A stretch of 32,000 nucleotides of DNA from Moraxella nasovis (lineage in GTDB: Bacteria > Pseudomonadota > Gammaproteobacteria > Pseudomonadales > Moraxellaceae). Below, piece by piece: positions 1-32,000 of the stretch. How positions within the stretch are numbered: the stretch's first letter is position 1; each line of letters begins with the position of its first letter. Location: positions 810,001-842,000 of the forward strand of contig NZ_CP089976.1 in assembly GCF_022701215.1 (NCBI RefSeq), in the 5' to 3' direction. The notes below the pieces were generated by a model, which saw only the letters and a list, made by a program, of their open reading frames with translations, did not search any database and was not told where the DNA came from. The position numbers and the translations under genes were made by a program.

Positions 1-631
1 TACCACCGCCAAATGATGCTTGATTTTGACGCTTGATGGCAGCAAGATGATGACCGATGAAATTTGCCACATCAGCAGGCACTTCTTTATCGCTTAATAT
101 TTTGGTGAATTGGTCTTCAGCAGCATTAAACTGCTTATCGGCAGATAACACCACCGCCAAGCGAAGTCGCACAAGATTTGCCTGATGATTGTGCGATAAG
201 ACATTGCGATACTCACGAATCGCCCAAGGCAAATTGCCTTTTTTTTCATAAGACACTCCCCTTGCCCACGACAATGCGATTTGGTCTTGTTGGTCTTTGG
301 GGAGCTGTTCATAATAAGGCAACAAAAAAACCACATCATCGTCATGCTGATACATGAGTGCCGCCGCCATCGCACGGTGGATAAGCGTGGGGTAATTTAC
401 CAGTTCATCAGCACTGATTGACAGCGTCTGCTCTGCCGTCATCGTCTTATCTAGATGAACTTGTGGCAAGGTGGGCGGCGGTTGTATGTGGGTTAATTGG
501 CGGTCTTGGATACGCTTATCATCTTGTTCAGTGATAATGGTCTTGTCATTGGCAAATGCAGATTTGCTTAGGGTGATGCTCAGCAATAATATGCCAAGCG
601 TTGCCATATTGGGTTTAAAAGAGTTATTCAT
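1..631 (-). CDS. Secreted TPR-like repeat protein, N-terminal part (gene runs off the window start); possibly Slam/DUF560-type outer-membrane protein
   Basis: Not in the ORF track because it is truncated by the window edge. The minus frame from ATG at 631 is open to position 1. Hand translation: MNNSFKPNMATLGILLLSITLSKSAFA/NDKT..., a Sec signal peptide with an AxA site, followed by helical repeat-like sequence (ALSWARGVSYEKKGNLPWAIREYRNVL...). The Slam assignment is only an impression. Confidence 0.55.
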   Translation of the reverse strand, partial: MNNSFKPNMATLGILLLSITLSKSAFANDKTIITEQDDKRIQDRQLTHIQPPPTLPQVHLDKTMTAEQTLSISADELVNYPTLIHRAMAAALMYQHDDDVVFLLPYYEQLPKDQQDQIALSWARGVSYEKKGNLPWAIREYRNVLSHNHQANLVRLRLAVVLSADKQFNAAEDQFTKILSDKEVPADVANFIGHHLAAIKRQNQASFGGG

Positions 632-1094
632 TGTATGCCTTTTTTAATCAAATGTTTAATCAAATCATCTAGGCAAACAGAAAAAATAAATTTAACAATC
701 AACATCTGTCACCTCCGCCTGCTTTTTATGTCACCAACACCAACCAATAGACGATTTATCACTTCATCATCATAAGAAAATTAAGCCATCAATACTTATT
801 GAAAGTCTTTGGGAAAGATTTTGATTGGCATAGCAATCTTTAGGATAATTGCTATGAATAAAGATTATTACTTAATGCCTTGATGTCGGCTTTTATTTTT
901 AGTGCGTATATGCCCGCCAATCCAACACTTTGTATCATCATTAGGTAGATTATAGGCAAACTAGATACTATTGCAGTAAAAAATAATAACCATTATCATT
1001 ATAAGCACTTTCACAAACTTCGTCAACAATGAGTGTTAAAACCTGTCACACCGCTCATTAGAGCTTAGAAATCTTTATATTAATATCATAATAA

Positions 1095-1125
1095 AAAAGA
1101 CCCAATTTTTTTTTGGGTCTTTTTT
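1095..1125 (-). terminator. Rho-independent terminator downstream of nfuA
   Basis: Hairpin AAAAGACCCA / TGGGTCTTTT with an A/T loop and flanking A and T runs, 28 nt after the nfuA stop. Confidence 0.7.
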
Positions 1126-1152
1126 CTGGTCTGTCATTACATTCATGATTGA

Positions 1153-1773
1153 TTATTTGTAATAAGCATTGTGCGTCTGTGAATGGTCAGTCTCGTCAAT
1201 GACGTGCGTAAGCTCTGGGATTTGCTGTTTTAGCTGTACTTCCACCCCTTGACGCAGCGTTACATCCACCGCACTACACCCTTGACAACCGCCCCCAAAT
1301 TTTAGCACAGCGGTCTTACCATGCTCATCGTCGATAACCTCTACAAGCTCCACCATACCGCCATGACTGGCAAGCTGTGGATTAACTTCAGACTGTAATA
1401 CATAATAGATTCTCTCTTCAATGCTGGCATCTTCGCCCACTTGGGGGACTTTTGAATTTGGGGCACGGAAAGTCAGCTGTCCACCAAAACGATCTTTATT
1501 ATAATCAATCACCGCATCGTGCAGATAGGCAATGCTTGGCGTGTCAATATAGGCGGTGAATTTTTCATAAGCAATCTGTAAATCCGTCTCATCAATCTCA
1601 TCAGGCTGGCAGTAGCTCATACAGCATTCGGCTCGTGGCGTGCCGGGGTGTTCCACAAAAATACGCACACCAATGCCTTCAACTTCTTGTTTGGCAAGTA
1701 GCTGGGCAAGGTATTCTTGGGCAGATTTAGTGATAGAAATATTGCTTTGTAAGGCGGTGTTTTCTTGGCTCAT
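1153..1773 (-). CDS. nfuA: Fe-S cluster biogenesis/carrier protein NfuA
   Basis: 205 aa. N-terminal degenerate IscA-like domain and C-terminal Nfu domain with the GGGCQGCS CxxC motif. Length and layout are typical of NfuA. Confidence 0.9.
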   Translation of the reverse strand: MSQENTALQSNISITKSAQEYLAQLLAKQEVEGIGVRIFVEHPGTPRAECCMSYCQPDEIDETDLQIAYEKFTAYIDTPSIAYLHDAVIDYNKDRFGGQLTFRAPNSKVPQVGEDASIEERIYYVLQSEVNPQLASHGGMVELVEVIDDEHGKTAVLKFGGGCQGCSAVDVTLRQGVEVQLKQQIPELTHVIDETDHSQTHNAYYK

Positions 1774-1797
1774 GATGTTCTCTTTTAAAGTGATAAA

Positions 1798-1822
1798 AAT
1801 TCCGAGTAATTTACTTGGTTAT
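1798..1822 (-). promoter_or_regulatory. Candidate IscR type-1 binding site upstream of nfuA
   Basis: The minus strand reads ATAACCAAGTAAATTACTCGGAATT, 25-49 nt upstream of the nfuA ATG. By hand count 17/25 positions match the type-1 consensus ATASYYGACTRWWWYAGTCRRSTAT (recalled from memory). Inner dyad is CCAAGTA-AAT-TACTCGG. Confidence 0.35.
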
Positions 1823-2004
1823 TATGGTAACATATTTATGCTTTATTAAGTATAATTTTTTTAAGGTTGTGCCATTAAATATACCCATTATTAATGCTAA
1901 CTTTAATAGACATCATTATTTGTTTATCAATCTTATGCTTGGCTTTAAAGCTCTAAATTATGCAGATGGGTTATTCTTAGCCAATGGTTATAAAGCTGGT
2001 ATTT

Positions 2005-2517
2005 TTAGTCAGTCTGTGCGGTCAATCTTTGCTCACAGTTTAATGGCTGTAACCGCCCATCAACCAAATCCACAAGCATACTCACCCCATTTGGCAGCAC
2101 TGATAGCTTGGCATATTCGCCCTGTTCATAGCACGCCCCAAGCCCTTCGGCAAACAAAAAACTTCTAACCGCAGGATACAAGCCATCAAGCCTGCGTCCA
2201 TCGCCTTTTAGTCGTAACTTAACATCACCCCGACCGTCTAAATACGTCTTGATGATTTTTTGTTCGTGGTCTAACACCACTTTACTGTCAATGTGCTTGT
2301 CAATCAAAGGATAATTAACATCATCAATATACAGCTCATAATTAAGTGCCACATAATCACCTTGTATGAGCGAGCGTGGATCTAATGGAGCAAGTTTGGC
2401 ATAGATAATCACCCCTTGATTTAGGTGTGTTTGGTGGCGATATATGAGAAGTCCAAACACCATCAATGCTATTATAACCGCTAGTAAAGGCATATATTTA
2501 CGCAACATGACAGTCAC
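2005..2517 (-). CDS. GDYXXLXY domain-containing membrane-anchored protein
   Basis: N-terminal TM helix plus the motif LIQGDYVALNYELY (GDYXXLXY). The codon at 2517 is GTG; an alternative ATG lies at 2508. Overlaps the upstream gene's 3' end, suggesting translational coupling. Confidence 0.8.
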   Translation of the reverse strand: MTVMLRKYMPLLAVIIALMVFGLLIYRHQTHLNQGVIIYAKLAPLDPRSLIQGDYVALNYELYIDDVNYPLIDKHIDSKVVLDHEQKIIKTYLDGRGDVKLRLKGDGRRLDGLYPAVRSFLFAEGLGACYEQGEYAKLSVLPNGVSMLVDLVDGRLQPLNCEQRLTAQTD

Positions 2518-4267
2518 CTTTTTTATTGATGATAAGTGCTAGAATAAACATCATCATGCCTGACAACAACAACGTGATAAATTTTAATAAAAAAGGTATG
2601 GCAAGCGAATAATATAACTGCCACAATAAAAACATTAATAAAAATACCGATAATACAGTAATTGCTTTATCTTTTTGATAAATGCCATACGCCAAAATCA
2701 ATAACATCACACCGATATTGATATAGCCAAGCACCATCAGCATGATTGTTAAACCTAAAAATAACGCTATTGTCGTCAGATGATGTTTTGATGTATCTAG
2801 CTGATATAATTGATAAAATACGATCAATAAAATCGGCAATACCACATAATCCATATTGGCATGAAAATTAAGCAATCCAATCTCATCAAAACTGCTTACC
2901 GCCGCAAGCACAGCCAATACACCTATCATGGTAATTGCCAATGGTTTTTTTAAATACTCAATCCTGCGTTGATATAATGCAACCATCGGTAATGTACCAA
3001 CAACCATGAGCAGTGCTTGGCTGATTGGCGTATCATCAAATATCTGCATGATGTCATAACTTATCATGCCATACCACGCAAGCATTTGTAATGCTAGATA
3101 CAACCAATGCACCCGAAGATAAATCAGCACACCAAGCAATACTGTCTGTAAGGGTAGCTGTATCCAAAAATTATTTAACCCAAAGTATTTATCCACCCCA
3201 ATATAAGACGCCACTTGACCCATCGCAAATAACGCATAACCTAAATGACGCAAATAAGTATGATGATAATATTGTTTTAAAATGGCGATACCGACAATGA
3301 TAAACAACAGCCCTGTGATAAGTGGCAAGTTATCAATATCAAACAACATAAACAATGAGATAAACCAAGCAGAAAACCAGCCGCCAATCCCAAAGGCAAT
3401 CGCATGATAGTTGGCATTTGGAAATAGGCATAAAATCAAATAACCCATCGCCCCAAACCACAACATCGCCATAAAACCAATGGCAAAAAGCTTATCAGTA
3501 AAGACGTGAACGCACAGCCCCACAAATAACGCTGTCCCAAAACCAATCAAAGATAGACTACTAATCCACGCATTAGCACATCGTTTGGCATACCACCACA
3601 TTATCACAAGTGCCAAAAAACCCGTGAAATTTATGTAACTTATTGACTGATGAAAGTTAATACTAACCGCACCAATGCTTGCAATGACTGCACACTCTAA
3701 CACAAATAACCAAAGTAGCGAGCGATACCACCAACTGGCAACAAAAAACTGTGCCAACGTAAGCAGTGCAAGAGCAGTTATCAGCACGCCAAAATCCATA
3801 TTTTGGCTTGTCAGCATAAGCCAAAACGCCACTTGTGAGACCACAGCCATCAGCACAAAAATGCCGATATTTTGCCGATAACACCACGGCAGCAGTAAAA
3901 CTGTCCAAATCATAAACAACCAAAAACTATCCGCCCCACTTTGATACACTTGTCCGATGACCGCAAGCGATAAACCTATCATCGCTCCGCTTATTGTCTC
4001 AAAGGTATTTTTAAGTAGCTTTACTGTGCTGATTTTTGTCGTATCATCTTTTGGCGACACCATCAACGACAATAGAGCAAACAGCACCATCAATATCATT
4101 GGCAAAGCAAGTTTGATGGCATTTGGCATCATAAACCAATTTGCCCCCACCAAATATAACAGCGACACCGCCACAAGCGACAAGCCAATCGCCATCAGAT
4201 AGCGAATAAATTTGGGGTGCGTGAGCGGATAAGGATTGGCAGATGGATAAGGTTGATTTGCGTGCAT
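2498..4267 (-). CDS. Polytopic inner-membrane protein, DUF4401/DUF2157-like
   Basis: 589 aa, almost entirely hydrophobic helices. Its position directly upstream of a GDYXXLXY gene is the usual partner arrangement for these DUF families. Confidence 0.65.
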   Translation of the reverse strand: MHANQPYPSANPYPLTHPKFIRYLMAIGLSLVAVSLLYLVGANWFMMPNAIKLALPMILMVLFALLSLMVSPKDDTTKISTVKLLKNTFETISGAMIGLSLAVIGQVYQSGADSFWLFMIWTVLLLPWCYRQNIGIFVLMAVVSQVAFWLMLTSQNMDFGVLITALALLTLAQFFVASWWYRSLLWLFVLECAVIASIGAVSINFHQSISYINFTGFLALVIMWWYAKRCANAWISSLSLIGFGTALFVGLCVHVFTDKLFAIGFMAMLWFGAMGYLILCLFPNANYHAIAFGIGGWFSAWFISLFMLFDIDNLPLITGLLFIIVGIAILKQYYHHTYLRHLGYALFAMGQVASYIGVDKYFGLNNFWIQLPLQTVLLGVLIYLRVHWLYLALQMLAWYGMISYDIMQIFDDTPISQALLMVVGTLPMVALYQRRIEYLKKPLAITMIGVLAVLAAVSSFDEIGLLNFHANMDYVVLPILLIVFYQLYQLDTSKHHLTTIALFLGLTIMLMVLGYINIGVMLLILAYGIYQKDKAITVLSVFLLMFLLWQLYYSLAIPFLLKFITLLLSGMMMFILALIINKKGDCHVA

Positions 4268-4341
4268 GATGGTCTCAAATAACAGCGTAATTTATCATAG
4301 CTTGGGTCTAGATTAAAGCAAGCTACAAAGCTAAAGATCAA

Positions 4342-4370
4342 CCATCTGCTGTTGTGATGCTTGGCAAATC
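4342..4370 (+). promoter_or_regulatory. Candidate sigma70 promoter of nadM
   Basis: TTGTGA (4342-4347), 17-nt spacer, TACAAT (4365-4370), about 55 nt upstream of the nadM ATG. Confidence 0.35.
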
Positions 4371-4425
4371 ACGGTACAATGACGGTGTAGATTAATTATT
4401 CTAAGATTTACAATTAAGGAAACCC

Positions 4426-5415
4426 ATGCCAACCTTTGATCATCTTATTTTTATCGGACGCTTTGAGCCTTTTCATCACGGTCATGAATTTGTTGTGCGT
4501 GAAGCCTTAAAGCACACCGATCATGTCATCTTACTAATCGGCTCAGCAAACAGCCCACGCACCATCAAAAACCCATTTAACTTTGATGAACGCCAAGCGA
4601 TGATTTTAAAGGCATTTAGTGATGAAATCTCTCGTAAAATCACCTGCTTGCCCATTGATGACACCTTATATAATGACCATAAATGGCTACAAAACACTCG
4701 CCAAGCAGTTGCAAGCGTTACCCAAGCAGGTGATCGCATTGGCGTTATCGGACACCAAAAAGACGACAGCTCTTACTATCTTTCCTTATTTCCAGATTGG
4801 GAGTTTATCGCTTTGCCAAGCTTTGAAGGGCTATCTGCCACGCCTTTGCGTCAGCGTTATTTTGGTCAAGGCGTCATTGATGAACGTATGCCACAATCAT
4901 CGCAAGCATTTTTGGCAGATTTCATCAGCACGCCTGCCTACGCCAACTTACAAGCTGAATATCGTCACATCTTAGCCTACCAAAAAGCGTGGGAAGACGC
5001 CCCCTATCCACCTGTGTTTGTTACCGCTGATATGCTTGTGGTACAAAGTGGGCATATCTTATTAGTAGAGCGTGGCGGTGATTATGGACGTGGACTTTGG
5101 GCGATGGCAGGCGGATTTTTGGATAAAGATGAGACGCTACACGAATGCGGACTGCGTGAACTTGCAGAAGAAACCAGCTTACACCTTGATAAGAGTAGCT
5201 TTAAGCACTCGCACACTTTCGATGCACCTGATCGATCCGCTCGTGGGCGTACGGTGACGACAGTGTTTTATCATGAACTTCAAGGTAGTAGCTTGCCTGA
5301 CGTGGTGGGTGCAGATGACGCTACCCAAGCGTTTTGGCTACCCTTAAATAAGCTTGATGGCAAAAAAATGTTTGAAGACCATTATAGTATCATCACAAAA
5401 ATGCTCGGCATTTAG
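4426..5415 (+). CDS. nadM: Bifunctional NMN adenylyltransferase / Nudix (ADP-ribose) hydrolase NadM
   Basis: N-terminal nucleotidyltransferase motif GRFEPFHHGH. C-terminal Nudix box GGFLDKDETLHECGLRELAEETSL. 329 aa, typical of the NadM-Nudix fusions in Acinetobacter and Francisella. Confidence 0.85.
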   Translation: MPTFDHLIFIGRFEPFHHGHEFVVREALKHTDHVILLIGSANSPRTIKNPFNFDERQAMILKAFSDEISRKITCLPIDDTLYNDHKWLQNTRQAVASVTQAGDRIGVIGHQKDDSSYYLSLFPDWEFIALPSFEGLSATPLRQRYFGQGVIDERMPQSSQAFLADFISTPAYANLQAEYRHILAYQKAWEDAPYPPVFVTADMLVVQSGHILLVERGGDYGRGLWAMAGGFLDKDETLHECGLRELAEETSLHLDKSSFKHSHTFDAPDRSARGRTVTTVFYHELQGSSLPDVVGADDATQAFWLPLNKLDGKKMFEDHYSIITKMLGI

Positions 5416-5430
5416 CCACAACACTCAAAC

Positions 5431-5460
5431 AAAAACCGCTTAGCAGTCTAAGCGGTTTTT
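5431..5460. terminator. Bidirectional Rho-independent terminator (nadM / yidB-like convergent pair)
   Basis: AAAAACCGCTTAG-cagt-CTAAGCGGTTTTT, a perfect 13-bp stem with A and T tails. Confidence 0.8.
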
Positions 5461-5470
5461 ATGCTACTGA

Positions 5471-6181
5471 TTACAGCTTTTGTAAAATCTCAGAAATTTC
5501 TTGATTGGCTCTGCCCTCATCTTCTAAGTTACCGCGTGGGCTTAGTTCATCCATCACTTGGGGGAGTAAATCTGCGATGCCTTGACATACTTCATTTTGG
5601 CTTGCCCCTGTTTTTTCACAGACGCTGTTGATTTCATCATTGCCAAATAATCTTTTGATGTCGCCTATATCAATGCCGTCATTATCTCGGTCAATGCTAA
5701 GCCAAGACTGAGCTTTATTGCCAAGCCCATTACTATCAAACTTCGACAGCACGCCTGATAATCCGCCACTTTTTTGGATAAATCCAAGCACAACGGGTAA
5801 TAAAGCCACAAGTAAGGTCGATTTATTAAAGCTACCACGACCCCCCATCTGCGAACCAATCACCGAACCTAATACAGAGCCTAGATCGTTTGGTGATTTA
5901 GACTGACCGCCAAGCAGACCACCTAGAACGTCGCCTAATTGACCGCCTGACTGGCGTCCACCACCTAGCACACCGCCTAAGATATCACCAAGCCCGCCTT
6001 GGCTGGTGCGTGACTTTTGCTGACGGCTGTCGTTATCACCTAAGACATCGCCAAAAATACCGCCCAATGCACCGCCAATTCCGCTATTTTGGCTATTTTT
6101 TTGCGTATGACGGTTATCATCGCTAATGGCGTTTTTGACCACTTGGGTAACAATGTTTTGTAATAAACTCATGATGTTCAT
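5471..6181 (-). CDS. YidB-like (DUF937) protein with Gly-rich repeats
   Basis: Central GDxLGG-type glycine repeats. The C-terminal region (AQSWLS...GDIKRLFG...LLPQVMDELSPRGNL) resembles the YidB/DUF937 C-terminus. Confidence 0.65.
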   Translation of the reverse strand: MNIMSLLQNIVTQVVKNAISDDNRHTQKNSQNSGIGGALGGIFGDVLGDNDSRQQKSRTSQGGLGDILGGVLGGGRQSGGQLGDVLGGLLGGQSKSPNDLGSVLGSVIGSQMGGRGSFNKSTLLVALLPVVLGFIQKSGGLSGVLSKFDSNGLGNKAQSWLSIDRDNDGIDIGDIKRLFGNDEINSVCEKTGASQNEVCQGIADLLPQVMDELSPRGNLEDEGRANQEISEILQKL

Positions 6182-6282
6182 CCTAAATTTGGTAAGTTTA
6201 CACTATCATAACAAAATTTATCATCACAAAATAGTGGGCTTATGTAACGGTACGTAAACTTAAGTGACATTAAGCAAAAAAA

Positions 6283-6311
6283 AACTTGGTGCAAAACACC
6301 AAGTTTTTAGT
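6283..6311 (-). terminator. Rho-independent terminator downstream of gltS
   Basis: AAAAACTTGGTG-caaaa-CACCAAGTTTTT. On the minus strand it is followed by a long T run. Confidence 0.75.
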
Positions 6312-6332
6312 TTTTAGGGGTGGTTTAATTAC

Positions 6333-7595
6333 TTAGCCAATAAAACCGATAAAGGTCTGCAAAATCGCCACATTGACAATATCCACAAAGAACGCCCCCA
6401 CCATCGGCACAATCAAAAATGCCTTATGCGATGGCACATAGCGGTCGGTAATCGCCTGCATATTGGCGATGGCGGTTGGGGTGGCTCCCATACCAAAACC
6501 ACAATGACCTGCTGCTAAAACGGCAGCATCATAGTCTTTACCCATAATGCGATACGTCACAAATGTGGCATATAGCACCATGACAACAGTCTGCACCACC
6601 AAGATGATCAAAATTGGACCTGCCAAGTCTGTTAATTCCCACAGTTTTAATGACAATAATGCCATCGCTAAAAATAACGACAAAGATGCATTGCCAAACA
6701 CATCAATCGCTCTATCAAACATATCAAAATTAAAAAGATTGGTTAGGATATTACGAATCACCACACCGCCAAATAACGCCCACACAAACTGTGGCAACTC
6801 AAACCAAGTATCCTTGGCAACACCCACCATAATATCTGAAAATGCCAAGCAAGCAGCGAACAGTGCTAGAGTTTCTACCGCTGAAATCGCTGTGATTAGA
6901 CGCACATCATCTGATTTTTCAAAGATTTCTTCGCTGGAATAATCACCGCCTTTAATGTCAGTAGGCGTACCATCTAAGCTGCGAGCAGTAGCATTTAATG
7001 GCGTGCCACTTTGCACACTTGACTTTATACCAAGCTTATTAATCAAGCGACGAGCCACAGGACCGCCAATAATACCACCTGATACCAAGCCATAAGTGGC
7101 ACAAGCAATACCCAATGTCGTCGCCCCGACAACGCCATAGGTCTCTTCAAAGGTCGCACCCCATGCTCCTGCTGTACCATGTCCGCCCGTTAACGCAATC
7201 GAACCTGCAACTAAGCCAAGTAACGGATCAATGTCAAGCAGCTTCGCTAGGCCAACACCCACCGCATCTTGTAAAATGATGAAAAATGACACCACGAACA
7301 AAAATACCAGCAAGCCTTTGCCGCCTGCTTTTAGACGGCTAAAGTCTGCCGATAAACCGATGGATGCAAAAAACATGAGCATACAAGCAGTCTGCAATTC
7401 TTTTTGGAAATTAAAACTATAACCAAAGGCGACATTTAGCCCATAAACAATCGCCGCACCAACCAAGCCACCTGCCACAGGTTCAGGAATGTTAAAGTCG
7501 GATAAAAATTTAATACGTTTTACCAAAAAACGCCCTACAAGCAACACAAGCGTTGCTAAAATCAGCGTGTAATAGCCGTTTAATGTAAATTCCAT
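6333..7595 (-). CDS. gltS: Sodium/glutamate symporter GltS
   Basis: Start trimmed to the ATG at 7595 (MEFTLNGYYTLILATLVLLVGRFLVKRIKFLSDFNIPEPVAGGL...), the characteristic GltS N-terminus. About 420 aa polytopic protein. Confidence 0.85.
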   Translation of the reverse strand: MEFTLNGYYTLILATLVLLVGRFLVKRIKFLSDFNIPEPVAGGLVGAAIVYGLNVAFGYSFNFQKELQTACMLMFFASIGLSADFSRLKAGGKGLLVFLFVVSFFIILQDAVGVGLAKLLDIDPLLGLVAGSIALTGGHGTAGAWGATFEETYGVVGATTLGIACATYGLVSGGIIGGPVARRLINKLGIKSSVQSGTPLNATARSLDGTPTDIKGGDYSSEEIFEKSDDVRLITAISAVETLALFAACLAFSDIMVGVAKDTWFELPQFVWALFGGVVIRNILTNLFNFDMFDRAIDVFGNASLSLFLAMALLSLKLWELTDLAGPILIILVVQTVVMVLYATFVTYRIMGKDYDAAVLAAGHCGFGMGATPTAIANMQAITDRYVPSHKAFLIVPMVGAFFVDIVNVAILQTFIGFIG

Positions 7596-7815
7596 AAACA
7601 CTCCAATAAAAAAAACAGACAGTAAAAACTGTCCGTCCTGACACGATAAAATGGTGCAACACATCAGCATGTAAAGACAACTTTCATACGCCAGCATTGC
7701 AAAATGATAAAGCATTGTAACATTTTTAGCGACGTTATCAAAGCCCAACTCATCAAACCACGCCAAAATAAACCTTAAGCTTATTTTGGCGACACGCTAA
7801 ACCACCTAACTGCTA

Positions 7816-10800
7816 TCAACGCAAGAATGCACGAGCATTGCGGAATAAACGTAACCACGCTCCATCTTGTTGCCATGCGTCAGGCTTCCAAGAATGGTTC
7901 ACCGCACGCAAGGTACGCTCTGGGTGTGGCATCATCAAAGTAACTCGCCCATCACTACTACACACGCCTGTGATGCCTTGTGGCGAACCATTTGGGTTGA
8001 GTGGATAATGCTCGGTCGGATTGCCTTGACTGTCCACATAACGCAAGGCGATTTGACCATGTAGGCTAAGCTCATTGATTGATTTGTCGGTCAAATCCGC
8101 ATAGCCTTCGCCATGTGCCACCGCAACTGGCAAAATACTGTCTTGCATGCCTTTTAGTAGCACAGACTTGGTGCGCTCTACTTGCACATTGACCGTGCGT
8201 GCTTCAAAGCGTGCCGATTGGTTTTGGATAAAACGTGGGAAATGGTCAGCCCCCACCATCAGCTCTTTTAATTGGCTCATCATCTGACAGCCATTACACA
8301 CGCCCAAGGCGAATGTCTCTTGGCGATGAAAGAATCTGGCAAACTGCATACGCAATTCATCATGGAATAATACCGAGTTTGCCCAGCCAGAGCCTGCCCC
8401 AAGCACATCGCCATAGCTAAATCCACCGCACGCCACCAAGCCTTCAAAATCACGCAAGTTAATGCGTCCGCTCATCAAATCGCTCATATGCACGTCAATG
8501 GCTTCAAAGCCTGCACGCACAAAGCCTGCCGCCATTTCAAGATGTCCATTCACGCCTTGCTCACGCAAAATCGCCACTTTTGGTTGGCTTGTGCGACTAT
8601 TCACATAAGGAGCTTCTACCGCCAAATCCAGCTCATAATTCGCCTGTGCAATCAGTCCATGATGGCTAGGGTCGCTGATGAGTGCAAACTCTTGGTCGGC
8701 ACACACAGGATTATCACGCAGTCTTGCGATGGCATGGCTAACCTTGCTCCATTGTTCTTGTAATTGAGCACGGCTAAATTGGGTGGTTTGGCTTGGGGTA
8801 ATGATACTTAATGTGTCTTGATTAGCCCCGCCTTTTGGTGTGGCATAAGTTTGACCAATGTCGCTTAGCATATCCGCCACCTGATGGGTCTTGGCAAGCT
8901 CAATGAATGTCGCCACATCATCTGCAAGCACCTGCACGACCGCCCCCAACTCTTCGGCGAACAGCTGTCCTAGTAGATTGTCATCAGATAGGTTTAATTC
9001 CACTTTTAAGCGACTGGCAAACTGCATCTCTGCCACACTTGCCACCAAACCACCATCACTAATATCATGATAAGCACGGATAAGCCCTGCCCCACTTGCC
9101 GCTTGAATGAAAGCGAACAGATTGCCAAGGTCAGACGCATTATCCACATCAGGGCAATCATCGCCCAGCTGACTTAATGTCTGAGCAAAAATTGAACCAC
9201 CCAAGCGGTATTTGCCTTTGGATAAATCAAGGCGGAATAATTTTGCGTCTGTATTGACAAGCTCTGGCGTGATGGTCTTGGCGACATCTTGTACAGGGGC
9301 AAAGGCTGTGATGATAAGACTCATCGGCGAGCTGACGGTCTTCTCCACGCCATCATCTTGCCAGTTTGCCTTCATAGACAAGCTGTCTTTGCCCACAGGA
9401 ATGGTAATGCCAAGTGCAGGGCATAGCTCTTCGCCAATGGCATACACTGCATCATACAGTGCTTCATCTTCACGCTCATCGCCACACGCTGCCATCCAGT
9501 TAGCAGACAAGGTAACATCTGACACCTTATTGATACGAGCAGACGCAATATTCGTCAAGGCTTCGCCCACCGCAAGCCGTGCAGATGCTTTGGGGCTGAT
9601 GAGTGCAACTGGCGTACGCTCACCCATCGCCATCGCCTCGCCAGTATCTGCAAGCAGTCCTGTCATCGTAACTGCACAGTCCGCCACAGGCACTTGATAA
9701 GGTCCGACATACTGGTCTTGGGTAACCATGCCTGTGATAGAACGGTCGCCAATGCTAATCAAAAACGACTTACTGGCAACGGTTGGGTGTCTTAGCACAT
9801 CTGTAATACTGGTCGCCAAATCCACCCCAGAGACATCAAGCGAACGCAAAGGATTGTCCTTGCGATGAAACGCACGCTTCATTTTGGGCGTGCCACCTAA
9901 TAGCACCTGCATGGGCATATCCACAGGCTGTTCTGGCAGCAGGCTGTCGTCTACTTTTAGTTCACGCACCGCCGTTGCTATGCCCAAGATGGCATACGGA
10001 CACCGCTCACGAGCACAGATTTCATCAAATAATTTTTCATTTTGGGGTGAGATGGCAAGCACATAACGCTCTTGGGCTTCGTTGGACCAGATTGCCATTG
10101 GCGACATACCTTGTTCTAGCGAAGGTACTTTACGCAAATTAAGATGAGCCCCAAGCTCATGGTCGTCCACAAGCTCTGGCATGGCATTGGACAGCCCACC
10201 TGCTCCCACGTCATGGATAGAGACGATTGGGTTATTATCATCGCCATCTTTTGCCATCGCCCAGCAGGTGTCAATCACTTCTTGACAGCGACGTTCCATC
10301 TCAGCATTATCACGTTGTACAGACGCAAAATCCAAGCCTTCGTCAAGCTCACCACTATCCACCGAGCTTGCCGCACCACCACCCAAACCAATCTGCATGG
10401 CAGGACCGCCAAGCACGATGAGCAAATCGCCTTGTTGAATGGCGTTTTTTTGTACCAAATTACGCTTGATGTTACCATAGCCCCCTGCAATCATAATCGG
10501 CTTATGATAGCCACGCATTTGGCTGCCGTCTTGGTCGGCTGACGTGTCTAGCTCAAAGCTACGAAAATAACCATTTAAATTTGGGCGACCAAATTCATTG
10601 GCAAAGGCTGCCGACCCCAGCGGTCCGTCAATCATAATCTCCAAAGCACTTGCCATACGCTCAGGCTTGCCATAGTCCTTGGTTGATACCTTGCCTGATG
10701 TTTCCCATTTTTCTAGCATATTTGGCAGGTGCAAATGCGACACACTAAATCCTGCCAAGCCTGCTTTTGGCTTGCCACCACGCCCTGTCGCCCCTTCATC

Positions 10801-11760
10801 ACGAATCTCACCACCAGCTCCTGTGGCTGCCCCTGCAAATGGGGCGATGGCGGTGGGGTGATTGTGCGTCTCCACTTTCATCAAGATGTCAATTTGTTCA
10901 TCATGAAAGCCGTACTGTGCTTCACGGTCTGTATTTTTGGTGGGATAAAAACGGGGCGTTTTAAAGCCTGCCATCACCGCTGCATTGTCCTTGTAGGCAG
11001 ACAAGATGCCGTCAGCGTGCTTCTCGTGGGTATTTTTAATCATCTTAAACAGTGATTTGGGCTGTATTTGCCCATCAATCGTCCACTCGGCATTAAAAAT
11101 CTTATGACGGCAATGCTCAGAGTTGGCTTGGGCGAACATCATCAGCTCAACATCGGTCGGATTGCGACCTAATTTGGTGAAATTATCTACCAAATAATCC
11201 ACATCGACATCAGACAAAGCAAAGCCAAACTCACGATTGGCTGCCACCAAAGCATCACGCCCACAGCCCATGATGTCCACCGTGCTTAGATGGGCAGGCT
11301 CGCCATCAATGAATAAAGCTGACACTTCGTCCAAGTCGTACACCAAACTTTGGGTCATGCGGTCGTACAAGATACGCTCGGCGGCGACTGGTAATTTGGC
11401 AGGCAGATTGTCGCCTGTCAGCGTAAAGATGACAACACGCTCAATCCGACCCACCTTGATGCCACAGTTATTAAAAATATCGGTCGCCTTAGATGACCAA
11501 GGGCTAATCGTGCCAAATCTTGGGGCGATGATGAGTTGTAGCTCGTCGTCTGTGGCGGTGGTTAAAGGGATTTTCTCGCCTTGATTGAGTAGGCTTACCG
11601 CCTTTTGATGGTCGCTACCACTTAGGGGCAAATCAAATACATACACTTGTTGGCTGTCAATACGCTCAATGTGTAGCCCTGCTTTTTGGCGAAGCTGTGT
11701 GGCTAATTGATGAGCTTGAAAATCCGTTAAAAAACGATGCCCTGCGATGGTGCTAATCAT
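7816..11760 (-). CDS. purL: Phosphoribosylformylglycinamidine synthase (large single-chain PurL)
   Basis: About 1314 aa after trimming to the ATG at 11760 ([15 protein letters not shown]...). Contains FGAM synthetase AIRS-like domains and a C-terminal glutamine amidotransferase (GVCNGCQ, HPER). Confidence 0.95.
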
Positions 11761-12176
11761 GGCGATACCTTTTAAGATGGTGCAAAAGAAAAATACCTGC
11801 ATTATAACAGATTTACCAAAAAGTGGGCACAAACTTTAGTCATCAACGCCCAAATCTCTTTATCGCCTGTTATAAATTAAACACAAGTCTTAATATTACT
11901 TTACAAATTAGTACAATTTAGCACTTTAGCCAAACTACCCAAAGCCTAGACAAACAGCTTAGGCAAATAATCCAAACAAACACCCATAAATATATCCACC
12001 ATAAAAATGCTAAGACAATGATGACCAGTAGCCAACATATGTTCATCACACGGCTAAAACCTTTGGTGTTTGACAAAATGGGTGGCAGTATTGCTTGTCG
12101 TTTTTGCTTGATAGATTGGCTTAATTTGACTGTAGATTTGCCATCGCTTTGTTGTTATGGCTAGCTTACTAAGCTA

Positions 12177-15140
12177 TTACATCACTTTCCATGTGATGGC
12201 ATTTTCATCAGCTGTATCATGGTGCGATGATGATTGTAAATACTCATTTAAATCAATCGCTTGCAAGGCATCTAACGCATCAATAAGCATACGGTAGCTT
12301 GGACGCATACTAATAAAATGACTGGCACTCACCTGACTAACATCTGCTCGGCACTGCTCTTCAAAGTCTTGTGCAGCATGGCGTAATCTTGGCACGCCTG
12401 TATAGCGAGAGCCGCCCACCATGCGATGAGCAATCTGAGCAAGCTCTGCTCTGTTCCTATCCGCCCACGCACGCTCTAAGAGCTGTTTTTCACTCTCGGC
12501 TGTGTCGATTATGGTCTGTAGGAGCGTTTCAGCCAAATCAACTTTATTGGCTGCTCGCTGCAGTGCATCCGCCCAATCAATATCAGCAGCATTTACCACA
12601 GAAGTGGCGTCACTCATCGCCACAGGCTTAAGCATTGATACCGCTTTAGACATGACATCCACCCCTGTCACATCGTGGTGTAACCATCGCTCTAGCGTCT
12701 GCATCAGCTGTAGATGCCCGATGGGCTTGCCAACATAGTCATCAAGCCCTGCTGCCACCAGACGGTCTTTCTCATCTGCAAGCCCATGAGCAGTCAAGGC
12801 GATGATAGGCGTCGGCTTCGCCTTATGCGTCTGCTCTAACTTGCGAATTTGCTGAGTTGCTTCAAGCCCTGACATTCTTGGCATTTGAATATCCATAAAG
12901 ATTAAATCAATCGGCTTAAGGCTATTGGTCACCACCTGACTCATCATCTCGATGGCATCAAAGCCGTTACTTGCTTGAATCACTTCTACCCCAAGCTCAC
13001 AAAGCAATGCTTCTAATACCAATAAATTTGGCAAATGATCATCAACTGCCAGCACTCTTGTGCCTTTAAATTTTAGCTCAACAGACTTGCTTTTAGCATA
13101 GGCATCGCCATGATTGCAAAGCATCGCATAAAGCTGTCTACGGTCAAGTGGCTCATACAGTGCATGGGTTTTATAGCGTTCTAACAGCATATTATCCATG
13201 CCAACCTGATAACCGTACGCTGCTAATGGACCTTGGTATCTTAAGCGAATTTGGCGTAAAATCGCTCGGATGTCGTCTTGGGCGGCGTCTTGCCCAAAGT
13301 TATCCACAATCACCCAATCAAAGCCATGCTCCTTATGGTCAAGCTGCTCTAATAAATCTGCCAAGCCAATCGCAAAAAATACATGTACGTTATCTTGGCT
13401 TAGGCTTGCTTTTAGTACTTGAACTGCTGGCAGATGGTTAATCCACACCAAGACAGAGAGCGGTCGCTCCTTTGTGCCAAGTGTCGGCACAACTTCTTGT
13501 ATCTCCGTTACTTCTGCAGTCTTAAGCCCTGTTGGCATCTCAAACCAAAAAGTCGCTCCGTTTTTAGCAGCATTTTCGCTTTGATTATCAAAAAATCCAA
13601 TATCACCGCCCATTAAGGCAGTTAGCTGCTTTGAAATAACCAGACCAAGACCTGTGCCACCATAACGCCGAGTTACCGACAAATCCCCTTGGCTAAAGCT
13701 TTTAAATAATTGCTCTTTATCAGATTCGCTGACGCCTTTGCCTGTGTCTTCCACCGCAATTTTTAGAAAGTTTGGCTTATCATCAGATAAGCTGACTTTG
13801 ACAACCACACCACCTGTATCGGTAAATTTAATGGCGTTACCAACAAGATTGGTTAAAATTTGCTTAACACGCAAGCTATCACCAATAGCGTGCGTTGGCA
13901 CGTCATTATAAAATAACACCGCCAAGCGTAAATGCTTTTCAAGGGCGGTAGGTGACAGCATATCCACCACATCATAAATCGTGGCGTACAAATCGTACTC
14001 ATGGCTGTCAAGCACCAATTTACCTGCTTCAATCTTTGAAAAATCGAGTACATCATTCACCAAAGCAAGCAGATGGGCAGATGATTTTTTGATGGTCTGA
14101 ACGTATAAATTTTGCTCACCTGTTAGGTCTTTTTTACGAGCTAACAGATTAATAAACCCATCAATGCTGTTTAGTGGCGTGCGAAGTTCATGGCTGATAT
14201 TTGCCAAAAATGCCGACTTAGCTTGGCTTGTACTTACCGCCAAATCACGAGCCTTACGAATGGAGATATTTTGCATTTCCATCTCGTCAAAGGCTTGTTG
14301 TAAGTCTCTTTCTGTTTCATCAGCGTGCTGCTTTAACTCTTGAAAGCTGACATTTAGCCGTCTTAACGCCCTGACAAAATCTTGCTGAATCAGCTTAAAC
14401 TCACCACTTGTACGCATACTTGGTGGCTCAGTTAAATTGTCAACATTTAGCTTTTGTAGATAAAGCCGCATCTCATAAATGGGGGCAATCCATCGCTTAG
14501 AATAGCTATTTAAAATCAAAAGCAGTAATAAAATGGTGATAAGTCCCGTCACACACAGTGCCAACAGCACTCGATAAAAGGTGATGATTAAGGGACTATC
14601 ATCCATCTCTACAAACAGCCAAAATCGCTGATGGTCCACTTGTATAGCACGCCCATAAGCTGTGCCATAATCGGTGGCAAGTCTTGAAACTACTTGCTTG
14701 GTTGTATCAAAATCACCCCACTTAGCCTGCTTATTTGACCCTGATGTCAGCACAATATTTGCCTGACTATCCATAATCGCCATTCGCTGGACATGCTGAA
14801 GCTTAATTTGGTTAAAATAATTGCTAAGCTTAACGTATAAACTGGCATCATGATCATGCAGATTAGACCTGTTGGCATCGTCATTCCAGTCTTGGGTAAT
14901 CTGCATTAAGGTAGTAGTCATATTAGGATTATTATCTTGGGCAAGTAGCGAACGTGCTTGCACTTCATAGCGTGTTAATGCAGCTTGGGCAAGCACGTCT
15001 TGCTCTGATAAAACGGCTCGACGCACTTCAAAAAACACAAGCAAACCACCAACCATCGCTAAGATAGCGATTGGCACAAACACCAACAAAATCAGCTGTC
15101 CATAAGCACTTTTTAAGGCTTTTAGTCGGGGGTGATTCAT
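12177..15140 (-). CDS. Hybrid sensor histidine kinase/response regulator with HPt domain (BarA/GacS type)
   Basis: Two TM segments flank a periplasmic region. H-box FLANISHELRTPLN, HATPase N/G boxes (NLVGNAIKFT, GTGLGL), receiver (VLAVDDH...FMDIQMPRMSG) and C-terminal HPt (IAHRMVGGSRYTG). Confidence 0.85.
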   Translation of the reverse strand: MNHPRLKALKSAYGQLILLVFVPIAILAMVGGLLVFFEVRRAVLSEQDVLAQAALTRYEVQARSLLAQDNNPNMTTTLMQITQDWNDDANRSNLHDHDASLYVKLSNYFNQIKLQHVQRMAIMDSQANIVLTSGSNKQAKWGDFDTTKQVVSRLATDYGTAYGRAIQVDHQRFWLFVEMDDSPLIITFYRVLLALCVTGLITILLLLLILNSYSKRWIAPIYEMRLYLQKLNVDNLTEPPSMRTSGEFKLIQQDFVRALRRLNVSFQELKQHADETERDLQQAFDEMEMQNISIRKARDLAVSTSQAKSAFLANISHELRTPLNSIDGFINLLARKKDLTGEQNLYVQTIKKSSAHLLALVNDVLDFSKIEAGKLVLDSHEYDLYATIYDVVDMLSPTALEKHLRLAVLFYNDVPTHAIGDSLRVKQILTNLVGNAIKFTDTGGVVVKVSLSDDKPNFLKIAVEDTGKGVSESDKEQLFKSFSQGDLSVTRRYGGTGLGLVISKQLTALMGGDIGFFDNQSENAAKNGATFWFEMPTGLKTAEVTEIQEVVPTLGTKERPLSVLVWINHLPAVQVLKASLSQDNVHVFFAIGLADLLEQLDHKEHGFDWVIVDNFGQDAAQDDIRAILRQIRLRYQGPLAAYGYQVGMDNMLLERYKTHALYEPLDRRQLYAMLCNHGDAYAKSKSVELKFKGTRVLAVDDHLPNLLVLEALLCELGVEVIQASNGFDAIEMMSQVVTNSLKPIDLIFMDIQMPRMSGLEATQQIRKLEQTHKAKPTPIIALTAHGLADEKDRLVAAGLDDYVGKPIGHLQLMQTLERWLHHDVTGVDVMSKAVSMLKPVAMSDATSVVNAADIDWADALQRAANKVDLAETLLQTIIDTAESEKQLLERAWADRNRAELAQIAHRMVGGSRYTGVPRLRHAAQDFEEQCRADVSQVSASHFISMRPSYRMLIDALDALQAIDLNEYLQSSSHHDTADENAITWKVM

Positions 15141-15299
15141 AGATAATACCTAACAAATGACTGTGGTTAGTGTAGCATGTTTCACACAGCGAATAAATCA
15201 CAAAAAAAACCAAAACGCTGTATAAGCTTAGAGTTTTTTGTCGTGGTAGATGTGCTATAATCCATCACATCACACCAAATTAATGACACGGATTTTATC

Positions 15300-16214
15300 A
15301 TGATGCACACTGCTTTAACCACCACACACCTTGCTGATACAGTAGGTAACACGCCTTTGGTTTTGCTTGATAGCTTTGGCACACCACATGTCACCATCTT
15401 AGCCAAGCTTGAGGGCAATAACCCTGCAGGTTCTGTAAAAGATCGCCCTGCCTTTAATATGATTAACGAGGCCCAAAAGCGTGGACAAATCACACCGGGC
15501 GACACGCTCATCGAAGCGACAAGCGGTAACACAGGCATTGCTCTTGCGATGGTGGCTGCCATGCTTGGCTATAAGATGACGCTCATCATGCCAAAAAACT
15601 CAACCCAAGAACGTAAAGACGCCATGCGTGCCTATGGTGCGACACTTATCGAGGTTGAGCAAGGCATGGAAGAGGCTCGTGACCTAGCATTACAAATGCA
15701 AGCCGATGGCAAAGGCATCGTCTTAGATCAATTTAATAATGATGATAACTGGCAAGCCCATTACCGCACCACAGGACCTGAAATCTGGAAGCAGACGGAC
15801 GGTAAAATCACCCACTTTGTCAGCTCTATGGGCACAACAGGCACGATTATGGGCGTCTCAAAATTCTTAAAAGAACAAAACCCAAATATCCAGATTATCG
15901 GGCTACAGCCAGATGAGCATTCAAGCATTGCAGGCATTCGCCGATGGGAGAGGGCCTATCTGCCACAAATCTTTGACCCAACATTCGTCGATGTCGTGAT
16001 GGATGTTAATCAAAAAGACGCTGAGATCACCATGCGACAGCTTGCCAAGCAAGAAGGCGTATTTTGTGGGGTGTCATCTGGCGGTGCAGCTTGGGCAAGC
16101 CAGCAAGTGGCAAAGACCATCACTACAAATGACCCCAAAGCAGTAATCGTCTTTATCGTCTGCGATAGAGGGGATAGGTATTTATCAACAGGGCTGTTTG
16201 GTGTTGAAGATTAA
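15300..16214 (+). CDS. cysM: Cysteine synthase B (O-acetylserine sulfhydrylase B)
   Basis: Close collinear resemblance to E. coli CysM: GNTPLV, LEGNNPAGSVKDR, TSGNTGIALA, SSMGTTGT, GVSSGGA, CDRGDRYLSTG. Confidence 0.85.
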   Translation: MMHTALTTTHLADTVGNTPLVLLDSFGTPHVTILAKLEGNNPAGSVKDRPAFNMINEAQKRGQITPGDTLIEATSGNTGIALAMVAAMLGYKMTLIMPKNSTQERKDAMRAYGATLIEVEQGMEEARDLALQMQADGKGIVLDQFNNDDNWQAHYRTTGPEIWKQTDGKITHFVSSMGTTGTIMGVSKFLKEQNPNIQIIGLQPDEHSSIAGIRRWERAYLPQIFDPTFVDVVMDVNQKDAEITMRQLAKQEGVFCGVSSGGAAWASQQVAKTITTNDPKAVIVFIVCDRGDRYLSTGLFGVED

Positions 16215-16262
16215 TTAAGCCACACCAGTTGACTCGATTTTTGTTTGATACAAGGATAAGCC

Positions 16263-17036
16263 ATGCCACCGATTTTAGTATTTGACATTGAGACCATACC
16301 TGACACCGTGACAGGTAAAAAGCTTTATCCTGAGCTTGCAGGTCTATCTGAGGCCGATACGCTTAGCGCCTTGATGGCGTTAAGACAGTCTGAAGTGGGT
16401 AATAGCTTTATGCAGCACCCTTTGCATAAGATTGCGTGCTTGTCGTTTTTATGGTTTGATGAAGGGCAATTCACCCTAAAATCATTAAGCCTAGATAGTA
16501 GGGACGAACGCAGCATTCTTAGCACATTTTTGCGTGCTTTTGACAAAAAGCCCATCATTGTGTCATGGAATGGATCAGGATTTGATTTGCCTGTGCTGCT
16601 GTATCGCATGACGCACCACCACATTGATGCTAGCCCCATCATGAATGCAGGCTTTAAGCAGAACGATTATCTAAACCGTTACAGCGAAAAACACGTGGAT
16701 CTGATGGATAAGTTCTCCTTTGGCGTGTGGTCAAATAAACAAAAACTTGACACCATCGCAAGCCTATGTGGCTTTGCTGGTAAAGGTGACTTAGATGGCT
16801 CTCAAGTTGTGCCAATGGTGCTAAAAAATCAATGGCATAAGCTGACTAATTATTGTGAAAGCGACGTGATTAATACGTGGTTTATTTACCTAAGATGGCT
16901 TGTGCTGACAGGTAAAATGGATGAGCAAAGTGCAAACACGCTGCTAACCCACACCCAAGACTTTATCCAATCTTTAGTTGATACAAGTGGAAAACCACGC
17001 CATCAGCAGTTTTTACAAGGTTGGCAAGAGTCATAG
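16263..17036 (+). CDS. Predicted 3'-5' exonuclease, PolB-exonuclease-like (RNase H fold)
   Basis: N-terminal VFDIETIPD Exo-I-like motif and later NGSGFDLPVL and CESDV motifs. 257 aa. Confidence 0.65.
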   Translation: MPPILVFDIETIPDTVTGKKLYPELAGLSEADTLSALMALRQSEVGNSFMQHPLHKIACLSFLWFDEGQFTLKSLSLDSRDERSILSTFLRAFDKKPIIVSWNGSGFDLPVLLYRMTHHHIDASPIMNAGFKQNDYLNRYSEKHVDLMDKFSFGVWSNKQKLDTIASLCGFAGKGDLDGSQVVPMVLKNQWHKLTNYCESDVINTWFIYLRWLVLTGKMDEQSANTLLTHTQDFIQSLVDTSGKPRHQQFLQGWQES

Positions 17037-17088
17037 ATAATCTGTGGTATAATTGAGCCTTTTACCCACCTTTTTTGGCAAGGCAACC

Positions 17089-18579
17089 ATGACTGTTCAT
17101 AACCCAACCATCTTACAAGCACCAAATAAAAAACACAGCAAAACCAATGCTCGCACCCGTAAACGCTTACAAGACGCACCGCCTGTTACGCTCGTCATTG
17201 ACAATCTAGCTCATGATGGGCGTGGCGTGGCAGCGTATGGTGTCGGTGAGCAGGCAAGCTTACACCCTACCGATAAGCACGGCAAAAAAGTCTTTGTTAA
17301 TTTTGCCCTACCAAACGAAACCGTCAGCGTACAGATTAAATCTAGCAAAAAAACCTTTGAAGAAGGTGACGCTTTAACTGTGCTAAATAACCCTAATCCT
17401 GAACGCCAAACACCGCCTTGCCCACATTTTGGGGTGTGTGGTGGCTGTAGTCTGCAGCATTGGCAAGCCGATGGGCAGATCGCCTTTAAACAAAAGGTCT
17501 TGGCAGAACTACTAAGCCACCAAGCACTCACTCAGCCAGAGACTTGGCTAACCCCACTCACAGCAGAACGTCTAGGTTACCGTACCAAGGCACGCATGGG
17601 CGTAAGATTTGTAGAAAAAAAGAACACTGCTCTTGTCGGCTTTCGTGAGCGTAGCAGTAATTTTTTAGCAAATTTAAATGAATGCCACATTTTAGATACT
17701 CGCATTGGCTTTGAGATTGATAACCTAAAAGCCCTTATCACAAGTCTAGATGGGCGTAATGACATTGCCCAATTAGAGCTTGCCATGGGTGAGACGCTTG
17801 ATGATGTCGCAGATAGTACTAAGTCGGTTGCTGTTATCGTGCGTCATCTTCAGCCACTTTGTGATGGCGATATTGATAAACTACAAGACTTTTTTGCCAA
17901 GCGTCACTGGCAACTGTTCTTACAACCAAAAGGTAGCGATACCGTGCATCGCATCGATGATCCCCATGGGCGAGCAAGCTCTTTGACCGTGCCACCGACT
18001 GGCGGACTGTTTTATCGCTTAGCTGATTTTGATGTTACTTTTGAATTTTCACCCCTTGACTTCACCCAAGTCAACTTATCAGTTAATCGCAAGATGACCA
18101 AGCTTGCTTGTGATCTATTGGATCTAAAAGCAGGCGAGCGAGTGCTTGATCTATTCTGCGGACTTGGCAATTTTAGCCTGCCGCTTGCTAAATGTGTGGG
18201 TAAGACAGGTTTTGTGATTGGTGTTGAAGGCAGTCATGAGATGACAGAGCGTGCCGCCATGAATGCCAAAGCAAACGGCATTATGCACGCTAAGTTTTAT
18301 GCCCAAGATTTGACACAAGATTTTTCTGCCGAAGAGTGGGTAGGCGAAGTGGATGCTCTACTTATTGACCCACCTAGAAGTGGTGCTATGGAAGTGATGG
18401 CGTACTTGGGTAAATTTAACGCCAAACGCATTGTTTATGTTTCATGCAACCCTGCAACACTTGCTCGTGATACCGCCCTACTGCTTGAGCAAGGTTATAA
18501 GCTAACTCATGCAGGCGTGATGGATATGTTTAGCCACACAGGGCATGTGGAGAGTATTGCACGATTTGAGAAAATTTAG
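17089..18579 (+). CDS. rlmD: 23S rRNA (uracil1939-C5)-methyltransferase RlmD (RumA)
   Basis: Start set to the ATG at 17089. TRAM-like N-terminus, Fe-S cysteines [13 protein letters not shown] motif [14 protein letters not shown], catalytic [13 protein letters not shown]. Confidence 0.85.
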
Positions 18580-18628
18580 GCGACAGCTTATTCGTTAAGC
18601 ACCATTTGCCGATACCAAGATAATAGTG

Positions 18629-19444
18629 CTAAGTGTCGCACTTTTTAAATAAATAAACACAAAAACTTGCCAAAACCTTAAAACCGTCCAATGACTTTAG
18701 GGCGGTTTTTTTATCCAAGCGAGCTTTATAAGCATAAGGCGTCATGTCAATTAGATCGCTTAATGCTTGGGCATCTAGGGTCATCTCATTATCCACGTGC
18801 CATGTGTTAAGTAAATAAAATTCTGGACTCATCTGTTCTACAAACTTACCAGGCTCGTGTAAATTTACCGTATCAAACAGCCCTTGGCGAAGTGCGTACA
18901 GATGCGTAGGGGCAGGCGTTGCCATTAACATCAGACCACCATCTTTTAGCACTCTTAACATCTCAGATTTTGGTAGTGGGCTAAACAAGCTGGTACACAG
19001 ATCCACACTGTTATCAGTGATTGGCAAAAGTGATCCTGTGCCGACAATCCAAGTAATGTTTTTATGTGATAACTTGTAGGATTTGGCAGCGATTTTTACA
19101 GCAGGTTTTGCGATATCTAAAGCAAAAACTTGATGCGTCTGTTTGGCAATCTGAGCGGTGTAATAACCTTCACCACAGCCAATATCAAGTGCGGTATGGA
19201 CTTTTTGGGCTGCTATAATCTCACCGATTTTCGCTCTTAACGGCTCATAAAACCCACCCGCCAAAAAGCGTCGCCTTGCTTGCACCGATTCTGGCGTGTC
19301 GCCTGCATGATGACTGCGTTTATGCTGGACGACGTGTAGATTGACATAGCCATCTTTACTGACATCATAGCTGTGGCGATTTTGGCACGTATAAGATTTT
19401 TGAGCATACATTAAGGGGGTATGACAGATAGGACAGGCAAGCAT
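18629..19444 (-). CDS. rlmA: 23S rRNA (guanine745-N1)-methyltransferase RlmA
   Basis: Zn-finger CPICH...CQNRH, then GYVNL..VQHKRS..GD and the SAM motif LDIGCGEGYY. Collinear with E. coli RlmA(I). ATG at 19444 preferred over the TTG at 19459. Confidence 0.8.
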   Translation of the reverse strand: MLACPICHTPLMYAQKSYTCQNRHSYDVSKDGYVNLHVVQHKRSHHAGDTPESVQARRRFLAGGFYEPLRAKIGEIIAAQKVHTALDIGCGEGYYTAQIAKQTHQVFALDIAKPAVKIAAKSYKLSHKNITWIVGTGSLLPITDNSVDLCTSLFSPLPKSEMLRVLKDGGLMLMATPAPTHLYALRQGLFDTVNLHEPGKFVEQMSPEFYLLNTWHVDNEMTLDAQALSDLIDMTPYAYKARLDKKTALKSLDGFKVLASFCVYLFKKCDT

Positions 19445-19518
19445 GATTAAACTTAGCAAAAATTTAAAGTTATTTTAACATGTATCTGCTGATACAAAGA
19501 AACGTTTATACAAAAAGC

Positions 19519-20169
19519 TTAGCGATCAAATCGCCATTCCAAAGATGGTAAATGCCAATCAAAGCGAATGGCAAACATTCGCACACCAAAGATTGTCAGC
19601 AGCGTCAGCATCTCTACAAGGTGCATACTAAAGCCTATCTGCTCCAATCCAAAATATAACACCGAACCGATGATGCTGGCACTGATATAAATCTCTTTTT
19701 GTAGCACAAGTGGCACCTCATTACAGATCATATCGCGCATGATACCGCCAGCAATACTTGTCATCACCGCCATTAATACTGCCACCAAAGGATTTGCTCC
19801 AAAAGACAAAGTGACTTTTAAGCCGATCACACTAAATGCCGCCAAGCCAATCGCATCAAAGAATTTTAAAGCCCCTGCAACTTTTTTATACAGACCAAAA
19901 AACACTTGGCATAACAGCGATGTCAAGGTAATGACAATCATATAATTAAGATCTGTCATCCAAAACAGCGGATGACGATCTAGCATGACATCACGCAAAG
20001 TACCGCCACCAATGGCATTTACCATTGAAACTAAAATGCAACCAAAAAAGTCAAACCGCTTATATAATGCAAGCGTCGTTCCTGCAACTGAGCATGCCAC
20101 GATACCTACCATATCTAGCACATAAATGGCAAACTCAGCATTTAGTCCAAAATTCATCATCTTTAGCAT
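19519..20169 (-). CDS. UPF0126 / trimeric intracellular cation channel family membrane protein (YadS/YicG-like)
   Basis: Two repeats of the glycine-rich UPF0126 motif (AIGGGTLRDV and IAGGIMRDM) in a seven-helix hydrophobic protein. Confidence 0.75.
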   Translation of the reverse strand: MLKMMNFGLNAEFAIYVLDMVGIVACSVAGTTLALYKRFDFFGCILVSMVNAIGGGTLRDVMLDRHPLFWMTDLNYMIVITLTSLLCQVFFGLYKKVAGALKFFDAIGLAAFSVIGLKVTLSFGANPLVAVLMAVMTSIAGGIMRDMICNEVPLVLQKEIYISASIIGSVLYFGLEQIGFSMHLVEMLTLLTIFGVRMFAIRFDWHLPSLEWRFDR

Positions 20170-20240
20170 CCATATTCATCGGCGGTATTATAATACAAAA
20201 CCCCGCTATCGGCAGGGCTTTGTATGAACACACAAAATGA

Positions 20241-22082
20241 CTATTCATCGCCAAACTTACGTTTTGCTTTTTTTGCTTGACGCTTAGCAAAAAAAACTTC
20301 TTCCTCTGATCCACGAGTTTTCTTTGAAAATGGGTGATCGTTCTTCTTATATGACGGCTTATCGCTAAAATACGATGGCTTATCGCTAAATCCTGAACGT
20401 CTATTATCACCAAATTTTGGCTTGTCGTTAAAGCGTGGTTTGTCACCGAAGCGTGGTTTGTCATTAAAGCGTGGTTTGTCATTAAAGCGTGGTTTGTCAC
20501 CAAAACGTGGTTTGTCATTAAAGCGTGGTTTATCGTCTCGTCTAGTATCTCGTCTGTCATCAAAGCGACGTTCGCTTGTGTCGGCTCTGTCATTACGATA
20601 GGGTCTATCTGCATATCCCTCATTACGGCGGTTGCGGTTGTCGTCACCACGCCCAAACTGACGCTCATCACGACCTGCCTTAAGCCTACGATCAAACCTG
20701 CCTTGCCCTTGACTACGCCCCTCAAATCGACCGCCACGACCGCCATCACGACGATTACCACGGTCTTTTTTACGGCGATTATCGTCAAGGTTTGGGGCAG
20801 GACGCCTTGGCTCAAGCCCTTCTACAACAGCCGTCTTCATGTCACGCTTTAGATAATGGTTAATCTTAAACAACTGTGAACGATCATCCATACTGCATAG
20901 ATTCATCGCCACACCTGTGCGTCCAGCACGACCACAGCGACCGATACGATGCACATAATCTTCTACTTGGCGTGGCAAATCATAGTTTACAACGTGACTG
21001 ATGTTTGAGATGTCAATACCACGAGCAGCGACATCTGTTGCAATAAGAAAGTCACATTTACCACTTTTTACATCACTGATAATGCGGTTACGTTTGCCTT
21101 GGGGCAAATCACCATGCAGATAACGTGCCTTTAGCCCTGCTTCAACAAGCGTCTCGGCAAGCTGTTCGGTGCTGCGTTTGGTTGCTGTAAAAATCACAGC
21201 TTGGCTAATCTTAGGGTCACTTAGTAGCTCAATTAAAATCTTATTTTTATGGTGAAAGTCATCACAAAAATACACACTTTCATCAATGTGAGCTGATTCT
21301 ACTTTAATGGCGACACGTTCAGGATTTACTGTGAAACTTTCTGCAATTTTACCAACTGCTCCATCCCAAGTTGCTGATGACATGATGGTCTGACGAGATT
21401 CTGGAGCAGCTTGTAAAATGGCACTGATGTCATCGGCAAAGCCCATATCCAGCATACGATCAGCTTCATCCAAAATCAACGTATCAAGCTCAGACAGATC
21501 CACTCGCTCACTGTTTATGTGATCGATTAAGCGTCCCGGTGTTGCGATGACGATTTGGACGCCTTTGCGTAAGGCACGAATCTGACCGCTATACGGTGCA
21601 CCACCGACAAGCGGCACACTAAAGATGCCTTTAAGCTCACCGCTGTACTTACGCACATTGTCTTGAACTTGCATGGCAAGCTCGCGGGTTGGCGTTAAAA
21701 TTAGGGCTTTGATTGGGGTTTTTTGGTAACGGTCGTGTGATTTTTGACTAAAATCATCTTTATTAACTTCATCTGTCTTTGGCTTGGCAGACTGAGTGGC
21801 TAAGCTGTGCAGAATCGGCAGAACAAATGCTGCTGTCTTGCCAGAGCCTGTTTGTGCTGACAATAATAAATCACGACCATCTAAGGCGTGCGGGATTGCT
21901 CCTGCTTGGATTGGGGTAGGCTTGGTGTAGCCTGATTTGGTTAATGCTTTTAAAATCAGCTTATGTAAGTTTAAATCAGCAAAAGTTGTTTCATCGGTCG
22001 CCACATCTTCTATTGCCTGCTGGGCAAGGGTTGGGCTTAAAATTGCTTTAAGGTTTAACGGATTTTGAGTTTCGTTCGTCAT
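20241..22082 (-). CDS. rhlE: DEAD-box ATP-dependent RNA helicase (RhlE-like) with a long Arg/Asp-rich repetitive C-terminal tail
   Basis: Q-motif (TFADL...PTPIQ), motif I AQTGSGKT, DEAD, SAT and HRIGRCGRAG. The N-terminal core is collinear with E. coli RhlE. The last roughly 180 aa are a basic low-complexity tail. Confidence 0.9.
   Translation of the reverse strand: MTNETQNPLNLKAILSPTLAQQAIEDVATDETTFADLNLHKLILKALTKSGYTKPTPIQAGAIPHALDGRDLLLSAQTGSGKTAAFVLPILHSLATQSAKPKTDEVNKDDFSQKSHDRYQKTPIKALILTPTRELAMQVQDNVRKYSGELKGIFSVPLVGGAPYSGQIRALRKGVQIVIATPGRLIDHINSERVDLSELDTLILDEADRMLDMGFADDISAILQAAPESRQTIMSSATWDGAVGKIAESFTVNPERVAIKVESAHIDESVYFCDDFHHKNKILIELLSDPKISQAVIFTATKRSTEQLAETLVEAGLKARYLHGDLPQGKRNRIISDVKSGKCDFLIATDVAARGIDISNISHVVNYDLPRQVEDYVHRIGRCGRAGRTGVAMNLCSMDDRSQLFKINHYLKRDMKTAVVEGLEPRRPAPNLDDNRRKKDRGNRRDGGRGGRFEGRSQGQGRFDRRLKAGRDERQFGRGDDNRNRRNEGYADRPYRNDRADTSERRFDDRRDTRRDDKPRFNDKPRFGDKPRFNDKPRFNDKPRFGDKPRFNDKPKFGDNRRSGFSDKPSYFSDKPSYKKNDHPFSKKTRGSEEEVFFAKRQAKKAKRKFGDE
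20409..20534 (-). repeat. Seven tandem 18-bp in-frame repeats encoding (DKPRF[N/G])x7 within the helicase tail
   Basis: Units are GTCATTAAAGCGTGGTTT and near-identical variants. Peptide: DKPRFNDKPRFGDKPRFNDKPRFNDKPRFGDKPRFNDKPKFG. Confidence 0.9.
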
Positions 22083-22572
22083 AATTACACTTTAAAAATA
22101 GGTACGCAAAAACCACTGATGAACAAGAATACACAAACCACCTTTAGATACAAGGTAATCGTGAATTTAGGCATTATATGGTTGGATTATCGCTCAGCTT
22201 ACAGCTAAATCATCGCAAAATTAGGCAGGTTTACGCTTGGTATTCTTGGGGTGTCGTCAAACGAATAAAGAACGTCAGGCATTTAAGTTGCGTTTTTCTG
22301 GCAAAGTAGTTGCCCAAACGCACAAAATAAAACTCAAATCAATAAAAGGCGATGTCATCAAGCGAGTGAGTTTAACTCACAATCTAAAGATTATAACACA
22401 GATTATTAAAAAACGGGAAAAAATATTATGAATTTTTAGCAAAAGATAATGCCTGCGATTGTATCGGCTTTTTGGGTAAAATTTAGCCGTTTTTACTTTT
22501 AAATTCACCGCTAAAATGCCATAATAACTAAAATAGCGTAAAAAGCTTTTATTTTTGCAATAAGGACAGCTT

Positions 22573-24942
22573 GTGGTACAGATTCGTGACAGCTTGCCAT
22601 TACTTGGCGGCAACAGCAGCAGCACTGACAGTGCAACTTTGACAGCCAGTCTGGTTGCACGATTGCATCCTGATTTTAAAGCTCAGCTTTCCCATCCTAA
22701 GCTTGCCACCACACTTGATCACTCAAGCACCACACAGGTGCCATCTAGCCTAAGTGAAGCAGACATTGATGTGGACGCTTGGCTTAAGTCAGTCTCTGAA
22801 CGCTTTGGCAAAGATAGCTTACCCATGCTTAAAAAGGCGTGCGATTTTGTTAAAATTCAATCTGGCAAGCCACACGCCTGCCGCTCTGGGGCTTATGCCA
22901 CAGGCATTGGCATGGCAGATATTCTAGCGTATCTATTCCAAGACGAAAACGCACTTATCGCTGCCATGCTATATCGGACAGCACGCCGAGAGTTGGTGAG
23001 TATTGACACTATTCGCCAAAATTTTGGTAGTGATGTCGCTCATTTGGTTCAAGACACGCTTGCCATCGGAAAGCTGTCAGAGAGTATCGAGAGCAATAAA
23101 CGACTAGAAGACTACTTTGATGGCAACCAAAGAGAACAGCTTTCTAATATTTATAGCATGCTTGTCAGCACCACCAATGATGTGCGAGCCGTATTGATTA
23201 AGCTTGCTGAACGCACCTTTGCCATGCGTGAGTTATCTTTTGCACCACAAGATCGTCAGCAACGTGTGGCACGAGAAGTCATGACCATCTACGCCCCACT
23301 TGCTCACAGACTTTCCATCGCTCAGCTAAAGTGGGAGCTTGAAGATTTAGCATTTCGCTATATTGCTCCTGATGAATATAAAAAAATTGCTTCATTGCTT
23401 GCCGAAAAACGCAGTGAACGTGAGTTGTACATTGACACCGTCAAGCAAAGCCTAGCAGATGCCCTAGAAGGTGCAGGCATTAGCTTTGAGCTGTCTGGGC
23501 GTGTCAAACACATCTATTCTATCTGGCGAAAGATGAAGAAAAAGAACTTATCGTTTGATCAGTTGTATGATATTCGTGCCTTGCGTGTGCTTGTTAATAC
23601 CAATGCAGAATGCTACTACACGCTTGGGGTGGTTCACGGCTTATGGCGTCATGTGCCAGAACAATTTGACGACTACATCACAAACCCTAAGCCTAACGGA
23701 TATAAGTCACTACACACCGTTGTCATCGCCGAGCACCGCACCTTAGAAGTACAGATTCGTACCTTTGACATGCATTTTGAAGCAGAGCTTGGTAAAGCGG
23801 CACATGTAAACTACAAAGAAGGGCTTAAAGGCAAGCAAGACAACTATTTAGTTCAAAAGATTAGCTCATTGCGTCAGCTCTTAGAAGGCGATAAAGTTGC
23901 TAGCACCGAATCAGATATTGACGATTTAGACCTAGATAACGCTGAACGAATTTATGTTTTTAGTCGTGATGGCGATATCACCGAGATGCCAAAAGGTGCG
24001 ACCGTCTTAGATTTTGCTTATTATGTGCATACAGAAGTCGGTAATCGAGCCCAAGGAGCTCGAGTCAATGGGCGGTATGTCCCGCTCACTCACCAGCCAA
24101 AGACAGGCGATCAAGTCGAGATTATCACCAAATCTAGCCGAGAGCCAAACCGAGATTGGCTGGTATCATCGCTAGGCTATATTCACACCAACCGAGCCAA
24201 GGCAAAGCTACGGCAGTGGTTTAATAAACAAGACCGTGATAAGAACATTGAGACAGGTAAGAATCTATTTTTGCGTGAGCTTGATCGCTTATCCATCAGC
24301 CTAAACCAAGTTAAGCTGTCTGACTACTTTGAAGAATTTAATGTCAAAAGTGATGAAGACCTATACCTTGGCATCTTTATGGGTGAGATTGGATCAGCAC
24401 AGCTTGTCGGCAAGATTGCCACCAAGCTTAGCCTTGCCATACCTCAGGTAAATGAATCCACCATTGAGATTAAGACACCAGTACGTACCAATAAATACAA
24501 AATCGATCTAGAAGGCTTTGATAATGTAGAGCTACACCTTGCCAAATGCTGCAACCCCATTCATGGTGAGCCGATTGCAGGATTTATTACCCTATCTAAT
24601 GGTATAAGCGTTCACAGTCAAGCGTGTGCTGAATATCTGCGCTTGGTCGAAAAAGAGCCTGACCGCTGTATCGTTGCTCGCTGGCAAGAAAGCTTTGGAC
24701 GCTATCAACCTGTCGCCATTATCGTAGAAGCTTACAGCCGTGATGGTCTGTTGCGTGACTTAGTGCATGTCATTGATAAAGAAAAAGTGAATATTCATCG
24801 GGCTGAGACTGTTTTTTGTGATGATGCCATCAGTCAGATGAAGTTTTTTGTGGAAGTGGCAGGATTAACACATTTATCTCGTCTGCTAAATAAAATCGAA
24901 CAGCAGCCAAGCGTCATTTTTGCAAAACGGAGTAATGGCTAA
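22573..24942 (+). CDS. relA: GTP pyrophosphokinase RelA ((p)ppGpp synthetase I)
   Basis: GTG start (MVQIRDSL, compare E. coli MVAVRSAH). Degenerate HD region lacking the HD dyad (AAMLYRTARRE), RelA/SpoT synthetase domain (YKSLHTVV, EVQIRT), then TGS and ACT-like C-terminal domains. Confidence 0.85.
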   Translation: MVQIRDSLPLLGGNSSSTDSATLTASLVARLHPDFKAQLSHPKLATTLDHSSTTQVPSSLSEADIDVDAWLKSVSERFGKDSLPMLKKACDFVKIQSGKPHACRSGAYATGIGMADILAYLFQDENALIAAMLYRTARRELVSIDTIRQNFGSDVAHLVQDTLAIGKLSESIESNKRLEDYFDGNQREQLSNIYSMLVSTTNDVRAVLIKLAERTFAMRELSFAPQDRQQRVAREVMTIYAPLAHRLSIAQLKWELEDLAFRYIAPDEYKKIASLLAEKRSERELYIDTVKQSLADALEGAGISFELSGRVKHIYSIWRKMKKKNLSFDQLYDIRALRVLVNTNAECYYTLGVVHGLWRHVPEQFDDYITNPKPNGYKSLHTVVIAEHRTLEVQIRTFDMHFEAELGKAAHVNYKEGLKGKQDNYLVQKISSLRQLLEGDKVASTESDIDDLDLDNAERIYVFSRDGDITEMPKGATVLDFAYYVHTEVGNRAQGARVNGRYVPLTHQPKTGDQVEIITKSSREPNRDWLVSSLGYIHTNRAKAKLRQWFNKQDRDKNIETGKNLFLRELDRLSISLNQVKLSDYFEEFNVKSDEDLYLGIFMGEIGSAQLVGKIATKLSLAIPQVNESTIEIKTPVRTNKYKIDLEGFDNVELHLAKCCNPIHGEPIAGFITLSNGISVHSQACAEYLRLVEKEPDRCIVARWQESFGRYQPVAIIVEAYSRDGLLRDLVHVIDKEKVNIHRAETVFCDDAISQMKFFVEVAGLTHLSRLLNKIEQQPSVIFAKRSNG

Positions 24943-25838
24943 TGCCAGAGTTACCTGAAGTTGAAACCACAAAAACAAGCCTTGCTGTGCTACTAAATCA
25001 ACAAGTTGCCAGTGTCGCCATCAGTCAGCCAAAGCTTCGCTATGCAATACCCAGCGACTTATCAACTTTGGTCGGCTTTAGGCTAACAGATGTGTCTCGG
25101 CGTGCCAAATATCTGCTATTGACTTTTTTTAACGCCCAAGACAATCGAAAAAAGGTACTGCTTATCCACTTAGGCATGTCAGGTAGTCTTCAAAATAGAC
25201 CCGCCAAAGATGGCGCACCAATGCCCATCAAGCACGACCATGTGGTGATTACCTTTGCCGATGATGATGGCAATATCACCCCATTGCACTATCATGACCC
25301 CAGACGATTTGGAATGATTTTATGGGCGTTTAATGATGATTTTATTGATAATACCGATTTGGCTTATGATAGATTTTTGGCACATTTAGGCCCAGAACCG
25401 CTCAGCTGTAACTTTAATGCCGATTACTTATATCAGTACATCACTCATTCTCGCCAAAGACCGATTGCCAAACCCATTAAGGCTGTCATCATGGATCAAA
25501 GCTGCGTGGTTGGCGTGGGTAACATCTATGCCACAGAAAGCCTATTTCTCTCACGCATTCATCCACAGACGCCTGCACATTTACTTAGCTTTGATGAAAT
25601 TGCTACACTTGTTGAGCATATCAAAGCCATTCTACAAAAAGCCATTATCCAAGGCGGTACAACTTTAAAAGACTTTAGCACAGGTAATGGAAAAACAGGC
25701 TATTTTCAGCAAGTACTCCTTGCGTATGGACGTCAAAACCTGCCTTGCACCGTCTGTGGTACGCCTCTTGAGAGTGTCAAGATAACAGGCAGAGCCAGTG
25801 TGTATTGTCCGCACTGCCAAAAAAAACCTAGCAACTAA
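24942..25838 (+). CDS. mutM: Formamidopyrimidine-DNA glycosylase (Fpg/MutM)
   Basis: The invariant N-terminus MPELPEVET and the C-terminal zinc finger CTVCGTPL...RASVYCPHCQ. The start overlaps the relA stop (TAATG). Confidence 0.9.
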   Translation: MPELPEVETTKTSLAVLLNQQVASVAISQPKLRYAIPSDLSTLVGFRLTDVSRRAKYLLLTFFNAQDNRKKVLLIHLGMSGSLQNRPAKDGAPMPIKHDHVVITFADDDGNITPLHYHDPRRFGMILWAFNDDFIDNTDLAYDRFLAHLGPEPLSCNFNADYLYQYITHSRQRPIAKPIKAVIMDQSCVVGVGNIYATESLFLSRIHPQTPAHLLSFDEIATLVEHIKAILQKAIIQGGTTLKDFSTGNGKTGYFQQVLLAYGRQNLPCTVCGTPLESVKITGRASVYCPHCQKKPSN

Positions 25839-25849
25839 ACTAGGTTTTT
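25822..25849. terminator. Bidirectional terminator between mutM and mscL
   Basis: AAAAACCTAG-caactaaa-CTAGGTTTTT. The stem includes the mutM stop codon. Confidence 0.6.
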
Positions 25850-25862
25850 AAGGCTTTATAAC

Positions 25863-26294
25863 TTACTTACTTAACTTTGCACTAATTTCACGCAGCAATA
25901 ATACTTCTTCTGATGGCTCTGGTGCAGATTCCGGCTCTTGGGTCTGCTGACGACGCAGTCTGTTCATGCCTTTTACCATCAAAAATATGATGAATGCTAA
26001 GATAATAAAGTTAATGACAACTGTCACAAAGCTACCCCACGCCAACATCGGAGCACCTGCTTCTTTTAGGGCGTCATAAGTCATCGCCACGCCTTCTGGA
26101 GCGTCGCCAAGTAAGATGAATTTATTTTTAAAATCAAATTCGCCACCCATGATAAAAGACACGATTGGCATAATGACATCTTCTACCAATGATGTCGTAA
26201 TCTTACCAAAGGCTGCACCAATAATGACACCAACCGCCAAATCCATAACATTGCCTTTTAGGGCAAATTCCTTAAACTCTTGAATTATACTCAT
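25863..26294 (-). CDS. mscL: Large-conductance mechanosensitive channel MscL
   Basis: Start trimmed to the ATG at 26294: MSIIQEFKEFALKGNVMDLAVGVIIGAAFGKI..., the canonical MscL N-terminus. 143 aa. Confidence 0.9.
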   Translation of the reverse strand: MSIIQEFKEFALKGNVMDLAVGVIIGAAFGKITTSLVEDVIMPIVSFIMGGEFDFKNKFILLGDAPEGVAMTYDALKEAGAPMLAWGSFVTVVINFIILAFIIFLMVKGMNRLRRQQTQEPESAPEPSEEVLLLREISAKLSK

Positions 26295-26437
26295 AAGATT
26301 AACTCCCAAAAATAACCAAAGATAAACGCACAAAGTACGTTTATCTTGTAAAAAGTGGCAACATCATACTACAATGGATAAAAATTACTGTATCATCTAT
26401 CAAGTATTATGTTGGTTTTATGTAAACCACTGCTGGC

Positions 26438-28282
26438 TTAAGCGTCTTTTTTACGACTAAAACGCTTACGCTCATTTTCGGTCAAATAACGCTTACGAAT
26501 ACGAATTGATTTTGGCGTAACTTCCACAAGCTCATCATCTTCGATAAACTCAAGTGCCTGTTCTAGCGTGTACTCAACAGCAGGTGTTAGCGTCAAGGCT
26601 TCATCCGTACCAGAAGCGCGCACGTTGGTCAGCTGCTTACCTTTAGTTGGATTCACCACCATGTCATCAGAGCGAGAATTAATACCGATAATCATGCCTT
26701 CATACACTTCAAGCTGTGGTTTAGCAAACAGACGTCCACGGTCTTGCAACGTAAATAAGGCATATGCCAAGCACGTACCATTGACCATAGAAATCAACAC
26801 ACCATTTTGGCGACCAGCCACTGTACCGCTTTTAGCTTCGCCATAATGAGAAAAACTTGACGTCATAATACCTGTGCCTGATGTCATCGTTAAAAACTCT
26901 GAACGAAAGCCAATCAAACCACGTGACGGTACAACCGCTTCAATACGGATGCGTCCTTTTCCATCGACTTCCATATTGGTCAGCTCACCTTTACGGTTGC
27001 CCATTTGTTCCATAACTGCACCTTGGTGCTGTTCTTCAACATCAAAAGTTACGTTCTCGTAAGGCTCGCACATCTTACCATCAATTTCTTTCATGATAAC
27101 TTGTGGGCGAGATACGCCAAGCTCAAAGCCTTCACGACGCATATTTTCAATCAAAACAGATAAATGCAACTCGCCACGACCAGACACTTTAAATTTCTCT
27201 GGACTATCAGTGTCTTCCACACGTAAGGCAACGTTATGAATAAGCTCACGATCAAGACGTTCACGAATATTACGAGAAGTAACAAACTTACCTTCTTTAC
27301 CAGCGAATGGTGAATCATTCACTTGAAAGGTCATAGACACGGTTGGCTCATCTACCGACAGTGCAGGCAGGGCCTCTACTACTTTAGGATCACAGATAGT
27401 GTCTGAAATATTTAGCCCATCAATCCCTGTGATACACACGATATCACCTGCGTGAGCTTCTTCGACATCGACACGCTCAAGTCCGTGATAACCCATGATT
27501 TTTAAGATTCGTCCGTTGCGAGTTTTACCTTCTTTATCAATCACGGTGACAGGCGTGTTTGTCTTAACAGAACCACGCTGAATACGCCCAATACCAATAA
27601 CACCCACAAAGCTGTTATAGTCAAGGCTTGAGATTTGCATTTGGAACGGACCATCTACATCCACCTTCGGCGGCTCAACCACATCAACAATGGTCTCAAA
27701 TAATGGGGTCATGTCAGTTGCAAGATTATCTGGCTCACGTCCTGCAATGCCGTTCATACCTGAAGCATATACGATTGGAAAGTCAAGCTGCTCATCGGTT
27801 GCACCTAGATTATCAAACAGATCAAAAACTTGATCCATTACCCAATCAGGGCGAGCAGATGGCTTATCAATTTTATTTAAAATAACAATCGGCTTAAGTC
27901 CACGAGCAAAAGCTTTTTGGGTAACAAAGCGAGTTTGTGGCATTGGGCCTTCTTGAGAGTCAACAAGCAGTAGTACACAGTCCACCATACTCATCACACG
28001 TTCCACTTCACCACCAAAGTCAGCGTGTCCTGGGGTGTCCACGATATTAATGCGATAGGTAGTGTCAGTGCGTTTGTCGAGCCATTTGATTGATGTGTTT
28101 TTGGCTAAAATGGTGATACCACGCTCGCTTTCTAAAGCATTAGAATCCATCACACGCTCAATCTCGCCTGCACGCTCACCCAATGCACCAGATTGTTGTA
28201 ATAACTTATCAACAAGCGTGGTTTTGCCATGGTCAACGTGAGCTATAATGGCGATATTTCTTAACTGTTTGATATTATTCAT
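26438..28282 (-). CDS. typA: Translational GTPase TypA/BipA
   Basis: [32 protein letters not shown] and NKID G-motifs. EF-G-like domain order without domain IV. 614 aa. Confidence 0.95.
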
Positions 28283-28396
28283 GTTTTTACCTAAAAATTT
28301 TGGTTGATTATTTTTTTATGTACACTATTGTGTACACATAAGTTCATAACTTAATAACTTGATGTCGCATTATACAGATAACGCAACAAAAAAGCT

Positions 28397-28507
28397 AAAA
28401 AAATGAAAATAATGCTTGATTATCTAATTATAATTAGATATAATAAGCACATATACAGAGCAAAAGCTCGACAATCAACCCAAAGCTACAGGAGCTTACA
28501 AATGAAA
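28397..28507 (+). repeat. 111-bp direct repeat, copy A (promoter + operator + 5'UTR + RBS + first two codons)
   Basis: Letter-by-letter identical to 29281-29391: AAAAAAATGAAAATAATGCTTGATTATCTAATTATAATTAGATATAATAAGCACATATACAGAGCAAAAGCTCGACAATCAACCCAAAGCTACAGGAGCTTACAAATGAAA. Confidence 0.95.
28416..28444 (+). promoter_or_regulatory. Strong sigma70-type promoter A with an embedded 20-bp palindromic operator
   Basis: TTGATT (28416-28421), 17-nt spacer, perfect TATAAT (28439-28444). The palindrome TATCTAATT-AT-AATTAGATA (28421-28440) spans the whole spacer and touches both hexamers. Confidence 0.7.
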
Positions 28508-28786
28508 GTAGTACATATTGATAAATTCGGATTTGGTGATTTTTTTCATGACAACAAAATGAGCGGAGGTACTGCAAAAAACGGTACTCGATATGCAGAA
28601 GTTGTTGTTAATTCTGAAATTTACCACACTTTAAAAAACGGCTTGACAATCATCGGTACTCATAAAAAAAATGGTAGTACTAGAACGTATGAGTTTAACG
28701 GTGAACACGGCAGGGAATTTTACAACTATCACGCTCAGCTTGTTGTAAGATTTTATGGAAAAATGACAGACAAAAAATTAGCTTAA
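28502..28786 (+). CDS. Small hypothetical protein (94 aa), first gene of cassette A; anti-CRISPR/anti-defence candidate
   Basis: AGGAG (28490-28494) lies 7 nt before the ATG at 28502. The longer ORF-track version starts upstream of the -35 element and is unlikely. No family recognised. Confidence 0.65.
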   Translation: MKVVHIDKFGFGDFFHDNKMSGGTAKNGTRYAEVVVNSEIYHTLKNGLTIIGTHKKNGSTRTYEFNGEHGREFYNYHAQLVVRFYGKMTDKKLA

Positions 28787-28833
28787 TTGCGATTTTTGAA
28801 AAACCCAAAAAAAAAAAATTTTCTAGGTCATGT

Positions 28834-29106
28834 ATGAACAATAACTATGTATTCAATCGTTTATTAACAACGCTCAATTTACACCGTAACCACGACATGA
28901 CCGCCAAAATTTTTAAGCTTGGTGGCACGCACTCTGAAATAACAAAGTCGCTAGTTAAGTCATGGCGTATCAGCGATGAACAAAACAGGCTGTATCGCCC
29001 CATGCTAGACAAGACACTAATATCGTTTTTTGACGGCTTACAACAAGCAAGCAAAGATGAGTTGATAGATATTAATTGCGATATTGTTATAAGAATAAAG
29101 GAGTAA
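28834..29106 (+). CDS. DUF1456 (YehS-like) single-domain protein, 90 aa
   Basis: The pattern N-x-[VI]-[FL]..L...L......DM...IFKLGG......I..W....E......P...L..FFDGL follows the repeat unit of E. coli YehS as I recall it. Confidence 0.55.
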   Translation: MNNNYVFNRLLTTLNLHRNHDMTAKIFKLGGTHSEITKSLVKSWRISDEQNRLYRPMLDKTLISFFDGLQQASKDELIDINCDIVIRIKE

Positions 29107-29111
29107 AAAAA

Positions 29112-29303
29112 ATGGCAAACACTACCAAAGCTCAAGCAAGAGCAGTTAAGCAATATCAACAGACTAGCGAAAGTTGGACTGTACGCACAAAAGACGAACA
29201 AAAGATGCAAATGCTTAAACAAGCAAAAGCAACGGGCAATTTGTCAAAAATATTTTTTGAATTTTTAGAAGAATATTTTAAAAAAAATGAAAATAATGCT
29301 TGA
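29112..29303 (+). CDS. Ribbon-helix-helix (CopG/Arc-like) DNA-binding protein, 63 aa; candidate repressor of the duplicated promoters
   Basis: AAGGAG (29098-29103) lies 8 nt before the ATG at 29112. Beta-strand-like SWTVRTKDEQ is followed by two helices (KMQMLKQAKATG, NLSKIFFEFLEEYF), the classic RHH layout. Confidence 0.6.
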   Translation: MANTTKAQARAVKQYQQTSESWTVRTKDEQKMQMLKQAKATGNLSKIFFEFLEEYFKKNENNA

Positions 29304-29391
29304 TTATCTAATTATAATTAGATATAATAAGCACATATACAGAGCAAAAGCTCGACAATCAACCCAAAGCTACAGGAGCTTACAAATGAAA
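29281..29391 (+). repeat. 111-bp direct repeat, copy B
   Basis: Identical to 28397-28507, offset 884 bp. Its first 23 nt also encode the C-terminus and stop codon of the RHH gene. Confidence 0.95.
29300..29328 (+). promoter_or_regulatory. Promoter B, identical to promoter A, with the same palindromic operator (29305-29324)
   Basis: Same sequence as promoter A. The TGA stop of the upstream RHH gene (29301-29303) lies inside the -35 hexamer. Confidence 0.7.
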
Positions 29392-29754
29392 AAATCTGAA
29401 ATGAAAGCAATCAAAGAATGTCGTGAGAATATCATCGGCTTTCTACACCCCAATGAAATGCAAACAATCAACGCGATTTTGGGGATTGATGTTGATAAGC
29501 TAGATTTTTATACTGTTTGTGATTTAACTATCAAAAATTATGCAGATAAGAAAATCACAAATAAAAAAGCAAGTGAAGTGTTTGACATTCTTTCACAAGC
29601 AAATAAGCAATTTAAAATAGAGCGTTATCGCTATGACAAGTCTACAAAGACAATCTATGAATTTGATGAAGAACACGATGCGTATTTATTCTTAGAAAAT
29701 AGCGGACACGGAAGATATGTTCACTTAGTTACAGTTAACGGTATGTATATCTAG
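29386..29754 (+). CDS. Small hypothetical protein (122 aa), sole gene of cassette B; anti-CRISPR candidate
   Basis: Same AGGAG-7nt-ATG as cassette A and followed by a terminator. Acidic/basic mixed small protein with no enzymatic motifs. Size is in the range of the Moraxella AcrIF13/AcrIF14 proteins (from memory). Confidence 0.65.
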   Translation: MKKSEMKAIKECRENIIGFLHPNEMQTINAILGIDVDKLDFYTVCDLTIKNYADKKITNKKASEVFDILSQANKQFKIERYRYDKSTKTIYEFDEEHDAYLFLENSGHGRYVHLVTVNGMYI

Positions 29755-29803
29755 TGTTGATTTTCTAGATTATAAAATACACATAAGACTTAGATTTTTA
29801 AAG

Positions 29804-29827
29804 AAAACCGCCCACGCTGGCGGTTTT
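29804..29827 (+). terminator. Intrinsic terminator after the cassette B gene
   Basis: AAAACCGCC-cacgct-GGCGGTTTT hairpin 50 nt after the stop codon. Confidence 0.6.
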
Positions 29828-29910
29828 CAAGACTAAAACAAGATTACGAATATCACTCAATGAACTATAAAATCTTGAACTAAAAGTAAAAGTATTTGAT
29901 GAAATTAAAC

Positions 29911-29939
29911 TTGACAAATCAAATTTATTTTAATAAGAT
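29911..29939 (+). promoter_or_regulatory. Promoter of the CRISPR-repeat-mimic RNA
   Basis: Perfect -35 TTGACA (29911-29916), 17-nt spacer, TAAGAT (29934-29939). The predicted transcription start is about 7-8 nt before the first repeat. Confidence 0.55.
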
Positions 29940-29953
29940 AGTTCATGTAGTTA

Positions 29954-30127
29954 TTACGCCACTGCAAAAAAGTGGCTTAGAAAGTTCTACAATTGTTAAA
30001 AGGGTTCACCACCGCTTAGGTGGCTTAGAAAATTGTATAATTTTAAAATATGTTTACCACCGCTTAGGTGGCTTAGAAAGTTATATGATTGTAAAAAAGG
30101 TTTACCACTGCAGAAGTGGCTTAGAAA
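29954..30127 (+). CRISPR. Orphan array of four type I-F-like CRISPR repeats (28 nt; first copy a degenerate 30 nt) separated by 20-nt mutually homologous linkers; candidate RNA anti-CRISPR or mini-array
   Basis: R1 29954-29983 TTACGCCACTGCAAAAAAGTGGCTTAGAAA. R2 30004-30031 GTTCACCACCGCTTAGGTGGCTTAGAAA. R3 30052-30079 GTTTACCACCGCTTAGGTGGCTTAGAAA. R4 30100-30127 GTTTACCACTGCAGAAGTGGCTTAGAAA. Same architecture as I-F repeats: GTTCA flank, 5-bp stem, 5-nt loop, CTTAGAAA handle. The stem covaries between copies. Confidence 0.6.
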
Positions 30128-30161
30128 ATTATATGATTGTAAATCAGTAATAACTACCAAT

Positions 30162-30184
30162 AAACCCCCAAACTTTGGGGGTTT
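30162..30184. terminator. Strong bidirectional terminator shared by the repeat RNA (+) and the endolysin gene (-)
   Basis: AAACCCCCAA-act-TTGGGGGTTT followed by ATTTTT. Lies 5 nt beyond the endolysin stop on the other strand. Confidence 0.8.
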
Positions 30185-30188
30185 ATTT

Positions 30189-30758
30189 TTACTTAAGCCC
30201 TACTAGATACGTTGTCCGACCGCCACGCTTAACAGCTGTTAGAAACTGACTTCGCTGGTCACCAGCATTTGACTTGTAGCCTAAATGTATCCATGTGCTA
30301 TTTTCGTCAGGGAATTCTAAAATAAGCTGGTCAAACTTTTTTAGCTTGTCTTTTAAAAAGTTAGCAATTTGTCGTGTTGTGCCAAATTCAGGACACTTAA
30401 AGTCAATTGCTCGCCCAAAAGTGTGTGCTGATGTATTAGACCCACCCACCGCACGATTGACATTGGGCGAACGATAACCGCTAGATATATGAATGGGTTT
30501 TCCAAGCAGGTCTCTGACAGGTTGCCACAGATTTACGCTACTATCTATCAAGTTTTGCAATACCCCAGCATCAGGGATATTATCAATGCCACGAGCTTTT
30601 GCGGTATTGCTGTGTAATAGCTCGTTTAAGCTGATGTTTTGCGTGATTTTAATCGTCTTGCCTACAGCTAAAGCGTGCTTTAATGCACGCTGTGACTGCA
30701 CCCCCCACACGCCGTCAGCAGGCGTGTTTATTTGTTCTTGAATGTGTTTGATGTTCAC
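30189..30758 (-). CDS. Phage endolysin, peptidase M15 family (zinc D-Ala-D-Ala carboxypeptidase-like, Peptidase_M15_3)
   Basis: SSGYRSPNVNRAVGGSNTSAHTFGRAIDF (H..D metal ligands) and the distal WIHLGY histidine. GTG start overlaps the upstream stop (GTGA). Confidence 0.8.
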   Translation of the reverse strand: MNIKHIQEQINTPADGVWGVQSQRALKHALAVGKTIKITQNISLNELLHSNTAKARGIDNIPDAGVLQNLIDSSVNLWQPVRDLLGKPIHISSGYRSPNVNRAVGGSNTSAHTFGRAIDFKCPEFGTTRQIANFLKDKLKKFDQLILEFPDENSTWIHLGYKSNAGDQRSQFLTAVKRGGRTTYLVGLK

Positions 30759-31870
30759 TCAAATCCCTCAACTTCTAAGGCGTCTGTGACTGCTGGTACT
30801 TCAACGAGTTTAATCACACTAAGGCGATTTTCAAGCATAGCTTTAGTAATGCCTTTTGTGATGGTTGTGATGTCTTCTGGCAAGATTTTAACCGCTGCAG
30901 CAGCCGTCAGTTTAGCTTGAGTTACCTTGTCATTTAAGGCGATAAGCTCATCAACGTCTTTTTGACTGATAATCTTATATTTGTCAATCTCTTGTCGCTT
31001 ATTGTATGCTATCTGCAAAGCTTGTTCAGCGGCTTTCACTCTAGTTTCAGTACTCTCAGGAATGCTGTCTAAGACAAGCCTTACTTCGTTTGCGTCTTCT
31101 TTTGCAGTATAATATTTTGAACTAAATAGACCAGCTGGCATATCATGTTTACCAGTTCTGTCTTTAAACTTAAAAACAAATTCATGTAAACCCTTACTAA
31201 ACGCATCGTCAAGATTAAGAAGAACCGCCCCATCAGGTGTAATGACAGTATCTTCATTAAAATTGATGGTTACGTCGCTGTGGTCATTTATAGCAATTAC
31301 CCGACCAATAAAATCTTTTAAGTTTACCTTAGGGGCTATAACGGGTTCTCCTTGATACGTAAGATGCAAATAAAACTGCAGAATACCATCATCACGCTTT
31401 TTGGCAGTGATATGCCAATCATCAGCTATTGGATAACTGGGCGTGCTTGTCTCATCTTTATGGTCTGAATGCTCCATCACTTCTGAATAATCACTATACC
31501 CATCATTATCGGTGTCTTTGTTATCAGGATTTGTGCCGTATTTTTCGTATTCATCATAATCTGTGATGCGGTCATTATCTGCATCTCTTTGTTTTTCGGT
31601 TAAAGCAACGGTTCTTAAAGCACGAGCCATTAATTTATCAAGCCCATCTAGGCGTGCCTTATTCTCACCATAATTTGCATCGATTTTTTCATTGATTTCA
31701 GCGATTTTTTTCTCAATGTCATCAATGCCTACCGTTTTATCGGTGCTTGTTGTTGTTTCGGTGTTGCTTGGCAACTTGTTAAGTTTATTATCAATCTTAG
31801 TCAAAAGCTCTTTAATCTCTATGATGTGTGTTGTGATAAGCTGTAATACGCTAGAAATGGTTGGTTTCAT
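30755..31870 (-). CDS. Phage late protein with N-terminal coiled coil and thrombospondin type-3-like Ca-binding repeats
   Basis: DADNDRITDYDE...NPDNKDTDNDGYSDYSE matches the DxDxDG.xDxxE type. AGGAG lies 8 nt before the ATG at 31870. Translationally coupled to the endolysin gene. Confidence 0.6.
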   Translation of the reverse strand: MKPTISSVLQLITTHIIEIKELLTKIDNKLNKLPSNTETTTSTDKTVGIDDIEKKIAEINEKIDANYGENKARLDGLDKLMARALRTVALTEKQRDADNDRITDYDEYEKYGTNPDNKDTDNDGYSDYSEVMEHSDHKDETSTPSYPIADDWHITAKKRDDGILQFYLHLTYQGEPVIAPKVNLKDFIGRVIAINDHSDVTINFNEDTVITPDGAVLLNLDDAFSKGLHEFVFKFKDRTGKHDMPAGLFSSKYYTAKEDANEVRLVLDSIPESTETRVKAAEQALQIAYNKRQEIDKYKIISQKDVDELIALNDKVTQAKLTAAAAVKILPEDITTITKGITKAMLENRLSVIKLVEVPAVTDALEVEGFE

Positions 31871-31871
31871 G

Positions 31872-32000
31872 TTATGCTCCTGTAGTTAGTGCGGTTTCAA
31901 TGGTTTGTAAGATGTCATTGTCAATATGACTTTCTAGGGCTTGTAAGCGATTTTTAATGTCACCGATTTGCTTTAGCATTTCTGCTGTTGCCGAGCTGCC
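31872..32000 (-). CDS. C-terminal 42 codons of a phage late gene (truncated by the window end)
   Basis: The minus frame is open from position 32000 to the TAA at 31872-31874: ...AEMLKQIGDIKNRLQALESHIDNDILQTIETALTTGA*. The stop lies 1 nt before the next gene's ATG. Confidence 0.5.
   Translation of the reverse strand, partial: GSSATAEMLKQIGDIKNRLQALESHIDNDILQTIETALTTGA

Follow-up and report, generated by a model that had tools for sequence, protein, structure and literature searches.

The window, a 32,000-nt stretch of Moraxella nasovis DNA, contains the left end of an Mcat-like prophage, and the locus described here lies between the host gene typA and the prophage endolysin gene, whose product is about 60% identical to its Mcat phage homologues (Table 1). 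Three small genes, ORF A, ORF B and ORF C, form a first operon and are followed by ORF D, a homologue of acrIF14, and by a short array that resembles type I-F CRISPR repeats. Two perfect copies of a 111-bp promoter module precede ORF A and ORF D.

Table 1. Features of the prophage locus, in window positions
Feature	Position	Strand	Remarks
Module copy 1	28397..28507	+	A-rich upstream stretch, −35, operator, −10, 5′ UTR, SD, ATGAAA
Promoter P1, TTGATT-17-TATAAT	28416..28444	+	Consensus scan, 10/12 matches; aligns with the acr-locus promoters of Mcat5, Mcat7 and Mcat8
Candidate operator 1, perfect 20-bp palindrome TATCTAATTATAATTAGATA	28421..28440	.	Spans the promoter spacer, overlaps both hexamers
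ORF A, 94 aa, LU293_04100	28502..28786	+	First cargo gene of operon 1, candidate anti-defence protein
ORF B, 90 aa, DUF1456	28834..29106	+	Second gene of operon 1; PF07308, E 4.7e-7, 30.4 bits (cut-off 27)
ORF C, 63 aa, LU293_04110	29112..29303	+	Candidate Aca-type repressor; stop codon TGA inside the P2 −35 box
Module copy 2	29281..29391	+	Its 5′-most 23 nt hold the end of ORF C (last 7 codons and stop)
Promoter P2, TTGATT-17-TATAAT	29300..29328	+	Consensus scan, 10/12 matches
Candidate operator 2, identical 20-bp palindrome	29305..29324	.	Fills the P2 spacer
ORF D, acrIF14 homologue, 122 aa	29386..29754	+	phmmer against PDB: AcrIF14 (7ecv, 7jzz, 7du0)
Terminator-like hairpin AAAACCGCC-CACGCT-GGCGGTTTT	29804..29827	+	3′ of acrIF14; read by eye
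Promoter-like site TTGACA-17-TAAGAT	29911..29939	+	Upstream of the mini-array; consensus scan
Mini-array of four type I-F CRISPR-repeat look-alikes, 28 nt each plus a 20-nt 'spacer'	29956..30147	+	48-bp period, spacers alike; candidate RNA anti-CRISPR (Racr/Cracr)
Bidirectional intrinsic terminator	30159..30187	.	Common to the mini-array (+) and the endolysin gene (−)
Peptidase M15 endolysin	30189..30758	−	PF08291, E 7.8e-20; phrog_894, E 5.4e-56; first structural/lysis gene of the Mcat-like prophage

ORF D aligns over its full length with AcrIF14 in the PDB (phmmer, E 3.7e-28, residues 1–121 on 1–123) and is 40–43% identical to the homologues of Mcat5, Mcat7 and Mcat8. AcrIF14 was defined from the Mcat5 protein AKI27193.1 (PMC6538845), to which ORF D is homologous from end to end (41–43% identity, residues 1–121/122). 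By sequence it is a member of the AcrIF14 family and is predicted to inhibit the type I-F Csy complex; with it the locus holds a homologue of a validated Acr, one of the marks of an acr–aca locus. An IMG/VR search for related loci with the AcrIF14 homologue returned nothing. The hairpin 3′ of acrIF14 was not flagged by the terminator scan, owing to its short T run.

The NCBI annotation has ORF A in the 94-aa form. It has no match in Pfam, PHROG, NCBIfam or PDB, and is 55–59% identical to the C-terminal part of metagenomic proteins of 133–134 aa that have an extra N-terminal domain. ORF B is a DUF1456 protein, and in several loci its homologues lie ahead of an ORF C homologue. No record turned up in exact-protein look-ups for any of the four gene products, with ORF A in either its short or its long form.

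The promoter module and its palindrome

The first-pass annotation of this DNA had described two 111-bp stretches as identical at every base, each carrying a TTGATT-17-TATAAT promoter, a 5′ untranslated region (5′ UTR), AGGAG-7-ATG and the codons ATGAAA, with the coding sequences diverging thereafter into proteins of 94 and 122 aa. This description proved accurate, coordinates included. A repeat search returned two copies that are 100% identical and 884 bp apart, a consensus scan located both promoters, and the remaining elements are all present: AGGAG occupies 28490–28494 in copy 1, 7 nt 5′ of the ATG at 28502, and the ATG of copy 2 is at 29386. The repeat stops after ATGAAA, where ORF A and ORF D part, and the DNA flanking copy 1 is unrelated to that flanking copy 2. 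A perfect match of 111 bp cannot have arisen by chance.

A feature that had not been spelled out is that the 17-nt spacer of each promoter is filled by the perfect 20-bp palindrome TATCTAATTATAATTAGATA. With up to three mismatches allowed, the window contains no occurrence of this sequence besides these two, and the number expected from shuffles is 0.00. Across 596 Gb of GTDB representative genomes, the 20-mer has three matches, all in Firmicutes and attributable to chance, and it has none in IMG/VR. The matches listed for the looser pattern TCTAATNATNATTAGA in IMG/VR include chance matches, and an ORF C homologue is present in none of the loci examined from them. The 5′ UTR folds into two small hairpins with weak z-scores (−2.2 and −1.6), and we claim no riboregulator.

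ORF C and its association with the operator

ORF C belongs to a family of about 42 clusters that is unannotated and has no Pfam domain. Homologues with 53–68% identity are found in five further locus types (L007–L010; L141/L142/L145/L148/L151/L155/L158; L171/L172; L173; and L174–L181), which differ in phage backbone and cargo and in which the gene is, as in the window, the last of its operon. Wherever the relevant sequence is present, TATCTAAT-N4-ATTAGATA, with a variable centre, lies in the spacer of the operon promoter and again in that of a promoter abutting or overlapping the ORF C stop codon. Across 12 promoters in six locus types, the half-sites TATCTAAT and ATTAGATA are conserved and the centre and flanks have diverged; near the most divergent homologue (P0004, locus L011) there is only a half-site. 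An inverted repeat that overlaps the core promoter is thus conserved together with the ORF C family, which is a second mark of an acr–aca locus. ORF C is also the only protein always present with the operator, because ORF B homologues are absent from four locus types (L007, L171, L173 and L174).

Searches with Pfam, NCBIfam, PDB profiles and Foldseek detected no DNA-binding domain in ORF C, and a profile search with the family gave a single source-named match, the M. nasovis protein, and no match with a Pfam domain. AlphaFold2 (AF2) models of modest confidence (pLDDT 67–69) place a helix at residues 6–19, then the extended, invariant ESWTVRT, then helices at 29–41 and 44–62. ESWTVRT is the best-conserved stretch of the protein and lies between helices, where the ribbon of an RHH protein would be. 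In these models ORF C looks RHH-like, with a β-α-α pattern behind an N-terminal helix, a resemblance without statistical support: none of nine family members matched an RHH family at E values up to 10, and hhalign against a small RHH alignment gave the right register at a probability of only 0.9%. The N-terminal two-thirds of ORF C is net basic, and the protein is small, basic and probably dimeric.

Proposed regulation of the locus

Autorepression of anti-CRISPR operons by Aca proteins is established for Aca1 and Aca2. Control of two neighbouring operons has been established for Aca14, Aca11 and Aca13, and the layout with two promoters and one regulator, itself ancestral, has precedents among Aca proteins (PMC13551039). 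Aca14 of Pasteurella multocida (WP_005725436.1) belongs to the RHH proteins; an AT-rich inverted repeat covers its −10 box, and EMSA and reporter assays show that Aca14 represses its own and the downstream operon (Feussner et al., NAR 2026; PMC13551039). The window has the same plan: a small, non-HTH candidate regulator has its gene at the end of an anti-defence operon, the core promoter overlaps an AT-rich inverted repeat and the next operon's promoter holds a near-identical site, so that one regulator could serve two adjacent operons. The resemblance of ORF C to Aca14 is one of layout and proposed function; Aca14 was recognized as RHH, and no RHH domain was detected in ORF C. Here, moreover, the operator fills the entire −35/−10 spacer, and the two promoter regions match at every base for 111 bp and are not just similar at the inverted repeat.

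The Mcat5 acr locus (acrIF13-acrVA2-...-acrIF14; Marino et al. 2018, tabulated in PMC6538845) belongs to the same prophage family and is likewise flanked by the attachment site and the endolysin gene. Its order is also promoter, cargo, small gene, promoter and acrIF14: P1 precedes acrIF13 (7veh, E 1.9e-76), acrVA2 (7ci1, E 6.7e-127) and a 66-aa gene, and P2 precedes acrIF14, with duplicated modules, the first of which also includes the final codons of the small gene. The two loci differ in operon 1 cargo and spacer sequence, the 66-aa gene is unrelated to ORF C (no BLASTP or hhalign match) and the Mcat5 modules are 86% identical as opposed to 100% in the window.

A third point of comparison is Aca2 with its IR1 site in phage ZF40 (Birkholz et al. 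2019, PMC6765145), in which the −35 and −10 boxes of a TTGCTT-17-TATAAT promoter enclose a palindromic operator and the acr operon is autorepressed. Aca2 is known in addition for RNA binding in the 5′ UTR. Among the Mcat phages, acrIF14 in Mcat8 is preceded by an Aca2/YdiL gene (PF08965, E 1.9e-9) and then by TTGACT-TGTTCGCAATCACGAAC-TATAAT, the spacer of which contains TTCG-N6-CGAA, the published core of Aca2 IR1. ORF C, by contrast, has no PF08965 match and is not an HTH protein of the Aca2/YdiL family, and TTCG-N6-CGAA bears no relation to the operator found here.

Given these parallels, we consider it probable (about 0.7) that the 111-bp repeat represents two copies of a regulated promoter in a prophage anti-CRISPR, or anti-defence, locus, and that both are repressed by ORF C, which by analogy is most likely a repressor of the Aca type acting on its own operon as well as on acrIF14. 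The regulation is of a known kind, but the candidate regulator has not been described before. Each copy would act as a strong σ70 promoter with its 17-nt spacer occupied by the palindromic operator; copy 1 would drive ORF A, ORF B and ORF C, and copy 2, starting inside the last codons of ORF C, the acrIF14 homologue. After infection, transcription from P1 and P2 would run at full strength until accumulating ORF C bound both operators and shut down its own operon and acrIF14, and in the lysogen ORF C would keep both operons low. Moraxella anti-CRISPR loci, described before without an aca gene, would thereby gain a testable regulator–operator pair.

An alternative that we regard as improbable retains the regulated acr promoters and has their operator bound by ORF B, the main prophage repressor or a host factor, with ORF C as cargo or an Acr. 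ORF C does lack a recognizable DNA-binding domain, ORF B homologues accompany it in several loci and, in Mcat7, a 205-aa protein encoded beside acrIF14 fuses a DUF1456-like segment to an HTH. The operator is nevertheless kept with ORF C in the four locus types without an ORF B homologue, and the loci are set in different phage backbones, which makes a shared backbone or host repressor unlikely. ORF C is, besides, always the last gene before P2, the canonical position of an aca gene.

Repression by ORF C must also be weighed against the view, to which we give little credence, that the repeat is no more than a scar left when a cassette was recently inserted or duplicated by recombination, in which case the palindrome would have no repressor and both promoters would be constitutive 'moron' promoters. 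Such a scar would agree with the perfect identity and sharp borders of the copies, with the 23-nt 'fossil' of the ORF C 3′ end in copy 1 and with ORF A, whose start coincides exactly with the repeat's end and which is missing the N-terminal domain of its homologues. It would not be expected to place a perfect 20-bp palindrome exactly between −35 and −10, and it sits poorly with half-sites that persist in 12 promoters of six locus types while the centre and flanks diverge, and with the same spacer position in Mcat8 being taken by an operator of the validated Aca2 type.

It is very unlikely that the repeat is coding sequence for an N-terminal peptide common to two proteins. Reading frames of 127 and 155 aa, alike in their first 33 residues, do open at in-frame ATGs (28403 and 29287), but these ATGs have no SD and lie upstream of the −35 box, AGGAG-7-ATG serves the short forms, the AcrIF14 alignment begins at residue 1 of the short form, and NCBI has the 94-aa form of ORF A, the long form not being on record. 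An assembly artefact or a generic repeated extragenic host element, for which nothing speaks except the perfect identity, can practically be dismissed: the former is unlikely because the source contig measures 2.03 Mb, the repeat is short with each copy among unique genes, and the 20-mer has only the chance matches given above.

Module duplication, cargo and the mini-array

The first-pass annotation attributed the identity of the copies to recent duplication or recombination, or to strong constraint, and suggested that they might mediate deletion or shuffling of the 884-bp segment. In the other two-promoter loci compared, the modules are 54–86% identical to each other, with a between-locus mean of 67%, and recent duplication or gene conversion on top of an older two-promoter architecture is therefore the best reading here. 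General concerted evolution of P1 and P2 was considered and rejected: only the window (100% over the 111-bp repeat), Mcat5 (86%) and L173 (77%) exceed the between-locus mean.

The module had also been pictured as a portable expression cassette with a variable payload, an idea that would have failed had the module occurred in this one genome with no variable cargo. No further occurrence of the exact 111-bp module came to light: positions 28283–30200 had no blastn match among 50,697 phage records, and the palindrome searches gave only the chance matches described above. In related loci, at least 12 small genes that are unrelated to one another stand behind homologous units carrying this operator, so the notion of one module with variable payloads holds. 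A generic cassette it is not, because copy 2 has an AcrIF14 homologue as its payload and the module appears to be the repressor-controlled promoter of a prophage anti-CRISPR locus. The portable part is the promoter chassis, which is conserved, with the operator swapped together with the type of regulator (ORF C, Aca2, Mcat5 and Mcat7 types). Entire promoter modules are duplicated inside the locus, in this case perfectly.

The operator could serve as bait, with the 12 or more unannotated small genes as candidate inhibitors of type I-F, type V-A or other defences. In archaeal viruses (PMC11065993) many small anti-defence genes that are otherwise unrelated likewise share a conserved promoter or regulatory motif, which can serve to find them, although the domain of life, the motif and the regulator (Aca8) are different. 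We suggest tentatively, at somewhat less than even odds, a broader picture in which ORF C is the founder of a new non-HTH Aca family confined to Moraxella-like prophages, and a mobile anti-defence unit with two promoters is recognizable by TATCTAAT-N4-ATTAGATA. New anti-CRISPR or anti-defence proteins would then be encoded by ORF A, by the DUF1456 gene and by some ten further first genes without annotation that lie behind this operator, the mini-array would be an RNA anti-CRISPR acting with AcrIF14, and shared homology in promoter, 5′ UTR and ATG would let phages exchange cargo.

In the mini-array, the Rfam model CRISPR-DR4 scores 34.9, 31.6 and 28.9 bits (E 1.2e-5 to 8.5e-4), just under or below the gathering score of 35, and TRF reports a period of 48 and 3.6 copies. 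The repeats show compensatory changes in the stem and keep the CUUAGAAA handle intact; at up to five mismatches, the spacers match nothing in the window except one another, and the window does not contain the M. nasovis CRISPR-Cas locus. Phage-borne mimics of CRISPR repeats with their own promoter and terminator in an acr locus are known as Racrs (PMC10651486) and Cracrs (bioRxiv 10.1101/2024.10.29.618823), and the mini-array, as a candidate, would be like them in these respects and is like them in its short spacers (20 nt; CracrIF2 is a 49-nt RNA). The type I-F Cracrs in the literature go with acrIF24 and the mini-array with acrIF14, a pairing that points to a possible case, beyond the acrIF24 one already published, of RNA and protein anti-CRISPRs working together.

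Duplicated promoters at a prophage acr locus

A repeat search and comparison by eye confirmed the perfect identity claimed in the first-pass annotation: the module copies at 28397–28507 and 29281–29391 match base for base over 111 bp, at a distance of 884 bp. Each contains, as had also been claimed, a near-consensus promoter (TTGATT-17-TATAAT; P1 and P2), followed by a 5′UTR of about 50 nt, AGGAG, 7 nt, ATG and AAA. Identity ends past this second codon, and the downstream genes are unrelated, as previously described, encoding proteins of 94 aa (ORF A; 28502–28786) and 122 aa (ORF D; 29386–29754). In both copies, the 17-nt promoter spacer is occupied by a perfect 20-bp palindrome, TATCTAATTATAATTAGATA, which has only these two sites in the window with up to 3 mismatches allowed (0.00 expected).

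Over its full length, ORF D is homologous to AcrIF14 (PDB 7ecv, 7jzz and 7du0; E = 3.7e-28), the definition of which rests on the Mcat5 protein AKI27193.1 (PMC6538845), and homologues occupy the same position, adjoining the endolysin gene, in the Moraxella catarrhalis prophages Mcat5, Mcat7 and Mcat8. Operon 1, behind P1, comprises ORF A (LU293_04100), to which no family was assigned, ORF B (90 aa), a DUF1456 protein, and ORF C (63 aa; LU293_04110), which has no family match in Pfam or NCBIfam. The layout of promoter, cargo, small gene, second promoter and acrIF14 is shared with Mcat5, in which operon 1 carries acrIF13 (7veh, E = 1.9e-76), acrVA2 (7ci1, E = 6.7e-127) and a 66-aa gene, and acrIF14 is transcribed from a second promoter with 86% identity to the first. 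For the Mcat7 homologue (L005 3880–6244), the spacer palindrome is a different one, TATGACTTTAAAAGTCATA; downstream, in the same orientation, come genes for an integrase and for a 205-aa protein. The latter has both a weak DUF1456-like segment and an HTH/MqsA-like domain, which hints at a possible regulatory link of DUF1456 proteins.

Ordinary host genes, including purL, relA/spoT, fpg, mscL and typA/bipA, fill positions 1–28282, and the G+C content drops from about 43% up to typA to 31–36% beyond it. To the right of the locus, the minus strand carries a peptidase-M15 endolysin gene and a tail-fibre-like gene, both with their nearest relatives in Mcat prophages. The four plus-strand genes are therefore placed at the left edge of a Moraxella nasovis prophage, with the attachment region on one side and the lysis gene on the other. 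Just upstream of typA and about 76 bp 5′ of module copy 1, TATTTTTTTATG (28309–28320) agrees at 11 of 12 positions with the annotated Mcat8 attL (TATTTTTTTAAG); it may mark the left prophage end, for which such low-complexity sequence is weak evidence. An imperfect palindrome, TTATGTACACTATTGTGTACACATAAG, at 28316–28343, in the gap that separates the start of typA from the module, may be part of the typA promoter region or of the attachment site.

ORF C as a candidate Aca-type repressor

Alignment of promoters from the window, Mcat5, Mcat7, Mcat8 and metagenomic relatives revealed a common chassis, with an A/T-rich upstream stretch, (A/T)TGCTTG at −35, TATAAT and a 5′UTR that opens with a hairpin in most members. 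Unlike the rest, the 17-nt spacer is group-specific. In Mcat8, the gene 5′ of the promoter encodes an Aca2/YdiL protein (PF08965, E = 1.9e-9), a member of the anti-CRISPR-associated (Aca) repressors, and the spacer, TGTTCGCAATCACGAAC, contains TTCG-N6-CGAA, the Aca2 IR1 core, at the same promoter position as in the published case (PMC6765145). This pairing argues that the spacer houses the cognate Aca operator in this promoter family.

ORF C homologues were sought by exhaustive HMMER searching and then with a profile, which gave about 42 clusters. Almost all derive from metagenome or sequencing-run assemblies (ENA, Logan), and none is named or has a Pfam domain. Their contigs, together with a metagenome scan for the operator plus TATA, yielded five further locus types. 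In all five, wherever the contig covers the site, TATCTAAT-N4-ATTAGATA lies between −35 and −10 both in the promoter of the ORF C-homologue operon and in the promoter that abuts or overlaps the stop codon of the homologue; its centre varies (TTATAA, TCATGA or TACGGA, the last in both L173 copies). Because ORF B homologues are absent from four of these types, ORF C is the one protein invariably present with the operator. For P0004 (locus L011), the homologue that diverges most, there is an ArdA-like gene nearby and a half-site only. Separately, five unrelated metagenome contigs from gut and other sources (L139, L144, L159, L160 and L170) carry TTGAC(T/A)-TCTAATTATAATTAGAA-TATAAT with CTAACAATAATTAG 5′ of it; they have the same core palindrome yet no ORF C homologue, and are probably a separate repressor–operator system.

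The evidence is best explained if ORF C acts as an Aca-type repressor. On phage entry, P1 and P2 would both fire; ORF C produced from operon 1 would bind both operators, overlapping the −35 and −10 hexamers, and so repress its own operon and acrIF14. The same repression logic has been demonstrated for Aca2 (PMC6765145), and control of its own and a downstream operon by one regulator has been demonstrated for Aca14 and reported for Aca11 and Aca13 (PMC13551039). Aca14 belongs to the RHH proteins, and its AT-rich inverted repeat covers the −10 box (PMC13551039); its likeness to ORF C is one of regulatory layout, and we do not claim membership of the Aca14 family. The AF2 model of ORF C (pLDDT 67–69) has a helix at 6–19, an extended segment at the invariant ESWTVRT and helices at 29–41 and 44–62, a predicted pattern that would fit RHH plus an N-terminal helix; an RHH fold had no statistical support in any search (domain databases, PDB profile, Foldseek and hhalign). 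Acr loci with Aca control of two adjacent operons are already known; the additions made here are a candidate family of regulators whose operator is defined, a set of candidate anti-defence genes located behind this operator and a clear view of operator swapping on a common promoter chassis.

Origin of the identical copies and their payloads

Within a locus, P1 and P2 are usually at background identity (54–72%, versus a between-locus mean of 67%), which they exceed only in L173 (77%), Mcat5 (86%) and the window (100% over the 111-bp repeat). Having two promoters is an old feature of these loci, and the contrast with the usual values points to a recent duplication or conversion in the window, in line with the duplication or recombination proposed in the first-pass annotation. 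Its picture of one module with different payloads also holds across related loci: phage backbones and first genes differ between locus types, and the small ORFs that stand first behind operator promoters number at least 12, are unrelated to one another and have no Pfam family. Module copy 1 contains the 3′ end of ORF C (its final 7 codons plus the stop), with no such gene 5′ of it, and ORF A starts exactly at the repeat end and matches just the C-terminal domain of 133–134-aa homologues that have an additional N-terminal domain. This ‘fossil’ and the shorter ORF A fit copy 2 as the donor, as far as we can infer. Mcat5 has the same kind of small-gene end in its first promoter copy. If the two copies recombined with each other, the stretch from ORF A to ORF C could be lost.

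The first cargo after P1 in L141, L142, L145, L148, L151, L155 and L158 and at L171 5266–5730 begins with a common segment of about 35 aa (MTKSELFKAAHKLAK..IQAGDNY.ATF.L.LK), after which come C-terminal domains that are unrelated; one such domain, without the segment, is ORF A; the segment could be a functional or a recombination handle. Besides its ORF C locus, the L171 phage contig has a gene (8903–9649, minus strand) for a 248-aa protein with a recorded Pfam match to Csf1 (PF27781, a type IV CRISPR-associated family).

Candidate CRISPR repeat mimics and 5′UTR hairpins

The interval from acrIF14 to the endolysin gene holds a mini-array of four 28-nt sequences that look like the type I-F CRISPR repeat (for example, GTTCACCACCGCTTAGGTGGCTTAGAAA), flanked by a promoter-like site (29911–29939) and a terminator (30159–30187). 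Each look-alike is followed by a 20-nt ‘spacer’, with mutually similar spacers and a period of 48 bp. Rfam CRISPR-DR4 scores were 34.9, 31.6 and 28.9 bits, just below the gathering score of 35. Look-alikes with their own promoter and terminator are also present in the ORF C loci L141, L145, L171 and L173, so acr loci are found together with repeat mimics more than once. These promoter–repeat–terminator units resemble Racr and Cracr RNAs (PMC10651486; bioRxiv 10.1101/2024.10.29.618823), and by this analogy the mini-array beside acrIF14 is a candidate RNA anti-CRISPR.

Features of the window and of the comparison loci (L-numbers)
Feature	Position or loci	Strand	Basis or structure
Promoter TTGATT-17-TATAAT, module copy 1	28416–28444	+	consensus scan
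Promoter TTGATT-17-TATAAT, module copy 2	29300–29328	+	consensus scan
ORF C locus type	L007–L010		
ORF C locus type	L141, L142, L145, L148, L151, L155, L158		
ORF C locus type	L171, L172		
ORF C locus type	L173		
ORF C locus type	L174–L181		
Repeat look-alike unit	L141 244–330	+	repeat, 31-nt spacer, degenerate repeat
Repeat look-alike unit	L145 ~95–152	+	
Repeat look-alike unit	L171 6811–6900	+	
Repeat look-alike unit	L173 ~4830–4990	-	
5′UTR hairpin	L004 ~2225–2245, ~3944–3964		
5′UTR hairpin	L005 ~3933–3960		
5′UTR hairpin	L006 ~619–640		
5′UTR hairpin	L007 4594–4624		
5′UTR hairpin	L173 4191–4223		

A hairpin proximal to the 5′ end (CAUCAAGAC...CUUGAUG) is kept in Moraxella acr 5′UTRs regardless of regulator type, and could serve in mRNA stabilisation or protein binding. 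The 5′UTR in the window retains only a short GAGC-AAAA-GCUC remnant of it (28458–28469), plus a small hairpin around the SD.

Follow-up and report, generated by a model that had tools for sequence, protein, structure and literature searches.

Repressors of the Arc/MetJ/CopG type, which have a ribbon-helix-helix (RHH) fold and include CopG and the Arc and Mnt proteins of phage P22, act on palindromic operators that overlap the promoter and regulate their own synthesis. The Moraxella anti-CRISPR (acr) loci are the source not only of AcrIF14 but also of AcrIF13 and AcrVA1-5, and in the Aca-focused literature that we examined no regulator has been reported for them. Autoregulation by Aca proteins is already an established principle, and an RHH precedent, Aca14, has just appeared. 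Aca14 (WP_005725436.1) is a 67-aa RHH protein from Pasteurella multocida that forms a dimer (Feussner et al., bioRxiv 10.64898/2026.07.27.740549, 27 July 2026). EMSA demonstrated its binding to a 20-bp inverted repeat, TGTATATG-TAAG-CATATACA, which overlaps the -10 hexamer, and reporter assays showed that it represses both its own operon and the adjacent downstream acrIF6 operon (bioRxiv 10.64898/2026.07.27.740549). The AF3 model of that study places a helical extension at the N terminus within the major groove (bioRxiv 10.64898/2026.07.27.740549).

We analyzed a 20-bp palindrome in a prophage island of Moraxella nasovis. Throughout, "the window" refers to the whole 32,000-nucleotide stretch of DNA that was analyzed, and designations of the form L299 refer to the other loci compared. 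The palindrome is best described, from comparative sequence data, as the putative operator of a new and probably RHH-like Aca family, whose member in the island (A3, 63 aa) would autoregulate its own cassette and the neighboring acrIF14 homolog.

The palindrome, TATCTAATTATAATTAGATA, occurs in two exact copies in the window (Table 1), and no third copy of the 20-mer was found there when up to three mismatches were allowed. Both copies are enclosed in a 111-nt direct repeat with 100% identity. They therefore share a single duplication, and the second copy is not an independent observation. Each repeat carries a promoter-like site, a 5'UTR, a Shine-Dalgarno sequence and an ATGAAA start. The promoter-like sites match the consensus at 10 out of 12 positions, and the palindrome occupies the 17-bp spacer, beginning at the last base of the -35 hexamer and finishing at the second base of the -10 hexamer. 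An exact scan of the window reproduced the positions of both copies as given in an earlier note on this DNA, all of whose coordinates are correct, together with the overlap with the two hexamers that it had described. Its description of the arms as nine bases on either side of a central AT is equivalent to a perfect palindrome with 10-bp arms. The note had also placed the stop codon of the 63-aa gene inside the -35 hexamer of promoter B, where the TGA indeed lies (29301-29303). It had called the promoter very strong; the close match to the consensus stands, and the strength is a reading of that match.

Table 1. Coordinates of the features discussed. Positions are those of the window unless another locus is named.
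Feature	Position	Strand	Description or evidence
Promoter module A	28397..28507	+	Repeat copy 1: aca 3'-end remnant, -35, operator, -10, 5'UTR, RBS, ATGAAA
Promoter A	28416..28444	+	TTGATT 28416-28421, 17-bp spacer, TATAAT 28439-28444
Candidate operator A	28421..28440	.	TATCTAAT-TATA-ATTAGATA, perfect 20-bp palindrome
A1, 94 aa, candidate anti-defence cargo	28502..28786	+	ORF
A2, 90 aa, DUF1456	28834..29106	+	Pfam PF07308, E 4.7e-7, above gathering score
A3, 63 aa, candidate Aca-type autorepressor	29112..29303	+	Family conservation, AF2 model, operator co-occurrence
Promoter module B	29281..29391	+	Repeat copy 2; overlaps the final 23 nt of A3
Promoter B	29300..29328	+	TTGATT 29300-29305, 17-bp spacer, TATAAT 29323-29328
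Candidate operator B	29305..29324	.	Same sequence as operator A
B1, acrIF14 homolog, 122 aa	29386..29754	+	PDB 7ecv_I / 7du0_A, E 3.7e-28
Terminator-like hairpin	29804..29828	+	AAAACCGCC-cacgct-GGCGGTTTT, by sequence reading; closes the acr transcription unit
DUF1456 cargo	window 28834-29106; L299 2913-3167; L301 1550-1807; L307 1695-1964		Recurs in A3-type operons

We assessed how often such palindromes arise in shuffled sequence. Perfect palindromes whose arms measure 9 bp or more occurred at 0.5 per dinucleotide-shuffled window and 0.06 per shuffled island, and 76 out of 200 shuffled windows (38%) contained at least one. In 100 shuffles, the exact 20-mer never arose. Taken alone, the palindrome in this window is only moderately improbable; its significance comes from its exact position in the promoter and from its conservation in other loci. 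Upstream of promoter A, positions 28397-28419 repeat the 3'-terminal 23 nt of A3 (…KKNENNA stop), detached from any gene. This remnant indicates that module A was copied from, or gene-converted with, the junction of A3 and promoter B.

The island comprises four plus-strand genes, A1, A2, A3 and B1, and sits between typA on the host side and a prophage endolysin. The upstream gene encodes, on the minus strand, a 614-aa GTPase that we take, by inspection, to resemble TypA/BipA. Downstream, the prophage end is marked by genes for an M15 endolysin and for a protein with a GA-like domain (Pfam, PHROG). The product of B1 aligns to AcrIF14 (7ecv_I / 7du0_A) over residues 1-121 of 122 and is a predicted AcrIF14. 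It is 40-43% identical to proteins of the Moraxella phages Mcat5 (43%), Mcat7 and Mcat8. Given this full-length homology, the island at the end of the Moraxella nasovis prophage is a genuine anti-CRISPR locus. B1 begins 83 bp downstream of A3, and reading of the sequence revealed no terminator between A3 and promoter B. The acrIF14 homolog therefore probably also receives read-through from promoter A. The hairpin downstream of B1 was seen by eye and was not reported by a consensus scan. A1 has no match in PDB, Pfam or PHROG, and aligns at 59% identity with the C-terminal portion of a 134-aa protein encoded in L299, a locus with an A3 homolog. A3 is identical to the Moraxella nasovis hypothetical protein LU293_04110.

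Beyond the island, positions 29911-30190 of the plus strand contain a promoter-like sequence (TTGACA, 17 bp, TAAGAT) upstream of four 28-nt repeats, three of them complete and one degenerate. The repeats match Rfam CRISPR-DR4 with 34.9, 31.6 and 28.9 bits, where the gathering score is 35. They recur with a 48-nt period, so that the "spacers" are just 20 nt long, and these are similar to one another. The unit closes with a strong terminator (30159-30187), and no cas genes adjoin it. Next to the acr genes, the unit has the look of either a Racr-like RNA anti-CRISPR (a repeat decoy; PMC10651486) or a viral crRNA-like mini-array. CRISPR-repeat-like fragments, TTTCTAAGCAG[AG]CTGT[AG]CGCCTG, which resemble type I-F repeats by inspection, also adjoin the acr promoter in L258 (3030-3150) and in L033 (about 2440-2470). 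Moraxella acr islands may regularly be accompanied by repeat decoys.

We searched for homologs of A3 and inspected the DNA around them. A word-indexed search recovered A3 alone. An exhaustive HMMER search yielded six homologs that seeded the family, and the resulting profile retrieved 42 members, including A3 and 41 further proteins (53-68% identity). The corresponding contigs were fetched by exact protein identity only, and no DNA information was used. The pattern T[AG]TCTAAT-N4-ATTAGA[TC][AT] was present in a promoter spacer in 11 of the 12 distinct classes of contig that encode A3 homologs. It lies upstream of the operon, immediately 3' of the homolog's stop codon, as is often the case, or at both positions. 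The site always begins at or beside the last base of the -35 hexamer, and its register with the two hexamers is constant across loci. Its TCTAAT/ATTAGA half-sites are invariant, whereas the -35 hexamer (TTGATT, TTGACT, TTGCTT, TTGCAT or TTGCGT) and the -10 hexamer (TATAAT, TATACT, TACAAT, TAGAAT or TACTAT) differ between loci, as do the leader and the central four bases. Conserved half-sites around a variable center are the signature of a dimer-binding site. The operatorless exception among the 12 classes is P0004 (L295), the most divergent homolog, which is encoded by a stand-alone gene in a different context. Exact scans for a 29-mer in genome contigs and for the 20-mer in viral contigs gave no match.

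The A3 family is the sole gene common to the operator-bearing loci compared. Cargo genes differ from locus to locus, as do the phage backbones, with integrase neighbors in some cases and terminase neighbors in others. Proteins with DUF1456, such as A2, occur in four of these loci: the window, L299 and L301 (all three detected by BLAST) and L307 (a weak Pfam match). A2 was rejected as the operator-binding protein since it is missing from most operator-bearing loci. In L292, the gene behind the A3-type operator encodes a distant AcrIF23 homolog (7fia_A, E 4.8e-5). The A3 family is thus linked to both the AcrIF14 and the AcrIF23 families, as expected of an Aca marker. L258 carries a close variant of the operator, TATCTAACTATAGTTAGATA, ahead of an acrIF14 homolog, and no A3 homolog was found within the 6.3 kb examined. 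This plasmid-like contig also encodes three different small proteins that appear RHH-like by eye (2022-2213, 3346-3554 and 4851-5048). Each adjoins its own promoter, and one of these promoters bears the variant TATCTAACTATAGTTAGATA. In L305 / L306 (454-3109), a separate operon with a different spacer palindrome lies downstream of the A3 homolog. Its products are a 147-aa protein, a DEAD/SNF2-type helicase and an N6/N4 methyltransferase, a set that recalls the helicase/RM cargo reported for other Aca operons.

We compared the A3-family proteins with the central four bases of their operators. Seven distinct proteins with the sequence SESW[T/M]VRT pair with the centers TATA, CATG or CATA (window, L289, L291, L292, L296, L299, L301 and L305). 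Four distinct proteins with TEQWQVRT pair with ACGG, ACGT, ACTG or CCGT (L294, L302, L303, L307 and L308). There were zero exceptions to this correspondence between protein class and operator center among the loci compared. Where half-sites do change, they change symmetrically, at positions 2 and 19 in L299 and at positions 8 and 13 in L258. Together, the covariation and the symmetric changes are as direct read-out by a dimer would predict, with the invariant ESW.VRT segment near the center of the dyad. The replacement of SESWT by TEQWQ along with that of TATA by ACGG may be a natural change of specificity. We note that the co-occurrence and the covariation could be due in part to linkage, with operator and gene lying within about 100 bp of each other, and that the two protein/center classes may represent one evolutionary event. 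In L294, L302 and L308, a site upstream of the operon, split from the gene by variable cargo, still keeps the matching class of center.

The palindrome belongs to a wider set of Moraxellaceae promoters in which the scaffold is constant and the spacer changes. The flanks AAATAATGCTTG ... TATAATA..C.CAT are conserved in Mcat5, Mcat7, M. caviae, Moraxella sp. ZJ142 and many metagenomic and IMG/VR contigs. A loose version of the scaffold pattern gave, among the matches listed for genome contigs, mostly chance ones in Firmicutes MAGs. A tighter version worked; many of its matches in environmental phages are probably unrelated promoters. At least ten types of palindrome were seen on this scaffold, including TATGACTTTAAAAGTCATA; TTATATAAG-TTCC-CTTATATAA; TTATATA-N9-TATATAA; TTCCTAA-TT-TTAGGAA; TAACGTACGTTA; and TAGGCA-N5-TGCCTA. 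Several of them adjoin their own small regulator, either HTH Aca1-like or RHH-like. A 66-aa protein of the Mcat5 type always accompanies the TTATATA-type spacer, and in L124-type promoters the TAGGCA-N5-TGCCTA spacer accompanies an Aca1-like HTH protein on the same scaffold. As distinct palindromes accompany distinct regulators, the spacer behaves as an exchangeable specificity module. Cognate regulators were also sought for the other operator types, with partial success. For the Mcat7 spacer palindrome, no recognizable small regulator was found in the stretch examined. ZJ142 has just one RHH-like small gene, about 850 bp upstream of the promoter and not part of the one-gene operon that this promoter drives.

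Several of these promoters also share a leader element. A hairpin, ACACATCAAGAC...CTTGATG, lies at about +5 to +30 in L001, L002, L033, L289, L294, L299 and others, and is conserved across Moraxella acr promoters with different operators. This hairpin may function in the 5'UTR as an RNA element similar to those reported for Aca1 and Aca2. The leaders in the window carry a short hairpin, GAGCAAAAGCTC (28459-28470 and 29343-29354), unlike the hairpin of the other Moraxella acr promoters.

The A3 protein itself has no match in Pfam, PHROG, PDB or BFVD by profile searches and by Foldseek on PDB and BFVD, and none of 20 family members matched a Pfam RHH model at E values up to 10. Comparison of A3 with other small Moraxella proteins gave no significant similarity. 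Comparison with classical RHH proteins was also not significant, although this control is weak. E20, W22, V24, R25 and T26 are invariant in the family. An AF2 monomer model of only moderate confidence (pLDDT 69) places helices at residues 6-19, 29-41 and 44-62, with a G-N-L-S turn ahead of the last helix, and models residues 20-28, which include ESWTVRT, as coil and not as strand. This predicted layout fits a strand-helix-helix core with an extra helix in front, in which the strand would form only in the dimer. We regard an RHH fold for A3 as reasonably likely.

The earlier note had recognized acr/aca operon logic here and had attributed the palindrome to the 63-aa protein. The former agrees with the AcrIF14 homology of B1 and with the placement of the island between typA and the endolysin. 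The latter is supported by the presence of the site in 11 out of 12 contig classes, by the lack of any other shared gene and by the covariation of the operator center, and the comparative data make it highly probable, in our assessment, that proteins of the A3 family bind the palindrome and repress. The note had further called the protein RHH. The predicted secondary structure is compatible with that assignment; the Pfam, PDB and BFVD searches lend it no match. Its view that an RHH Aca would be atypical is superseded by the precedent of Aca14 (bioRxiv 10.64898/2026.07.27.740549).

We propose that the palindrome serves as the operator of an Aca-type negative-feedback circuit. Upon phage entry or in the lysogen, RNA polymerase would fire from two near-consensus promoters, with promoter A driving A1-A2-A3 and promoter B driving the acrIF14 homolog. 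As the 63-aa A3 builds up, we infer that it would dimerize, bind TATCTAAT-N4-ATTAGATA in both spacers and exclude RNA polymerase, and that it would thereby repress its own operon as well as the neighboring acr operon. RHH would be the likely mode of binding. We infer a fold in which the invariant ESWTVRT segment would form the two-stranded ribbon at or near the center of the dyad, and residue-base contacts in which the outer half-sites would be reached by a helix conserved at the N terminus (AQxxAVKxY).

We considered other explanations for the palindrome. It could be the operator of a different protein, namely A2 or a repressor of the prophage or host whose gene lies outside the island. A3 has no recognized DNA-binding domain, and some loci lack the expected partner: the part of L258 that was examined carries a near-identical operator but no A3 homolog, no small regulator is recognizable near the Mcat7 palindrome in the stretch examined, and the RHH-like gene of ZJ142 lies outside the operon driven by the promoter. 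However, A2-type proteins are found in only four operator-bearing loci, A3 is the only constant among differing phage backbones, and the operator center covaries with the A3 sequence, so that we consider this explanation improbable. There is a still smaller chance that the 111-nt repeat with its palindrome is mainly a recombination or cassette-exchange site for anti-defence cassettes, its position in the promoter being secondary. Exact repeats do flank a cassette, loci with the same promoter modules differ in their cargo, and copy A bears the 3'-end remnant of A3 without the gene. Yet the register of the palindrome against the -35 and -10 hexamers is invariant in every locus while the hexamers drift, and conserved half-sites with a variable center are what a dimer site would leave. 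Homologous recombination between modules requires no palindrome, and such a role is compatible with repression.

The palindrome could also act at the RNA level, as a hairpin between A3 and acrIF14 in read-through transcripts that directs processing, causes attenuation or is bound by a protein. The site is probably transcribed, as no terminator separates A3 from promoter B, and Aca1 and Aca2 are reported to bind 5'UTR RNA (bioRxiv 10.64898/2026.07.27.740549). Nevertheless, the predicted hairpin is weak (-4.3 kcal/mol for the 20-mer), has a single G-C pair and no U tract, and gains further G-C pairs only in the flanking stem of a longer fold. The site at promoter A is upstream of the transcription start, with no upstream plus-strand gene reading through it, and no conserved RNA motif was found for RHH Aca operons (bioRxiv 10.64898/2026.07.27.740549). 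We rejected an RNA hairpin or terminator as the main function on account of the low stability and the absence of a U tract, and consider an RNA-level element very unlikely. That the palindrome is a chance feature of AT-rich promoter DNA with no regulatory role might seem plausible from the shuffled windows and from the origin of the second copy by duplication, but the same half-sites in the same promoter register recur in 11 further contig classes with diverged flanks, and the exact 20-mer did not arise in any shuffle. The comparative data effectively refute this explanation, and its probability is negligible.

If A3 is a repressor, it would supply the missing regulator of the Moraxella acr loci. 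Its family would be the second non-HTH Aca family, unrelated in sequence to the first. Together with its operator, the family would provide a new guilt-by-association marker for anti-defence genes in Moraxellaceae, and A1, the DUF1456 protein and genes of L289, L292, L294 and L299 are candidate anti-defence cargo behind A3-type operators. The matched variants of protein and operator offer a natural set for the study or engineering of repressor specificity. If the switch between SESWT and TEQWQ is genuine, it could reveal a recognition code and orthogonal repressor/operator pairs. More broadly, the anti-defence promoters of Moraxellaceae would then be viewed as a constant scaffold that accepts interchangeable spacer operators.

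Among known systems, the Mcat5 acr locus shares with this island the duplicated promoter module, acrIF14 as the gene of promoter B and a gene for a small protein (66 aa) that ends just upstream of promoter B. Its two upstream genes are presumably AcrIF13-like and AcrVA2-like. It differs in the spacer, TTATATA-N9-TATATAA, and its 66-aa protein has no significant similarity to A3. With the HTH Aca systems (Aca1, Aca2 and others), the island shares the logic of a strong acr promoter, an inverted repeat within it as candidate operator and a gene for a small putative repressor at the operon end, whereas A3 has no HTH signature and is predicted to fold as helix, coil, helix, helix. A3 resembles the Arc/MetJ/CopG repressors in size, in the order of its predicted secondary-structure elements, in the G-x-x-S turn before the last helix, in its association with a palindrome that overlaps a promoter and in its putative autoregulation. 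It differs from them in having no profile or fold match and in carrying a conserved N-terminal helix beyond the minimal RHH fold.

The closest parallel is with Aca14. Both proteins are small (67 aa for Aca14 and 63 aa for A3) and are encoded by the last gene of an anti-defence operon. Both are associated with an AT-rich 20-bp inverted repeat with an 8+4+8 layout that overlaps the -10 hexamer, and with a second copy of the site at the promoter of the next operon downstream, which encodes an Acr. Both have an N-terminal helix ahead of the RHH core, which in A3 is predicted. In contrast, BLASTP with A3 gave no alignment to Aca14, and the hhalign probability was 0.4%. Aca14 matches Pfam RHH_1 (CopG) with an E value of 6.1e-5 whereas A3 has no match, and a homolog search starting from Aca14 returned Pasteurella proteins only. 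The half-sites also differ (TGTATATG compared with TATCTAAT), and the A3-type site spans the entire spacer and touches the -35 hexamer. Judged by these comparisons, A3 resembles Aca14 in logic but falls outside the Aca14 family. We put at about even the chances that A3 both founds a new RHH-like Aca family unrelated in sequence to Aca14 and represents one module of a Moraxellaceae promoter system with interchangeable operators.

Follow-up and report, generated by a model that had tools for sequence, protein, structure and literature searches.

Four small genes at one end of a prophage in Moraxella nasovis probably form a two-operon anti-CRISPR island of the acr-aca type. The first-pass annotation of the window, that is, the whole 32,000-nt stretch of DNA that was analysed, had proposed an acr-aca-like reading. 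That reading is now well supported by an AcrIF14 homologue, by duplicated operators and by related loci, while two of the labels attached to it, an orphan 122-aa protein and an RHH protein, did not survive.

Results and Discussion

A four-gene island at a prophage end

As previously described, the four ORFs (94, 90, 63 and 122 aa) lie on the plus strand between typA and a phage lysis gene (Table 1), and all are annotated M. nasovis proteins (LU293_04100 to LU293_04115). The M15 endolysin marks the locus on its prophage side, and it shares 59% identity with the gene next to acrIF14 in Moraxella phage Mcat5. Further, the related loci described below reside on phage contigs, alongside genes for terminase, portal and replication; a comparison of the whole-locus DNA with GenBank phages returned no match. 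The AcrIF14 homologue is thus carried on a mobile element, at a prophage end with an endolysin gene adjoining, which is one attribute of an acr-aca locus, another being a conserved small 3' regulator gene behind variable cargo. Searches of Pfam, NCBIfam, PHROGs and PADLOC assigned none of the four proteins to an enzymatic or defence-system family, which agrees with the initial observation that they are free of enzymatic motifs.

Table 1. Features of the island and its flanks (positions within the window).
Feature	Position	Strand	Basis or remark
typA	26438-28282	-	flank of the four-gene island
Promoter cassette, copy 1 (111 nt)	28397-28507	+	exact repeat of 29281-29391; sequence read directly
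Promoter P1, TTGATT-17-TATAAT	28416-28444	+	operator palindrome TATCTAATTATAATTAGATA at 28421-28440
g94, 94-aa cargo protein, candidate new Acr/anti-defence protein	28502-28786	+	position in Acr slot
DUF1456 protein, 90 aa, single-domain	28834-29106	+	Pfam PF07308
g63, 63-aa putative Aca-type repressor of both promoters, undescribed family	29112-29303	+	conservation, operator covariation
Promoter cassette, copy 2	29281-29391	+	overlaps g63 3' end; P2 at 29300-29328; operator at 29305-29324
g122, AcrIF14 homologue, predicted type I-F Csy complex inhibitor	29386-29754	+	homology to PDB 7ecv_I, 7du0_A
Terminator-like hairpin GAAAACCGCC...GGCGGTTTTC	29803-29828	+	3' of acrIF14 homologue; RNA fold, 10-bp stem
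Promoter-like site TTGACA-17-TAAGAT	29911-29939	+	ahead of mini-array
Type I-F CRISPR-repeat mini-array (Racr/Cracr-like)	29956-30147	+	Rfam CRISPR-DR4
Bidirectional terminator	30159-30187	.	common to mini-array and convergent endolysin gene
Phage M15-peptidase endolysin	30189-30758	-	Pfam Peptidase_M15_3 E 8e-20; PHROG endolysin E 5e-56

The last gene encodes an AcrIF14 homologue

The 122-aa protein, g122, had been taken for an orphan, with an impression of some likeness to AcrIF14. The impression was right and the orphan label was not, because the homology to AcrIF14 is full-length. Specifically, phmmer aligned query residues 1-121 with chain residues 1-123 of AcrIF14 (PDB 7ecv/7du0; E 3.7e-28), and tblastn matched g122 to Mcat5, Mcat7 and Mcat8 at 40-43% identity over 100% of the query. 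Identity to the Mcat5 protein (AKI27193.1; PDB 7DU0, 7ECV, 7JZZ) is 42.7% (122 versus 124 aa), and the alignment runs through the helical N-terminal domain as well as the C-terminal domain that binds Csy. The mechanism of AcrIF14 and its Csy contact residues, defined by mutagenesis, have been reported (PMC8464039). R84, Y93 and F104 are kept in g122, whereas three of the six contact residues are changed (Y89 to T, E91 to T, Y105 to L), including both that contact crRNA, the stacking Y89 and its partner E91. The name of LU293_04115 can accordingly be changed from ‘hypothetical protein’ to AcrIF14 family.

Duplicated promoter cassettes share one operator

An exact 111-nt direct repeat places the same promoter cassette before g94 and before the acrIF14 homologue. 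The first copy comprises the final 7 codons of a gene of the g63 type, left as a remnant, the -35/-10 boxes, an operator, the 5' UTR, an RBS (AGGAG) and ATGAAA. The promoter agrees with the consensus at 10 of 12 positions, and its -35/-10 spacer is filled by a perfect 20-nt palindrome, TATCTAATTATAATTAGATA, with the core TCTAAT-N4-ATTAGA, that abuts the -10 box. Across the 32 kb this core occurs twice, at the two promoters only, where 0.12 sites are expected by chance; none of 100 shuffled sequences reached two. The earlier description of these promoters as strong and repressible therefore stands at the level of sequence features, namely TTGATT-17-TATAAT with a 20-nt palindrome, present twice. 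The operator also sits at the equivalent promoter position in 13 related loci. In Pasteurella multocida, the RHH protein Aca14 offers an experimental precedent in which a single small repressor acts on inverted repeats in the promoters of two anti-defence operons, its own and the following one (bioRxiv 10.64898/2026.07.27.740549), and the window has this arrangement, with one inverted repeat in the regulator's own promoter and in that of the next operon.

A conserved small protein covaries with the operator

We compared 15 related loci of metagenomic or viral origin (L001-L003 and L005-L016), 13 of which cover the position of the small-protein gene. A protein of 57-63 aa is encoded there in all 13 and is the only gene so retained. 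It is of the g63 type in L001, L002, L005-L010 and L013-L016, and a different small protein in L011/L012. The operator is found in the upstream promoter and again directly after the stop codon of the small-protein gene wherever the contig reaches, and a palindrome between the -35 and -10 boxes is kept in all related loci. The cargo, by contrast, is variable, with at least four different C-terminal domains of the first gene and four different genes in operon 2. The 13 loci thus join a conserved small 3' regulator gene to changing upstream cargo.

Operator centre and small-protein subtype covary without exception (13 of 13 loci), although these loci derive from two clades, so that the covariation may reflect a single evolutionary event. 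The SESWTVRT subtype accompanies a TATA centre and the TEQWQVRT subtype accompanies ACGT, CCGT or ACGG, a split that the DUF1456 subtype does not track. Since the operator centre follows the small protein and not DUF1456, g63 is the likely Aca-type repressor of both operons, a reading drawn from sequence comparison; its position, its conservation and its covariation with the operator are Aca-like.

The first-pass annotation had called the 63-aa protein RHH. We dropped that assignment as unproven: none of six g63-family members matched a Pfam RHH model at E<=10, whereas Aca14 scores 23.3 bits against RHH_1, a profile search of the PDB returned no RHH match, and a single-sequence AF2 monomer model has two helices and no strand, at moderate confidence (pLDDT 73.5). 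No HTH family and no recognisable DNA-binding domain was found in g63 either. Homology of g63 to Aca14 (no BLASTP alignment; hhalign probability 1%, E 0.056 over 12 columns) or to the 66-aa protein of Mcat5 (no BLASTP similarity; hhalign E 0.58) was considered and is not claimed. A weak chain runs from the g63 family to the 60-aa protein of L011 (hhalign E 0.037) and from there to the Mcat5 protein (BLASTP E 2e-5); deepening the Aca14, Mcat5 66-aa and L011 60-aa profiles from IMG/VR added almost no diversity. The family is small. A word-index search of a large protein database recovered g63 itself alone, full HMMER over 1.84 billion representatives gave 6 matches, all from one small family or chimeras, and neither a scan of 185,579 species genomes nor tblastn against phages and PLSDB plasmids found a match.

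Cargo genes and competing readings

g94 is the counterpart of the C-terminal domain in a family of 133-134-aa proteins, and its homologues amount to 3 clusters among 5.8 billion proteins (55-59% identity). Its AF2 model (pLDDT 91.7, pTM 0.80) has no structural neighbour in the PDB or BFVD, and its slot is that of acrIF13 in Mcat5. The 90-aa protein, which NCBI names a DUF1456 family protein, matches PF07308 at 30.4 bits (gathering score 27; E 4.7e-07) over model positions 1-64 of 68. In L001, L002, L006-L009 and L011-L016 a homologue directly adjoins the small-protein gene on its 5' side, and L005 and L010 have none; DUF1456 is thus a common companion of the small regulator gene, though not an obligatory one. 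Tblastn of DUF1456 against phages and PLSDB plasmids gave no match, and our literature search found no link between the domain and anti-CRISPR. Judged by their position, g94 and DUF1456 are most likely further anti-defence proteins, and both are good candidates for new ones.

They might instead be moron cargo of another kind, such as superinfection exclusion proteins, inhibitors of other defences or host modulators, riding in an Aca-regulated early operon beside a true acr gene. We regard this as possible, though rather improbable. Neither g94 nor DUF1456 resembles any known Acr, DUF1456 is 38-88% identical across loci and fixed in position, far above what is typical of Acr cargo, and Aca-controlled operons often contain anti-defence genes other than acr genes, including RM systems, Csx20 and helicases (bioRxiv 10.64898/2026.07.27.740549). 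Against this, two validated Acrs occupy the corresponding slots in Mcat5, I-F repeat mimics recur beside loci of this family, and the domain turnover of the first gene is typical of arms-race cargo. DUF1456 could also have a regulatory role, binding the operator alone or with g63 as co-repressor and leaving the 63-aa protein as an accessory. Its place directly 5' of the gene for the small protein, seen in the window and in 12 of 14 related loci, would fit such a role, as would the absence of a recognisable DNA-binding domain from g63 and an 8-nt overlap of the two genes in L011 that suggests translational coupling. We nevertheless find it distinctly unlikely, given that L005 and L010 lack DUF1456 but retain the small protein and both operators, and that the window combines a TATA centre with a DUF1456 that is 82-88% identical to those of loci with a CG centre. 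Further, the DUF1456 of L011/L012, at 65% identity, goes with another small protein and another palindrome, TATAGTG-N2-CACTATA.

The remaining alternative, also raised by the first-pass annotation, is a toxin-antitoxin module in which DUF1456 or g94 would act as the toxin and the 63-aa protein as an autorepressing antitoxin of the RHH type. A small protein, a palindromic operator and tightly packed genes are what such a module would present, but we consider it highly improbable because the gene 5' of the small protein varies by locus (DUF1456 or a protein of 131 or 128 aa), because the same operator also drives a second, downstream operon with the AcrIF14 homologue, and because Pfam, NCBIfam and PADLOC returned no toxin or antitoxin family. 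The RHH assignment on which the antitoxin depended is itself unsupported. Like the toxin-antitoxin reading, a defence-system reading found no family support in NCBIfam or PADLOC.

A type I-F CRISPR-repeat mini-array

The CRISPR-repeat mimic that had been seen beside the genes was recovered as three 28-nt units that match Rfam CRISPR-DR4 at 34.9, 31.6 and 28.9 bits (gathering score 35). Together with one degenerate repeat, these three good ones form a mini-array with a 48-nt period and 20 nt after each repeat; three of the 20-nt stretches lie between repeats as pseudo-spacers (RTTNTAYRATTGTAAA) and the fourth trails the last repeat. The repeats are 1 nt off genuine Moraxellaceae I-F repeats, whose period is 60 nt, and the RNA folds into four hairpins (z = -5.6). 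The window contains no cas genes, and the I-F repeat mimic, carried by a mobile element, stands apart from any CRISPR-Cas locus, the setting of Racr and Cracr elements. Such mimics recur in the locus family, in the window, L005-L008, L010 and L011/L012; an Rfam scan at E<=0.1 missed the diverged repeats of the related loci, which a stem-aware scan found. Cracr is set apart from Racr by a partial match of the pseudo-spacer to a cas or creT promoter beside a PAM, and a search for such targets (CC PAM plus seed, cas/creT promoters) in the 1.6 Mb of loci collected for the analysis gave chance-level matches only.

A model for the island and its implications

In the anti-CRISPR model that we favour, phage entry or induction would cause two identical strong sigma-70 promoters to fire, operon 1 yielding g94, the DUF1456 protein and the 63-aa protein and operon 2 the AcrIF14 homologue. 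By homology, the C-terminal domain of the latter would, if active in this host, bind Cas7f of the type I-F Csy complex and so keep crRNA from hybridising to target DNA. With its accumulation the 63-aa protein would probably dimerise and bind TCTAAT-N4-ATTAGA at both promoters, thereby turning both operons off by the logic described for Aca14. g94 and DUF1456 would be the cargo, standing in the slots of Mcat5 acrIF13 and acrVA2, although DUF1456 may instead be accessory to the regulator. Finally, the separately promoted mini-array would probably add an RNA-based anti-CRISPR.

Known Acr families have been found largely through guilt by association with Aca or Acr genes, and we know of no named Aca in the Moraxella loci that were the source of AcrIF13, AcrIF14, AcrVA1-3 and AcrIC1. 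The small-protein gene, or TCTAAT-N4-ATTAGA inside a promoter, thus offers a new handle for Acr searches, and the locus family yields Acr candidates in about ten uncharacterised cargo families: g94 with its domain variants and the 87-, 101-, 110-, 114-, 131- and 171-aa proteins. DUF1456, a domain without known function, gains a testable context, and the tie between an AcrIF14-type protein and a short-spacer I-F repeat array bears on the combination of RNA and protein anti-CRISPRs. A broader joint reading, which we hold to be doubtful as a whole, would make g63 a new regulator family (57-63-aa ‘Aca’ proteins without HTH or RHH that read TCTAAT-N4-ATTAGA) and the locus the first functional context for DUF1456. 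If so, g94 would be the free-standing effector domain of modular inhibitors of type I-F (or other) systems that elsewhere have a common 38-aa N-terminal adaptor, and single-domain DUF1456 would either be an anti-defence protein of broad conservation or, as a co-factor, tune repression by the Aca. The AcrIF14 homologue with its short-spacer, Cracr-type I-F array would then represent the second protein-RNA anti-CRISPR partnership, after AcrIF24.

Comparison with known systems

The Mcat5 locus (KR093629), which is anchored in experiment, has the order acrIF13-acrVA2-66aa-P-acrIF14 followed by a convergent M15 endolysin gene (acrIF13, PDB E 2e-76; acrVA2, E 7e-127), with a 112-nt cassette duplicated at 96% identity. 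Like the window, it comprises two operons and a duplicated cassette of ~111 nt, the 3' end of the small-protein gene included; a small protein of 63-66 aa closes operon 1, and an acrIF14-type gene, the last before the convergent endolysin, makes up operon 2. Both loci place a palindrome between the -35 and -10 boxes and share the -35 flank AATGCTTG. The palindrome itself and the small protein differ, however, as do the first two genes, acrIF13 and acrVA2 in Mcat5 and g94 and DUF1456 in the window, and the I-F repeat mini-array is an addition in the window. Unlike the Mcat5 protein, g122 also has a 2-residue deletion in its N-terminal domain. The DUF1456 protein (DUF1456/YehS family, PF07308) is single-domain and located in a phage anti-defence operon. 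YehS of Escherichia coli, by contrast, is encoded on the chromosome and contains the DUF1456 repeat twice.

Aca14, like g63, has ~65 aa and is encoded by the last gene of an anti-defence operon whose promoter carries an AT-rich inverted repeat, with a near-identical repeat at the next, Acr-encoding operon downstream. The operators are TGTATATGTAAGCATATACA for Aca14 and TCTAAT-N4-ATTAGA at the g63 locus. The two proteins have no detectable sequence similarity, and the RHH_1 match of Aca14 has no parallel among the six g63-family members. The mini-array resembles both the solitary repeat units of Racr (PMC10651486) and the arrays of Cracr (bioRxiv 10.1101/2024.10.29.618823) in being an I-F mimic on a prophage beside acr genes, and it resembles the CracrIF RNAs in its short, 20-nt pseudo-spacers. 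In the published Racr/Cracr cases the linked gene is acrIF24, whereas here it is an acrIF14 homologue.

Locus content and an AcrIF14 homologue

The stretch is chromosomal DNA of Moraxella nasovis, in which core genes (purL, gltS, hybrid sensor kinase, DEAD helicase, relA, mutM, mscL and typA) fill positions 1-28282 and no cas genes were found. The first-pass annotation had correctly given the coordinates and sizes of four small genes beside typA, here g94, DUF1456, g63 and g122, and its DUF1456 call was right (30.4 bits; cut-off 27).

Features of the window and of related loci (L001-L012, fetched contigs)
Feature	Position	Strand	Remark
g94	28502-28786	+	right of typA
DUF1456 protein, 90 aa	28834-29106	+	
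g63	29112-29303	+	
g122	29386-29754	+	
I-F repeat mini-array	29911-30187		own promoter 29911-29939; repeats 29956-30127; bidirectional terminator
Phage M15 endolysin	30189-30758	convergent with the four genes	3' of g122
371-aa GA-like/TSP3-repeat protein	30755-31870	-	beyond (upstream of) the endolysin gene
Modular first gene of operon 1	L001 135-250; L002 283-400; L005 1317-1430		also first genes of L006-L011
I-F repeat-like hairpin units	L005 2318-2400	-	also L006, L007, L008, L010
Solitary I-F repeat-like unit	L011 3050-3077; L012 1078-1105	+	

The proposed resemblance of the 122-aa protein to AcrIF14 was upheld. Specifically, phmmer against PDB sequences aligned residues 1-121 of g122 with AcrIF14 (7ecv, 7du0, 7jzz) at E 3.7e-28, and tblastn matched genes of Mcat5, Mcat7 and Mcat8 at 40-43% identity and full coverage, besides weaker Acinetobacter phage relatives. 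AcrIF14 blocks target hybridisation; its C-terminal domain contacts Cas7.4f, Cas7.6f and crRNA, and the N-terminal domain, which is basic, causes DNA to be bound non-specifically (PMC8464039). The mutagenesis-validated residues R84, Y93 and F104 are kept in g122, the crRNA contacts Y89 and E91 have both become Thr, and Y105 is Leu. Family membership is clear at the sequence level, whereas activity and host range are predicted.

Several further features lie around these genes. The 371-aa protein has TSP3 repeats of the bacterial type and, at its C-terminus, a GA-like domain; it probably serves in the phage tail or in host recognition. A near-perfect palindrome (TTATGTACACTATTGTGTACACATAAG, 28316-28342) lies between typA and the locus, and a 70% similar direct copy ending ACACATAAG lies just 3' of the acrIF14 homologue (29761-29787); a site for a regulator is conceivable, as is a remnant of attachment or recombination. 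The 47 nt that separate g94 from the DUF1456 gene include a run of 12 A (28807-28818), perhaps a seam left by recombination or a tract prone to slippage.

Two copies of a promoter-operator cassette

A 111-nt sequence is repeated exactly, in direct orientation, before g94 (28397-28507, with promoter P1) and before g122 (29281-29391, with P2). Each copy contains TTGATT-17-TATAAT (10/12 consensus positions) and a perfect 20-nt palindrome, TATCTAATTATAATTAGATA, that occupies the whole spacer and touches the -10 box, and ends in a 5' UTR with AGGAG and then ATGAAA. The TCTAAT-N4-ATTAGA core of this operator is limited to the two cassettes in the 32 kb (chance expectation 0.12; 0/100 shuffles reached two). 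Copy 2 overlaps the last seven g63 codons, which are left as a remnant in copy 1; thus, P1 is a recent copy of an "aca 3' end plus P2" cassette. The 5' UTRs open with ACACAT and a hairpin in the window (28458-28469), L001 (1893-1920), L005 (1941-1975) and phage Mcat5 (L004 2225-2246 and 3944-3965). The window has the hairpin GAGCaaaaGCUC, and the other three have CAUCAAGA...UCUUGAU although their operators differ; such an RNA element could be stabilising or regulatory.

Constant and variable parts of related loci

Homologues of g94 form just three clusters among 5.8 billion proteins, and large protein database searches returned almost none of g63. Through contigs carrying g94, g63 or DUF1456 homologues we reached 15 related loci (L001-L003, L005-L016), and the 13 loci that encode a g63-type protein (the window, L001, L002, L005-L010, L013-L016) share one design. 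It starts with a promoter carrying TCTAAT-N4-ATTAGA and a first gene in which a shared 38-aa N-terminal module (MTKSELFKAAHKLAK..GDNY.., phrog_12732) precedes a C-terminal domain that varies (like g94, or one of several unrelated versions of 110, 111, 125 and 128 aa). There follow 0 to 2 additional genes, then usually a DUF1456 gene, and then the gene for a 57-aa g63 homologue. Directly 3' of the g63-homologue stop codon lies a second promoter, which carries this operator again. The operon-2 gene encodes 87 aa in at least eight loci, 101 aa, 114 aa or, in the window, the AcrIF14 homologue. The window g94 is a C-terminal domain without the module, joined directly to the cassette ATGAAA.

The module extends over ~38 aa (motif MTKSELFKAAHKLAK..GDNY..TF..CLK) and occurs on at least five unrelated C-terminal domains. 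In the database proteins P0010 and P0013, a g63-family N-terminus of 38-45 residues runs into the C-terminal end of a neighbouring gene product, either the 87-aa protein of operon 2 or a 163-aa protein, which indicates that deletions and rearrangements occur at this locus in nature.

Candidate regulator, cargo and alternative readings

Where g63 reads ...QQ(S/T)SESWTVRT... (the window, L002, L006-L009), the operator centre is always TATA; where it reads ...VAQTEQWQVRT... (L001, L005, L010, L013-L016), the centre is always ACGT, CCGT or ACGG. This pairing holds in 13/13 loci, at both promoters of each. DUF1456 types are not sorted by operator, since the window protein shares 82-88% identity with its counterparts in CG-centre loci. 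L005 and L010 retain both operators but lack DUF1456. The DUF1456 of L011/L012 (65% identical) precedes a different 60-aa protein (8-nt overlap), and the promoter palindrome there is TATAGTG-N2-CACTATA. At the level of sequence, then, the operator is tracked by the small protein and not by DUF1456, though the covariation may be a single event, as the two g63 subtypes are two clades. A repressor role for DUF1456 is disfavoured, given that the covariation points elsewhere and that some loci do without it; with its fixed position directly before the regulator gene and its higher conservation, it may be a co-regulator. Also in L011, 3' of the small-protein gene (3566-3730), a strong promoter-like TTGACA-18-TAATAT with its own palindrome AGCTCAATGAGCT is followed by ~130 nt without an ORF and a terminal terminator hairpin; a small RNA may be encoded here.

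We consider a toxin-antitoxin module improbable, because the partner gene varies between loci, no toxin family was detected and the same operator drives the acrIF14 operon. Of the alternatives, the strongest is that g94 and DUF1456 are cargo unrelated to CRISPR. The predicted g94 fold is mixed alpha/beta (pLDDT 91.7, pTM 0.80; 4-sequence alignment), with no structural neighbours in PDB (best E 0.099, TM<=0.44) or BFVD; none of the solved Acrs matches g94 in sequence. For the DUF1456 protein, we found no solved relative, no phage or plasmid match in curated collections and no literature linking it with anti-CRISPR. By position, the two genes fill the slots of two validated Acrs in Mcat5, and from context we infer an anti-defence role for both.

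Comparison with known systems

The suspected acr-aca-like arrangement proved to be a genuine anti-CRISPR island. In Mcat5, the cassette is 112 nt long and present twice, with 96% identity between the copies. One copy precedes acrIF13 (PDB match, E 2e-76), acrVA2 (E 7e-127) and a 66-aa protein, and the next precedes acrIF14, after which comes a convergent endolysin 59% identical to that of the window. The two loci thus have the same architecture and a common -35 flank (AATAATGCTTG), but differ in palindrome and small protein.

The closest functional precedent for g63, a candidate repressor that would work like an Aca, is Aca14, a 66-aa RHH protein that represses its own and the next anti-defence operon via near-identical inverted repeats, as seen in EMSA and reporter assays (bioRxiv 10.64898/2026.07.27.740549). 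Membership of the Aca14 family fails, and the RHH label first given to the 63-aa protein is unsupported: Aca14 scores 23.3 bits with Pfam RHH_1, whereas at E<=10 g63-family members match no model of either the RHH or the HTH type. Comparison with Aca14 by BLASTP and hhalign was negative, and a profile search of PDB returned nothing relevant. The single-sequence AF2 model has two helices (6-41 and 44-62; pLDDT 73.5) and no fold match. By eye, the layout looks RHH-like (N-terminal extension, SWTVRT, helix, G-N-L-S, second helix), and the subtype-specific residues would sit in the putative ribbon.

The presumed CRISPR-repeat mimic beside the locus does consist of type I-F repeats (one degenerate, three good), one loop nucleotide off genuine repeats of Psychrobacter and Moraxella arrays. 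Their period is 48 nt, against 60 nt in those arrays, leaving 20-nt pseudo-spacers; the stretches behind the four repeats are alike (RTTNTAYRATTGTAAA) and contain the -10-like hexamers TATAAT and TATGAT, and no pseudo-spacer target was found. I-F-like repeat pairs also lie just 3' of operon 2, on the opposite strand, in L005-L008 and L010. The solitary unit of L011/L012 has TATAAT ahead and sits within the operon, where a 62-aa gene and the DUF1456 gene flank it. Racrs are solitary repeats adjoining acr genes (PMC10651486), and Cracr RNAs are short-spacer viral I-F arrays linked to acrIF24 (bioRxiv 10.1101/2024.10.29.618823); the short spacers of the mini-array are of the latter kind, and it fits a promoter-targeting Cracr-type array.

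The main value of the locus lies in the discovery handle that it offers, and in DUF1456. Relative to these systems, g122 is a new AcrIF14-family member within a new variant of the acr-aca organisation. New in this variant are an undescribed regulator family, for which the operator is defined, DUF1456 as an optional partner, and the I-F repeat mini-array linked to the locus.

Follow-up and report, generated by a model that had tools for sequence, protein, structure and literature searches.

A prophage-borne array of four type I-F repeats with short guide-like linkers beside an AcrIF14 homolog in Moraxella nasovis: a probable source of crRNA-like anti-CRISPR RNAs

Introduction

At the edge of a Moraxella nasovis prophage, directly downstream of a gene for an AcrIF14 homolog, lies a compact RNA unit with four copies of a type I-F CRISPR repeat. 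What does a prophage do with such a unit? An adaptive type I-F array has unique spacers of about 32 nt that are acquired singly, a period of 60 nt and, usually, cas genes next to it. Here the period is 48 nt, the linkers between the repeats are 14-17/20 identical to each other, and the window (the whole 32,000-nucleotide stretch of DNA that was analysed) contains no cas genes. An adaptive array was rejected on these grounds, in agreement with the original prediction, which had been made from the sequence alone and had proposed a multi-copy RNA anti-CRISPR or a phage mini-array instead. We consider it probable that the array encodes crRNA-like anti-CRISPR RNAs directed against the type I-F system of the host, and that it is a viral regulatory mini-array in the sense of Shmakov et al. 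2023 or a Cracr array in the sense of Liu et al. The features of the locus are collected in Table 1.

Table 1. Coordinates of the RNA unit and of its anti-CRISPR neighbourhood (positions in the window)
Feature	Position	Strand	Remarks
Promoter/5'UTR direct repeat (111 bp), copy 1	28397..28507	+	TTGATT-17-TATAAT
Perfect 20-bp palindrome TATCTAATTATAATTAGATA across copy-1 promoter	28421-28440		Presumed Aca-type operator
94-aa ORF, first gene of first operon	28502..28786	+	No recognisable family; candidate Acr
90-aa ORF, DUF1456 domain	28834..29106	+	PF07308, 30.4 bits (cutoff 27)
63-aa helical ORF	29112..29303	+	No family assigned
Promoter/5'UTR direct repeat (111 bp), copy 2	29281..29391	+	100% identical to copy 1; drives the AcrIF14 gene
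Palindromic operator (presumed) of copy 2	29305-29324		
AcrIF14 homolog, 122 aa	29386..29754	+	PDB 7ecv/7du0, E 3.7e-28, residues 1-121 of 122
Terminator-like hairpin AAAACCGCC/GGCGGTTTT	29804..29827	+	Ends the acrIF14 transcript
Promoter of the RNA unit, TTGACA-17 nt-TAAGAT	29911..29939	+	Transcription start predicted at ~29946
Closing stem, 5' arm GTAGTTATTAC	29947..29957	+	Very start of the predicted transcript
R1 (PsiR1), hairpin CCACT-GCAAAAA-AGTGG + intact handle CTTAGAAA	29959..29983	+	5' flank degenerate
PsiS1 GTTCTACAATTGTTAAAAGG	29984..30003	+	
R2 GTTCACCACCGCTTAGGTGGCTTAGAAA	30004..30031	+	Rfam CRISPR-DR4, 34.9 bits
PsiS2 ATTGTATAATTTTAAAATAT	30032..30051	+	16/20 identical in register to the L208 host CreR guide
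R3 GTTTACCACCGCTTAGGTGGCTTAGAAA	30052..30079	+	Rfam CRISPR-DR4, 31.6 bits
PsiS3 GTTATATGATTGTAAAAAAG	30080..30099	+	
R4 GTTTACCACTGCAGAAGTGGCTTAGAAA	30100..30127	+	Rfam CRISPR-DR4, 28.9 bits
PsiS4-like segment ATTATATGATTGTAAATCAG	30128..30147	+	No downstream repeat/hairpin; guide status uncertain
Closing stem, 3' arm GTAATAACTAC	30147..30157	+	
Bidirectional intrinsic terminator, 13-bp stem + T run	30159..30192	.	Hairpin itself 30159-30187, G+C
Peptidase_M15 endolysin	30189..30758	-	59% identity to the gene beside acrIF14 in phage Mcat5

Organization of the RNA Unit

The segment 29911-30192 of the window (+ strand) consists of a sigma-70 promoter, four type I-F repeat copies with a 48-nt period and a strong terminator. 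The T run of the latter overlaps the stop codon of the - strand lysin gene. The self-contained unit of type I-F repeat mimics that had been proposed is thus confirmed in its promoter, its period and its terminator. Tandem Repeats Finder gives a period of 48 nt and 3.6 copies for 29970-30143, and the spacing is exactly 48 nt three times over. The sequence GGCTTAGAAA occurs four times in the window, always within the array, with 0.09 occurrences expected by chance. The predicted fold of the unit is far more stable than those of shuffled sequences (z -5.6). Of the four tandem units described originally, the four repeats are there, but linker 4 is not followed by a repeat, which leaves only three complete repeat-linker-repeat units.

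An 11-bp stem, which the original prediction did not include, pairs the 5' end of the transcript with the region just before the terminator.

Repeats and Their Host Counterparts

The Rfam family RF01317 (CRISPR-DR4) represents the type I-F repeat: 28 nt with a 5-bp stem, a 5-nt loop and a 3' CUUAGAAA, the gathering score being 35 bits. R2, R3 and R4 each match the whole of it, including the stem of 5 bp and the loop of 5 nt, and all three score just below the gathering threshold. R1 comprises the hairpin and the handle only; it has no 5' flank and is not detected by the family because of its 7-nt loop. The exact type I-F geometry that had been claimed for each repeat is therefore found in R2, R3 and R4, but not in R1. 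The exact 8-nt handle nevertheless follows all four hairpins, that of the degenerate R1 included. The stem covaries within the array as had been noticed, with CCACC/GGTGG in R2 and R3 vs. CCACT/AGTGG in R1 and R4. The hand counts made at that time also withstood a check against the sequence, both for R2 vs. the P. aeruginosa PA14 repeat as quoted there (21/28) and for the linkers (S3/S4 17/20, S1/S3 15/20, S2/S3 14/20).

R2 is identical at 27 of 28 positions to the repeat of Psychrobacter sp. HD31, the arrays of which have a 60-nt period and stand beside Cas6f. Its stem recurs in many Psychrobacter and Moraxella arrays, and all 30 genomic loci with an R2-type repeat (30/30) show a period of 60-61 nt. 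Judged by sequence, the repeats of the array appear to be cognate type I-F repeats. Their loops, of the GCTTA, GCAGA and GCAAA types, are present in none of 614 canonical repeats with the R2-type stem; they occur in the host creR repeats of two loci, L204 and L207. These loop variants point to a creR origin of the array repeats.

The search of relatives for csy/cas6f genes and type I-F arrays, suggested with the original prediction, showed that the host lineage does have type I-F systems with nearly the same repeat. The M. nasovis genome itself encodes Cas6f (P0040) and Cas3f (P0198). The annotation gives the latter just 811 aa, which may mean an impaired resident system.

Anti-CRISPR Neighbourhood

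The small genes upstream had been taken for acr-like operons of a phage island. One of them indeed encodes an AcrIF14 homolog, which makes the surroundings a prophage anti-CRISPR locus. This homolog shows 100% identity to an M. nasovis protein (locus tag LU293_04115). The protein is 42.7% identical to that of Moraxella phage Mcat5, for which the AcrIF14 structures (7ecv/7du0) were solved, and has the same synteny next to a lysin gene. This shared synteny marks the array as an insertion into the acrIF14-lysin gap. The acrIF14 transcript ends at a hairpin of its own, so the downstream RNA unit needs its own promoter. For the three other small ORFs, searches of Pfam, PHROGs, NCBIfam and PDB were uninformative except for the DUF1456 domain, as was a single-sequence structure model of the 63-aa ORF. 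AcrIF24 has no match among the four neighbouring ORFs.

Linkers as Guide-Like Segments

The mutual homology of the linkers means that they were duplicated rather than acquired. They also resemble the guides of host CreR RNAs. Host CreR genes whose targets have a CC PAM and lie beside the csy promoter were found in the Moraxellaceae type I-F loci L200-203, L207, L208, L204, L046 and L005, and in the Moraxella loci their units are 48 nt long, equal to the unit of the array. Compared in register, PsiS2, PsiS3 and PsiS4 are identical to the L208 CreR guide at 16, 14 and 14 of 20 positions, and to the L200 guide at 14, 14 and 13; both are I-F1 loci of Moraxella. Shuffling puts the probability of a maximum of at least 16 at 0.004; per natural AT-rich 20-mer it is 3e-4. 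The L207 guide gives at most 10 identities with the linkers, and the other eight guides compared give at most 11. The Cas3 proteins closest to that of M. nasovis are those of L208 (78%), L207 (77%) and L200 (75%).

The likeness to the L208 and L200 guides is interrupted at seed positions 3/4 and 8, so that no available locus provides the at least 9 PAM-proximal matches of the published criterion. In reverse complement, the PAM-proximal ends of the guides give a -10 box (TATAAT, TATAAC, TACAAT, TAGAAC) and then GG. None of the four guides has a target with a CC PAM next to an uninterrupted seed (positions 6, 12 and 18 ignored) in the window, in 30 array-flank loci or in 16 I-F1/I-F2 loci, complete or partial, from Psychrobacter and Moraxella. 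The sole noteworthy matches, at the CreR target site of L200-L203 (12-13/17), are not convincing. A 6-nt periodicity of guide variation (flipped positions) has no statistical power with four sequences.

The viral scans for protospacers (CC + PsiS) returned 4 matches for PsiS3/4, 28 for PsiS2 and 0 for PsiS1. Among the 28 for PsiS2, about 20 have a flanking sequence in common and so amount to one conserved site. As real targets these protospacers were rejected: their count is about that expected by chance for AT-rich 18-mers in 2.9 million contigs, and none can be linked to Moraxella phages.

Related Arrays

A second AcrIF14 homolog, on an M. catarrhalis plasmid, is followed by a similar array with two guides. 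Rows of three to four short homologous guides also stand beside an AcrIF24 homolog (L036) and an AcrIF9 homolog (L044). L036, recovered by pattern search, combines the AcrIF24 homolog with a four-guide array and is a member of the published Cracr class. Two viral contigs, L001 and L003, carry single-repeat RNA units of the same repeat family with the same closing-stem layout. Mini-arrays of this family with ordinary 32-nt spacers are found in L002 and in Acinetobacter phage vB_AbaSI_1, and a 32-nt-spacer mini-array lies about 1 kb from an AcrIF14 homolog in two Acinetobacter phage records (L197 and L211).

There are two clear cases of linkage between AcrIF14 and a short-guide array, and phages Mcat5, Mcat7 and Mcat8 have no array, so the linkage is sporadic. 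With AcrIF14 as bait, the viral scan yielded one locus, which has no array. A loose pattern of the handle and guide start, CTTAGAAARTTNTAYRATTNT, matched 22 viral loci and at least 120 metagenome loci, with type I-F repeats accounting for 0 of the 142 matches listed. Repeats of the same family at 16-24-nt spacing gave no matches in viral contigs, and no second copy of the array with the same guides appeared among the viral and listed metagenome scan matches.

Comparison with Known Systems

Liu et al. 2024/26 described viral CracrIF genes with a PsiS of 17-21 nt and mature RNAs of 46 and 49 nt. The array of M. nasovis shares the layout of this class: a hairpin with handle, a short guide and a repeat-like hairpin, on a mobile element outside any cas locus, as its own transcription unit. 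Several mutually similar guides stand in a row with a type I-F Acr gene adjoining, as in L036; the guide of 20 nt falls within the published range, and the predicted mature size of 48 nt is close to the reported ones. In contrast, the partner here is AcrIF14, which the main text of Liu et al. does not mention, rather than AcrIF24; linkage to acrIF24 is, however, frequent among type I-F Cracrs and not defining (21/58 in the first published screen). Further differences are that the guides have no match of at least 9 seed positions to a target or to a host CreR among the available loci, and that we have found no description of a 5'-3' closing stem or of an unpaired fourth guide. The rule that viral units are shorter than host ones gives no separation here, since the host CreR units of the Moraxella lineage are also 48 nt long.

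Shmakov et al. 2023 (PMC10120712) reported prophage regulatory mini-arrays of Moraxella osloensis and Acinetobacter baumannii in which the spacer-adjacent repeat positions are conserved, the stem-loop sequence varies and the guides resemble those of host mini-arrays. They also observed that the host lacked a creR of its own. A Moraxella prophage and a type I-F1 context are common to both; unlike those, the present array is from M. nasovis and has four repeats. Adjacency to AcrIF14 is not reported there. Multi-guide arrays of this kind are already published, one in a Moraxella osloensis prophage among them, and it is the linkage of a crRNA-like array to AcrIF14 that appears to be new. The original prediction held a four-copy tandem version to be unusual; this has been overtaken by Liu et al., who found more than one spacer in 76 of 221 acrIF24-linked cracr genes.

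Host CreR/CreA regulators (Cas autorepression, CreTA) resemble the array in unit anatomy, size, non-canonical loops and guide sequence, and their guides, too, are antisense to a -10 box with a GG/CC PAM adjoining it. A host CreR gene, however, is a single antisense unit within the cas locus, where it lies between cas2-3 and csy1 (or cas7fv), whereas the array is multi-unit, prophage-borne and placed beside an Acr gene.

Alternative Explanations

The most serious alternative is that the array is a pure decoy, a multi-copy sponge akin to the Racrs of Camara-Wilpert et al. 2023 (PMC10651486), the repeats of which use up Cas6f, Cas7f and possibly Cas5f/Cas8f while the linkers have no target. Like RacrIF1, the array is a repeat mimic with a strong promoter in a prophage anti-CRISPR locus, and Racrs need recognition of their hairpin by Cas6f and compete with crRNAs for Cas proteins. 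The decoy is favoured by the strong promoter and the four copies, by the lack of a target in the window or the fetched type I-F loci, by the single-repeat units of L001 and L003, and by the finding that any non-targeting crRNA already lowers interference through such competition (PMC10651486). Yet a Racr is a solitary repeat, and the active RacrIF1 product is the part upstream of the Cas6f cut. Having no 5' handle, this product recruits Cas6f and Cas7f alone, with a long Cas7f filament and no Cas5f/Cas8f (PMC10651486). The array has four repeats and three predicted handle-bearing, crRNA-like units, with handles perfectly kept although the Racr mechanism has no need of them. The units have exactly the size of host CreR, and the linkers are non-random, given their in-register match to host CreR guides and the -10 box plus GG that each of them shows on the opposite strand. 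A decoy without guidance thus looks unlikely, and titration into aberrant complexes of the Racr type, as first proposed, does not describe the array well. Titration and guidance are not exclusive, both being described for Cracrs by Liu et al.

Two further explanations are much less probable, to a similar degree. A functional phage mini-CRISPR array that steers the host type I-F system against competing phages or plasmids (superinfection exclusion) would agree with the same-family viral mini-arrays that carry 32-nt spacers and with the PAM-flanked 16-nt matches to PsiS2-4 in some viral contigs. But the guides are 20 nt, not 32, and mutually homologous; the viral matches come in about the number expected by chance, PsiS1 having none; and interference would be defeated by the co-located AcrIF14, a blocker of Csy DNA binding. 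A captured CRISPR or creR fragment that has lost its function and is decaying could explain why R1 is degenerate, the last guide has no partner repeat and the exact array was found in one copy only. It is at odds with the intact promoter and terminator, four invariant handles, a stem kept by compensatory change, the exact spacing, the stability of the fold and the anti-CRISPR locus. As to a small repeat protein, an 84-aa ORF (29896-30150) does stay open across the array, which it can do because 48 nt equals 16 codons. Two + frames and one - frame are open across the repeats, however, as is typical of AT-rich non-coding repeats. The start of this ORF lies upstream of the -35 box, so this start would be absent from a transcript of the array promoter; NCBIfam, the sole library scanned, holds no matching family, and a CRISPR repeat explains the sequence base for base. 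The probability of a protein product is negligible.

Proposed Mechanism and Implications

As crRNA-like anti-CRISPR RNAs, the units of the array would act as follows. Each has a perfect handle, followed by 20 nt of guide-like sequence and a Cas6f hairpin, and so corresponds to a short but complete crRNA-like RNA. In a predicted primary transcript of about 245 nt, Cas6f would cut at the 3' base of each hairpin and release three 48-nt RNAs made of handle, guide and hairpin. Having a handle, these should recruit Cas5f and Cas8f besides Cas6f, and since their guide falls 12 nt short of the normal length they may assemble about four Cas7f subunits, not six. The short complexes would draw Cas proteins off the immune crRNAs. 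In addition, the guides may bring them to the promoter of the Cascade (csy) operon, at its -10 region, or to a CreT-type toxin promoter, where binding would repress transcription without cleavage, as the host CreR RNA does. Several similar guides would cover the promoter variants of different host strains. AcrIF14, a blocker of DNA binding by Csy complexes of normal length, would act alongside the array.

Short-guide arrays occur beside homologs of AcrIF14 (the window and the M. catarrhalis plasmid), AcrIF9 (L044) and AcrIF24 (L036). This allows the broader suggestion, which we regard as tentative and somewhat doubtful, that such arrays are general partners, beyond acrIF24 loci, of those type I-F Acrs that bind the Cas7f backbone and induce non-specific DNA binding. 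If so, four-Cas7f complexes on 48-nt RNAs must stay active despite AcrIF14. AcrIF14 binds Cas7.4f and Cas7.6f. In the published truncation model it is Csy3.1 and Csy3.2 that are lost, Cas7.4f and Cas7.6f being retained; escape from AcrIF14 would thus need a mechanism other than that of AcrIF24. The locus raises the question of how short Csy complexes work when a co-encoded Acr blocks DNA binding.

The M. nasovis prophage offers a natural example of what is probably a multi-guide RNA anti-CRISPR array, and with it the Acr proteins linked to such arrays come to include AcrIF14 and, via L044, AcrIF9 besides AcrIF24. The lysogen carries genes for Cas6f and Cas3f in its own genome, so that a single strain would allow the RNA to be examined along with its presumed target. 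For annotation, short-period "CRISPR arrays" in prophages should be considered candidate anti-defence RNAs rather than degenerate arrays.

On the host side, the cas3-csy1 junction of L200 gave no match when it was BLASTed against plasmids. Host CreR genes were seen in both the I-F1 and the Cas8-less I-F2 systems of Moraxellaceae, which suggests that members of this family commonly use crRNA-like RNAs for Cas autorepression.

A putative crRNA-like array in the anti-CRISPR locus of a prophage

Most likely, the four-repeat RNA unit is a type I-F anti-CRISPR array of crRNA-like RNAs carried by a prophage, that is, a Cracr array or viral regulatory mini-array. The kind is already known; the partnership with AcrIF14 and the creR-like repeat variants are modest new details.

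Bases 1-28282 of the window carry ordinary chromosomal genes (NifU-like, purL, a hybrid histidine kinase, cysK-like, a DEAD-box helicase, relA/spoT, fpg, mscL and typA). No cas gene occurs in this stretch or, as had been stated, anywhere else in the window. The 3' end of the helicase gene contains an 18-nt tandem repeat (6.3 copies, also readable with a period of 54 nt), which presumably encodes a repetitive C-terminal tail of the protein. The prophage starts at about 28.3 kb and opens with an anti-CRISPR locus of 1.9 kb. Two small-gene operons are headed here by identical 111-bp repeats that flank the first operon, and a perfect 20-bp palindrome, TATCTAATTATAATTAGATA, lies across the promoter in each copy. 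The palindrome is probably an Aca-type operator, the layout being that expected for an Aca-controlled acr promoter; no HTH protein was recognised among the ORFs neighbouring the repeats. The first copy drives three small ORFs, of which the middle one carries DUF1456 and the outer two are unknown. The second copy precedes and drives the gene for a 122-aa full-length AcrIF14 homolog (PDB 7ecv/7du0, E 3.7e-28), which bears out the proposed phage-island setting beside acr-like genes. This protein shows 42.7% identity to a protein of Moraxella phage Mcat5. In Mcat5, 51 bp separate acrIF14 from the convergent gene after it, which encodes a protein with 59% identity to the window lysin; in the window, 434 bp lie between acrIF14 and the lysin gene, and this gap contains a terminator-like hairpin and the RNA unit. 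Judged by this gene order, the array is an insertion relative to Mcat5.

The original prediction of promoter, four repeats and terminator as one plus-strand unit of type I-F character agrees with our analysis. The repeat copies (R1-R4) have a period of exactly 48 nt (TRF: 3.6 copies, score 222), and the terminator T run overlaps the lysin stop codon on the opposite strand. Rfam CRISPR-DR4 matches R2, R3 and R4 over the full 28 nt, with a 5-bp stem and 5-nt loop, at 34.9, 31.6 and 28.9 bits, each just below the gathering score of 35; R2-R4 are very probably real type I-F repeats. The sequence GGCTTAGAAA occurs four times in the window, always within the RNA unit, vs. 0.09 expected. Hand counts of linker similarity (17/20, 15/20 and 14/20) proved right when checked on the sequence. 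The reduced form of R1, the unpaired fourth linker and an 11-bp closing stem had been missed. Since no repeat follows the fourth of the guide-like linkers (PsiS1-PsiS4), there are three complete repeat-linker-repeat units; the fourth segment, without a downstream Cas6f hairpin, may be a duplication remnant or may serve just to supply the 3' arm of the closing stem.

In the predicted fold, the closing stem, four hairpins and terminator all form (MFE -76.9 kcal/mol; z = -5.6 vs. shuffles). PsiS1 pairs with PsiS2 and PsiS3 with PsiS4 in this fold, because the guides are quasi-palindromic (ATTATATGAT-like). Hairpin covariation is strong over 18 related repeats, part of them picked by a hairpin filter (100% paired, compensatory changes in 5/5 pairs); inside the window, only one pair covaries.

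Coordinates of features in the window and in comparison loci (L-numbers)
Feature	Locus	Position	Strand	Remarks
18-nt tandem repeat	window	20418-20531
DEAD-box helicase gene	window	20241-22082	-
Promoter/5'UTR direct repeats, 111 bp	window	28397-28507 and 29281-29391		100% identical; TTGATT-17-TATAAT promoter each
Terminator-like hairpin	window	29804-29827
Compact transcription unit	window	29911-30192	+
Promoter	window	29911-29939	+	TTGACA-17-TAAGAT
Closing stem	window	29947-29957 with 30147-30157		11 bp; predicted transcript 5' end and just 5' of terminator
R1	window	29959-29983		hairpin with 7-nt loop and intact handle, nothing more
PsiS1/PsiS2 and PsiS3/PsiS4 pairings	window	29984-30051 and 30080-30147		predicted
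Terminator hairpin	window	30159-30187		13-bp G+C stem
AcrIF9 homolog and downstream short-guide array	L044	284-514 and 607-800
AcrIF24 homolog and downstream short-guide array	L036	6549-7400 and 7796-8000
Two-guide crRNA-like array	L198	2890-3095	-	TTGACG-17-TATATT promoter, three I-F-like hairpins, terminator
I-F2 CreR-like gene	L204 (Moraxella atlantae)	~7780-7870	-
I-F2 CreR-like gene	L046 (Psychrobacter)	~7800-7900	-
Rep3-type initiator gene and I-F1 cas operon	L200/L201	532-1545 and 2050-10603
Five-repeat mini-array	L002	5980-6220	-	viral
Single-repeat unit	L001	~2130-2260	-	viral
Single-repeat units	L003	~470-660	+	viral; two in tandem

Host type I-F systems and their arrays

The AcrIF14 homolog matches a Moraxella nasovis protein with 100% identity. 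Both Cas6f and Cas3f are on record for this species, and a type I-F system of its own is therefore very probable in the lysogen. The Cas3f (P0198) has an annotated length of 811 aa, and its alignment with full-length relatives covers their residues 329-1126. The Cas2 and N-terminal part is absent from this product, and cas2-3 of the lysogen may be split or disrupted.

A scan of genomes with the stem and handle pattern yielded 30 loci, mostly in Psychrobacter and Moraxella. These are long arrays that adjoin Cas6f (PF09618) in I-F1 and Cas8-less I-F2 loci alike. Relatives' genomes hold both cas6f and I-F arrays with near-identical repeats, that of Psychrobacter sp. HD31 differing from R2 by one loop base; the repeat in the window is thus cognate to the I-F systems of Moraxellaceae. 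The 48-nt period, vs. 60-61 nt in these genomic arrays with the same stem and handle, is not that of an adaptive array, as originally argued. A viral five-repeat array of the same repeat family (L002) has ordinary 32-nt unrelated spacers and is a conventional phage mini-CRISPR array.

Likeness to host CreR-type genes

In related I-F loci, an antisense gene for a crRNA-like RNA sits between cas2-3 and csy1 (or cas7fv). A CC-flanked site lies about 60-80 bp from it, and 11-17 PAM-proximal positions of this site match the guide, with position 6 or 12 mismatched. Gene and target occur together in L200-L203, L207, L204 (M. atlantae, I-F2), L046 and L005; in L208, whose contig stops short of the target site, the gene alone is visible. 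These genes are CreR-type autoregulators. CreR-like genes with CC-PAM targets are found in Cas8-less I-F2 (Cas7fv/Cas5fv) loci too, between cas2-3 and cas7fv. In L200/L201, a complete I-F1 cas operon with creR adjoins the gene for a Rep3-type replication initiator; the system may therefore lie on a plasmid.

The host unit is likewise 48 nt long in L200, L204 and L208. The window loops are GCTTA (R2, R3), GCAGA (R4) and GCAAAAA (R1); creR repeats have GCTTA and GCAAA in M. atlantae and GCAGA in L207, and a GCACA or GCATA loop is present in 614/614 canonical repeats with the window's stem. In register from the handle, PsiS2, PsiS3 and PsiS4 share 16/20, 14/20 and 14/20 positions with the L208 CreR guide and 14/20, 14/20 and 13/20 with that of L200. 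Shuffling gives a probability of 0.004 for a maximum of at least 16; per natural AT-rich 20-mer taken from the window, it is 3e-4. The Cas3 proteins nearest to M. nasovis Cas3f are those of L208 (78%), L207 (77%) and L200 (75%); the L207 guide scores 10 or less against the window guides, and the other eight host guides compared score 11 or less. The reverse complements of the six PAM-proximal bases of the window guides are -10-like hexamers (TATAAT, TATAAC, TACAAT, TAGAAC), each of which would have GG next, the same layout as at the host targets of L200 (TATTAT-GG) and L207 (TATAGT-GG). Size, loops, guide sequence and layout speak for guides that target variants of a single promoter. The match to the L208 and L200 CreR guides is broken at positions 3/4 and 8, and therefore falls short of the published threshold of at least nine PAM-proximal matches. 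None of the I-F loci covered (30 array-flank loci and 16 complete or partial I-F1/I-F2 loci of Psychrobacter and Moraxella) has a site that a window guide matches all through the seed; the cognate site would be expected in the M. nasovis cas locus. Nor was a second copy of this particular array found in the viral and metagenome pattern scans (at least 120 metagenome loci).

Known RNA anti-CRISPRs and alternative readings

Shmakov et al. 2023 reported regulatory mini-arrays within cas loci; those of I-F1 sit between cas3 and cas8, with the Cascade promoter as their target (PMC10120712). Liu et al. named the viral versions Cracrs, whose processing is Cas-dependent and which repress cas or creT promoters as well as competing for Cas proteins (bioRxiv 10.1101/2024.10.29.618823). 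Type I-F Cracrs have guides of 17-21 nt, mature RNAs of 46-49 nt and about four Cas7f per complex, and the guides within one array aim at variants of the same system in related strains (same preprint). The window unit (8-nt handle, 20-nt guide and 20-nt repeat part, 48 nt in total) fits this description. The four-copy form, originally regarded as unusual, is not so, since according to Liu et al. Cracrs are frequently found in multi-guide arrays.

The element had been proposed to titrate Cas proteins like a Racr, the solitary-repeat RNA anti-CRISPR. RacrIF1 acts via the RNA upstream of the Cas6f cut, which has no 5' handle and therefore assembles Cas6f and Cas7f, with no Cas5f or Cas8f (PMC10651486). 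In the window, by contrast, the handle is the best-conserved part of the array, identical in 4/4 copies, degenerate R1 included, and is needed by a crRNA-like RNA, not by a Racr. A pure sponge is a possible but less likely reading, and one compatible with the guide model. An interference mini-array against competitors is unlikely, given short and duplicated guides, viral matches at chance level in viral contig scans, and a neighbouring AcrIF14 that would block such interference. That the element is a remnant, or protein-coding, is poorly supported.

The viral single-repeat units of L001 and L003 belong to the same repeat family, and each has its own promoter. A long-range stem joins their transcript 5' end with the sequence just before the T run, a layout common to them and the window array. 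These units look like Racr candidates.

Linkage to AcrIF14, AcrIF9 and AcrIF24

A search of viral contigs for three I-F handles at a 46-50-nt period found two further arrays of 3-4 short, mutually similar guides each. That of L036 is directly downstream of an AcrIF24 homolog (E 2.8e-40), and so is a member of the published Cracr class; the L044 array has an AcrIF9 homolog (E 9.6e-36) directly upstream. The Moraxella catarrhalis plasmid NZ_CP018060 (L198) has a second AcrIF14 homolog, which is followed by a convergent RNA unit. No array was found beside acrIF14 in one viral contig or in phages Mcat5, Mcat7 and Mcat8. In two Acinetobacter phage records (L197 and L211, identical over this region), a mini-array with a single 32-nt spacer lies about 1 kb away from an AcrIF14 homolog. 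The link between AcrIF14 and arrays is genuine but sporadic. The main text of Liu et al. and that of Shmakov et al. do not mention AcrIF14; AcrIF9, hence the AcrIF9 linkage, is likewise absent from the main text of Liu et al.

AcrIF14 binds Cas7.4f and Cas7.6f, blocks target hybridisation and, like AcrIF9, induces non-specific DNA binding (PMC8464039). AcrIF24 has properties similar to those of AcrIF14 (bioRxiv 10.1101/2024.10.29.618823). An antirestriction gene lies near the plasmid array of L198.
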